From: Sarea resinae
Taxonomy: Eukaryota
DNA length: 64,000 bases
Direction: 5' to 3'
Assembly (NCBI GenBank): GCA_026026165.1
Contig: JAPEUD010000005.1
Coordinates: 372,001 to 436,000, forward strand
Shown here: positions 1-64,000 of the stretch, one piece after another
Position numbering within the stretch: position 1 is the stretch's first letter
Layout of the letters: every line of letters starts with the position of its first letter
Position numbers and translations under genes: made by a program
Notes under the pieces: model-generated
Told to the model about the DNA's origin: nothing
Databases searched by the model: none
The model's input: only the letters and a program-made list of their open reading frames with translations

Positions 1-1038
1 TCCTATCGCAGCATCCAGGCACCTCCCGAAGAGACGCTCGTGCTGTTGTTTTACGATCCAGACGCCGAACACGTCGCGCTTTGCAAACAACGTCCACAGC
101 CGCGTCTTACAGAAATTCCCCTTTTTGATCGAAATGTTCTACTGGGTTATCAACTATCTCTTCTATCGTATGACCATGGTCTTGTCGCAGAAGATCTTCT
201 CCGCTCGCATTTGGGACGTGGCCATCGAGCACGGCGTCGCGGTTCTCCGCTTCGAGCATGAAAGCTGGCTCAGCTTTCTCTTCGCCCTGAAGGAGGTTGA
301 CGTCCAGCAGTGGTTCATGCACGGCCATCAAGACGGTCTTACCATGTTAAACCGAGCATACGCCCTCATCCATATACCAGGGACGGTCGGGTGAGTCCTC
401 TATCTTCAACCCTCAAAAGAAGATCAAATCGCTAACGCTTCCCCTCTCTCCCCAGCTTCATAGCATGGTACTACTACATCGCGCCATCCCACCCCACCTT
501 CGCGACGGTCCGGCGCACCATGACGCTAACCAACTTCCTGGCCTTTGCAACCTTCGTCTTCTACCCGTGCATGCCGCCGCGGCTGCTGCCGCCGGAGTAC
601 GGCTTTGTCGACTCGGTGCGCCATGCCAACGCGCAATCGATCTGGATGTCAGGCAAGTACGTCAACTCGCTCGCGGCGATGCCGTCGATGCACTTTGGCT
701 ACGCCTTCTGCATCGGCAGCACGATGCTATACCATTCGGGCATCTTCCGGCGCACGCTCGAGCGCGGCGAGACGCGCAAGTCCTGGCCATGGAAAATCGC
801 TTATCTGACACTCGGCCTCGGTTATCCGCTGCTGGTGCTCACGGCCATTGTCGCCACTGCCAACCATTACTGGATGGATCCCCTCATGGCCACCATCTTG
901 GCCTGCGTGGCTTATTACTTCAATCGCGTCTGGGTTATGCTACTGCCGTTGGAAGACATGCTCTTCTGGGCCCTGCGGATGGAGAAGCCCATCCCGTCGA
1001 CGGGCGAGAGGTTCCGCGAGAGGGGCGGCAGTCTGTGA
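1..1038 (+). CDS. PAP2-superfamily (Aur1/Ipt1-like, PAP2_3) integral membrane protein, 5'-truncated by the window edge
   Basis: Frame open from position 2. Exons <1-390 and 456-1038; intron 391-455 (GTGAGT..GCTAAC..CAG) joins the 125 and 520 ORFs in frame. Motifs CMPPRL, AAMPSMH, ATANHYWMD and hydrophobic helices fit IPC-synthase-like PAP2 proteins. Confidence 0.8.
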
Positions 1039-1665
1039 GCGTTTTGTATTCGGATGTGTTGGACGGGATGGGCGCGAGGTTCCCAGGGGGCAATCCCGGA
1101 GCCCGAGGCTCGATCTAAATACGCACGGGTTCAATCGAATAGAATACCATTATTGTCATGGATGTGAGGCAAACGAAGGCGCGCATTACTCGCTCATCGG
1201 CACGCATGCGCGGATATATCGCATGCAGCAGCAGCTGAAGTTATCAGCTTTTCTCCCTGCCGGCGATCTTCTCATTTTTTCTTCTCTCCTTTTTTATACC
1301 TCGTTCTTTTGCATCTTGGATCGGCACACCCAACCCTACTCTCGGTCCACAAAAAACGTCATCATCTTCACCATCATCAAGAATACTATCATCATTATCA
1401 TTCCCGTGGCCAGCACCATGGTTACCTCCCCCCAAATAAGGGAGGGGGGTTATCGACATTAATGCATCCACAATCTAAAATCGGCGTGCAAGCCGGCGGC
1501 GTGTGGTGCGTGTGTATATCACCGTACAGTACAGCAAGGGCACGGACTAGAAAGGTGGGAATGAAGGGAAAAGAGAGGGGAAGAGAGAGGAAGAGCGGGA
1601 TGAAGAATTAAAGGAAGGGCAATGTGGTAGGGGTAGGGGTAAGACGGGGGGGAGGAGAGTTATGT

Positions 1666-1668
<3 letters not shown>

Positions 1669-1718
<50 letters not shown>
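1669..1718. repeat. (CT)25 microsatellite
   Basis: Perfect dinucleotide run read directly. Confidence 0.95.
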
Positions 1719-1720
<2 letters not shown>

Positions 1721-2184
1721 GACGATAAGAATAAAATAAAAATAAAACAAGACGCCGGCATGTCTCATTGTCTACGTGCAATATACAAACATACCTTAGC
1801 TACCTACCTACCTATTGTAGATAACTTGTGTACCTTATTGAGGCAAAGATTTACTAGCACGCTCCTCATCTCGTAATCTTATACTTCATAGAGGGTTAAT
1901 CACTGCGAAAGACAGTCAGTCAGACAGCTCGATAGACAGATAGAAAGACGAGCGGCCACGGTAGACATAGAGAGCCAAGAGTGCTTAATAGACCTTACGG
2001 GTGCCCGTGCACGCAATCGATGCTGTTGCCATCGTCGTGATCTTTTCATTGTTTTCCTGCCCCACCACGACTCCGCTACTACGTACTTCTCAACCTGCAG
2101 GAACAACTCAGAACACAGTCGCATTCTTCCTCTCTCCAGCCTCATCTCCCGAGCCTGATATCATATACTCCCGCCAGAGACACA

Positions 2185-3517
2185 ATGTCAAGGCTCTTCA
2201 CCTTGGAAGGCAAAAGCCTGAGGCTCGACACCGCCGCAGACATCGAACAGCACATCAAACCCCTTCGCGACAACGACACCGTGGAGGAAGTGCGCCTGGG
2301 AGGCAATACGCTAGGAACAGAAGCCTGCAAAGCGCTGGCCGAAGTGCTGCAAACCAAAAAGACCCTCCAGGTGAGCCCGGCTTCCTCTTCAGTTCCGCAC
2401 AGCCAGGCCCGTCTGCTAACAGTGACAACCCGACCCCTAGATCGCCAATCTGGCCGACATATTCACATCCCGTCTGCTTTCCGAGATCCCCCCAGCCCTT
2501 GATTACCTCCTCACAGCTCTCCTGACACTCCCTGACCTCCACACTGTCGATCTGTCGGACAACGCTTTCGGTCTGAACACGCAAGCGCCCCTCGTTGCCT
2601 TCCTATCCGCCCATACCCCGCTCCGCCACCTGTACCTCAACAACAACGGCCTCGGCCCTAAAGCCGGCGTCCTCATCGCCGACGCCCTGACCTCGCTGGC
2701 GGAAAAGAAAGCTGCCGCCCGCGCCATCTCACCCGCGACCACAGTCCCCAACCTCGAAACCGTCATCTGTGGCCGCAACCGTCTGGAAAATGGCTCCATG
2801 GCTGCCTGGGCCAAGGCCTACGCTGCCCACTCCGGCGTCCAGAAGATCAAGATGGTCCAGAATGGCATTCGCCAGGAGGGCATCTCACACTTGCTGCGCG
2901 AGGGTCTACGCCACGCATCTGGCCTGCGGGTGCTCGATCTCCAGGACAACACGTTCACGATCATGGGCGCCAACGCGCTCGCCGACGTCCTCGCCGGCTG
3001 GCCCGATCTACGCGAGCTGGGTATCTCCGACTCATTCCTCACGGCGCGGGGCGGGCTCGTACTCGCGAAAGCGCTGAACGAGGGCAAGAATGCGAAGCTT
3101 GAGGTCTTGAGGCTACAATTCAACGATCTCGATATCAAGGGTGTGACGGCGCTGAAGGATGTCGCCAGGGATGCGCTGCCCGCCCTACGCCGTATCGAGC
3201 TGAACGGAAACAAGTTCAGCGAGGAGGATGCCAGCGTCGAGACGCTCAGAGAATTACTGGACGAGCGACGAGAGAAGGCTGGTGCGGAAGAGGGCGAGGG
3301 CGAAGATGCGTGGGGTCTAGACTCGCTGAGCGACCTTGAGGACGAGAGTGACGAGGAAGAGGAAGAGGAAGAAGACGAAGACCAAGAGGACGAGGATGAA
3401 GAGCCAGCGGACAAAGTAGTCAAGGGGGCCGAGGAGGCCGAGGAGGAAAACGTGGCTGAGGAGAAGGATAAGGGCGTTGATGAACTGGCCGATAAATTGG
3501 GCAAGACCGGGTTATGA
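2185..3517 (+). CDS. rna1: Ran GTPase-activating protein (RanGAP)
   Basis: Exons 2185-2370 and 2441-3517. LRR protein with LGGNTLG, LADIFTSRL, LSDNAFG, CGRNRLENG, QNGIRQEG, LDLQDNTF motifs and a very acidic tail. Confidence 0.95.
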
Positions 3518-3805
3518 TTGCTCAGTCGTCTACCTCAAACCACCTCCAGCCAGCCACCAGAAACCAGCCAACCAGTCAGGCAGGCAGACAGTCCAGTCAG
3601 ATAGGCAGACAGTCCACGCCCTCCTCTGATTCCCTGCCTCTTTTCCCAGCCGGTCTCCAATATATTCTTCCCCTTTCCCTCCCCACTACCTCTCTAATTC
3701 CCTCTTCCACCCCCGCCATCCCCTCCCCTCTCCCTGAATGAATCACAGACACCAGCACCAGCTACGACCACCTCTCGGCCTAGCTTTAGGATACTAGAAT
3801 ACCTT

Positions 3806-4738
3806 AGAACAGAACAGAACAGAACAGAACAGATAGACAGCGCCCTGACTTTTCCTCCTTCCCTTTCCGTCTTTCTTTCCTCCGACCTCGCACCGTGCAC
3901 GGGATCTCTATGATGATTAATTGATTGATCGATCGATCCATCGACGGACTGGTTACAACATGATCCGAGATTTTCCTTGTTAGCACTGGCGGCACGTCAT
4001 TAATCTACTATTTCATGCCCTCACTCCTCTGCTTGCCTGCTTGCTTGCCTGCTTGCCTATTCGACAGTCTCACTTCCTATCACTCCCCCCTGCCCCCTGC
4101 CCCCTGCCTCTGTCTCTGTCTCTGTCTCTGTCTCTGTAGCCCCATATCCGAATCCACATCCACGGTTTCGGCGATCACGAATCGAGTAAGTAAGATTACA
4201 GAGTCTAGACACGGATCTGGGGGGGTTTTGTTTTGTTTTTCTTGTTTTTTTGGTGGGGGAGTGCAAGATTGGAAAAAAGTGGAAGAGCTCGTGGTGTCTG
4301 CTTTTGCTTTTGCTTTTGCTTTTGCTTTTGCTTGAGTTGCATGATGGATTGCCTGGATGGGCTTGTTGCTGCATATGCACGCTGCTGTCCCATCTATGTT
4401 CTAGGGAGAGGGGAATTGAGGTGGCTGGGTTTTTTTTCTTGGGGGGTGGGATGAGTGTTCTTTTTTTCTGTTTGCTTTTTGGATATTGGGATGGATATTG
4501 GGATGGATGTTGGGATGGATGTCGGGATGGAATAAATGCTATGCCTGCTCGCGCGCGTGCACACACACACATCTATATACATATGAATGCTTATCGAGTC
4601 CAGTCACAACCGAGTTGAGTTGAATGCATGCATGCGAGAAAGTGAGTGGAAGAGAGACGCTCGAGCAAGTGAGAAATAGAGTAGACAGAGCAACGTGATG
4701 AAATGTGTGAGAGAGAGAGAGAGAGAGGGAGAGAGAGG
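3806..4738. repeat. Cluster of simple repeats between the convergent rna1 and nus1 3' ends
   Basis: (AGAAC)n ~3806-3830, (TCTCTG)n ~4109-4137, (CTTTTG)n ~4301-4332, GGATATTGGGAT-like units ~4481-4530, (GA)n ~4708-4738. Confidence 0.85.
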
Positions 4739-4800
4739 AAGGAGAACAAGAAAGGGGAGGAGGGGGGTGGGTGGATGGATGGCAAGAAAATGCAGAGAGG

Positions 4801-6136
4801 TCACCGGCCTAGTTTCATCTCGACCTTGGAGTAGCGGTGGAGGGCGCGAAGGAAGACTTGGTATTCGACGCCTTGGTTGTCTTGCGCGTGACTGTGTGTT
4901 TGCGGATTGTTAGCTATTGGATCATATGGAGAAACGGCTCTTCTGGAAGAGAGCTCCCTTGAACCTATTGATCTCTTGTCTCCGGGTGGGAGAACGCAAA
5001 AAGGGAGGAAACGACTGACAAGATCTCAGACAACCGTATCTGCCACGGCGGATAGCCCTGCAGTCTCACGTACGGCGCAAACAATAATAGTAGATCTGGT
5101 TCGCCCATCACGCTCTCGCTTATCTCCGCGTCTACGAGCTCAACGCTGATGTCTGAGGCCGAGAGTTTACGCCGTTGCGCCATCTCGGCGAGGGTTTTGG
5201 TTAGGTCGACTAAGGTTGAACGGCCGTCTTCAGAGGAGAGGAGCAGGATGGATAGATGTCCTGTTAGATATTATTTGTATCAGTGTACCGTTGGGTTTGT
5301 TTGGTGGAGAAGGAGTGTTTTGGAGAGAAGACAGAACAGCAGAGATCTTGGGCGAGAGATGATTTGGGTTTGTTTACCTCGAGAACCAGTTGGTGATGGT
5401 GAGGGTTGCTCGAAATTATCGCCATTGAGGAAGGCGGCCATGTGGGGAGCGCGGATCTGAAGAGAGGGACGACCGCGGCCGAAGTAGGCGTGGAATTTCT
5501 GTGACACGGCCGTGTGTGTCGAGGGAATGTAATCTTTCAGAATGCCTATATTCCATCCATTAGTCATACATGTCTCCTTCGTGTTCCTTATATCTTTTTC
5601 TCTCTCGCTCTCGCATTGCATTGCGCTGCACCCGCCGTACCTGTTTTCTCGTAGACGCTCAACACAGGAATCCCAGCGCAGGCACACCAAGCTGCCACCT
5701 CGGACAACTCATCAATCAGACCCTCTAGCCCAGCACCACCCTTCTCCTCCTCCTTGTAGTCCAGAATCACGCTCAGGTGCTCGGGTAACTTGCTTAAGCC
5801 TGCTACATCATTCTTGATCAGCTCAGGCGTGCGGTGATGGTAGTAGAGGATGGCAAAGACGCGGTTAACGATGGCGTGGTAGGCCTGACGCAGACGGATG
5901 TAGGCCGAGAAGACCGTGTGCAGGATCGTAAAGAGGAGGATGTGTAGTTGGGTTTCGAGAAACTGGCGGATCGATGGCCGTCGTCCTGGCCGTTTCTTCG
6001 CTGCTGCTGACTTGGACTTCGGCAGCGACCGTGGCAGGTACGGCTCTAGGAGCTTCTCGCGGGCTTTGGGAGTAAGATTCGGGCCGTCCTGACTCCCATC
6101 ACGGCGGTAGATCTCAGTTTCCCGCACTGCTATCAT
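4801..6136 (-). CDS. nus1: Nus1/Nogo-B receptor, dehydrodolichyl diphosphate synthase complex subunit
   Basis: Exons 6136-5641, 5545-5378, 5260-5020, 4891-4801 splice in frame. KLPEHLSVIL, WCACAGIPVLSVYEKTGILK, LLSSEDGR, EPDLLLLF, LQGYPPWQIRLSEIF, C-terminal MKLGR. Confidence 0.93.
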
Positions 6137-6612
6137 GGAGGCTTTGAGGGTGGGGGGGGTTGGCTTCTTGGAGCGAGAAGTGAGCGTCGGGTCGCCGGTC
6201 AGACAGACGACGATGATGAGAGGGAAGGAGAGGAGAGAGAGAGAGAGAGAGAGGATTATTCTGTATTCATGCTGGCCGCGGTATGCTGGGATGAGAATGG
6301 TAGACGAGTTTCAGAAATTGAGAGGATTACGTGGATGAATTGTTGTTGTGTTCGTTTCCATCCACGAGTACCGTCGACCATGTCTACCCCAGATTCTTGA
6401 GATGCGGCCGTCTACTACGTATGGTGATCATCATCATCATCATCGAACAACCCTCAACTCTCCACCAAACAATACAGAGGCCATCTTCGACGATCTACTC
6501 ATCTCCCTCGTTTCTGACCAAGTGGGCGACATCGCAGGTTGCATCCCTTACGGCGCTCTCATCCCTTCCACGAGCTCCACATGCAGCGCGGTAACCGTTC
6601 CGCAGCGCAAGC

Positions 6613-9600
6613 ATGCCTGGAGCCGACACGGCGTCGCTGATATCCCAGCAGACTTCAACCTCTGGCAGGCCTCTTTTCCCCAAAGGGCCGACCTTTTCCT
6701 TGGAGAACTTCTCTGTGCGTTCTACTAATCACCCTCCACCTGCTCATCGTTGTTCCGCCTCTGACCATACTTCGAGTAGAGCAAGGACTTTATAGTCAAG
6801 GACTTTGTTGAGTCTTTATCTGACAGTGGGGTGCCTGCGCACCGCCGCTCCAACTCACACACCCAAGGTAAGATCTCGAATCCCGTCGTGAGCGCTGGCT
6901 TTTCCTACTCACGCAAGCCCATAGCATTCGACCCTAAACCCCTCATTCGCACCTTTGAGCATGCGCTATCGCGGCTCGCAACGCTATCAGAAGACCTCGA
7001 AATCCACGAAAATGAACTATCCGGATCCGTACGACGCGCCGAGGCCCAGCACAACCAGAACATAGAGCATCTAGGCAAGAAACTCGACCAGACGATCGAA
7101 GCATTTCGTGACATTGACTCGTCTCTGAATGGAGGGCTTAGGGATCCCGACAGTCCTGACTCTGGCGGGATCTTGGCCGTCAAGATCGGTGAGAGGCTAG
7201 AGGAGCTGGACCGGCAGAGGCAGAGGGCGCAAGATGCCAAATTTCTGATACAGTGCTGGATGGAAGTTAGCGAGAGGGGGGACCTCTCTCTATTAGAGGA
7301 CGTGCGGCGGTCAGGAGGCGGGGAGGGAAAGGTCCGATGTGCGCATATTGCGAGACAATTGATGCGTATCAGCCAGCGACTGGACCCAGAAAGCTGGGGC
7401 CAGAAGAATAGCAACAACGGGGTCAACGGCGCCAATGGTCATAATGCAAACGCTCGCCGATACAATAGTCGAGAGCTCATAGAGCAGTTCTTGGAGACCC
7501 TGGAAAAGGATTTGCTGAAGCAATTCGATGACTTTTACAGAAGACAGAATTTGGATGGCATGAGGGTAGGTCCACTGTGATCCCGTGCTTAACGTGCCAG
7601 CTCCTGACATATGATAGGACTGCGCCAATGCGCTACATGATTTCCATGGTGGCGCCAGCGTCATTGGGCTATTTGTCAACCAGCATCAATTCTTCATTGA
7701 TAGGAGCCAGCTTATCACTGAAGAGATCAATGTTGATGGCGAAACGTATGCTTCTACTGTATACTTACCTTGTTCGTGTCGCTGATACCATGGTAGCTGG
7801 GAGCGATTAGCAGATCCAGATGCAGAACCACAAGGAGTAGAGCCAAATCTTCAGTCACTCGTGGATGAGGTCAGGGTCGTCGCTCAGGATGAATCATTTA
7901 TCATCAAGCGAGCCTTTCCATACTATGATCAAGTGCTTCAAAGGTTCTTGCAGAGAGTCTTTCAGCAATCCGTAATGAACCCTCAAATCAAGCCTAATGG
8001 GAGAAGAGCTGACACAATGTTTAGATACAACAGCGATTAGAGACGGTCCTAGAGAAAGCCAACACCATATCCTTACTAGCCTTCCTACGATCTCTACAAA
8101 CTGCTAGAAGCTATCTCAGCGCACTAGTGGAGGATTTGAAAGCGCATGGACTAACAGAGCATCCCGAACCAATCTCCGCTCAGACGAGTACCATCCTTGA
8201 CCAGCAGCTCGACGATCTTTTCGTGCCGTACTTTGTTGGTTCTTCGTATATCGAACGGGAGAAGAAGAGTCTCGAGGAATTATACTCGTCCCTGCTCTTC
8301 AAGTTTACCATCTATCACGTTCGTCAAAGCCTCGTAGTAATCAAGGCTTGAAGATTACTGACATAGCAATCTAGTCACGTCGCCGAAAAATCCCAACGAC
8401 TTTCATGGCCTCTTTGGCCAAGTCCGGAAGTGAGCTCCTTGCTTCGGCAAGAGACGCGTATATTGATCGTCTTGATTCTTCTGACCTTTCTGGAGCCCAA
8501 AAGTCGATGCTCTCGCGAATTGCAGGATTGAAGGAGGCGGACAACGCAAAGAACAAAAACGAGATCGAAGTTACCGAGCAAGATGGTGTACTCAGTGTCT
8601 TCAACGCCAAAAGGATGTTGAAATGGCTGGCAGAGGCCGTGGGCCGGGGACTGGAGCTAAGCGGCGGTAGTGAGACGCCCAAGGACGTCGCAGCCTTGCT
8701 GAATCTTCTCCTGGCCAATATGGGTGAAATCTATGTCGAGACGGCTCTTGACGCGTACGTCTTCAGTCCTCGTTCCGTCCATTTTATATGCTGATCATGA
8801 TGCTGATTATTTTGTCTTACAGCACAAATGACTTCGCCGCCTCCCAAGAAGCCTCCAAGACGGAACCCGACATCTCTTACCTCCCCAACCTGCGCCCCGC
8901 TGTCAGCATCATGCATCTGATGATCGCATGCATCAATACCGTACTGATCCCGCTCACGGGCTCGAACCTGACCGTCCGCAGAGAAGTGGAAAAGACGGCC
9001 AACCTAGCCGTCAACCGCATGGAGGAGAAGGTCAACAGTATCATGCAGCGCACCATCGATGTCGCCCTTGGCTGGATCAGCCGTCTCCTCACGAACCAGA
9101 AGAAGAGCGATTTCAGGCCCAAGGACCTCGCATCTGAAGGCGGCGGCGCCTGGCTCGAGATGTTGCAAACACCGGTACGTACAGATTCGCCTATCCCCTT
9201 TTTTTCCTATCTCCCCCTTTTCCCCCCCCTTTCAAAAGCCCCATCCAAACTGACGACTCTTCCGCGCCCATCTCATCCAGACCTGCCATTCGATCCTCAC
9301 CTTCCTCCGCAAATTCCACGAGGTCTCGGTCGCCGCGCTCGACGGCCCGAACCTGAGCTCCTTCCTGACCGAGCTCGCCATCGGCATCCGCGCCCTCCTG
9401 CTCGACCACTTCCGCAAGTTCCAAGTCAACGCCACCGGCGGCCTCATGGTCACCAAGGACATCACGCAGTACCTGGAACTGCTCCGCACGTGGCCGTTGG
9501 CGCCCGGCTTCCTCCCGCATCTGGAGACCGTGGCCGAGATCGGCAATCTGTTCGTCATCGGGCCCGAGGCGCTGAGAGAGCGTGTCAGGGGTGCGGGTGG

Positions 9601-9763
9601 TGCGAGCACTGGTGGTGCTGCTGCTGGTGGAGGGGTGGGAGGTGCTGGCGCCAGTGCTGGCGGCGCTGCGGGTGCCGTCGCCGCTCTCGATATGCGTCCG
9701 TATATCCTCCGGCGCGAGGACGTGGCGAGTGTAGGCGTGCAGAGCGTCTTGGCTGCGCTGTGA
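6613..9763 (+). CDS. sec10: Exocyst complex component Sec10
   Basis: Eight exons: 6613-6714, 6780-7565, 7618-7745, 7797-7971, 8025-8318, 8375-8754, 8823-9174, 9281-9763. FDPKPLIRTFE, QKKSDFRPKD, KFQVNATGGLMVTKD, EIGNLFVIGPEAL, YILRRED match fungal Sec10. Confidence 0.92.
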
Positions 9764-10139
9764 ACCTCTCGATCCTGGATACGATCAATACCATTCCATT
9801 CCATTCCAATTCGTCTGCTTGTTTTTGTTTTTGTTTTTGTTTTCTACTACTATTCATCTCCTAGGGTACGGGCGGGCTTACGGCGTTCTTGCGCACTGCA
9901 CTGTTACCGCACTGCATTGCACGTATGCGAAAAGCGAGCAATGATGCTGAAGCAGAGTGTTCGGGTGATGTATGTATAAGATTATAGATAGATACTCTAG
10001 ACATGTTCATCTATACATTCGGTCATTCATACGTTCTATCCATATGTCCAGGTGCCCGTGTCTCCGTGTCTCCGTACATCCGTCCGTCCAACCATCCGCC
10101 AGCCTACCAGACTACTGATGTACCTACCTACCTAGCTAC

Positions 10140-11507
10140 CTAGCTACCCACCGGCTCCAGCTCGGCGGCCCGCGGCGCCACAGAGAACGACGACGAAGGT
10201 GAAGAAGGTGACGGGCCGGGCATGCGAATGACGACCGTGTCCTCGGCGTCGAGCCACACGGCGGCGGCGCCCTTGACGCGGCGCTGAGAGGCGAGGTACA
10301 GGAGGAGGTAGGCGTGCGGGGCTATTTCGCCCCAGGTGTAGAGTTTCAGTATCTCTAGCTCTTGCTTTTGGCCTTGGTCTTGTTCCTGGCCTGCTCTTTC
10401 GTCGCTTTCTTCCCCTACTTCTTCTCTTTCTCTCCCCCTCGCGCCGTCTTCTACCACAGGCCGGGCGTCTCGCTCCCATTGGCACCATACGCCCCACCCT
10501 GCGCGCCCGCTCCCGACGATGTCGGTCAGAAACGCCCAGCTCTTTGCTCTGAGGTCATTGTCCCATGCCGTGGTGTCCAGGCGCCAGTGGCCGCGCTCTA
10601 GGGGCCGTAGGGGCCGCGAGATGTGAGCTGGGTTGAAGCGGCTGGGCAAGGAGAGCTTGAGGGCCAGGAGAGATAGCGTGGGCGTGATGTGGGTTGTGTA
10701 TCCCGTTGTGGAGGTCGCTGGGGGTGGGGGATGAATCTCCAGGGGGAGAGATAGGTGAGGTGGTGGTAGTGGTGATTGTGGTCGGCGCTGTCTGGGTGAG
10801 GATGGTATTGCTGGGGATGGTATCGCTGAGGATGGTATTGATAGCGGAGCTGTTAGTCCTAGACTAGAAGCCCGAGAAGTCGAGGCAGGCTTGCGCTGAT
10901 GTTCGTCGGCTTCTTTAGCCGTACGCTCTACCGTTGCGGCCTTATATCTCTTTGCTGGCGATGGGCTTCGCGGTCCTTGAGACTCGGAGCCCTGCTCCAA
11001 GGAGGACTGCCGCGACCGTTTCTGTGTCGCGAAGGTGAGAAGCGGTGATTGCAGCAGCGAGGACCAAGGCTCTGACACCTGGCTGGCTTGCTCACGGTGC
11101 GCTTCTCGCTGCTCCTGACCGTGGTGAGGATGCAAGCCTGCTTCTGCCGCAGACTTCTGTGAGTCTGATACCACACTCGGAGGTGTCTTCCAGGAATTGC
11201 TGGTGGACTTTAGCTTGCGCGGTGTGGTATAAAGCCCCGGTCCCTGGCTCGGGGACAAGAAACCGGTATTGGCACTCATTGCCCCATTGCTCATCAAAGG
11301 GGCACTACCCTCATCATTCTTGCGTGCTGCTAAAGTCCGGCTTTCCTCTGTGCGCCGCGCCTGAAGCTCCACGGGGTGTACGACATCGGCTTCGAAATCC
11401 AGATATGCTGTCGACAGGGCATGGTATCGCCTATCATCTCTTGCCCCGCTTGGAGCGGCGACATGGACAAGTATTTCCATATCGTCTATGGTATTGCGAG
11501 TAGCCAT
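10140..11507 (-). CDS. Uncharacterised 455-aa protein (ordered termini, disordered S/P/Q-rich middle)
   Basis: Single long ORF with an N-terminal block EILVHVAAPSGARDDRRY and a Trp-rich C-terminal block (RPLRPLERGHW, GRAGWGVWC, KLYTWGE, LYLASQRRVKG). No function recognised. Confidence 0.8.
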   Translation of the reverse strand: MATRNTIDDMEILVHVAAPSGARDDRRYHALSTAYLDFEADVVHPVELQARRTEESRTLAARKNDEGSAPLMSNGAMSANTGFLSPSQGPGLYTTPRKLKSTSNSWKTPPSVVSDSQKSAAEAGLHPHHGQEQREAHREQASQVSEPWSSLLQSPLLTFATQKRSRQSSLEQGSESQGPRSPSPAKRYKAATVERTAKEADEHQRKPASTSRASSLGLTAPLSIPSSAIPSPAIPSSPRQRRPQSPLPPPHLSLPLEIHPPPPATSTTGYTTHITPTLSLLALKLSLPSRFNPAHISRPLRPLERGHWRLDTTAWDNDLRAKSWAFLTDIVGSGRAGWGVWCQWERDARPVVEDGARGREREEVGEESDERAGQEQDQGQKQELEILKLYTWGEIAPHAYLLLYLASQRRVKGAAAVWLDAEDTVVIRMPGPSPSSPSSSFSVAPRAAELEPVGS

Positions 11508-12004
11508 GATGGATGCTGTTAAGCATGATGTCGAGAGATTCAGCAGCGCAGCCGGAAGAGGAGTCCTTTTACGTGTAGGTAGGTGTAGTATTCACCGGTA
11601 CCAGTGATTTGGAGTGTGCGTTGTATATAGGTGAAGGTGAGGTGGCAGCAATTTGGCTTGTGTCAGTTCAAAGATATATATAGTGCCAGTGCGGTTGCTA
11701 TGTTATCTTGAGCAGTGGGAAGGATGAGGCACGCGGAGTGACTGAGTTGGAGCATTGATATGGATGGTGATAGCTCGCTTGTGTTTTGCGGAGTTTGCCG
11801 TATTGATTGTTTACTGATATCTTTTGTGTCTAACGTCATACTAGGCTCCCTTTCGCCATTTCAAGACTCCTAAAAGCGTCACCGTTTTGGTATTCCATAC
11901 GATGCTCGTGAGTCATACAGTATTGTCGTCTCTCAGATGAGTGTAGAAACTCGGGCAGCGACAAGAACAAAGACAAAAAGGCTGCCAAGTGATAATCTCG
12001 CCGT

Positions 12005-12999
12005 CTAGTCTGTTCCGTCTAAGTCGTCCCATCTCCTACCCCGAGCAAGATGACCTCGCAATGCTTCCAGCCGTTCGCCTTTTTCGATCCATCGAGCTTC
12101 AATCCACTGCGACAATTCGTCTTCGGCTATCGGAAGGTCTTCTATGGGATATCTGTCGACGTGCACATGAAAACGCCAGGAGCTGCCCAGGTCGGGTGAG
12201 GAAAGAGTCTGCCACATTGACGGCGCAACGAGGAAATCGTTGTGGTGAGCATAAGCAATGGTGAGATCGTACACGGCGCGCACGTGAGCTGCCTGGCGAA
12301 GTTGATTCACAGTGGTCACGAAGCCCTTGGTGCGAGGATAGAGTGTGTGCTTGGGCACGGGCTTGTCCTTGGCTTTACACCACGCAACAGTCTGGGCGTA
12401 TTTCTCTGGTGTGTAACGTGTTGCTTCACTGAATGAGATGAGCCCTAATGGCGGTGGTAGACAGTATCAGTGAGGCACGATATTCTGGATCAGTCCTGGC
12501 ACGTACAGATGGGCCATCTGTTCTCCGTGATGCCGCTGAATACTCTCTGGAACTCTCGCCGATCTCTGGTCCATTCTCTACTGACCATTGGCATACCCAT
12601 CGCCTTGAGCCCCCATCCTAGGAATGGGACCCACTTCAGTTGCTGCTTGGCAAACCACCGGCAGCGGCCTAGCATGTCGGCGCGAATGGCCAGGGCTTGA
12701 ACCATATAAAAGTCGGACCAGCCAACGTGGTTAGAGATGACGATGGCCGACTCGCCCTGTGGCGGCGGTGCCCCCGAGAAAGAGATATTGGCGCCGTTCA
12801 TGTCGGTGAAGATGGTCTGGATGCCCCACCACACCGAAGACGCCACCGCTGAAGACAGATTGTATGCGACATTGGGGAGGACAAAGGAGAGAGGGAAAAG
12901 CGTGATCAGGATCAGATCGGCGCCGTATAGATGTAGAACCCAAGGAGCGGTGATCAGTGCCCCACGTATATAGGTATACAGCACCCGCAGCGCGTCCAT
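12005..12999 (-). CDS. Lysophospholipid acyltransferase (PlsC/LCLAT1/Cst26-like)
   Basis: Exons 12999-12507 and 12444-12005. Catalytic NHVGWSD (NHx4D), FAKQQLKWVPFLGWG, FSEATR (variant of FPEGTR), LYPRTKGF, YDLTIAY. Confidence 0.88.
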
Positions 13000-13901
13000 G
13001 GCGAGTGAACGATGCAGCAAAGGAGAAAAAGATCGATGTAAACAATCAGACGCCTCTCGATGCGATCTACATCCATATCGTCATCATCCAGATCCGAGAT
13101 CCTTCGCGTCGATGTATCTTGGGGCATGGTGGGCGTAGACATCAGCCCTAAGGCCACGGAGTAGATCGCAGAGCAGAGAGATCTGATAATGAGATGGCCA
13201 TGACAATAATAGCAGCGCTGCGGGGAAGTTCGCTACTACGTAGACCTACTGCGGACTGACACAGTCACAACAATACGGGTGTTCCAGTCCGTAGAGTAGA
13301 GAGCACTCGACTCCTACGCTTCGCATTCTGCACGGCACCAATGCGAATCTATATATCATCAATTGTATAGAAATCCTCTCATCCACTTGCAACGAAGCAA
13401 GACAGCACTGGAAGATCTGTACCGTGTGGGCACGAAGCTAGCTGCGGGGCGATCGCGCTTGAGGCCGTCTGTTCGCTTGAGCCGCCTGCCTGGTGGTGGT
13501 GCCCGGTGCCCTGTGCCCTGTGCGATATATTCCAAATACTTTGTTCCATCACGAGCCTCATTGCACCTCGCGCACGGCTCACCTACTTTCTCGACTGTCG
13601 CATGCTTTGTTGGAACTCGGTCGCCCCACTATTGGTGCTGGTCGAAGACTCAGCCTTCAACCCGTGTTCAGCCATCTGACGTGAGTAAGATGCCCCATCC
13701 ACGAAGTCAAAAGCCAGTTTCCGAACTTGTCTATTCCATCTGCCGTCATTCCTTGTTGCTCTCTGCGCTATCTCGAGTTTTCTATATCTGCAGCGGTTTT
13801 CCTGCTACCTTCTGTCGCGTGTTGTTTGTGGTTGCCTTCGCTCTCGATATCAGACCTTTACGACGGCAGGAAAGCGCTTCTCTACTTCTTCAACCGCTGT
13901 C

Positions 13902-15784
13902 ATGGCTGACGGAGCCAATTCTCCGTCTTACAATCGGCTGACTCCTCCGATTGACACAGCGAGCATCGAGGATAGGTCTCGTGTATCTTCGAGCGAGGGT
14001 GGAGAGCCATCCAGTCCTTTTTCTTGGACCGATATCAACATGTCGGCCATTTCCCCTGCCATGTCCAACGCGGGCAATAGCCACGATCCAAATGACCCTC
14101 AATTTGGTGATAGCGAGTATGGTGAGTTTTAAATGCACTCTCTTTCTCACTGTTGAACGATGCCGTATATGTTCTCGCCTCTCTCTTTATCTGCATGATA
14201 CCCTGTCCATCTGCCCGATTCCTCAGAGCTTCTCGTCTCTACTCCCTCCAGAAGCTCCGAGCCTCCTCAAAAATGCCTTGGAAGTAATGCACTTCGCATG
14301 TTACAGGTTCGCCTGAAGCTTTGCTTCTTCTCCACCAGTTGCCCATCAGATCTTGCCTTTGACCTCGCATTCCCTGGACAGGCTAACTTGTTGCTCGACA
14401 GGCAGTGGCGAATCAAACAGCAATTCAAAAAGTCCGCTAGCATATATGAACTTTGGTTTTTTGAAGAACCTCACCGAAAAGAAGACTAAAGGTATTCCAC
14501 ACTAGTCTGTTCCCCTTCTCATTGTGCTAAGAAGTGTACAGTAGACGGCCAGCCGGCGAAGAGGAGGGGACCGAAACCTGACAGCAAGCCGGCCGCCACG
14601 AGGAGGCAAGAGCTTAACCGGCAGGCTCAAAGGTGTGTTCCCAAGAAGCCCGGATTCATGCGAATCTTGAATCTATGCAAATTCTTTACTAATGTACGGC
14701 AGAACACACCGAGAGCGAAAAGAGCTGTATATCAAAGCTCTAGAGCAAGAAGTTCTACGTCTAAAAGAGACCTTCAACCAAACCGCTCGCGAAAGGGATG
14801 CCGCCATTGAAGAGGCCCGATTGCTCAAAGCCATTTTAGCAAAGCATGGCATCCCTTTTCCGGGCAACGAGAATTACGGCCAGGGGCTCATCGGCGGAAG
14901 TTCCACCAGCAGCGGCGCAGGGGAGACTTACTCGAGGAGCTCACAATCAGCAAGCCAATCCCCTCCAATCGCCAGCCTCCCAGCCCAGGTACAGCCTGGG
15001 GCAACCGGACCTCAGCAAACCGCCATAGACTATGACCAGATAGGGATAGATTTCGTCTTGACGTACGAACGGACACCATACCTCTCACCTCCACCCCAGT
15101 AACACCTGCATGCAACCACAAAGCCCCCCTCCATCAGTCTAACATCTAACTTCTATCTTTATCCGCACACAGTCTCGAACGCCCCTGCATGGACCACATG
15201 CAGTTCTTGCTCGTCCGTGCGCAGGACTCGGCGGAAAACGACAGCGACGGCAACGTCTCAGGCCACACGCTCATGGCCTCGTGTCCGCCACAGAGCCACA
15301 TCATCAACCACCCGGACGTGCCGCACACGAAGGAGCCCGAGATGCGGCCATCGGACCTGCAGAGCCTGCTGGACGCCAGCAAGCGGATCCAGTGGGAGGG
15401 CGAGATCCCACCGATCAACGCGTGGGCGATGCTCTTCACGCATCCGCGACGGCACGAGTTCACGGTCGAGGATATCGAGGGCATCAAGCTGGATCTGACG
15501 ACCAAGATCAGGTGTTACGGGTGAGTTTTCTTTTTTCAGCTTTCTTTGGTCTCGCGTTATTCAATCCTGCGCAAAACCCCACACGTCTCTTCTCGGATCA
15601 GAAGATCACAACCATGCATGATACGGACCCAGACTGACGATGACGACCTGCCTACAGCTTCGGCGCCGTCCTCGAGCAATTCGAAGTCAGCGACGCCCTG
15701 AGCTCGGTGCTCGCTAACAAAGCACCCCTTGGCCGCCCACATCAAATCTCCCCGCCCGCACCACCACCCGCGCTGTCACAGTAA
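13902..15784 (+). CDS. Yap-like bZIP transcription factor (RsmA/Fcr3-like)
   Basis: Exons 13902-14121, 14402-14491, 14542-14632, 14703-15062, 15173-15520, 15658-15784. Basic region KRRGPKPDSKPAATRRQELNRQAQRTHRERKE with zipper; C-terminal DFVLTLERPCMDH and RCYGFGAVLE blocks. Confidence 0.88.
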
Positions 15785-17406
15785 CAAGGTCCTTGTCCCT
15801 TTTTGTTCCCCTTGGAAAATAAGTCTTTCAATTCACTCTATCAACCACTTTCTATCCCCGAGAAAGAGAGAAAAAAGAGAAAATAAAAAAGAGGGGGCGG
15901 GGCTGGGCTGGAAAGAAACGGAGTTGGTAAAATGGGAGCCGTAGCTATCAAAACCTCTGGCGCGTCAGGCAGGCAGGTAGCAGGCAGGTGGGTAGGTGGG
16001 GTGGGTCGGCGGCGTTAGAGCTTTCCTGTCATTCCCATTTCTTCGTCTTCTCCTTGTCCTTCTCTTAGCAGGTAATGTGCAGGGGTAGCTGGCAAGTCGA
16101 GTCTAGTCTAGTCTAGTCGAGTCCAGTGGAGTCTGTCGAGATGAATACGCTTTCGGGCCTCAAATACTGGGCATAGAACGCTTTCGACAAGATCGCGCCG
16201 GAATTTCAAACGTAACCTTAAAAAGTGAAGATTTCACACCCTTTCACCGTCCTTTCACACCCTCGCGGGGGGGGGAAGGGGGAGAACCTCAACTATTAAT
16301 CAAGTAACTAGCTGACTGACTAAATAATTGAGTATACAGGTAGGTAGGTAGATCGGTAGGTAGATATAGCGTTCAAAAGAACCAAGTAAGGAAGTGAAAT
16401 GCCCTTGGGCTCCACTACACTGCACTACACTACACTACACTACACTACACTAAACTAAAGTAGAGTAACGGACTGATGGACTTGAATATCTCAAAATTCA
16501 AAAGAAAAAGGGAAGCCGGGAAAAGGAGAGGGAACATCGACACAGCGGGAGAGGGAAAAAGACGAGATGGAAAAGTCCGACCCCCCGACTGGAGCTTTGG
16601 GTTTTCGAGCAGGGAGGCAGAGGGTGCGACGACGGCAAGACCGGCCCTGTAGTCAACGTGGAAGGAGAAGAAGTAGAAGAAGAGGAAAGGAAGAAGGAAA
16701 AAACAAAGGAGAAGAAAACGCCATTTCCAAATGCCTGGTTATAAGGAAGAAAGAAGATTTATCCGGGTGGTGAGATCGAGTCGGGATAGGACCGGATCGG
16801 ACCCAAGCGAGTTGAAGAGAATTGAATTGAAATTGAAATTGAATTGGATTGGATTGGATTGAATTGACTTTGCATTCGAGATGGGAAAGAAATGAAGAGA
16901 AAGTTGAAGTAAAAGAAAAGAAGTGGTACCATATGACCGGCTTTTCTAATCAGCTCGGCTAGGTCCTCCCGCGCGAGGGAAACCCGAAAAGAAGAAGTTA
17001 TAAAAAAGACGAAGTAGATGGATGGATGTAGTGACGAGCGTGTAAGAAGCTGAAGTGAAGTGGGGGCCGTAATAAAGGTAATCGGGATGAGAGAGCGCCC
17101 CTCCGTCGTGGATAAGAAGGGGGCGAGAATACAAGAAAAGGCACCTAGATGAGACTTTGTGACTGTGACTGAATACGCCTGGCGCCCAGCTGTGCATGAT
17201 AGGAAGGGGAAAAAACATCGCCGAGTTCATGAAAATCAAGAATGAAGATGGACGAAGAGAGGAGGCTCGGAGGCTGGAAGCAGGATGGAACTCGTCTGGG
17301 GAGGTACTAGGCCTGTGTCTGTAGGGATTAGGGTAGAAAGGAGGAAAAGAACTGAATGAGATGACGCGAAGGAAAACACATCCTTCCTCGGAGACAGGAT
17401 CGCAGG

Positions 17407-20400
17407 TTAGCCGGCACCAGTCACGCCGACGGGACCCTGCTGCTTCCCCAGCCCATGATGCGAATACTGGCTGTGCCGATTCGGGTCGCCAGGACGGCCC
17501 ATGCTTTCTGTCGAGTCTCTGCCCTGCGAATAGGAAGAATTGGGGCCTTCGAATTCGAAATTGAGCTGGGGAGGTGCCTCGTGCGAGCTCGAAGAAGGGC
17601 CGTAGGGCGTGCCATGGCCTCCTGCTCCCCCAGGCCCTTGAACGTGTCGAACGGAACTCTCCTTTCTCCAGGCGTTGGCTTGGGACGGGTCGGTGTCGAC
17701 ACGAGTAATTACGGGTGCTGGTCCTCGACCCTCTTTGGATCGGGGGGGAGTTGAGTCGGTGAGGGTGACTGTGCGTTGAGGGCCGGGGACCTTTCCAATG
17801 TCTCCGTAGCGCTTGAGGATTTCCTTGGTCGTGATGTCCGCACTACCATTGAAGAGAGAACTATCATTCAGTATGGATTGAAGATCTTCGGGAACCTAGG
17901 GTGGCGTTAGATGATTTGAAGCTTCTCTTAGCAGTCAACAAATACTTACTTCGCACATAGCGTCGTTACACTCAATGAGGGAATGCACAGCTTCAATCGC
18001 CAGGAAGCTATCATCCATGCCCGGATTTTTATTGCCAGAATATAAGATGTTCGGGGTGACTACGGTCGCGAGGTTGTGTATGTCCATTTTGCTTCCGGAC
18101 TCCTCATCGACGTGTGAGAAGGAGGATACCCAGTTCAGGAAAGAGAAGAGGATCTCTATCGAGTCCCGGTGGCTCTTTGGAAGTAGACAGCAAGTCAGAT
18201 GTAAGACCCTTCGCCGTTTTTCTTCATCTGCAATCTCTGTACGGATATTAGTCACATGACATTATCTTGATAGAAGGAAAAGATCATACTCTGTGAGGTG
18301 ATGAATAATCGATGCAACTTGAACGTCAACAACGGCTCCGGCATGTCTCTCAGGAATTTTCTGAGTAGGGCCGCAACCTGGACAGGGCTCTCTCTTGTCA
18401 GGTCGACGGCATCCCCACCCCTGGCGTCAATCTGATCGGCTAGCTCTTTCAACCTTCTAATATTACCGTTCTTCCGGAAGACGCCCTCAACTGACATATC
18501 CATACCCCGCATTGCGGTAACACAGTCGTCGATGATTGCGGGGATTCGAAGGGCACCGGGACCAACGCCGAGGGTGGACTCTGCCCCGTCTTTCTCGATC
18601 AAGGCATCTAGACTGACACCAAATACACCCTTCTTTTTGCCCGCTTTACGTGCTTCTTTTTGGAAGGCTTTACCGAATTTCCCCCAGAATGTAGGCTTTC
18701 TCGATTCAATCAACCCAAGAAGCTCCTCGAGATTAAAGTGCCCCTCTACCAATGGTTCCATGGATAACACGGCGACATGGCGAACGATAAAGTATTCCAG
18801 GGCAGATAGCTCTGAAAAGTACTTTTTGCCCCGCGGTTGCAATGGCTCAGTGGCAAATCTTTGCAGCTCCTGTCCCCCGGAAACGTCTCGTTGGTGGCCG
18901 TTAAGGAGTTTTGGTTGTGCAGATGAGAATATAGGACCTCGAGCGTGTTTGTAAGCGTTTGGTCTTTGTTCCTTGGCTTGCTCAGCAGCGACTATCCGCG
19001 GAATGTCATCCAGTGTTAGGGCGTCCTGATTGCCAAAGGTAAGTTCGGTTATGGCTTCCCCATTGGCATCGCGATCTTCGACGATTTGAAATCCATGATT
19101 TCTCTGGTCAGATCCATCTGCGCCTGCGGATCCAGGGCGAACGCTCCGGCCCTCTGGACCATCGATGATCCTCGACGTGCGAGCCTTTTTGATAGATGTT
19201 GACAGATGCTTATCCATCCGCGTAGAGCGTAGCCTCCGAATGTCGCCAAGAGTCTGCTCATATGTCGAATCATGCACCTCGTCGGGCCGGCCCCCATATG
19301 ATTTCGAGCGCGAGTTAGAGTGCAGCAATGGAGGAGCGGTCGGGCCTGATGAAGGTGCTCGATGGCCTTCATTCGAGTCGTAATTCAACAGATTTGGGTC
19401 GTCTATCATCCGCGAAGGATCTCATCAGTAAACGCCGAGCAGCTGTTGAGCTTTTGATGAATGAATCTTACCTGAGGTGTGTGGGAGAGCACCGCCAGAT
19501 CTTAATACTGATAGAAGCCTGGCAAGAGCTACTCGCAACAGAAAGACGTACTGCTGGAGCTTGGTGATGCGCTCGAATCCGGCTTGAGACTCGGACGCAT
19601 TTACCGCACAAGTATCACAGAGGACACGCTGTTCCCGTTCGCTCCAACGAGCGTCTTCTAGATTCTGGCCAAGCTCCCTTACGCAGTTTGCGCAGCTGAT
19701 GCAGCCAAGGTGCCACCTCCGCTCGCCCAATCTCGCGCAGCCATCTTCGATTGCCTTCTTACATGTGGCGCACAGATCAGACGTCTGATCTGCTAGGCCA
19801 GATACACCAGCTGTGGACTCGAGCGATTTTTCGGCTTCCCTGAGCGACTCTAGGTCTGCTAGATCGTCTAGGAAGTGATCAAGGCCTCGGTGGTCTGCTC
19901 GTTCCCTCTCAAACTTGAGAGCCCCCTGTAGACTGATCCGGATAAGTAATTTCAAGTAGTGTGCTAGACCGGTGACAAGGGAAAGCAACTCTTGAGTGAC
20001 GCCAAGTTTTCTGACGCCCGTATCTTGTGTCTTGGACAGCAGCGAGAAGAAAGCGACAATCTTTTTGCACAACAGCTTTGCCTCTCGGGAATAAGAAAGT
20101 CCTGTTCCTAGATTAATGACCGGCTCTATACTAGGAGGCTTAGACGATCTCAAGCTTACCTTTCATTCCGTCGGCTGTCAGGAGGTCGTCTAATTTATCA
20201 AGAGAACTGAACAGGATATCGACATGCCATATGAACTTCTTGGCGACCAGCACGCCATCAACATAGGCCCCGTTGCTGACGTGAAGCAGCATGTCCGAGA
20301 TGCATGCGGCAGAAGATTCTTCAAAAGTAGAAAGCACGCTCCAGATGCGATATACCTTTTCCTCCATCCTCTCTTCTTCATCTCTTACAAAGTTTCGCAC

Positions 20401-21324
20401 CTCATCGGTAGCATCAGCGTCGTAAGTCGGTCGATTCTCTGCACTCTGCCCTGATGGCGCAAGCCTGACATTCCAGAACTTGTGGATCATATAGCATTCT
20501 GGATGCCAATGCTGATTCTGTCCATTGCGAAATATCTCCACAAACTGCTTAAGAATTGACGTTTGACATCCATTACAGCGTTGTGCGAACTGCGTGGAAT
20601 AGTGATAATGGCAGTACACTTTGCCTTCATGCTCATAGTAACTGTCCTGGGCGCCGAAAACAGTAGGGCAAACAGAGCAGGTGAAATGGTCGATGTGATA
20701 CTTGCGGTCGAGCGCGGTTATATAGGAACCGCGAAGCGCTCCGCCGCACTCATAGCAGAGGAGATCGAGTCTTCGGAAGTAGTCGGTCTCGCAGAGAGGG
20801 TACTGGCCACTGCCATCCTCTTCGTCCACGGGAAAGAACTTCGAAGCTACAATTTGGCCGCAGTCCTTGATGACGAGATGTCAGTGAACCATCAAACGCG
20901 CGAGATAATCTGCTGTACTCACTCGACACTTGAAACAGTCCAGATGGAATGTTCCTCCCAGTGCCCTCACGAATTGGCCCGTCAAGGGCTCATTACATTT
21001 TTTGCATATTCTTGCGCCGTTTGCATCCCGGCCAGCTCGACTTCTGTTGGCGCGCGACCTCTCTCTTCCTCCAGCTCCTCTTGAGTGGTCCCGTCCTCTT
21101 CCATGCCGGCCAGGTGAAGATGGCGCACCTGTTCCTTCATCCGCCCTCGAATCATTGCCCGAATCCATGTCGGAGGGCGTCCCCTTTGGCAAGAGTTCTG
21201 TAGATCCGTAGCCATTTGTCCCACCAGGATGGTCGTTTGCCGTCATATCATTAGGTTGTAGGAGCGGACCCTCGGGCGCCCGGCCTCCATCCCCAGATGG
21301 GCGACCCTCAGATTGAGGGCCCAT
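17407..21324 (-). CDS. lrg1: LIM-domain Rho GTPase-activating protein
   Basis: Exons 21324-20923, 20865-20160, ~20101-19472, 19402-18290, 18236-17950, 17895-17407. Multiple LIM zinc fingers (CKKC..HLDCFKC, CYEC..HIDHFTCSVC, CNGC..HPECYMIH) and a RhoGAP domain (VEGVFRKNG, AALLRKFLRDMPEPLLT, KMDIHNLATV). Confidence 0.92.
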
Positions 21325-23494
21325 ATTAGAGACTCGAAAAGCAGCTGCTTGAGCTCAGAGAATCCTCCCCGATTATCGATGGTTCTCCAACCACGGTGGT
21401 AGAGTCGTGAACGAGCGTTGATCGCAAAGGGATATGTTGGTAGAGTTTCGATAGGTTTCAGCACGGCGCAGGTGAACGGTCGCAAATTTCACAAGCTCAA
21501 TGAGGGCGTGTTGGCCAGTTTGGTCGAAAGTGCCGTCTGTGCGCCCAAATCCAATCTCAATCGGAATTCCTGGCTTACTTTTGGATGGGTGAGCTCGACC
21601 GAACAGGACCACGCGCCAAATACCCGGGCTCCAATGGTATGGTAATCTCAGTATGAACGAAAGTCGACGTGCGTGCGCAACGGTTTACCTCTGCTCTTCT
21701 GGACAAACGTCCTCGTTCGCTCCGCTCTTCCAGTGTCTCCTCGGATGCTGAGATTAGCAAATGTGCGAACGACCTCAAGCGTGCAAGAGAGAGAGAGACG
21801 TGGAGGAGTTGAACCCTGCAGGACGCTGAAACGTGAAGCGACAGGGTCGACGGAATTAGAACACGATGTAGGTTCGCGTCAAAGGCGAGCCCAACCACGA
21901 AAGAGAGACGGTGCGGCTCGGCAAAGGCAGTGTCGGTCGCGGGGCTCGACTGCAGCTGTGGTAGGTGCAAGAATGCAGAGATGCCTTTCGGGCTGGGAGT
22001 CGAGTTCTGATGCTCGAAATGGGTCGATTGGACTGATCTGTTGATCGGAGCGACTGATGCTAAGAGTGCTGGCGGAGGCGAAGTACGAGGTAGCAGTGAG
22101 CACAACACTTGTCGACCTGGGCTACAGTAGTCGGCAGGTGGACGGCAGACGTCGAGAACGCGTTCGTCGGAGGGGTGACTGTCGTGTCAACGATACCCCG
22201 TACGGCGTAGGCATACAGGCCATGGATGGACGACACTCGCTCTGGCCCTAGGGGGTGTCGAGGTGAAGATGAAGGTGATGGTGATGGTGATGCCCACGGA
22301 CAGCGACACATCGTGAGATGAAGCCCCTTCTTTAGTTGAGCTTAGTCTACCTACCGGACCTGGTTTACCGCGCTTTTACCTGCTTTACTCTACATTTACG
22401 TTGAAAAGAAGGGTCCAGCGGTATCGCTACCAAGGGATTACCGTGGAAGTCCAGCACCGGGCGAGGTACAGATACCTACCGTCCCTTTGAGGCCTCGGGC
22501 CCCAAAGAGTGAGTGATTCGGTACGATTGACGCAGCTGCGCTCAGCTTTGAGCACAGGAACTATTACTAGTAGAGAGTGTGGGATGATGATGACCTTGAT
22601 CGAGACCTAGCTACCCAGACCAAAGCGAGTCTTGATAGATTCCTACGTGAGCTTCATTCTTCGTGAGGGGTTGAGGAACAGTGAGTGAGTGGTAGGAGGT
22701 ATGTACTGCCGTAGAGGTGACGGGACTTGGGGTTCACTGCACTTCACCGCACTTCACTTCACATGTCAGTTACCCGGTGAGCTGTCGCCCTGGAGCTTTT
22801 CATCAGAAGCGATACTCTACATACTCTACATAAGGTACCTGACCTGACCTACCTGTATCTAGAGACGTATTACGCTGTATAGATACCTAGTATCCAACAA
22901 AGTACCCTCTGTTGCCTTACCTAAAACGTCCGAGGGGTCCTCTAGGTACGAAGTACCTTACCTTATCCATGGATGGGTAGAAAGCTCTAGGACTACGGAG
23001 TAAGGTACCTTAGGTACCTAGGTAGGTAGGCAAGTTCTAGGTCTGCTAGGCTCCAGTGGAGATCCGAGATCCTTCATTCATACCGCAGAAGCCCAAGGTC
23101 CCTTTCGTGCATCCTTCACGATCAGAGTAAACTGCACTCTTCGCTGCATCCTTCACTGCCCGCGGGGAGCTACCGTGAATGTTGCCGTAGAGCAAGCAGC
23201 CGACGTCTGCATTGGACGGAGGCGGGAGCAAACACTCAGGACCTACCTACCGACCTTATCTCACCTTACTACTACTTCATACTACTCCGTAGCTGTCCAG
23301 GTGCCCCTCTGACAGGCCCTGGAGTCCAACAAGTCCACGTATTGACAGAGCGTCACCACGTCACAGCCTCAGCATCAGATAACCTCTCCAGTCTCAGCCG
23401 CTCTCAGCCCGCAACTGCTGGCGACGTGAACTTTTGCCCGCAACTCTCACCATCTTCGTTTGACTTCTCTTGTACTGTCGTTCGATCCGGCACC

Positions 23495-25311
23495 ATGTCG
23501 AACCAGTCAATCATCCGCATCACGCGCGTAAGTCGTTGCTGCTGCAATCAGTCAAGATTATTGGAGCTGACCCGTTTGCCTGTGGCTCTGGTAACAGGAA
23601 CTTGGCGAGATTCAGAAAGCATCAGACCTCTGTGAGTGCTGAGTCTGCCAACAGCTTCCTTCGGTCTCTAACGGCTATCTTACAAGCCCTCGCCGTTGCT
23701 TGTCGAGATGTCGACGTTCGAAACGTCAAGGCTCTCATCATAGGACCGCCTGAGACTCCGTATGAATTTGGCTTCTTCGAGGTACAACATTGATGGCCTC
23801 TGAATTCTACGCTTCTGAGCTGACCATTATTCGCGACAGTTCTCGATGAAATTCGGCAAAGGTTAATCTTTCATGTTCCATATATAATAAATGAGTTGCT
23901 AAATAATTCTGCAGAGTACCCCGGCAGAGCTCCCGCAGTCACTGCCTTGACGACAAATGGAGGAAGATGCCGCTTCAACCCCAACATCTATGCCCAGGGC
24001 AAAGTGTGCCTGTGAGTCAGGCTTTCTTTCGAAATATAAGGCTCACTTACGTTCTGGCTTGCTAATACTTGAATATTGCAGTTCTATACTAGGGTATGAC
24101 TCTCAGATCCTTCACCTTGAGCTAAGCTAATCGGCTCTGGGTCATTACAGAACATGGCGCGGTGAGAGAGGAGAAGAATGGTCGTCGGCGCAGGGACTGG
24201 AGTCGATCCTGATTTCCATTCAAAGCTTGATGTCGCAAAATCCCTACGAAAACGAGCCAGGCTTTGAAGACTCAAAATCAGAGTGCGACAAGAAAAACAT
24301 ACAGGATTACATCGCGAAGGTGATATTGTCTGATCCGAAATGCTGTGGCCCTTTTGAAATCGTCGCTGAATAGTTTCACAGATTCGTCACGAAACACTAC
24401 GGATCTCGATTATTCAACGACTGGAAGATTATCTCGGTATCATGTCAGACGGGACGGTCGAGCCACCTGCGCTGTACGATCCAGATCACGATCACGAGAT
24501 GCAAATGGAAGAGGACCAAATCTCATTTGAGCCTTTCAAAGATCTTTGCAAACGAAAATTCCTGTGGTACTATGACTCGTATCTTCTGACAATTGCCGAA
24601 GCCAAAACAAAAGTCACAGAAGGCCAAGCCTTTGTGAAGATGCCTTTTGAGGGTTCTGGAAATTCCATGGAAGGGAAATTCCTCTATCCGGAATTAGAGC
24701 GCCGGCTGAAATTCATTCGCGAAGTGCTCGATAGGGAAACTGGCAGCTGGGCATCTCAAGGGTTGTTAGCCGTCGAAAAGGAATCGGGAATTGCACATTT
24801 GTTCCAGAGGCAATTTGAACAGACCGTCGAACACTACAAGCGTAACAACAGCGTTGCGCTGGTCATTGACCTCGAAGATAAGAATCCATTCGTTTGGGAG
24901 CTCACGTACTTCGGTCAGCCAATGACAAATCTCGACGGTGGCCTCTTCAAAATTAGGATGTGTGTTAGTCCGCGATTTCCGGAAGAGCAACCCAGGGTCA
25001 AGTTTGAGACGCCAATCTTCCACCACCGAGTCTCGAAGGATGGCGTGCTATGTTACTTTCCAGCGAGAACGGACGATATCAAGTCTCATGTGGAAGCAAT
25101 CATCGAAGCGATCGAAGAAGAGTCTCCGCCATACGATCCGCGCACCATGGTCCACCCAGAGGCTGCAAAGTTATTTTGGGGATCCACTGAGGACAAGAAG
25201 AAGTATAACCGACTTCTGCGCCGGTCTGTACAGAGAAGCACGGAGTACGTTAATCTGATCCCTTCTTCGGACCTTCGAGGGATGCTAATGAACTGGCTCG
25301 CTAGGGAATAA
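23495..25311 (+). CDS. Ubiquitin-conjugating enzyme, UBE2Z-like N-terminal E2 plus a second C-terminal UBC-fold domain
   Basis: Nine exons: 23495-23527, 23598-23631, 23687-23781, 23840-23861, 23915-24011, 24082-24093, 24151-24319, 24382-25244, 25305-25311. [45 protein letters not shown]; second domain GGLFKI..FPEEQPRVKFETPIFHHRVSKDGVLC. Confidence 0.9.
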
Positions 25312-26068
25312 AATGGTCGCCATGCCTCATGAATTCGTATCTCATGCACATGCATGTTCATACAGCGATTCAACGCCCCCCACCGACGCAGATGGTATCT
25401 AAAATACCCACTTTTTCCTCAAAAGAGTCTGAATTGTCTCTTTTGACACCAATATCCCCAGATCTCTCGTTCAGGTTGCTTGATTAACAGTTCATGGGGA
25501 GTTATAAGCATATCGGCGCGATCACCGTGTGGCAATAGCTCACGATTTAAGGTTTATGCTGCACAAAATGGCGCTATAGAGGGCGGTTCACGAAAAATGA
25601 GTCTTGCAAATCGGCGCGTTCTTCAATGTTGCTATAGGGCAGAAATAGCTAGATCAGTGCTCTAAAATAAATACCACGATTTTCCAGTTTTTGTAGCATG
25701 GAACAAGTCCAATTCATGAAATGTTTCACTAGGTGACTGATATCTCATCCTTGGGAGCGAGACATAACGTTTCAACTACAGTCCGTGTCAACCACCAAAG
25801 CTGGTTGCCGTCAATCGTACTGGAGGCCGAATCTTCGCAGAGATTCTATGTAATCTTACAGCTTAGCCGTCTAAATTATGATATAAGTAGTAGGATCGTA
25901 GAGGAAAGGTAGGTGTTGATTTTGCGTAGACAGGGTATCAGGCGGCATCTCTGAAAGGAGCTAATGTAGCCGAGCCGTAACTGGGGCCCCCAACACGTCG
26001 TTTCCAGACGTGTGGTAGAGTAGAAGAAGCCGTCTTACATTTCGACAAAAATCCACAGTCAAGCCATT

Positions 26069-27240
26069 ATGTCGAAAGCATCGAAGTCCCAATCTTTCGG
26101 GTCAGTTCTGGTAGTTGGGGGTTGTGGATTCCTGGGTCACCACATCGTCTCTCTCCTCGCCGACCAATACGACGCCCAAATCTCCGTCCTCGATCTTCGA
26201 ACTGTGCGCAATCGGCGGGATGGGGTCAGCTACTACGACGGAGATATCACCTCAGAGGCGCGCGCAAAGGAAGTTTTCGAACAGGTGAAGCCGGATGTCG
26301 TGATTCACACCGCCAGTCCGCCGTTGATGGAACATAAGAAGGATCTCATGTATACAGTGAACGTGGAGGGCACGAAGAATCTGGTGCAGGTTGCTGGCGC
26401 AATTGGAAGCGTAAAGGCATTTGTCTACACAAGCTCTGCCAGTGTCATTCATGATACTGTCAATGATCTCGTCAACGCGGATGAGAGGTGGCCTTATGTG
26501 GTGGGCAAGGATCAATTGGAATATTACTCAGAGACAAAGGTAATGCTCCTTCCGACCATGATCCAAGTCAACTGGCTTATCTGATTATCTGGTGACTCTC
26601 CTAGGCTGAAGCCGAGAAACTCGTCCTGGAAGCGAACCGTCAATACAATAAGATGCTCACAGCCTCGATCCGCCCTGCCGGCATAATCGGTGAAGGCGAT
26701 GTCCAAATTCTTCCCAACATACTCAAAGCCTATCGCAAGGGGCAGACGGGCTTCCAGCTCGGCGACAACGACAATCTCTTCGACTTCACCTACGTCGGAA
26801 ACGTAGCGCACGCTCACGTTCTTGCTGCCATCGCCCTCCTCAACACCTACGCGCGCTCGACTGCCCCTCTCGACCACGAGCGCGTCGACGGCGAGGCCTT
26901 CTTCGTCACCAATGATTCCCCGGTCTACTTTTGGGACTTCCCGCGTATGGTATGGAAGGCGGCGGGCGACAAAACCGGCACGAATGTGTGGACCATACCA
27001 AAGGACACGGGGCTCAAAATTGCGACGATCCTGGAATGGCTGTTTTGGTTCGTGGGGAAGACGCCGAATCTGACCAGGAAACAGGTTCGGTACAGCTGCA
27101 TGACGCGGTATTACAATATCGACAAGGCGAAGAGGAGGCTCGGGTACAAGCCGTTGGTCAGTCTCGAGGAGGGCGTTCAGAAGTCAGTAAAGTGGTTCTT
27201 GGAGCAGGAGCAGCAGGTGAACGAGAAGAAGGATCAATGA
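26069..27240 (+). CDS. erg26: C-3 sterol dehydrogenase / sterol-4-alpha-carboxylate 3-dehydrogenase
   Basis: Exons 26069-26539 and 26605-27240. GGCGFLG Rossmann motif, IHTASP, YTSSASV, YSETK (YxxxK), NLFDFTYVGNVAHAH, GEAFFVTND. Confidence 0.93.
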
Positions 27241-29238
27241 TGGACGGGTGCTGTGGAGAACGAGCAGGGCTAGTCTCGCAGTCACCGAGCCATGTTGGGC
27301 GAATGCCGCTCCTCTCAATGATGGTGATGGTTTCTCAATTCCCGGAGGGGTCGGGCTGTTCCCATATCATTTCCATGTCTGTACAGCGTCTTCGCCATCT
27401 ATGTAGCAGAGCTTCTCAGCTACATAAGAAAAGATTCCCTTCTGGTATTATCTCTCTGATAGAATCCCCAATTATTCGATCATCCGATTCCCATTGCTCT
27501 TCAACCATCACGGATGGCCAATATCCTACATACCTGATGTACCGTACGTGTCCAAAAAGCAAGCCCCAACCAAACAACTTCAGTAATCGAAGTATGACGG
27601 ACCACCCGAGACGAGCATCGCCCCACGGTGGGTCGCTCCACGTGCACGGTATCATTGTACTTTGATTCTTACATGCCGGATACACCTTGTGGAACCTGTA
27701 CCTCGTCGTGCGCAGTAGAGCGTCATCATTCCTCGAGCAAGTACCTTCAGATGAAGTGCCCGTGGTTGATGGAAGCCCGAGACGTTCGCGGGGTCTCGAT
27801 GCATTCGGCATGTACGATGGAAGTTACGAAGCTACAACGTGCGGACGGAATGTGGGTGCCGATATGTACTGCGTATGGATGTACGGAGTCGAGCAATGGA
27901 GGAGGAGGAGGAGAGGCAAGAAACGGTGAAGACAGGGCTGGTGGGTGGAGAGGAGAAAGACTGCGCAGAACTCCGGAGTAGTGAGGTGGGTGTGAGGAGT
28001 GAGGTGACCCCGACTGCAGTATGACACGACTTGGAGAGCCCACTCGACGCGTACGGAGTAGAGTACATGCTATTACTACTATGTAGGCACGAGCACTGGA
28101 AGACGAGGACGAAAAAACAACCAAAGGATGGATGCAGATCCGTGATCCGCACTCTCATGCCTCCAATCCCTCCCAGCGCGAAAAGACTCGCAAGTCACAC
28201 GCAGAGAACTCGCCCTCGCCCTCGTCCTCTCACTCTCGGTTCGGGGCCCGCGTGGGAGATCCATGGATGGGAGATGGGAGGTGGGAGGTGGGAGGTTGTC
28301 TTAGCTTGACGGGCTTTATTGGTTATCGGCCAATTCATGGCGTGTACTACTGCGCGGGACTGGTCCGTAAAGCGTCCATCGATTGTCATGACCTTACTAC
28401 GCTGTACTCTACTTTCCACTCCGGAGTAGATACCGTCCACCTGCATGCTGTAAGGTTCGTACTCGAGTACCTTAGGTACTCTAGACTCACTGTAGAATAC
28501 TACCTGCTCCTGCCTAGACATGTATCGAGACTACTAACTCCCCTCTAACTTCCCTAGCTTACGCCGATTCATTCCCTCCGTTCGTCTCGGACTTCAAAGA
28601 AGGTCGAGTTACCCGCAGATGAGGTTCCGGTACCTCAGATCCCACAGTCACGCCCGTCGATGACGAGGTATCGCTACCTTTTACCCCTCCGCACCCATTA
28701 TTGGATTTGTACCTCGCCCGGTACGAGTAGGTACCTTAGGTATGTGGTATGTAGACTCGTAGTAGGAGAACACGCGCTCTCCCCCAAAGATCGACGACCA
28801 CTGGCAACTTTCCTTCACTGCAGCCCAGGCCATGGCATCGACGTCTTGATCTTGAATCACTCTGATACTTCATGTCCCGAGTCTGGGGGGGACAGGGTGC
28901 TTCCTGTTTGATTATCTGACATTCACTTTCCACTTCCCCGACCTTGGTGTCCTCTTGAATCCAATCCAGAAGAATTCCCGACCTCAATTGCACGACCGAC
29001 ACCGATAAGCGTAAGCAGGCATCGCCTCCACCCTTCGAGCCCGCCCGCCATCTCAAACATCGAGTGGAGTCCGAAACCTGGATCACGATGAATGCGCGGC
29101 AGGCCTCTCTCTAGCATCCCTCGTCTGGGGATTCTGGCGTCCTGGAAGTCGGCAGCCCATCCTGGAGAGACGACAATTGTGTGAAGATCGATCTTCCCTC
29201 GGCTAGGTGATCGAGGGCACGCCCTCGAGCCAGCAACG

Positions 29239-32200
29239 ATGGCCGACGTTCACCGCAACGGCTTCTTGGCGCCGCCAAAAGTGGCCGCCCTGAAGCAGGA
29301 AGCGGCGGGAGCAGAGCAGAGAGGCCACATGGAACGAAGCCTCAGCTCGGACATTCGAGAGGAGCGAGAGGACCTTCAGGAAGCTGCTGAGCAGGCTTTG
29401 AACGTCATTCTCGACCTGGGACTTGATGGAAGAGTGCGCTGGGTCAGCCCGACCTGGGAAGACGTGATCGGCACCGATCCAGCTTCGGTGCAAGGCAAGC
29501 CCATTGCAGATATTCTACTGGACGACAAAACAGCCTTCGACGAGGCGGTAGCTTCCATGAAGAAGGATGATTCGACGAGCCAGATTGTTAGATTCTCCGT
29601 CCTCGTGGGCCCTTCATCATTGCTCAGACCAGACCCAACGGAAGCTGCTGTACAGGCCGAAGACGAAGGATTCAGACCGGAGGAAGTGACCGAGCAAGAG
29701 AATACAATTAGCCTTGAAGGACAGGGCATCATGATCTACGACCGAGCTTCGGGTGAAATGAGCCATGTAAGTTCAAGACAGAAAGAAAACTACTCTCACT
29801 CTTTGAACTTCTCTGACTGTGAAAAGACCATGTGGATGATCCGACCGTCTGTTGAACCTCGAGAGGTCACCATTGATCTGCCAGAACTCCTCCTCAATTC
29901 ACTGGGTATTGGCGCAGAAATGTTAGCCCGCTACTTGACAGCCCTTGCCGAAGTGGGAGCAAATGACCCTGGCAATCATCCACCACCTCTTCCGGTGCTG
30001 TGCCGTATCTGTGAACGGCAAATCACTCCCTGGTGGTTTGAGAAGCATTCGGAGCTCTGTCTGCAGGAACATAGGGCAGAAATGGATGTACAATTAGCAC
30101 AAGAAGGCCTTAGTGATCATCGCAACGCTATCGTCAAGGTCTTGGATGCACTGGAAGCACGGAGCGATCGACCAGTATCCGGAGAGTTGTCTAGCGCGCC
30201 GATCGTACAGGCAGAGTACAAAGGTCTGGCAATTGGCCCTTCTTCAACACCCCCGTCTGGCACATCATCCGGCACGGTGTCACCAGCAAACGTGCCGGCA
30301 CGCTCCCGAGAAAGTTCCGCCACAGGATTAGGGCATAACAGAGCTCGGTCTTTCGCTGTTCGTCGGCCTCTGACTCGAATCGTCGAGCTTCTACTTGACT
30401 TGTGCGATACTGCAATAGAGATCAGTACGCCAGCAATCAAGGACAGCCGCAACCCTGCCGATATCCGAACCCAGTCTCCCCAATCCGACAATCGTATCTC
30501 TCAAGTCGTCCAATGGCAGTCTCCTAGCACCAATACGCTCGAGCAAGAACAGGGTCTCGCTACGCTATGCGCAGACACCGAGCGAGCTGCCAGAGCCAAG
30601 GTCGATGCCGTGCTTCGTCACCGAAAGATTCTCGAGTACTCTGAACGGATCCGGATCGAGTTCACGGCGATGGTGCAGGATTCCATTGACGCGGCTATGA
30701 GAAAGGCTGCTCGCATCGCTGCAGGTCAGCTGAGTGAGTCTTCCGATTCAAGCTCGGAGACCGATACAACCGCGCAAGGGGAGGAGGAGGAGGAGGAAGA
30801 GACAGACGAAGAAGAAGAAAAAGAGCAGGGCAATAGCTTTGCTCATGAAGATGCGCCATTCTTTCCTGGATCCTTTGATGGCCCGTCGAAGCTCACAAAG
30901 GCTATACGCAACGCGTCGAACCATTCTCTTGCGTCCAGCCCGAGCAGAAGACAGTCTTCCGCGGCAGGCTCCACCAGATCGAGTAGTCCAAAGGAGGCCC
31001 CAACGCCAAGATCTCACAAAGGGGCCATGAGTATCCTTGGTCAAGGCCGTCCGTCCAAGCGAGCATCCATGTTTGGCGAGAGCGATGCTGGCGATAGCGA
31101 TAGTAGTATGCGCTCTTCGATCTTTCCTGGCGCTTGGCGGACGGAATCTCCTAGTTCAGACGTGGCAGTAAGCCGCAGCGCGAGTTCACGCGGACGGAAT
31201 CGTGGAAGCCTCATCTTGCCGAGCGCAGCTTCGCAGTCACCTCATCGGCAAGAGTCTCCCGCCAGAACCATTCCACCATCATCACCGCTGCGGATCTCCA
31301 AGCCCCGTATTCCTAATCCCCAGGATGTTCCATCGCCGGTCATGTCGCCTTTGCTTTCCACCAGCGAGACTTCATCACCTGCGCTAGCCGTGCATCAACA
31401 TCATCACCACCATCACCGCAGACAGTCTTCTGCGGCTTCCTCCGAGGCCATGAAACCTCCAGTCTCGCCTCGGCTCACGTCCACTCAGCCACAGGCTCGC
31501 GCAGTTCCTCCTTCAATCAAGGACTTCGAGATCATCAAGCCTATCAGCAAAGGCGCTTTTGGGAGTGTCTATCTTTCCAAAAAGAAGTCAACGGGTGACT
31601 ATTTTGCAATCAAAGTGTTGAAGAAGGCAGACATGGTGGCCAAAAATCAGGTAACGAACGTCAAGGCCGAGAGAGCGATCATGATGTGGCAAGGCGAGAG
31701 TGACTTTGTCGCCAAGCTTTACTGGACCTTTTCCAGCAAGGATTACCTTTACCTGGTCATGGAATACTTGAATGGAGGCGACTGTGCTTCGCTGATCAAG
31801 GTACTCGGCGGTTTATCGGAAGACTGGGCTAAGAAATATTTGGCCGAAGTGGTTCTCGGCGTTGAACATTTGCATGAGCGCGGTATAGTACACCGCGATC
31901 TGAAACCCGACAATCTCCTCATCGACCAGAAGGGGCATTTGAAGTTGACCGATTTTGGTCTATCACGGATGGGTCTGATCGGACGTCAGAAGCGGCTACT
32001 GGAAAGTAAGGTCAATGAATCCGCTCCAGATCTGCTCAAGCAAGGTCCATTCGCTCGGGCTATGTCAACTTCATCTTCGAGGTCCACGTCATTCGACCTA
32101 CAAGGAAACCATTCTCCCGGATCTACGCCTCATCTTACGCCAGATCTGGCCGGACAGCTAGTGCAGCCCTCATATTTCAGCCTGAATCGAGACGGTATCA

Positions 32201-35097
32201 TGGGTCGCGAACATGCTCGACGAGCCTCTGGTCAACGCAGCGATAGTGGGGGGAGCGAGTCTCTGCACGCGATGTTTCGAAACTTTTCGCTCAGCGAGCC
32301 GTCCGATCCTCAAGGGCCTCGTGGAAGGTCGCCCATAGAAGAAGAGTCTCGCAGCGAAGGCAGCGGTTCCCCAGATATTTACGCTCTGCAGCCAGTCGCC
32401 AGTCATTCAAGCGTCGGACAGCATTCAACCCCGCCACAGTCGAGTCTGATGCCACCCCCCATGGCCCTGTTTGATCCCGAGGATAGTAATCGTCGATTTG
32501 TTGGGACTCCGGATTATTTAGCACCAGAGACCATTAATGGTATCGGTCAGGATGAGATGAGTGATTGGTGGTCACTTGGATGCATCTTGTTCGAATTCAT
32601 ATTTGGCTATCCACCTTTCCATGCCGACACTCCGGAAAAGGTTTTTGAGAATATCCTGGCGAGACGGATAGATTGGCCAAGTGAGGAAGACTGTCCGGTT
32701 TCCGAGGAGGCGAAAGACTTGATGGAGAGATTGATGTGCATCAACCCCAAGAATCGTCTGGGCTCCAACATCCAGGATAAATATGCATCAGGTGGAGAGG
32801 AGATCCGCATGCATCCGTGGTTCAAGGATCTCAACTGGGCAACTGTGCGCGAGGATCAGGCCGAGTTCATTCCAGCACCCGAAAACATTGAGGATACGGA
32901 ATACTTTGATTCTCGTGGAGCAAAATTGCAGAGCTTCGCCGAGGAATTCGAGGACCAGTCTTCGCCTCCCGTCACCCCTGGGGCTGACTATCCAGAGAGA
33001 CCGCATGATGCGCTTTCGCGTGTACGCACACAGGTCAACACTATGAAGCGGGGCATGATGCCTCTCCATATTCCTCCTCACGTCCGTGACGGTAGGACGA
33101 GACGGCTCAGTGAACCTGTCGCCGCCGACGACTTTGGATCCTTCGCCTTCAAGAACTTACCAGTCCTCGAAAAGGCTAACAAGGATGTTATTCAGAAGCT
33201 ACGTGCTGAGGCTATGCAAGCTCAATCCAAGCCTGCCCCGACTTCGCATTCGGCAACCGCGGGCTCACCCGTTCCGTCTTTGGAAGGTAGCCCGATCCTC
33301 CCGATACCCCTCAAGCGGACCCAGTCCTCGAATAAGGGGTCGAATCGGCCAGAGTCGCCATCAAGTCTGAGTCAAGCGCACTCGTCGTCGCCAAGCCGAG
33401 CGTCTCAACCATCTTCGCCTCTTCTGGTGTCTTTCTCCGCCGGGCAAAATCAGGAGCGAAGGAAGACCTCGAGCACATCATCCAGCATATCACACCAATC
33501 AGGCACTTCACTACAGCCAGGCAGTTTCTTTGATATGCCTCGACTGTCGAACGGCCTCAAGACATCGTCTACGGCGTCTTCCCCAGTCAAAACCGTCAAA
33601 TCGCCAATGCCTCTTAGTCCAGAGCGAACCTTGGTAACCCCTCGTCATGCCAGCCCAGTTACTACTCGGGACAGATCTAGGACTGTTGGTTCTCAGGAGG
33701 GTGAGATAGCTCCTCCAAAGGATTATACTCATCACAAGCGAAGGAGTCAGGTCATGGACATATCACCATCATCGTCAGACAACGAAGATCCAAGGGCAAA
33801 AGCCTTGTTGCGTGTGCAGAGGCGTAGGCAGAGCTCGCGAAAGATGTCTCAAATATCTCTAGCCGATGGTCCTATATTCAGACCGCTTGATATCTTGGTC
33901 TGTGAAGATCATCCCGTGTCGCGAATGGTGATGGAAAAGCTTCTTGAGAAGCTCCGTTGCCGGACCATTGCCGTCGAGAACGGCTCAGAGGCGATGAGGT
34001 TCGCCATGAGTGACGTCAAATTTGACCTTATCATGATGGAATTTAAATTGCCTAAGATGAACGGTACCGACGTTGCGCGAATGATTCGAGACACGAAGAA
34101 CGCCAATTCGCAGACTCCAATTGTCGCCGTCACTGGCTATCTGAAGGAACTTCAAGCACCGCATCATTTCGATGCATTAATTGAAAAGCCACCCACACTC
34201 ACCAAGTTTACCGAAGTGCTGTCTCGGCTCTGCCAGTGGAAGACACCTCCGCCGAACTATATCCCGCCACAGATACAAACCGTCCCGCGTTCCGGTCTAC
34301 GGCAAGAGTCGTCGGTACGGGAAGAGGATAGTCCGAGCTCGGTATCATCTGGTGCGATAGTTCCCGACAGCAGCTTCCGCGGTTCAAGCCGTGAGGATTC
34401 CATTAGCTCAAGCTTCTTTGGCGACTTTGAAAATGCAAATGATGATATTCCCGTCATCATCAGCCGCCACGTGACAGACGACTGGACCGGTGGTGGGCTG
34501 TGCATCTCCGAGGAAGCTGTCCTGGACCCGAAGCCAAAGCCACCTCCGAGCCTGCCTCTACAGAAGTCTGCCCCTGCTGCCCCTGCTGCCCCTGCTGCCT
34601 CGGAGGATTCGAAGCCGCCCCGGAAGCAGCGTTCTGCCGATGCCATCAAGGCCAAGCGAGGGTCCATGGAAAAGCGACAGCACGAGTGCGCCGAGTCCGG
34701 CGACGACGAAGACGAGGAGTTGGGGGATGTTCAAGTGCGTGCGGCTCGCAGTCCACAGGCAAAGACACATCGAGCGGGCTCAAAGCTCGGTATCGAGATG
34801 ATGCGGACCAATAGTCGCGGAAGCGTCATCTCCATGGAAGACATGGCTGCCAGGGGCTCGACTAGTTCCCCGCCTCCTGCGATCAAAGAAGACGTGGGCG
34901 GTGAGAAGATTGCGAGGCAGCAGTCGCGGCAGTCACACCATTCGCTGACTCCGCCTGAAGTCCTTTCGAGGGCGCCCGCGGGGAAGACATGGGATGTCGA
35001 CTTGGACACGACACCGAAGCCGCCGTCCAGGGAATCGCTCGAGCGCGATGACGAACCGACGCCGAGGGCGCCCTCTTCGCATTCGCTCCGTCCGTGA
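29239..35097 (+). CDS. rim15: Rim15/Cek1 (Greatwall-family) Ser/Thr kinase with PAS, zinc finger and receiver domains
   Basis: 1952-codon ORF including a probable 60-nt in-frame intron 29767-29826 (GTAAGT..CTGAC..AAG). N-terminal PAS, CRICERQ..HSELC finger, kinase (ISKGAFGSVY, HRDLKPDN, DFGLS, long insert, FVGTPDYLAPE), receiver domain with Glu at the usual phospho-Asp position (DLIMMEFKLP). Confidence 0.95.
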   Translation: MADVHRNGFLAPPKVAALKQEAAGAEQRGHMERSLSSDIREEREDLQEAAEQALNVILDLGLDGRVRWVSPTWEDVIGTDPASVQGKPIADILLDDKTAFDEAVASMKKDDSTSQIVRFSVLVGPSSLLRPDPTEAAVQAEDEGFRPEEVTEQENTISLEGQGIMIYDRASGEMSHVSSRQKENYSHSLNFSDCEKTMWMIRPSVEPREVTIDLPELLLNSLGIGAEMLARYLTALAEVGANDPGNHPPPLPVLCRICERQITPWWFEKHSELCLQEHRAEMDVQLAQEGLSDHRNAIVKVLDALEARSDRPVSGELSSAPIVQAEYKGLAIGPSSTPPSGTSSGTVSPANVPARSRESSATGLGHNRARSFAVRRPLTRIVELLLDLCDTAIEISTPAIKDSRNPADIRTQSPQSDNRISQVVQWQSPSTNTLEQEQGLATLCADTERAARAKVDAVLRHRKILEYSERIRIEFTAMVQDSIDAAMRKAARIAAGQLSESSDSSSETDTTAQGEEEEEEETDEEEEKEQGNSFAHEDAPFFPGSFDGPSKLTKAIRNASNHSLASSPSRRQSSAAGSTRSSSPKEAPTPRSHKGAMSILGQGRPSKRASMFGESDAGDSDSSMRSSIFPGAWRTESPSSDVAVSRSASSRGRNRGSLILPSAASQSPHRQESPARTIPPSSPLRISKPRIPNPQDVPSPVMSPLLSTSETSSPALAVHQHHHHHHRRQSSAASSEAMKPPVSPRLTSTQPQARAVPPSIKDFEIIKPISKGAFGSVYLSKKKSTGDYFAIKVLKKADMVAKNQVTNVKAERAIMMWQGESDFVAKLYWTFSSKDYLYLVMEYLNGGDCASLIKVLGGLSEDWAKKYLAEVVLGVEHLHERGIVHRDLKPDNLLIDQKGHLKLTDFGLSRMGLIGRQKRLLESKVNESAPDLLKQGPFARAMSTSSSRSTSFDLQGNHSPGSTPHLTPDLAGQLVQPSYFSLNRDGIMGREHARRASGQRSDSGGSESLHAMFRNFSLSEPSDPQGPRGRSPIEEESRSEGSGSPDIYALQPVASHSSVGQHSTPPQSSLMPPPMALFDPEDSNRRFVGTPDYLAPETINGIGQDEMSDWWSLGCILFEFIFGYPPFHADTPEKVFENILARRIDWPSEEDCPVSEEAKDLMERLMCINPKNRLGSNIQDKYASGGEEIRMHPWFKDLNWATVREDQAEFIPAPENIEDTEYFDSRGAKLQSFAEEFEDQSSPPVTPGADYPERPHDALSRVRTQVNTMKRGMMPLHIPPHVRDGRTRRLSEPVAADDFGSFAFKNLPVLEKANKDVIQKLRAEAMQAQSKPAPTSHSATAGSPVPSLEGSPILPIPLKRTQSSNKGSNRPESPSSLSQAHSSSPSRASQPSSPLLVSFSAGQNQERRKTSSTSSSISHQSGTSLQPGSFFDMPRLSNGLKTSSTASSPVKTVKSPMPLSPERTLVTPRHASPVTTRDRSRTVGSQEGEIAPPKDYTHHKRRSQVMDISPSSSDNEDPRAKALLRVQRRRQSSRKMSQISLADGPIFRPLDILVCEDHPVSRMVMEKLLEKLRCRTIAVENGSEAMRFAMSDVKFDLIMMEFKLPKMNGTDVARMIRDTKNANSQTPIVAVTGYLKELQAPHHFDALIEKPPTLTKFTEVLSRLCQWKTPPPNYIPPQIQTVPRSGLRQESSVREEDSPSSVSSGAIVPDSSFRGSSREDSISSSFFGDFENANDDIPVIISRHVTDDWTGGGLCISEEAVLDPKPKPPPSLPLQKSAPAAPAAPAASEDSKPPRKQRSADAIKAKRGSMEKRQHECAESGDDEDEELGDVQVRAARSPQAKTHRAGSKLGIEMMRTNSRGSVISMEDMAARGSTSSPPPAIKEDVGGEKIARQQSRQSHHSLTPPEVLSRAPAGKTWDVDLDTTPKPPSRESLERDDEPTPRAPSSHSLRP

Positions 35098-36231
35098 AAT
35101 ACCTTTTCTTCGGTGGTTGGCACCGCAGATTGTCATTTGGCCAACTACATATCAACCTCTTGAACGAACAACTTTATGATATGTCCATGTCTTCTCTTTC
35201 TGTCTTCTTCTTTTCCCCTCTTCTCGTTCTCTTCTCTCATCCTTCTGTTTTCGGTTGTCTATACCTCCTCTCCTACTCTCCTATGTCCAGAACGGAACAG
35301 AAAAAAGGACCCCCAAACCCCGACAAGGAGAAAAGCAAAAAACGTACATGCTACCTATACCCCACCCTCTCTCTTTCTTCTTCTTCTCTCTCGCGGCGGG
35401 CGAGATTGCTCCGCCCTACCTTCCTCTCTCCCACCACGAAGCAGAGATGCTTGTACAAATTGGACCAACAATCTTCCGCGCGTGTCTATCTGCGCGCATG
35501 TCTCCGCACCACGCACCACCTACACGCCACCACACCTGCACCTGCCCGCTCCACAATGTATGATGATGACGATGTTGATGACGGCGGCCTGTCTGTCTGC
35601 GATCCTTTTTATTTTCTCTTTTTCCTCTCTTTCTCCTCTTTTCCGTCTATCCTCTTCTCCTCCTTTTTTTCTTGTCCTTACTCTTTTGTTTTTTCTCTCT
35701 TCTTTATTTCTTGTAACGTTTTGTTCCTCCCTCTTGTGTGAGATCCTTTTTCTTTCCCCCATTTTTTTTTCTGTCTGTTGGCTCGCAAACTTGGTAGCTA
35801 GAAAGAACAAAGTCGGAACAGAACAAATCAGAAGAGAACCAATCCGAAGAAAGAATCAAACCTGCATGTGAGAGAAACATCAACGATGGAACATGGGCAT
35901 CAACATGATTAGATATCCGAATCCGAATCCGGATCCGAACAATACTAGATCTACAGTAGTATCAGGTCTAGTAGTAAATCAAATAGAAACAAACACGTTC
36001 GTTCCATAGTACGCCTTCCCCCTCCCCCTTCCCCAACGAGAAAGACTATTTATACCATTTGGACTACTTATACGATAACATGGTTCGTTCAGCTCATGCC
36101 TATCTGTCCTGTCTACTAGAATCTAAACATGGATATACAAAATCTAGTAGCGCTCTTTTGTGATTGGAGGACTTTTGTAACAGGGGATATGGATAGGGAT
36201 AGAGAGACAACCCTTTTTTAGGGGTGGGGGA

Positions 36232-36258
36232 GGGGGGGGGGGGGGGGGGGGGGGGGGG
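36232..36258 (+). repeat. G27 homopolymer preceded by further G runs
   Basis: GGGGTGGGGGA followed by 27 G, between the convergent rim15 and eIF3d 3' ends. Confidence 0.9.
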
Positions 36259-36834
36259 TTATTTCTTTATTTTATTTTGTTTTACTTGATCTTAGTTTTG
36301 TTTTTTTTCTTGGATTGTCTGTTTAGCTTTTACTTGACTTTTACTTTTTACTTTTGCTGCTGCTGCTGTTGCTGCCTTTCTGCAAGGTCGAATAAGGAAG
36401 GAAGGAGAGGAGGGGAGGGGAGGCCAACCTGTTCGTTTGTTTTCCTCTACGTGCGCCATCTAAATAGGACGGACGGACTACTATAACCCGGCTTGGTCCG
36501 CGGACTAGGACTATTTTGCCGACTAGATGTTATATTATAGCAGCGCACCTCACCGAAGATGGAAGATGGAAGATGGAAGATGGAAGATGATATTTGATTC
36601 CATCTATCTAGGTTGGTACGAAAAGAGGAAGAGAGACAAGGGCAAAGAAAGAAGAGATAGAGAGATAGAGAGAGAGAAACGTCATCGTCACGGGAGAAAG
36701 AAGAAGAAGAAAAGATTCATGCATGCATGCAATGGATTCCTTGCGTCCATCCCATCCCATCTCATCTCATCTCATCCCACGGCCACACCCAGCCCATTCC
36801 AGCCAATGGGAGACCTATCCGTATACGCCTACTC

Positions 36835-38756
36835 TTATTCCTCGTCCTCATTCTCCTCTCCCTCGCCGGCAGCGTCCTCATCGTCGTCGTCATCGTCCTG
36901 GCCCTCGTTTTCCTCAAACGTGCTGAGCGGCACCTCGTACAGCCGCAGCACGGGCTTGTTCGGGTCCTTGACCAGCACGTACTTGCCCTCGGGCATCTTG
37001 AGACACATGTCGACGATGGTGCGCACGATGCCCCAGCCGTTGGACAGGTTCAGGTTCATCTGGACGGCGAAGTCGCGCGGCTTGTAGCCGACCACGCCGA
37101 GCACCGTGTGCCGTTCGGCCGATTTGGGGTTCGCGCGCGAGACGAAGCTATGTGGGTGGTGGGTCAGTATAGTATAGAAAAGAGGAGGCGGCGAGAGAGA
37201 GGGGGAAAGGGGGAACGAGTAAAATAGAGGTCTTGGAGACACGTACCCTAGTTTCATGACGTCGGCCTTGGCGAGGATGCTCTGGGTCGTCCAGCGCGCA
37301 AGCTTGCAGCTGTTGTTCTTCATCTCCGTGGCCACGACGGCACCCCGCTGCGAGGCCAGCTTGGTGCGCCAGTCCAGAGCGCCGCCACTGCCCTGCGCCT
37401 TGTGGTCGAACTCGTTGAGGGCCTTGATCGTGAGGAACTGGTCTTCGCCCGAGATGTTGTTCTTCACGACCGCGTCGAGCTCCGTCCGGACGATCAGATG
37501 CAAAGGCTCCTCGTCGCGCTCGAGCGACAGATCGAAGCGGCGGTACTTGTACGCCTTCGACGCAGGAGGGTCCGTCTCTTCCGAGGCGTTGTAAAAGGGG
37601 TTTTCGTGCGCCATTTCGACCTTCTGCGAGTCCGATTCAAGCACCGTCTGGTTGGGGAAGTTGTGGTTGATAAAGGTCGCTTCGAGCGCAAGGGCTGCCG
37701 GGTGGTTGATCGAGTCTTTGTTTCCCTCGGAAATCTCGAGAGGCGCGTCCGCGGCGTTTTCGTTGACGCTGACCATGTCCAGACTGGATCCGTCACGCTT
37801 GTCAATGTAAACCTTGTTGCCTTGGCGGAGAATGACGAGATCCCAGGAGTAGACCGATCGAGGGGCGCACATGAGCATGGACAGAATATTGTCCGTCGCG
37901 AAGATGGTGGCCTCGTCCTTTTCAGCCAGCTCTTGGATGATCGGGTCGCTGGAGGTGGTGACATTGTAAGCGGCACGGTCGAGCACGTTCAGCTTCTTTT
38001 CCGACGTCTTTGCGCCAGGCTGCTTGTCGTAGGTGCGGTCGTAGTAGTAGAGGAAACCGTAGCTGTCGATATCTTCGCCGTCGTTGGTCTCCAAGTTCAG
38101 CTTCGCCAGACGATTAAAGTCAATCTCCTCGAGCATCTGCCAGTCAGGCTTGACGTTTACAGAGGCATCCCGATTCCGTTGCGGCTTGTCGTAGTCCCTC
38201 CAGCCGAACCTCCGGCCACGACCGCCCCGTCCACCGCGGTTGTCATAGTATCGATCACCTCCTTGCTGGGGCCGGCCGCCACCGACGCGCTGGAAGGCTC
38301 CCCGTCCGCCCCGCTGAGCTTGACCGCCCCGCTGACCACGTCCACGGAAGATGGTGCCACCGCCACGTCCAAAGCCCCGCGTCTTCGCCGACGCGCGAGT
38401 ATTGTCGACGACAGAGAAAGAAGACTCATCTTCGGCGACTTGCACGGCGAAAAGGCTGGATGTGCCCGCACCGTAGACTTGCTGATCTGCAAAAATGTCA
38501 GTCCCACCTCGAACCCGATGGACCGATTCATCCACTTTTTCATACCTCTGTAATTCCGGTTGTACTGTTGACGGCCACCTCTTCCTTCGCGATCCTTGCC
38601 CTCCGTAGTCCAGTCAGCCATACGGCCTAGTTTGTCGCCCTTGGAGTAAGGCGCATATGGGACGCCATCGACAGTCGTCTCCTTGGCGGTCGCCGGACCC
38701 CAAGAGTCCTCGTTGGGCAAAGCCGAGACGATATCAGAGAGAGGAATAGGAGCCAT
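36835..38756 (-). CDS. EIF3D: Translation initiation factor 3 subunit D (Moe1-like)
   Basis: Exons 38756-38546, 38486-37247, 37147-36835. [60 protein letters not shown], acidic tail. Confidence 0.95.
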
Positions 38757-39295
38757 GGTGTGTATGGGGTTGTCTTTGACGTTGGCTGGCGGAATTCGAT
38801 ATCAGATATTCAAAGTTGTGCGCTTGTGCCACAACCTTCGTTTAGTGGGGCTAAGGCGAAATCTTGGCATCCGACTGCAGTGACTTTCTGAGAAGTAGAG
38901 GTACTGCAGTCTGTACCTTGCGAGATCACAGTCGAAGGTATCAGTACTTGTGCACATCACTGGCTCGTTTCGTGCGGTGAAAGGTTCAGTTATATCCATC
39001 TCCTCTACTCTAATTCATCTACAATTCTAAGGGATCCAAGCCGTATGAGAATATTCTATGTCGGTCACCGCCAGAAAATAGATGCGAGGGGTATCAGAAA
39101 AAAATAGACGCCTGTCAATGCTCTAGAGTGTATAGACAAACCCCGGTGAACGCCAATGGCCGGGCTGCAAGAGTTTTCTAGATCGTGACGCTGAGATAGG
39201 CGATACTGCCGATGCAAATGACGATGAGGATGCTACTGGTAATGATTGAGTTACTTGTCGGTCTGATGGCTTCGTTCAAGGCGAGCGACGCAGCA

Positions 39296-42200
39296 TCATG
39301 GCTCGACATCCTCGCTGTTGCTGCCGCTGCTGAAGTAGCTCTGGTCGATTTTCAAGATCCACTCGATTTTCTCCCTTTCGCTACGCGCCGCAAAGAGGAA
39401 CGTATTCTGGGGGCAATAGATTGCGAACACATTCGGCCTTCGGAGAAGCTTGGCGATCTGAGGTTGGTGATCTATCCGGGAATTCCTCAAGTTGATGGCA
39501 TTCAGTTCGTCGCCGTCGGGTACCGAATGCACATGTAGATAAGGACGCCGCAGCTCTATATATCTTCGGGTCCAACGAGTATTATCGTCATCAGGCGAAA
39601 GCAGGTAGCCTCTTTTGAGGATAGATGGACTGGTAACAGTCAGCCGACGTTCCACGAAGTAGTGGGAACTGTGCCATCGCGTTGGGAAGTTTTGAAGGCG
39701 GGAATGAAAATATAAACGGGAGCCTTTCAAAAAGGTTGTAATAGAAGACGACCTACTTCTTGGCAATAAACTGGACCTCGGCCACCAATCGTGGAGGCTT
39801 CGAATCCTCACTCTCTGGAGCAAATGCCGCACCATTCTGAGGTGGTTCCGTGTTCTGCTTGGCCAAGATGATTTCACCCGGATCCTTCTTTCCTTTCCAT
39901 AGATCGACATATTTCTGAAGAAGCTGCTCGTCCTTTGATTCGGATTCAGACTCAGAAGGAGGGGAACTGAGACCATTCGCTGGGGTGAGGGCGCTACTGC
40001 TAAGCACGCCCTTGGCAGTTTCAATATCTGCGACCCTTTGTCGCCGTCTTCGGGCGGTTATATAATCGCGAACCAGGGACACTCCCCGGGGCGACCAACC
40101 TGCCAGGTGCTCCTCGCCTTTCACGTAGTCGTAAGATGTGTTCATACGCCAGAGGTCTGCGGCTCGCTTTGCGGAAGTAGGCCGAATCACAAGAGAAAAG
40201 ATTCCAACTATAGAATGGACGATCCTGGAGGAGCTCCAAAACTGCATGAAACCTGATGGGGCTCGCAGATACGATCGAGGCTGTATTTGCGAAGCGATGT
40301 CGAAGCAGAAGACGACCGGTTCTGCAAGTTTGCCGGAACTAACATTCCAAAGCAATGACATCTGGACTCGGTACTTGTCTGACGTTACCCGATCCAACAG
40401 CAGGGAATTGTGCAGACTCGAGTCCCACTGGCCAACGAGCGTCACGTTGCGCGTACCATTGGCATTCTCTTTGACAGTAGGCTCGGAAAGTAATTTCAAG
40501 CACACTTCTGGCGGAGGCGTACTCAGGTCCGGCATCTTGCCCATGGAATCTATAAGCCGTATGTTTCCAATTCTGAGAGCAGAGATCTCTTGCCACTGTA
40601 GAGCGTCCCCCGAGCTGTGGGTCAAGTTGACCACAATGCGACGCTGCAGGCCTTGGCGAAGTTGAAATACCCCAGGATCGAGATCTGAGTTCTGCACCAC
40701 TTCGACAGGCACGTATTCACCCCGCTCCGATAGTTCCTGAATCTGGACTCTTGTGAACAGATCGTGCTGCTCTTCTGTATAGAATTCTGATTCTGCAATG
40801 CGAGCATTCTTTCGCTTACGTTGTGGCGGCTGGCCTGAGTCTCTCATGTCATCCCAGCTCAGTAGCTTGTCCAGATGCATTGCCGTGACCTTGGCGAAGA
40901 TAGCTATACGCAGTGAAGATGACCTGGAGCTGGAAAGCGGCATGCTCATACTATGGACGCTCTCAAAACGGACCGGACTTTCATCAAAGTCCCTGATCAT
41001 CTGAGTTGTAGTTGCTCCGCCATCATCTGATATACCAGGAACAAAGAGCTGAGCATGAACATCGGTCCCTTCGCGCTCAGCGAACCCCACCATATCATGC
41101 ATGACCACGTTGAATTTCAGTGTTGATGAGGGTGCCTGGGCGGACGAGGGTTCGAGGGAGAGCTTCACGATAGCAACGACACTCCATGTATACGGGGAGA
41201 TGACATCAAGAGCAAAGTCTTGGACTCGAGATTCGAAGACGGCGGTGAGAGGAATGTCGGCGTCTCCGACTAGAGAATACTGCGGCAAACAGGCTTCTGA
41301 GAACGGATTCTCCAGCTTGAAATGCCTCAAATATTCAGGCCGGTCTAGGTACTGATGCATTTGGCGCATCAAACGAACCCGATCCTGCAGCTTCTCTAGA
41401 GACCAGAGATATATGACGCAATTCTTGAAATCCAGGACCCTAACGCCGACGCATGGTTTGAGAGCAGCATCAAGCGCTTCGTCGTCTTCACCAGATATCC
41501 CATTGAGCACCAGATCATAAGACGATGCGAATGTGTGGCCGACATCGACAATCGCAAATTGAAACACCACATCCTTGTCCATGTCTTGGCTCATCACTTG
41601 TGCCTCTTTGAGTGTAGCGGCATGTTGCAAAACGGATTCTGCCATTCGCACGAATTTCCGATTTCGCCAAAGCCCGATCGCCCGTCTGGCGATTATGATC
41701 TCGTAGTCACTGAGCCTACTTGGACCTTCCTCACTGATACGTGGTGACAGCAGAGCGAATTTCTCTAGTCGACTCTCATACTCCTGCTTTTGCTCCTCGA
41801 GTTGCCTCTGCATCTCTTCCTTGGCTGCTTCTAATGCCTCTTCCATTCGTTCCTTTTCCGCCCTGATCTCGTCTATCTCCACATGAGATTCTTCTGCGGA
41901 TTTTAGCTTCTCCTGGTACTCGTCCTTTTGTTTTTCCAGCTGGTTCTGCATGTCTTCGCGAACGAGTCTCAAGCGGTCTTCTCCTTCGCCCTGTTGTGGC
42001 GTTGACGGCAACGTGATGGCAGTGTCGATAGAAAAGTTGTCTATAGTGCCTGTTGACGCATACTTCTCCCTGATTGGATAAGAGGTTACAGATTCCAGAT
42101 CGTCTTCACCCTCTAATCGACTATCTGGGCGCCCCTTCCGTACAGCGCGAACCCTGAGGACATCCTCGAATAGATTGTCCAATTCGTCGTCTGTGAGATG

Positions 42201-44334
42201 TGTTATCTTCTGATCAGGCCCGAGTATCGCGTTGGCCGCTTCTCTGCGAGCAAAAGACCAGTCTGAGTCTCGACTGTTTCTCTGCATTGGCATAGGAGAG
42301 TCAGCCCTGCTACTTTCGCCGTCAAGCTCAGAGTCCGCCTTGCTATAGGTTCTCTCATGTCCGTTGGGTCGAGCAGCTGGGGATCCGACTTGGCTAGCTG
42401 TAACCGAATGACGAAGGAGGCTCTGCTCGGCCCTCTCGGCGCGCGCCTCTTGAGGATGGTTGAAGCGAAATATATGGAAGTCTCCAAGGATGATGCGATA
42501 ACCACTGCGTAATCGCTTAGGCTTGTCAATCCGAGATCCATTTACCATGACCGCGGCACCTTCTTTGGGGACCACTGTGACTATACCGTCGACATTCTCA
42601 AATGTACAGTGCTCGTGGAGGATCTTCGAACCATTTAGTCTTATTTCCGAGGTCGTGGCTGTATCCACATTCCCGACTGTTGTCGTGCCAGGCTTGATGT
42701 TATATACCAGACACTCAGCAAGCAGTGGATCATCGCTCAGGTTGACCAGATGCGGCATCTTTTTAGGCGTCGATAACCCAACAAACCCTTTTTCTATACT
42801 GATTCCAAGCTCTTCCAAAGCCGCTTCCCGCTCTTTGTGAATTTGTTCCGTTTTGGTTAGCTTTTCTTCCCATGTCTGGTTCAGATCTTGGTAAAGCTTC
42901 TCGGATTGATCGAGCTGTTCGGCAATTTCTGCTTTCGAAACCTTTTTAACACTGCCGTCGGCTTGCGTGATAGAGACAATCTGCTTTTCTAATGGCGTAT
43001 CTGGCGCATATTGTTCTTCAACAGGCCCACCTCCGCCTCCTACCCCACCTCCCCCTCCGCTAGTCAGTTTGGCACGTAGCTGGGAGAGTTCCTCCTTCAA
43101 TTCGCGAATCATGCGTGCATTGGGGTCTTCATTGACGACGGCGTGGTTCTTGATGCGTTTTGCAGAGTCGGCATACCGCAAGGTCGATAACGTTTCCTCA
43201 AAATTTATGTCTGCAGGCGAAATCGCCGCTATCATCGCCGTCATGCTATTTCCGCCCAGAGAATCCTTAAGTAGCCATGTCAGAATAGAGTCTCGGTAGG
43301 GAACCATGGAAGCGTTCTTCTTCTTGCCAGCCATTTTACCAGATGAAAGGTCTGCTAACGCAGCAATGACTCTTCCCAAGGTGGATAACGATCGGTTGAT
43401 TTCGGCGCCTTCTTTTAATCGAGCCCCAGTGGCCCCCGTCGAAGTCGCCCGCTCTGAACCAGCCAGATCCACAAGACTGATTTTTGCAACCTTCTCAGTG
43501 TCCATACTAGTTTCCACGTCGTGCCGCTTTTGCGTTAGTGTCAGCGTAAACACGGCATGGGAGCGACTGGAGGTTTCGTTCATGTTGGTCGCGGCTACCG
43601 TCCGTGCCTTGTTGCCCTCGTCCATCAAGTTTTCTATCTCCTGAAACGATCTGACCACTAACTTGGCCAAATCCTCCACGTATGGGCCGGTGGAAGGATG
43701 CTCTCGGACTTTGAGATTTCCCTTTGTCGAAGGGTTCAATAGATCCCTGACGCGTTCGTTGTAAATCTCTAGATACGAAACTTCGACGGTGCAGTTTATA
43801 TTCTTGTCCTGCTTCTGTATTTCCGCGATACGACGGTACATGTCCTGACAGATCTTGGGTATGACGCCCGCTTCTTCGCCATACCCCATCATGGAGTAGG
43901 ATTTGCCTGACCCTGTTTGTCCGTAGGCGAAGATGCAATTGTTATAACCCTGAAAGGCATTATCCAGAAGTGGCCGACCCAGATCATCGAACAGATTTTC
44001 TTGCCCTGCGTAATTAGGATCGCTTTTGTTGAAGGACCAGTAACTCTTATCGAAAGCGAATACTTTCTGGCTGTCCAACCCTTTCGCGCTCTTCCCGGAT
44101 CCTTTGAGTCGTTCTGCGGCATCTGGAGGCGGGATGAGGACCGTCTGCGTCTCCTTCATCTCCACGATACATTTTGCCCCTCTGTCGAGTTCTGCCAGGG
44201 AAATCCAGGTTAGCGGGCGTGCCATAAACAAAGCGAGAGGACACTCCATAAAGGGAGAGTATTCACTCACCTCGGCCATTGAACGGCCTCACTCTGACCA
44301 CCACCTTGATATTTCCTCCACCGACGGGCGCCAT
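39296..44334 (-). CDS. unc104: Kinesin-3 motor (Unc104/KIF1A/UncA family) with FHA and C-terminal PH domains
   Basis: Exons 44334-44271 (MAPVGGGNIKVVVRVRPFNGR), 44191-39757, 39629-39296. P-loop GQTGSGKS, SSRSH, LVDLAGSE, PHLVNLSDDPLLAECLVY before the FHA domain, coiled coil, PH (KRGYL..WTRRYIELRRPYL). Confidence 0.96.
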
Positions 44335-45674
44335 TTTGCCTTCTCCCAATACTTCTCCCTTTCGAATTTGGGGGTGCGAGCGGTGCCTCCTTGTCAGGCG
44401 AGGCCCGTCTCAATCGCTGCGCGGCGAGAAATCAAGATCTCTCGTTGCCGTGCCCTGCTTTGCTGTGGGGAGACAGACATCGAAATGCCTTTGCGCGACT
44501 TATCTGTTACTGGACATTGAGACGCGTCCCAGTTTGTGATGGCCCTGAAATCGAAGTTGTTCTCTAAACACGGACCACTAAGAATACCATGTGCTGCGGC
44601 TCGTTCGGTGCTCGCGAAGGATACTTTGTACATGGCCGCTCGTACCGGGGCGTGCATGGCGTACGGCGTACTGCGTACATTATGTGCCACGGGGTACCAG
44701 CCGGTGGCAGCTGCCAGCCACAACCCTCAATCATGGATGTTACATACCGACGCCCACTATGCACCTGAAAGTATCTGATCGGCAGATTCGCAGCCCTAGC
44801 GGTCGTGCTGGGAAGCTTCATGTTGTTGCTGATCCACCATCATGCAGCATCTGTAGAAATGTACCTGAGGTATGTGGTATCCAGCCGTCGACGTATCAGG
44901 AAATTCGAGAGGATAGGAATATCAAGACGCATAACCCCTGAATCTATCATTCACGATTTCATGACACATGGAGAGATCACCGCCAAGCCATTTGAGTAAC
45001 GGGAATGGCAATCGACTAGAGACCTGAGTCGGAGCACCATAGTCTGCAGACTTGAACGTTGATAATCATTCCATTTCCGAATCATCTGTATAGATAAACA
45101 AGAACGTCATGGCGGAATTACTATCCTTACATATCCTTCCACCCTGTCATCAGACATTTATTCAGACTATAAGAAAAGAAAACTCGTGACTCCTCGACGA
45201 ATGCATCCCAAGCATCCTCTGAATCCGCACGAACAGCTGCTTGCTTCGTGCTAACCGATGCAATGAGATCCGTCAAATCGTAGAGGGCGTACATTTTTTC
45301 CACGTAATTCCGGCGACGGCACTCTTCTAGTATGTAGATGATCTCCGAACTTGGAGAACGTTGAAAAAGACGGCTTCAGAAGCCCAAATTAGAAAACGAA
45401 TGGATGTAAGAGGTACCAGACTAATCAATCAACTCGAAAGTGAGTGACGGACCCAATCGCATGCGTACCCATAAAGAACTCCGCATTCCCGACCAATCTC
45501 TTTCGCTACCTGCAATGTAATATCAAATGATCAATCTCTCCGAACAAGCTCAAAACATACGCCGTCGCTTTCGTGAATCGTAATTTGTGAAGCCTTGACA
45601 ACAAGAGACGACTTCGGATGCTGTATCGCTGACCGAAAGCTCCCGATAGCTTATGTATCGGATCCTTCGAATTG

Positions 45675-46853
45675 CTAACCATCGTCGTCGACCTCTTCCT
45701 CCTCGTCGAGATCTTCACTTTCTTCGGCGCTCGTGCTTGCCCTGGGAGCATCACCACCGACGGCCAAGGAATTTCTCGAAGCCTTTATCCGCTTTGCAGG
45801 TATGGATGTATCACCTTCGACATCCACGGCTTTACGCTTGCTGCCGGATCCTGCTGGATTTGACACAGAGACTTTTGCAGGAGTCTGGTTTAACGAGTCC
45901 TTATCGGCTTCCCCTCCTTCACCGCCCTTCACTCTTTCCAACTCTGACACTTCTTCCGCCGTCAAGAATCGGCCGCCAGGTCCCCGTGGCCGCCTCATAG
46001 CGTGATTATGGCGAGACTCATGAAGATATGGCTTTCGACCTTTTGACGTAAGCCTCAAGGCTTCCTCCAACCGCTGACGTGCCACTCTCCGTTTCAATAT
46101 TCGGTGAAATTGCTTCGCATTCACATATAGAGGTGATTCTTCGGCACCTCCGGTAACAATCTCAGGCGAAGATTGATGTTGTTGCACAGGTTGTTGTGCC
46201 ATCTGAGGGGGTACGGAGTTCCGAGGGGGCCCGTGGTTCATGACGGGATGAGAATTTTGCAACGCCGGGCTTCCGAGCTGTTGACTCTGCCGCCTCTGAC
46301 CAGGAATCTGTGAGCCGGGTCCTACTTGGACTTGAGCAGGAAGACCCTGGGCACCCATCTGTCCCGGAACCGGTTGTGGTGACCGCGGGTTTCTTTCCTT
46401 CTTCACTTGGACACCGGCCATGCGTGGCGATCTTGGGTCTTGGCCCAAGCTGGCCTGGAGAGCTCCTTCCGTCATCGGATAGTAGCCTTGACCAGAGGCG
46501 GCAGCCGTGGCCATGGCTGCAGCTTGCGTAGGAGAAATGCCGTATCCCTGATGCATGCTTGGTGCAACACCATACGCTTGAGGGTAGCCCATCTGCTGTG
46601 GGACTTGATGACCGGCCTGATTCTGTGCGGCCTGCTGTTGAAAGACGTGGCTTTGTGATGGTAGTATCGGCGAGGCTTGGTTGTGGGCGGGATGCTGCTG
46701 GTGTATCTGAGGTTGTCCGGTAGAGGGAGAAGTAATCGGCGCGCCACCCGGTCCGGCATTGTGAGGTGCAGTATAGCCACCCTGCAGATGCGATTGCGCA
46801 TGTGGATGATGGCCATGCGGTGGCGGCTGCTGATATTGCGCGTAATCCATCAT
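45675..46853 (-). CDS. hapB: CCAAT-binding complex subunit HapB (NF-YA/Hap2)
   Basis: Intronless 392-aa ORF with Q-rich N-terminus and the NF-YA core [48 protein letters not shown]. Confidence 0.96.
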
Positions 46854-49350
46854 TTCCTCTGTGAAAGGGAGCTTGGGATCACAAGCGTTTGCGAAACCAA
46901 TCGGTCAAGTAGGCGTGAATGGGTTCAACGCCTTTCAAGATGGGTGTTCCCGGAGAATGGTCGAGGCGCGATTGAGAATCGCTGATAGGAAATCTTTCCT
47001 ATTAATAATGTGTTTGACGTGTCGTCCGCTCGGAGAATTTCCGCACGCGACGCGCAATGGAACCGGCCAAGACTAGTGAGGCGACACGGTGTAGCCTAGA
47101 ATATGTATCAGCTCTGGAACATCAATGGTGAGCACGCATGGTATAGATATGACATACCTCTAATTTCGAAGGTGATGGCAATGAAGTCGATGAATTGATG
47201 TGACTAACAACACCGAAGGCCGTCTATGTAGATATTGCTCGTCTGACGTCTTGAGGCCTGATGAGTGTTTGTGTGTTTTTGCTGGGGCGCAGATCCTGGT
47301 GTCAAGCCGATTAAGCCCTGCTGCAGTAGATTGCGGTTGGCGTCACCAAGCAGCAAAGCGATGCGTTGTCAATGGAGTGGCCACGGCAGCGTTTGAGGTG
47401 TAAGGCGGCGACGTTCCAGCTCTGGGCAGCGCACGTTTACCGTGATGGAATCGGTGCTGACTAGACTTCTAGAACAACTGACTCCATGAAGATGCTGATG
47501 GAATCTCGAAACAGTGTTTGTGCAAGATGCACAGTATCGCGGGCCGGTTAATCAGATTCGCGTGGTGGCTGCTTTTGCCTTCCTCAGGGTCCTTGCGCAA
47601 AGGCTCTGATACGACGATCGCGTGTCGATGACTCGTCAACCTGTCTTGTGGCCTTGAGAAGCCAATGAATATTAGTATTTCTCGCGTCCATAAGAAGTGA
47701 TGGCAATTGGAACGTTCGGGGAAGTGGGCAGTGTGATTTGGCGATCGTTCGGATGTATGCGCTGGCAATGCACGCCAAAAAACATACCTTGACCTAGCCG
47801 ACCTGACCGCCCTTTACTATTCTTGTCGCGGGCCGGTGACGTTGACTCAATGTATCCCACGCACAGAGTGTTCTTATGCGAATTCTAGAGGGAAATTGCC
47901 CGATCGAGCAATTCTGGGATTTGTATTAGGGCAAACTGGCTGCCGCGTTTGGTTGCGACGATGGAGGTGCGCTGAGACGTACTCCCAACGCGTCTGAATG
48001 TGACCTTCAAAGCGATCGCTAATCCGACGACCCGAATTGCTGTCAATGGTATGACCAGGTAGATACGCTATGATGTTTCTCAAGCCTTGAATGCAGATGT
48101 GGATGCGGCGCCGACGACGTCAAACGGCTGGCACGACGGGCGCGTCGTGACCGTTGCAATTTGCAATCTCTATGCTTCAGCTCTGCCTCGGTCGTCGCTG
48201 ACAACAGGTCAAAGTCGCGACGTTGGGGAACTGTTTGGTTTCGACAAAGCCAATCTACTGGACCAGAGCGACCACTAGGAATCCCAAAACAACTTTGGTC
48301 CGCAGATGATTTCGGTCACGAGTTCTCGTGGAGGGTCGGCCGGTGAGACGATGCGACAGGTTGTCGGGTTTGGAAGACCTGATCAATCAATCACCTGGGA
48401 GGATTTTCGACGGCCTGGAGAAGCGAGGACCTTGCAGAATCTCTTTCAGAGAAAATCAAGCCGATTTTCGATTAAAGATATCCAATCGTGGCGGTAGGGC
48501 GAGGCGTATCGCAGCTCAGACAAGAGCGACGATGGGCGATGCGTGATGATTGGCCGCGAAATTCGGTGTTGATGGTGAGTGAGTGATGATGATGATTGGG
48601 TGAGATGGGAAAAGACGAGCCTTGCTGAGCTGTGGTTGGTGGCTGGTGGTAGGTGGTTTTGTATGGGTTGGCGCTGAGCTGAGTGGAGGCCGAGAGAGGC
48701 GAGAGGCGAGAGGCGAGACGGTAAGTGCCTTGGAGAGAGAGTGGAGGTACGGAGTAGAGAGGGACCGGGCTGACGCGAAAGGTGGAAGAGAAGTACGCAA
48801 GTATCTCACCGCGGGAAACAGGTGGAGGGGTACTTTGTACCTCTCTACTGAAGTAGTCTCTCGGTCCTGCGATCTCCGGGTCTTGACGGGTGAGACGACC
48901 TTGCCAAACGAGGGAGGTAGGTCCCTCTAGTACGGGTGCCGTATGCCTGAAGCGATCAAAAATGGATCCAATATTGATATTAGTTCGACACGGAGAATTG
49001 GAAGACCGAATCGACTGAAGAGCTGCTGGCGGCGCAGAAAGAACGCTGTTGATGAATTGCAGTTGCGGACGCCGAAGATGATATGCCATACAATGGAATT
49101 GAAATGAAATTGAATTCTCGTGCAGGTGCGGAGTCGACTAGGGTGCCTCGGTCGGAAGAAAATAGATCTTAGGCTGCTGATGCTGCTGCTGATGATGCTG
49201 ATGATGATGCTGTTGGTGCTGCAGGCGGGTTGTCTGTCTTGCAGGGCGGGCGGGCGGGTACACGACAGCGGCAAAGCGGTAATGGTGGTCGTAAAGCGTG
49301 TTGACTGCGTGTCGGTGCTGCGTGTTTGCGCGGTGTGGGAGAAAGCCAAA
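46854..49350 (-). promoter_or_regulatory. Inferred long spliced 5' leader / promoter of hapB
   Basis: Sense-strand ATG nearly absent. Canonical-looking introns 47157-47096 (GTATGT..CTGAT..TAG) and 47787-~47641 (GTATGT..CTAAT..AG), uORF MESVVLEV* at 47487-47461, several CCAAT boxes. The upstream boundary is a guess. Confidence 0.6.
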
Positions 49351-52300
49351 CGACCAGGCAAGGGCCAGGTAAGGCAAGCAGAGGCGGCGGCACAGTACCG
49401 TGCTGGCAGCTGGCCGCTGGAGAAGAGGTAGGCAGACCGAACCGTTCGACCTGCGAGTACTTGCGCCCCAAGGTAGCCAAGGTCGTCAGTACCTGGACGG
49501 ACGAAGGAGGTAGTCTTCCGCGGTAGTCAAGATGCGTAGAGGTACTCCGAGGAAGTACGTGAATCCTGGATATACACAGTACCTGGCGGCAACAGTCAGA
49601 ACAGGCAGTAGGGTGATCAAGTACAAATACCTTACCAAGGTGGGTGCAGTCGCACAGAGGGAATGTAGAAGCGTATCCGGTACTTTCACCAGATGCAATA
49701 TGCAGTACCGACGTCAAAAGCAATAATTCAAACGACAATGGCAACAATAACAAGACGAAAGCCAAGAGGGATGGCCGTATGCGGTACGGACAGAGTACGC
49801 TCGATGCTCAAAGTGGTGTGGGTGTGGTGTGGGAGTGGTCTGCGTAGGTACCCATGTGCAGGTATGCAGCAGCAAGAGTCCAGCCAGCATGTCCAGGAGG
49901 GCACCCGGAATAAATACATCAATTCGAATATTCATTTTCCCTGGAATAGCTAGGGAATTACGTAGGATTTTTGATTGGTCCGAGAGGCGTCTTTTTCAAA
50001 TGGGGGCAGTACCAGAGTACTATCAATGATACTCTTGATTGCGACGTCTTTCCAGTGCTATTACCCCACGGCCCCGTCCTGCTACTATGTACAATGGGAG
50101 TCACATTACCTGTTCGAAAACCCACGCTGTGAGAGCCTACCGGATGTCAGCCTGTCACTCTCCGAAATAAGGAGATGAGGGAGCTCGAGCCCTTGAGGGT
50201 GAAGGCTAGAGGACTGGAGCGCTGGAGGACAGGCGCACGTGTTGGTCGCGAGGTGAGTCAAATCTTCCAAAGCACGGCAGTACCGAAGTACAGTGAATAG
50301 TAAGGTAAGGTACCTAGTGGCTGCCCTGTCTCTGCCGCTTGACGTTCCATTCGTCGTCGTCCATTCCTCTATTTCCCTCCCTCTAGCTCTCGGGCGCCTT
50401 ACCTTGATCGGTGACCGGCCCAATTCGGCTACTTGAAGGCGATCTGGCGGGTACATGTACCTGCCACAGAGAGTACCCTGTACTTAGCTCCCTCTGGGTG
50501 GCCAGCTGACATTCGCTGATGGGGTAGACGTGTCAGAGTACTCCGTACAACGAATGGTACGACGCTTTGAGGCGCAATGCTTTGTGCATCTGCAGCTGAT
50601 ACCAGACGCCTGACCGTCCAAGCATGTTGGAGGCTGCACCTAATACCATCTCGCATACGATGGCTGGAGAGCCCCCAGAAACCCCAGGGCTTGTCTATGT
50701 TTAAAGCTGTCTACAGATGGCGATTGCATCGTTCTTCGCGGTCGAGTATCCGACCGGTGCCTGTGCGACTCGCTCGCATCGGTCTGTCACCGTTGCAACA
50801 ATGATGATGATCAGGAGCGTCATGGCCGGCTTCCGGTACCGGAACCCCTAATCTCAATTGGCACCTTCATCCGCTCGTATACACAACACAACACCGTATG
50901 CTCTTACTCCGTACATTACCGCCGTGCGGCCAGAGATACGACGAGGGGCAGAGTACCTACTCTATCTTGGCTAGCACGCATTACGGAAGTGACGAGTACT
51001 CTGTCCTGTACTCCATACCCCTCGAGCATTGCATCGCTCGATGATCTTCAAGGTCAGATCGGTCAGGACTGACGAAGATCCCCGGATCGGACATAAGGTG
51101 TCATGCCGTGCCTTAGGCATCAATCCTATCCCTATTCATCCTCGAAGGCTCGCCCATCTCAGCATGTCCCGGATTCGCCCATCGGCCTATTCCCCAAAGC
51201 GACTCTTCTCCGCTACGCCACGATAGGGCTCAAATGACCTGAGCCCGGCCAGAATGATCTGCTATGGCTTGCCGTGTTAGTACCATGTTACGTATGCACT
51301 TTGACAATATCCGCGTCTGTCGTGATTGTAGCACGGCCCTCGCGCGATCATCCCCAATTTCATCACTCTCGTCTTGTATCATCGTCGCGATCGGATCGCA
51401 GCTCCATGTGGATGTCTGCTGCTCCGAGCGAGAATAAGAACGATGCTGATACAGAGCATGCGGCCCTCAGAATCGACAGAATCATCTGAGACATGGTAAA
51501 GTTAAACGCTCCGCGAACCATGGTTGTCAACCGCCGTGTCACAACCGCTCGTTGAGACATGGCCCGCCCGCCTTCCCGCCCTCCTCGCAAGGTACGAAGA
51601 TGCTGTCAGGCAAGCCCACCAAGCGAATGACCGTCCAGAGCAAGACATCTTCGAGCTCATAGGTGTTTCACCTCCCCGTCAAGCACATGTCGTCCGTGTC
51701 GATAGTGCACCTTTTCCCCTTTAAGAAGTATCATTGATCCGTGCGACTCAGAGCGTCGCCTACGGTTGTCCTCGCTCGCTGTTACGCGCCGACGGCTGTG
51801 CTTTCTTCCGGTCCAATTCCTCTTCTACGAAACAATGTCACTCTTACTCGATCAAACCTTCGCTCATCGAGAAGTCCATATTGAGTCTCGCGGTACCGGC
51901 ACGACGAGCCGCAGGTCAAAATCCCGATTGAAATCAAAACCCGTGGCAAATCAATTAAAGCCCGATATACAATCTCAGCCCCGGCTTCTCAAATCCACGC
52001 TCATCGCAATCTCCCTAAATTCCCTTCGAAACGAGTTTATCCAAGAACCCCCTTCGGAGTAATAACAATCTGATATGCATGTACTATTGGCTGGCCGCGT
52101 GCTCCTGTCATGGCGCATCCTTCCCAGTCCCTGCTCTTGCCAAATTTCCAGACGATGAGGAAAACGTCGGTGCATATCAGTCTGGCACTAAGCAACGACT
52201 ACCGTCATTTCCTGGCATGCAATAGCAGAAACCGGGGCAGATCCGCCCCTATGATATATACCTTACCCTCCTAACCCTTCCTACCTGGCCTGCCTACCCG

Positions 52301-53748
52301 GCCGAGAAACTCTAGCGTAAGGCGGAAGAAGGCAAAGGTGCCACCACAGGGAAAGTGGAGGTCTGTGTGGGCTTATTGAATCTGACGATCTACGAGCGTA
52401 CAAGGTCAACATCGGCTCAATCGGGCAGAGCAGAGGCATGCGATTCAATCTCATGCCCATGCCATGATGCTGTCCGATGCCATGCTATTGCTATGTCGTA
52501 CCGCACGAGGCACCAGCATGCAGGCAGATACCTGCCCTGCACCCACTCACTCGACTCCGCGTAGACGATTGCATCCAGGATCTCAACTGCCACTGTAGCC
52601 AAGCCAGGCCAAGCCAAGCCATCTACCCACCATACCTGGTGCCCGTCGCAGAAGACATTCTCGCCCACCAACCCTGAAGACCAGGTTGAGCAGGAGACGG
52701 AGGAGCGAGGACCAAGAGGCCTCGGCTCACCTCTTGCCTTCTTCAACTCCAATCACCATACCTTCATCGAAAAGCAGAGGGGGCCTCTCCTAATCCATGC
52801 CCCCGCAGTACTCTGTCCTCTCCCTTCCCTACCTACCTACCTATTTCCCTCCAGGTTTTCCTAGCTACCTAGCTACCTAGCTACTTCCTTACAAACACAC
52901 ACGCCAGGCAGGCAGGCAGGCAGGCAGGCATCAGTTCGGCATGGAGGTAAGATGCAGACGCATGTGCCACATGGGATCCCAAACCCTAAACCGTAAGCCG
53001 TACACCACAAAATTAAAGTAGTAGTACTACTCCTACCTACCTACCTACCTTATTCAGTACCTTACCAGTAATACAGACTCGAGTTGGAGGGTTAGTACGC
53101 AAGTATGGTAGGGTATGGTATGGTATGGTATGGTATGATAGGGTAGGGGTAGGGTAAGGTATGGTAGGGGAATCATCACATACAGTAGTCGTATGTATGG
53201 TAGGTAGGTATGTAGTACAGCCCAGATCATGCAATTCGCACGCACTCCTGCACGCCTGCACGCCTGCACGCACGTACACATCACATACATCCATACATAC
53301 ATTAAATATATCCGCACATATCAAAACAATACAGATCTACATCGATACATTTCTACGGCCATCTGATACAACAATACTTACGGTACTATGAGTATACCGT
53401 ACACACCCAGGACAGGTTAAAAGAAGAGAAGGGAAGAGAAGAGAAAGCCTCACTTCTGCACCCCAGCTCCCTTCCTTCCCTCCCCTCCCCTCCTCTCCCG
53501 CTCCCCTCCTGCCAGCTTGCAGCTGGCCTTCAGCGCGCCCGGGGTATTTATACATAACAATGACAACGACAACAACGGCAACCCTAGTCCAGGTTCCTAG
53601 GGGGAGGAAGCTCCTTGAAAAACCCCTAGCCCTTGCACAGGAGAAGGGCATACGAGATCAGAAAAGAAAAAAATCCCCCACCCTCGACCTCTCTAGTTCT
53701 TTACCTACCTAGTTACCTACCTAGTTACCTACCTGTATTGTGTTGTAT

Positions 53749-53856
53749 TATAAGCTGTTAGCTATAAGCTGTTAGCTATAAGCTGTTAGCTATAAGCTGT
53801 TAGCTATAAGCTGTTAGCTATAAGCTGTTAGCTATAAGCTGTTAGCTATAAGCTGT
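53749..53856. repeat. 14-bp minisatellite (TATAAGCTGTTAGC), 7 full units plus a 10-bp partial unit
   Basis: Perfect head-to-tail units read directly; no spacers. Confidence 0.95.
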
Positions 53857-55475
53857 GGGTTTTACTCTATTTTATTTTATTCAGTTGATTTTAATTGATT
53901 TTAGTTTTCTATCTTGTTGTCGTATTTTATCATGTTGTATTGTGTTAAACAAGGATTAGGTTCTAGTTTTCTTGCTGCAGATGATATGTATGCACAGTGT
54001 TATTGATATCAAAATCAAAATCAGAGAGCAGAGTAAAGGAAGGTAGAGCAGACTAGATCACTAAAAAAACCAGACCAACTAAAGCACGGCTGCAGCTTGT
54101 GCTTCTTCTTCTTCTTCTTTTCCTCTTCTAGGAGGAGAAGCAGGCGGCCTGCTAGTCCGCCGTGGTCTGCTATAGGATCATAGATGTCTATCTATCTACC
54201 TATCTGTCCCTCTGTCCCTCTGTAGTCTATCTGTCCATCTGTCCATCTGTCTACCTACCTATCTACCTACCTCCCCACCTCTGCGCCTTGCCCTGCCGCA
54301 CCTCGCCCGTGTATAGCTATAGATTGACGTGAGAGCCAGATACATACGTTTGATGAAGTAAAACTCCAAGGACAGAGGAGGTCGTGAAGACGGCGGTCTG
54401 GCACGAGTAGGCAGGACAAGACGGGATGGGACAGATGAGATAGGATGGGTAAGGCTAGACCGCTCTGTCCATTTGAAGCCTCGACGACAAAAAGGAAAGC
54501 ATGAAGCACGAGACACAAAGCACACGAGTCAGGTGATGGGGGGAAATGGTTTGGTCGCCTGTAAACTTCGTATGTATGCATGTATGTATGCGCGGCTGAG
54601 CCGGGAGAAGAATGCCTCAAGAGCGCCAATGGAATCGTTTCCTAGAAGAATCTCTCGGATCGTCTCGTTCTGTCTCTCTTCTTGCCTGGTCCTTTGGTAG
54701 TGAAGCTCCAGCAGCAAAGGCAGACCAAAAGGCGACGTCATTAAAATACGAGTCACGTAGAAGATCTCGACCCGAACAGGAACGAATATGCTATAATCAC
54801 TGACCCAGAGACCGAAAGCCAAATCCGGACGAAAGTTAAAGAAACCGCCCACAAAACCCCCGCCGGATGCCAGAAAAAGCAAACGTTACGATAACAGACC
54901 CAGACCCAGACTCAAAACCACAAGAAAGTAATACAAAAAGCCGTGAACACAACGTCCATGATTCCAACTCGAGCCGATCAAGAACCTGCTCCCTGAGGAA
55001 AGAGAAAGCTCGATTGATAGTCTAGACGTCTCTGAATTCCGTACTTTTCGCATCCAACCTGGCGGGACGTACGAGTCAACTCGCCCAAGAACTTAAGAGG
55101 GCTCGATTGGACGGGGTCTCAGTACTCCAGTTCCTTCCCAATCCGTACTAAAATCCAAATTCCATATTCAAATCCACAATTTGGTCCCCCACCCCAATCG
55201 ATTCTACTTATCGGGAGCTATTCGGTCGAAGGACAGCTCAACCGATGAGGTCTCAGAATGAGGAGGGTCCCGCCAGGGGTCTTGTTCTGCCTATATGTAT
55301 CCATCTTCTTTAATGCTGCAATCTCTTTGTGACGATCCACATTGTGTGCGTGCTTGCGTGTGTGCGAGTTCCCCCAACGCCAATTTCACCCTTTCCTCGG
55401 AGCCACGCTTGTCCTCCAAATACCCAATTCTGAAAACCGACCATCAAACAAACAATAAAAGGATGAAGCTAGAGG

Positions 55476-56789
55476 TCAAGTTCTCTTGCGGAGAACGCGT
55501 CTACCAGTTGGTTGGGGATCCGGCTTTGCTGCCGCAGATGCAGCTTTTTTCGCAGCGGCGCCGCCAGCGGCAGTCTTCCTGGCAGCCGCAGTACTTGGGG
55601 CTTTCTTTAGAGCAGGTGCCTTTCTGGTTTTCGCTACCACAGTCGTGCCCGTTGATGAGGTCGAAGTTTGGCTGCTGTTGCTGGCCGTCCGATTGGTGGT
55701 CTTGGTCTCCTTGGCTGGTGCTGCATGCGTGGCACGTTTACCACGTGCTGTCGCCGTTGTCGCCGGCGCTGGTGCCGCTGGTGCAGCCTTCCGTGTCGTG
55801 GTTCTTGTCGTCCTTGCTGCTTTCCCTGCCACGCCTGCGAGAGCCTTGGTAGCAGCAGCTGCAGCATTGACCGATCCAGAAGCCTTGACAGGAGATGGTG
55901 CTGGGCGTGGGACGGCCATCCTCTCTGGAGACCCCGCGGCCTTGAAAGGTGAACGGGGAAGGGTTTGAGAGTTTGAGTTTTTCGGAGATAGGATTTCGGA
56001 ATGCGGCAATTTCGCTTTGGAGGCAGCTCGCTTTGGCGCGGGAGGGTTGGCGGCCGTTTTGGTCCGCTTTTTAGGCATTGAGAGCTCGTTCTGTGCGTTC
56101 TCTTTGTTTGCGTCTTCGAGATGGTCGCTACAAGGCAAAAGTTAGGGACATGCAAGACCGAAATATCGGTAGTCTGAAGAGGGCATACCTAGAACGCTTC
56201 ATGCCTCTAGTACGTGGTGGAGGTGGCATCTTTTTGGAGGTCACAGTCGCGTCTTCCTTTTCAGGTAGAGCTCCACTCATTATGGCCTTTTCATTCGCAT
56301 TCTCTGCAGACTTCGAGCGACTGGAAGCACCATTCGTGTCCGCTTGCGCGGCTTCCGCATATTTGACCAGTAACTCCCCCATATTCGCTTTCCGAAGGGC
56401 TATCGGTATACGATTAATGCGGATCTCGATTCGTGAGCGTAATCCTTGAGCTTGAAGAGAGTATTGAGCGCGTAATTTTCGCGCCCTCTCCGTTACTACT
56501 AGAAATTAGACCTAGGACGCGCTAGAAATCCGCGGACAGGATCCAGTTGCTGCAGCTGGAGAGCAAGGTACTCACCTTCCAATTGTAGATTATCAATCAA
56601 GGCCTGCTTTTGCGCTTGAGTGATTGTCATTGCGCGTTTTGAAGGACTTCGAATTGGTGTACGTGTACGTGCGGGGCTGCCAGTTTTGGTCGCGATCCTC
56701 GTTGGAGGAGCTGGAAAGTCGGCTAGGTCGGCACCAGCAGAGCTGGCAGAGCTGGCTGAGACCTTCTTCTTGCCCCTGAGAGGAGCCAT
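55476..56789 (-). CDS. Borealin-like (Nbl1/Borealin N-terminal domain) chromosomal passenger complex subunit
   Basis: Exons 56789-56576, ~56495-56189 (TAGTAG tandem acceptor), 56127-55476. QKQALIDNLQLEVTERARKLRAQY..LRSRIEIRINRIPIALRKANMGELL, then a basic A/T/K/P-rich tail with S/TP sites and KEN. Confidence 0.82.
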
Positions 56790-56899
56790 ACTGTCACTTG
56801 CTTTGATTGGACGCGTGGGAGGATTTTGTGTTGTATGAGGGCGTTGAAAGTGAAGATGATGGAGCGAGTGTCGAGGGTCGATTGTCGAGTCGAGAGTGA

Positions 56900-57018
56900 G
56901 AGGGCGCGAGTAAACAAAGGCGGAGCCGCATGGTGTCTTGGCAGGAACGTCAATGCCCAGCACCAATAGCCCACGTACCTTCCCGTAGCTGTATGGTAGA
57001 CAGTAAGCACCTCAACTG
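56900..57018 (+). repeat. 119-bp direct repeat, copy 1 (immediately upstream of the borealin-like gene)
   Basis: Ungapped hand alignment to 59894-60012 gives 102/119 identical. Contains GTAAACAAA (forkhead-type site) and a CCAAT. Confidence 0.93.
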
Positions 57019-57279
57019 TAGGTGAGCAACAGCCCTCCATACGGAGTAGATAAACACTGGCCTCAGGCTGTATCATATCCTGACGAGGCGATTTCAAGAG
57101 CGCGGCAGCCATCCAAATGCGCATAAAGCAGGGCTAGGATATTGACAATCATAGTTACTATGTCGCTAAATCTATGTAGTGGAAAGCTTTTCAATCACCC
57201 ATTCAATCCTTTTTGGTTCGCACGATATCTCTGCGGTCACCCGTTAAAGATCCCAACAACCTTTCTTTATCCCTTCTTC

Positions 57280-59194
57280 TTACCGAGCATCAAACGGCCG
57301 TAACCGCTCGGCTCTATCTTCCGTCATCGTTTCATCCGTATGCGCTGCCTCGAGCCATGTCTTGTATGCTGCCCGATGTGCTTCCTGCGCATCGTCCCAC
57401 AGCTCGATAGGGATCCAACCATCAGAATTGGTGCCCAGAGAGTTCATGAGCCACAACTTCAGTTTTTGCACGGCATCGAAATCTTCCCATTGGCGTGCAT
57501 GTTCTTTGAGCTCTGCTTCTGTCGGCGAGTATGGACACGAGCCGTCTAGTCCGGCTTCGTTCCAGCAAGCCGCGAGTTCCATCAGTTCCTGGCGGATGGC
57601 TGGTATCCCCTCTCGCCATGATGTGTAGCAATAGTGGAACGGGCGGAACAAGGATTGATCAAGAATGAACGCTGGTTTCAATTTTGGTGCTCTGCCTTTC
57701 ATACATGTCTCATAACCTTGGTTGCATATTCTCCTGTCCTTCTCTAGCCGTGCTTGGTCTGGATCCTGCAATGTACCTTCAGTATCACCATTACCTTGAG
57801 TCACAGGCGGAAGTGCGGCGAAGTCGGGAAATTCGTTAGAGTAGATGAATGCAGGTTCGATGCTTGCCGACTGCCAGTCGATCAAACCCGTGATCTTCGT
57901 GGGATCATCTGGGGAGACATATATGTTTCTTTTGTTCAAATCTGCATGAACCAACGCTGGCGTAGCCGCATCTCGGATACGCGGTTCCTGAATCAGCCGT
58001 TCGAGAACCTCTTGACTGGCTTTCAGTAAACGAATGTGTTCCTCGACGGATTCGCAGTAGATGGGATGCCGTTCTATGCCAGACGATTTTTTTGGTAGAC
58101 GCGAAAAGCCTGTTTCAATTAGACCCGAGCAGTACTGGCCTAGACTCTTCCCTGCTCATTGAAAGCGGATTAGCTTCCTAGAAATCATTGATAAGGACCG
58201 GCATTTATTGGCTTACATGGTCCACGATTCGGGCTCGGGCCTCCATAGAGGTCGGGTTCGCCAGGGTTGCAATTAGAGAACACAGATCCACAATGAGGAC
58301 CTATACAGTATTCTTCATCAAAGAAAATCTTGAGGCCGGGATCAATTGGCGCATCTGCAAAATATAGACTCCCATAGGCTGGAAAGCTCAAAGCGGCCAT
58401 CTCTGCGACTTGATTGGCAATGGCTACTGTGCATCGTAAGTGCTGGAGTGTATCCATCTCGGGCCAGTGTTCTTGAAGATTCAAGCCATCCACGTGCTCC
58501 TGCAGGATATACTCTGTACGCGCTGAGTTAGAAGCATCATCGCTCCAATCGATAACTCTGGGGATCGGGACGGAAGTGCGAGCTCTGACTGTTGAGACGG
58601 TGGTATATCAGTTGATGTCATCTGAAACTCGGACGCATAGATCTATGACCTACGATACGATATGGTGGCGACCTCCGAGTTTGTTGTCAAGGTCGATGGT
58701 CCTGCAATCCTTGTAGGTATTCGAGCCACGATACGGGCACCCGTGTCCATGGTCATGATGAAGACTTTGTTGAAACCTCCCTCTTTCTTCCGGTATGATA
58801 TGACTTTGGTCGCTCCCGGACAGTTCTTGACCGCAATCTGGCAAAGCGCCTCGAAATCAAATGCGACATATCGAGATTCCCGTTGGAGGAAGTCCCGGTG
58901 AAGCCATCTTCCACTTGTGTAAGCATAGGGATCGCGTACTGATGGGAATAAGCGTGAGCAGGAGTCCCTCACAAGGCAGGGCATTCACGAACGTCTGTGT
59001 TCTGCAAGTATGGTGGACTGTTTGCGAGATGAGGAAGATAATGAGCGCTCAGAAGCAACTGAACTCTGTTTGCCTCCCATCCTGCGTAACACCGGTTGGT
59101 AAGAAAATGAGAGTGAACGCAGGGCTATATTTCGACGTTGGGTGGTTCGGAAGCCTTGACTTAAAAGGTCTGCTGGGCTGATTCCCTTCGCCAT
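57280..59194 (-). CDS. APH/choline-kinase-like phosphotransferase (Aim9-like family), possibly mitochondrial
   Basis: Exons ~59194-58993 (start uncertain, alternative ATG 59080), 58938-58654, 58588-58217, 58151-57280, all in frame. YTSGRWL, EGGFNKVF, VARIP, NSEVAT, catalytic HADLNKRNI, metal-binding IDWQ, DGWIP. Confidence 0.88.
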
Positions 59195-59893
59195 TCGAAT
59201 ATGCCAGAAACACTCGGACCAGCCTTGGCTAGCAACAGTTTCTGGATATCTTGGGAGATCTAGGCACCCACAATTCTTCCCTGGTATTCCACGGCCAAAT
59301 TCCGTATACAACGCCGCTTAGGGATGTCTGGGAGTAAGCCAAAAAGAGGTTATGGCAATAGGTGCCGCTTTGGGGATGCTCTCGCCACCAGTCCTTGAAG
59401 CTGGGTCCGGCTGGATGTGATAATCGGCCCCTGAGCTCAGCCAGGACCAAGAGCTTTACCGAATCCGATTACTCTGATACAGACTTCGGTTCGTGGATCA
59501 TATGGACGCATTCTGAGGGCATGAACGGGAGCTCGAGGGTGATGATAAGAATTGTCTTTCTTGCATACAATTCCATGAATCAGAGATCAAGCAGTCGTAT
59601 TCTCAAGTGTATCTCGCTGAATGCGGACGGTATCCACTGTCCATAAAATTAAGCACTAGATAGTTTGATCCCTCTTGCTTGCATCACAATCTGAGCATCC
59701 TATCTCTGGATAGGATTGTCCTACCCTCCAGGCTACGAGCGTAGTCACCCGGTCACCGGCGGTTAAGAAAGGTCGAGTGGAAATTGGGATCAGTACAATG
59801 CGCAGGCGGAGACGCAATTCAGCAATTGGCGGGGCCTGATGTATCCGATCACGTCTGAGATATGGGAGATTTGAGTCGCCCAGGTGAAGTGGT

Positions 59894-60012
59894 GAGGGCA
59901 CGAGTAAACAAAGGCGGAGCCGCACGATGGCTTGGCGGGAACGTCAAGGCTCAACACCAGTAGCTTACGTACCGCACCGTAGCCGTATGGTAGACAATAG
60001 GCACCTCAACTG
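59894..60012 (+). repeat. 119-bp direct repeat, copy 2 (upstream of rpn10)
   Basis: Same orientation as 56900-57018, 17 substitutions, no indels; 24-bp identical core CGAGTAAACAAAGGCGGAGCCGCA. Confidence 0.93.
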
Positions 60013-60189
60013 CTTGCCTCTACCGCCATCATCAACCTCCAGGGCTACACATTACATAGCGTACAACGTCCGTCTTACTGTCTTCATATCCTAAGCGGCC
60101 ATCTCCTGTAGTCCATCTCTCGAAAGACCATCTTCTCGACCTACCTTTCTCCTATTCACAATCTCTCGGCCCGCGGGGATCTCGCCAAG

Positions 60190-61288
60190 ATGGGCCTCGA
60201 AGCAACTATGATTGTGTATGTGCAGCTGTATCTACCCAGCTTCTCAGGATTCCAAGCTGATAACATGGATCTACAGCATCGACAACAGTGAGAGCAGTAG
60301 AAATGGCGACTATGTGTATGTCACATGCTTCCCGCGGCTCACCTGCTCTTTGAATCCGCATTTACTTATCCTTTTCATCTACAGGCCCTCACGATTCGAG
60401 GCGCAGTGTGACGCTGTCAACCTCATCTTCTCCGCAAAGACGCAAGCAAATCCAGAATCCTCGGTCGGCCTTATGAGCATGGGGGGCAAAGGGCCGGAAG
60501 TGCTAGTGACACTGACGACCGACTTTGGGAAGGTCTTGGACGGGCTTCACCGGACAAAGATAAGAGGCGACACGCACTTGGCCACGGGGATACAGGTTGC
60601 AGGCGTACGTTACCAGCTTTGGATTTTCTGAACTCACTTGCTGACGAGCATTCCCTCATCATAGCTTGCGCTCAAGCATCGTCAAAACAAGTCCCAACGA
60701 CAACGTATAATAGTCTTCAACTGCTCGCCGATTCAAGAGGATGAGAAGACACTTGTTCGACTAGCGAAGAAGATGAAGAAGAACAACATATCGATCGACT
60801 TCATCGCATTCGGCGAACTCGAGGATGAGAATACCAAGAAGCTGGAAGCGTTCAACGAGAACGTCAAGGGTGGCGATGGCTCACATCTGGCAATCATCCC
60901 TCCTGGTCCGAACCTTCTCAGTGACAACCTTATCACCACCCCAATCCTTGCTGGGGATGGCGTAGGAGGCGGTGCTGGGATGGGCAGTGCGGGCACTGAA
61001 GGTGGAGAAAGCGGTGGGAATCAATTCGAGTTCGGTGTTGACCCATCTATGGATCCTGAGCTCGCACTTGCTCTAAGGATGAGCTTCGAAGAAGAAAAGG
61101 CGAGGCAGGACAAGGAGAAGCGCGAAAAGGAAGAGAAGGAGGGAAAGGAAAACCTGGAAGGTATCAAGGAAGAGGAAGAGGCCCAGCCACTGCTGGACAA
61201 GCAGGGTGAAGCGAGTGGCAGTGGGAGCCGGGAAGATGACGACAAGAAGGATCAGAACGATGGCGGAGATAAGATGGACACAGCATGA
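60190..61288 (+). CDS. rpn10: 26S proteasome regulatory subunit Rpn10
   Basis: Exons 60190-60215, 60277-60315, 60385-60604, 60665-61288. vWA domain (MGLEATMIVIDNSESSRNGDY, NPESSVGLMSMGG, LALKHRQNKSQRQRII) and UIM (FGVDPSMDPELALALRMS). Confidence 0.96.
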
Positions 61289-61556
61289 GAGCACTTTTTG
61301 CGGCAAAGGTCTGGCTGCATTATTGGCGTTTCCGATGTATCATACGTAATGAGGATCTTGAGGTTAGAGCTTTCTGCAGAGCTGGTGGCTCGCAGAACCA
61401 ATCTGTTTGCATACTCTATCGTCATGACTTATCGCAAGAATTATCATCTTATATTTGTGCACGCTTGCGTAAACGCCTACCCCTTTCCAAAACGCCAGAC
61501 TCGATGCAGATATACTCAAAGCACCCTTCTTTTTCGCATTCCATCGCCCCTTTCGG

Positions 61557-62212
61557 CTACTGCCTTGGCTTGATATAACTCCCCAGATGGCGATCAAAAG
61601 CCTCACATCTGATCGGCATCTCGATCTGATAGAACGGGTTCTTCATGACGAAATCGGCGTACAGCTCATAGACCCTCCGGATGATGACATCGACATTCGG
61701 CTGGTGCGGCTCCGTGAAGAGCAGGAATTTCGTGCCGGTGAGCGTCTGGAAGCATTGCATGCGGAACTTCTCCGTCTCCATGACCTCGATGCCTGTGGTT
61801 GGATTCCCGGGCGTGCGTGGCAGGGGACAGAGACCTTTGGCTATTGCGTGGACGCTTTGTAGAGTAAAGTTTTAGCCTTTGGGGATTGCGTCTGTGGGGG
61901 GGGAATGAATGCAAAAGGGGGGCCGGGAAACATCAACAGCTTCAGCGATATCATATCGCATTCGAGATTTCTAAATGCAAGCATTGCCAAAGAAAGAAGA
62001 ACGGCGCTTGCAAACAGAGACATACCCATGAAAGGTTCCCGCTAGAACGAGATAGTCGTTGATGCTGAGCTTATTCAGTCCGTCATGGAAATCGCGCTGG
62101 TAGATTAAGCCTCCGGCTTTGTTGATGATGATGAGCGCGAAGACGACCCTAATTCGATTGCGTTAGCCCCCAGTACATATTATTCTTAAATAGGGCAGCT
62201 ATTTACGGACAT
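61557..62212 (-). CDS. trs23: TRAPP complex subunit Trs23 (sybindin family)
   Basis: Coding exons 62212-62211 (AT), 62148-62026, 61854-61557. MVVFALIIINKAGGLIY, NDYLVLAGTFHGVHAI, FQTLTGTKFLL, YADFVMKNPFY..MPIRCEAFD. Confidence 0.92.
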
Positions 62213-62658
62213 TTTGATGCTGCTGGCGGCGTCTCCCCCCGCACCCGCGCACCGTGTTCGCGCTGTTGCGCCTGTTGGCGGTATATGACGACTTGGAGGT
62301 TGTGAGAGCTGCTGCGCGCATCAAGATGGGGGGAGGTGGCTGATATTCCTGTCGTCTTTCTGTTCGTGGTCGATTGCTTAGACCTCGGATCGATCGTCTC
62401 GGGCACTCTTTTCCGTACTGGGAAGATGAGGCTCTAGCTGGCTGGCTAGACTTCTGCGCGAGATCTGGCTATCAGGGTCCCGAGAGTGAGGACGATATCT
62501 ACGGGCGCCCATGTTCGGGGGCCTGGAGTGCCCCGGACGGCATTTGCCGCCGCTGCGGTCCCTCCCTCCGACAGATGTCGAATCCACGATCCACAACTTG
62601 CATTTCTCGCGGTGGATTTCATATTGCTCCCTGTCTCTCTGATACAACCCGCACAGCC

Positions 62659-62899
62659 ATGGCAAGCACGGCGCCCACATCGCGGACGCGCGAACGGCCG
62701 CACGGCGACGAAGAAGCCTCGACGGAGCTCCGGCTAGGCGAATTCCAATCCGTGCCGACGCTGACCATGTCCGAGGCACGGCTCCTCATCAACGCCGTCA
62801 TCGAGCACCGAAAGACGCAGCGGAAGGTCGAAGAGACCGAGTAAGCCACGGCTCTTTTTCCTTGTGTGCTACGACGGGGTCAGAACCAGCGGGGGAGAG

Positions 62900-62958
<59 letters not shown>

Positions 62959-63408
62959 TGATGGATGGCTAATAACGGTTGGATCTGCAACAACAGGACG
63001 CTCATCAAAATGCAAGACTACCTCGACATCTTCGCGCGCTTCAAGCAAAAAGAGAACATCGAGGCCGTCGAGCGCATGCTCACGACCCATACGGAGCTGG
63101 AACCGTTTGAGAAATCCCAACTCGGTAAATCACCCCATCTCGTCCCAAATTCCCTCTCCCTCTTCCCCGGGAGGAGCTTTTCTTCACCCTCTCGATCCTC
63201 TCTCTGTTCCTAAGCGAAGAAGAAGAGCTGCTGCGCGACGAAACTAACCATGACCGGGGTCTGCGGCTGAATAGGATCACTCTGCTGCGATAGCGCCGAA
63301 GAAGCCAAAACTCTGATTCCGAGCCTGGGGAACCGTATTTCCGACGACGAGCTCCAGGACCTTCTCAGCGAGATCACAAATATCAGGGAGATGGACCTGC
63401 ATAAGTGA
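62659..63408 (+). CDS. rpb4: RNA polymerase II subunit Rpb4
   Basis: Exons 62659-62840, 62997-63124, 63275-63408. EEASTELRLGEF, LTMSEARL, YLDIFARFK, FEKSQLGSLCCDSAEEAKTLIPSL, DELQDLL. Confidence 0.94.
62904..62955. repeat. (GA)26 microsatellite inside rpb4 intron 1
   Basis: Perfect dinucleotide run read directly. Confidence 0.95.
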
Positions 63409-64000
63409 GCATCGCTCTCAATCGAAGAGAGTGGACGCAAGGTGGGGGGGGGCGGGGGGAGGGGGGAAGGGGGCCAGAACCCAGCTACGCATATTTCCAG
63501 ACGTACTCCAGAAAACACGGACGGAAGTGAGTGAGTTATGGGTGCCGAGGACACCTCTAGAGGGAGCATGGGCGTTTCTCCTTCCCCCCTCACCAAGACG
63601 AAACCAGCAATCATTGGAGACTCTTCCCCTCCCTCCTCCCCCGGCCCCCTTTTTCTCCATTTCCTCTCCTTGGGAAGAGCAGAGGAGACCGGGCCTGTTT
63701 GTCTGTCTGCATTTGCATTTCTCAGGCGTTGCAAGAATCGAGAGGCGTTTCGCTTTTTTTTAAACAGAAATTCTTTCCCTATGTCTTTTTCCCCTTTTCC
63801 TTTTTCTTTTCTCTAAATCTCATGACTGAACTCCTCGAGCCGAGGAAGGGGGAGCATCTGTATCGCTGTACGCATACAAAAGAAGAGTCGATCAAGACCA
63901 CCGCGCGTACCAGAGAAGCAAAGTCGACTACGAAGTAAAGACAATCGGTAGATATGAATTTTAGATGAGAGGAAGTTTGAGTCAACTGAAGGGGTTCGGA

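Follow-up and report, generated by a model that had tools for sequence, protein, structure and literature searches.

The window analysed here is a 64,000-nucleotide stretch of the genome of Sarea resinae, a fungus that lives on resin (GenBank assembly GCA_026026165.1, contig JAPEUD010000005.1, positions 372,001 to 436,000 of the forward strand). Within it, two core genes, borealin/Nbl1 and rpn10, the latter encoding a ubiquitin receptor of the proteasome, point away from each other and are separated by a 2875-bp insert (57019-59893) that carries an APH/Aim9-like phosphotransferase gene and is bracketed by a pair of direct repeats (Table 1). Exon 2 of borealin is 100% identical to protein P0151 (M1819_004956, PF10444) and the last exon of rpn10 is 100% identical to protein P0031 (M1819_004958), both labelled Sarea resinae, and these two locus tags of the host place one gene between borealin and rpn10. 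To the left of borealin, positions 52800-54300 are AT-richer and hold a 14-bp tandem array (about eight copies, 53735-53888) together with several tetra- and pentanucleotide repeats.

Table 1. Features of the borealin-rpn10 locus, in window coordinates
Feature	Position	Strand	Remarks
Borealin/Nbl1 gene, left core gene	55476..56789	-	390 aa; PF10444
Repeat copy 1 (borealin side)	56900..57018	+	GTAAACA at 56910-56916
Possible decayed continuation of the duplication (tentative)	57019..57095	+	resembles 60013-60105
APH/Aim9-like phosphotransferase gene	57280..59194	-	4 exons, 576 aa, intact
Exons of the APH gene	59194-58993, 58938-58654, 58588-58217, 58151-57280	-	GT-AG introns
Upstream region of the APH gene	59195..59893		699 bp, single-copy
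Repeat copy 2 (rpn10 side)	59894..60012	+	GTAAACA at 59904-59910
rpn10, proteasome ubiquitin receptor, right core gene	60190..61288	+	VWA domain; Pfam VWA_2

Four public sequencing runs were examined. In the one DNA run that covers the locus, positions 55000-62000 fall within a single 8.5-kb contig of even depth that shows neither differences nor joints. No sign of an empty allele appeared in that run. Since it may itself be the source of the assembly, this run argues against misassembly without being independent evidence. An assembly artefact is nevertheless hardly credible, as the two repeat copies differ at 17 positions and the insert holds an intact gene. A public RNA run yielded a 99%-identical contig over the 3' part of rpn10 only; no RNA contig covers the APH gene, and such missing cover proves nothing about its expression.

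The ancestral borealin-rpn10 spacer

The borealin start codon (ATG at 56789) lies 110 bp from copy 1 of the repeat and that of rpn10 (60190) lies 177 bp from copy 2, both distances as originally predicted, and removal of the insert and one repeat copy leaves 406 bp between the start codons, in line with a predicted spacer of about 400 bp. A further divergent pair, which we take to be trs23/rpb4, was said to have a spacer of about 450 bp, and it measures approximately 446 bp.

The arrangement in other fungi was examined in two ways. Locus tags drawn from the best 120 matches each for rpn10 and borealin showed the two genes to be consecutive in all six other annotated assemblies in which both tags were visible, namely Trichoglossum hirsutum (two assemblies), Glutinoglossum americanum, Circinaria calcarea, Acarospora aff. 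strigata and Venustampulla echinocandica. In addition, a metagenome scan with Rpn10 gave 138 confirmed loci, the best 80 of which were taken. Borealin lies head-to-head within 1 kb of rpn10 at 39 of these 80 loci and further off at 7; at 9 no borealin was found within an upstream sequence of at least 1.5 kb, and 25 were too short. When loci were grouped into lineages at 90% DNA identity (n=47), the corresponding counts were 24 within 1 kb, 3 further off, 5 with none and 15 too short, so that the head-to-head arrangement within 1 kb is present in 24/32 informative lineages. One of the five lineages scored as lacking borealin, L042, has a borealin-like frame upstream that falls below the detection threshold; this divergent gene, which adjoins rpn10, contains a 175-bp tandem duplication (L042:6611-6950, 97% identical). 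No APH gene is present at any of the 80 metagenome rpn10 loci examined.

The adjacency of borealin and rpn10 in relatives implies that the head-to-head pair is ancestral and that the APH gene is an insertion. Thus, on comparative sequence grounds, the predicted insertion of an accessory gene into the spacer of two ancestrally head-to-head core genes is borne out by annotated assemblies and metagenome lineages alike. Conserved head-to-head genes within about 1 kb, the arrangement by which a bidirectional promoter is recognised, are what the ancestral state presents.

The direct repeats as duplicated promoter-region DNA

The repeat was predicted to be 119 bp long and ungapped, with 102/119 positions identical and the differences made up of 13 transitions and 4 transversions, and each of these figures was recovered. 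In a self-BLAST of the window the pair has an E-value of 9e-33 and is, among the matches listed, the sole repeat that is not a microsatellite. A search of the genome (25.5 Mb, 143 contigs) with the repeat found two places only, both at this locus, and a 22-nt pattern of the repeat core with up to three mismatches found both copies and one additional match at three mismatches; as a control pattern also gave one match, the additional one is at chance level. The two-copy count and the pattern search together rule out a dispersed repeat. A survey of 60 non-adjacent 10-kb stretches of the genome and of six 9.9-kb loci of APH paralogues, 659 kb in total or about 2.6% of the genome, gave no comparable direct repeat (at least 40 bp, copies at least 500 bp apart, E-value of at most 1e-4); a positive control was recovered, and old repeats would escape detection.

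What links these copies to the core genes is the heptamer GTAAACA, presumably a forkhead-type site, which begins 10 bp into each copy and, in copy 1, lies 121 bp from the borealin ATG. In the same strand orientation as in the window, GTAAACA is present in 21/28 uninterrupted borealin-rpn10 spacers, as against 0.6 expected from composition-matched sequences; the 28 were taken from 39 such spacers by dropping most near-duplicates, and some are still related. Forkhead-type sites are typical of mitotic genes. The presence of the motif in both copies and at these empty sites identifies the repeat as duplicated promoter-region DNA of the host, in agreement with the original prediction. At the distances of the relatives compared, only GTAAACA and nearby letters of the repeat are conserved at empty sites. 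A third forkhead-like site, ATAAACA, is present at 57050-57056, 32 bp to the right of copy 1, and has no counterpart at the matching position beside copy 2. In a weak, post hoc comparison with another motif, one that lies near rpn10 in eight related spacers, copy 2 was the closer of the two copies (p 0.03-0.29). A conserved block of approximately 20 nt upstream of rpn10, CCAGGCTGAAC followed by CCTTACG or a variant of it, is shared by eight related spacers (L045, L046, L048, L050, L055, L058, L063 and L081), and this CCAGGCTGAAC block is a candidate regulatory element of rpn10.

The two copies are 14% diverged (K2P distance 0.16), and the longest perfect run they share is 24 bp. Transitions are balanced between them (6 vs 7) and GC content is unchanged, so there is no RIP pattern, and RIP was rejected as a source of the differences. 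Clustering of the mismatches is not significant (p 0.08-0.8), and the pattern offers no significant evidence that the core has been under selection. A structured or known RNA of 119 nt was also considered and rejected, as Rfam gave nothing at E-values up to 1 and folding z-scores lay between -0.56 and 0.66.

The left edge of the repeat is sharp. On the right, an alignment anchored at the repeat pairs about 77 bp beside copy 1 with 93 bp of the rpn10 leader (p approximately 0.013 under two nulls, for one of two sides tested); an unanchored alignment gives p 0.13. On the strength of this possible extension, the original duplication may have been closer to 200 bp than to 119 bp.

The inserted gene and its family

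The inserted gene was described at the outset as intact and APH/Aim9-like, and its four exons, Pfam domain and preserved catalytic motifs agree with this. The reading frame runs through 576 codons with no internal stop; Pfam APH (PF01636) matches the last exon at 34.3 bits against a cut-off of 23.2; and the kinase-fold motifs HxDxxxxN and DW are intact as HADLNKRN at residue 355 and LIDWQ at residue 376, which align with those of homologues and which we assume to be the catalytic motifs. The product is predicted to be a phosphotransferase of the APH/Aim9-like type. Since three introns are retained, retroposition of a spliced mRNA is ruled out. Relative to copy 2 the gene has the orientation of borealin, with its start 699 bp away, and it could use the promoter in copy 2. 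These 699 bp contain a 79-aa frame with no other match in the genome, and a second gene in this region was rejected after this one frame was tested. By tblastn the insert holds no coding remnant of borealin or rpn10 (best E 0.096); a DNA alignment to the middle of rpn10 (p 0.01), one of six tests, was out of register and was taken as chance.

The insert is single-copy in the genome and has no terminal inverted repeat, and no transposase-like frame, recombinase or nuclease was found in it, which upholds the original statement that hallmarks of an element are missing. Direct repeats around a cargo gene are superficially LTR-like, and the locus might on that account be seen as what is left of a transposable element that brought the gene in, whether one with LTR-like repeats, a non-autonomous DNA element or a Starship remnant. 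We regard such a relic as very improbable, as the repeat is host DNA whose motif is conserved across fungi at the empty site, is present in two copies only, lacks TG...CA ends and inverted termini, and shows no RIP pattern in its balanced transitions.

Of 2702 candidates scored, 27 homologues of the gene are longer than 506 residues; the best of these come from Xylona, Aspergillus, Penicillium and Onygenales, with 53-59% identity. The wider family comprises 606 representatives at E up to 1e-30. The gene thus shares its domain, catalytic motifs and this degree of identity with fungal APH/Aim9-like proteins (PF01636), and differs from them as an outlying long branch. No APH relative with DNA context was found in the viral or prokaryotic collections. 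A phylogeny including the paralogues, as had been proposed, was computed. The nearest of six paralogous loci in the genome, C79, is only 44% identical and belongs to another clade; the window's gene itself is placed beside the main clade with a weak support of 0.50. The paralogue C52 was too fragmentary to be included. C79 (L010:3865-5439) has an in-frame TGA in its kinase domain and is probably a pseudogene. None of the six paralogue loci has flanking repeats. With no parent copy in the genome, the gene would either have relocated with loss of its old site or have come from another fungus.

The window's gene deviates at 26/163 columns that are nearly invariant in the main clade, which may reflect distance or relaxed selection. 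Members of this main clade (P0004-P0023) are 70-84% identical across Xylonomycetes, Eurotiales, Onygenales and Leotiomycetes, and their tree is discordant with taxonomy: Xylona and Penicillium alfredii share 83%, Histoplasma and Aspergillus multicolor 83%, and Pseudogymnoascus and Penicillium coprophilum 77%. As a yardstick, identity between the Rpn10 query and an Onygenales protein is 69%, in a comparison that involves a different pair of species. In this small sample, the pattern suggests repeated horizontal transfer within the family.

Such mobility would bear on a further explanation, in which a circle or fragment carrying both the APH gene and the homologous target sequence of a related lineage recombined into the resident target; the 14% difference between the copies would then partly reflect donor and recipient alleles rather than age. 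A mechanism of this type has been proposed for Arabidopsis genes of like anatomy, as set out in the portion of that study drawn on here (Woodhouse et al. 2010, PMC2869330), and the cross-class identity and taxonomy-ignoring tree of the related clade are compatible with it. Against it, the donor gene must already have adjoined this promoter, which merely shifts the problem back; flanking repeats were found at 0/6 paralogue loci, the insert has no recombinase or nuclease, and an APH gene was found at 0/80 metagenome rpn10 loci. We consider it quite unlikely. In its strong form, this explanation makes the APH subfamily a family of mobile cassettes that integrate with long host-derived repeats. 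The 70-84% identity across classes, the taxonomy-discordant neighbouring clade and this one insertion footprint lead to the speculative reading, to which we assign little probability, that these are horizontally travelling, transposase-free cassettes of filamentous fungi that enter open promoter regions and copy 100-200 bp of the target to both sides, the present locus being an aged example.

Origin and tolerance of the insertion

Three other lineages have unrelated inserts of 1.7-5.8 kb in the borealin-rpn10 spacer. In the L021 group (L021:4402-8001; also L022-L025 and L027) the spacer is 3.4-3.6 kb and contains a frame resembling PD-(D/E)XK or DUF7924 proteins, an assignment that is an atlas lead only (score 0.91). 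Only L021 carries, in addition, an inverted repeat of 39 bp (4876-4914/4984-5022), which may be a small element. L085 (5253-6982) and L088 (6074-8001) have a 1.7-1.9 kb insert with a GNAT-like frame, and L086 (2194-8001) and L089 have a 5.8 kb insert with an O-methyltransferase; the fungi carrying these two inserts are related, being about 85% identical near rpn10. That these related fungi carry different inserts suggests that the spacer is a recurrent landing site. No significant flanking repeat was found in any of the three lineages, and their insertions may be older, with repeats decayed beyond detection. The L021 group has two GTAAACA sites with no alignable flanks, and tests for an ancient duplication there were not significant (p 0.09-0.12 local, 0.62-0.77 anchored). 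In the GNAT-like and O-methyltransferase lineages, GTAAACA is present about 150 bp from borealin and absent near rpn10. Its confinement to the borealin side in two split lineages suggests that borealin and rpn10 may have separable promoters, placed back to back in the spacer.

The original prediction held that the insertion was tolerated because the promoter had been duplicated. This claim is weakened by the three lineages in which the spacer holds an insert and no flanking repeat can be detected, since the spacer can evidently be split without a lasting duplication.

The locus is best read as an old, one-off insertion, made without a transposon in the course of break repair that duplicated the target site. 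In the ancestral layout, borealin and rpn10 would have been separated by 110 bp, the 119-bp target T and 177 bp, about 406 bp in all; their adjacency is observed in relatives, and the exact length is reconstructed. A genomic, intron-containing APH/Aim9-like copy would then have been captured when this open promoter region suffered a break or a stalled fork and was repaired. We consider it reasonably probable that the capture included a template switch that copied T: repair synthesis would have run through T (119 bp, or perhaps about 200), jumped to the foreign template and come back in at the beginning of T, which leaves the layout A-T-insert-T-B. The geometry places one copy of T beside the start of each core gene, where it would have continued to function; as each gene keeps its own copy, neither would have lost its promoter. 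The duplication would thus be a by-product that made this particular breakpoint harmless and not a general requirement for tolerance. Template switching by FoSTeS/MMBIR and synthesis-dependent capture at breaks produce templated insertions at tandem-duplication junctions, and with them the A-T-insert-T-B order without a transposase. Such insertions are usually recognised by junction microhomology to the donor; the likeness of the present locus to them is one of layout alone.

Two separate steps could have left the same layout: a tandem duplication of the promoter, perhaps including the start of rpn10, and a later insertion of the APH gene by ordinary end joining into the redundant DNA between the copies, which could have taken it up without harm. 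The stretch beside copy 1 that may be a decayed match to the rpn10 leader would accord with this sequence of events, as does the entry of unrelated genes into the spacer in three other lineages. It nevertheless calls for two rare events at one spot, with no other such repeat in the 659 kb surveyed, and the insert retains no coding remnant of borealin or rpn10; on balance we judge it unlikely. Should the right-hand extension be real, the original duplication would have been longer and a two-step history would fit the alignment equally well.

After capture by repair, the copies would have drifted 14% apart and the cassette would now be effectively fixed. Excision by recombination between the repeats, also raised in the original prediction, is possible in principle. 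It is unlikely today, given the 14% divergence and the lack of an empty allele in the run covering the locus; moreover, mismatch repair suppresses recombination between diverged repeats, and the longest perfect match here is 24 bp.

The anatomy of the locus has its closest precedent in plants. In the part of their study considered here, Woodhouse et al. (2010, PMC2869330) report Arabidopsis genes that have transposed and now lie between direct repeats. In 13/18 cases in which these repeats exceed 30 bp, the repeated host sequence occurs once at the empty orthologous site, and both circle integration and a long duplication of the target are put forward to explain this. Here too, a gene that is not a transposon occupies a new site, relatives lack it at the orthologous position, and it is flanked by direct repeats above 30 bp (119 bp). 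It differs in being fungal and in that the repeat is promoter-region DNA of divergent core genes, whereas theirs are mostly genic. No parent copy was found in this genome, where the nearest paralogue is 44% identical and repeat-free, and no tandem array is known; the same part of that study also lists genes without a parent, so that one is not required there. Single, species-specific "intervening genes" in yeast synteny blocks, some horizontally acquired by a mechanism that is unclear according to the sections consulted (Rolland et al. 2009, PMC2715888), resemble the APH gene in lying singly between conserved neighbours and differ from it, as far as those sections go, in that a long target duplication is present here and the relatives of the cargo are fungal, not bacterial. 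WHO elements, as outlined in the corresponding excerpt (Coughlan et al. 2020, PMC7282813), encode endonucleases, and the host DNA that they duplicate is the 3' end of FBA1. As in that outline, a cargo gene lies next to a second copy of part of an essential host locus whose gene stays functional; here, unlike there, the cargo is kinase-like, the duplicated DNA is promoter DNA, and there is no endonuclease and no sign of homing. In the open-access literature we found no publication that deals with this locus or with repeats of this kind beside fungal APH genes, and none that reports the same anatomy in fungi or mobility of the family.

The locus preserves genuine and uncommon traces of gene movement, of an anatomy already described in plants. 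In filamentous fungi, accessory genes often lie singly between conserved genes and seldom show how they arrived. Here the trace can still be read, as a long duplication of the target without a transposon. The borealin-rpn10 spacer, with four independent insertions of which only the present one has a detectable duplication, forms a natural comparison set that bears on how essential head-to-head promoters tolerate insertions. By itself the locus is one case, and it would matter much more if the scattered APH subfamily regularly carries such repeats.
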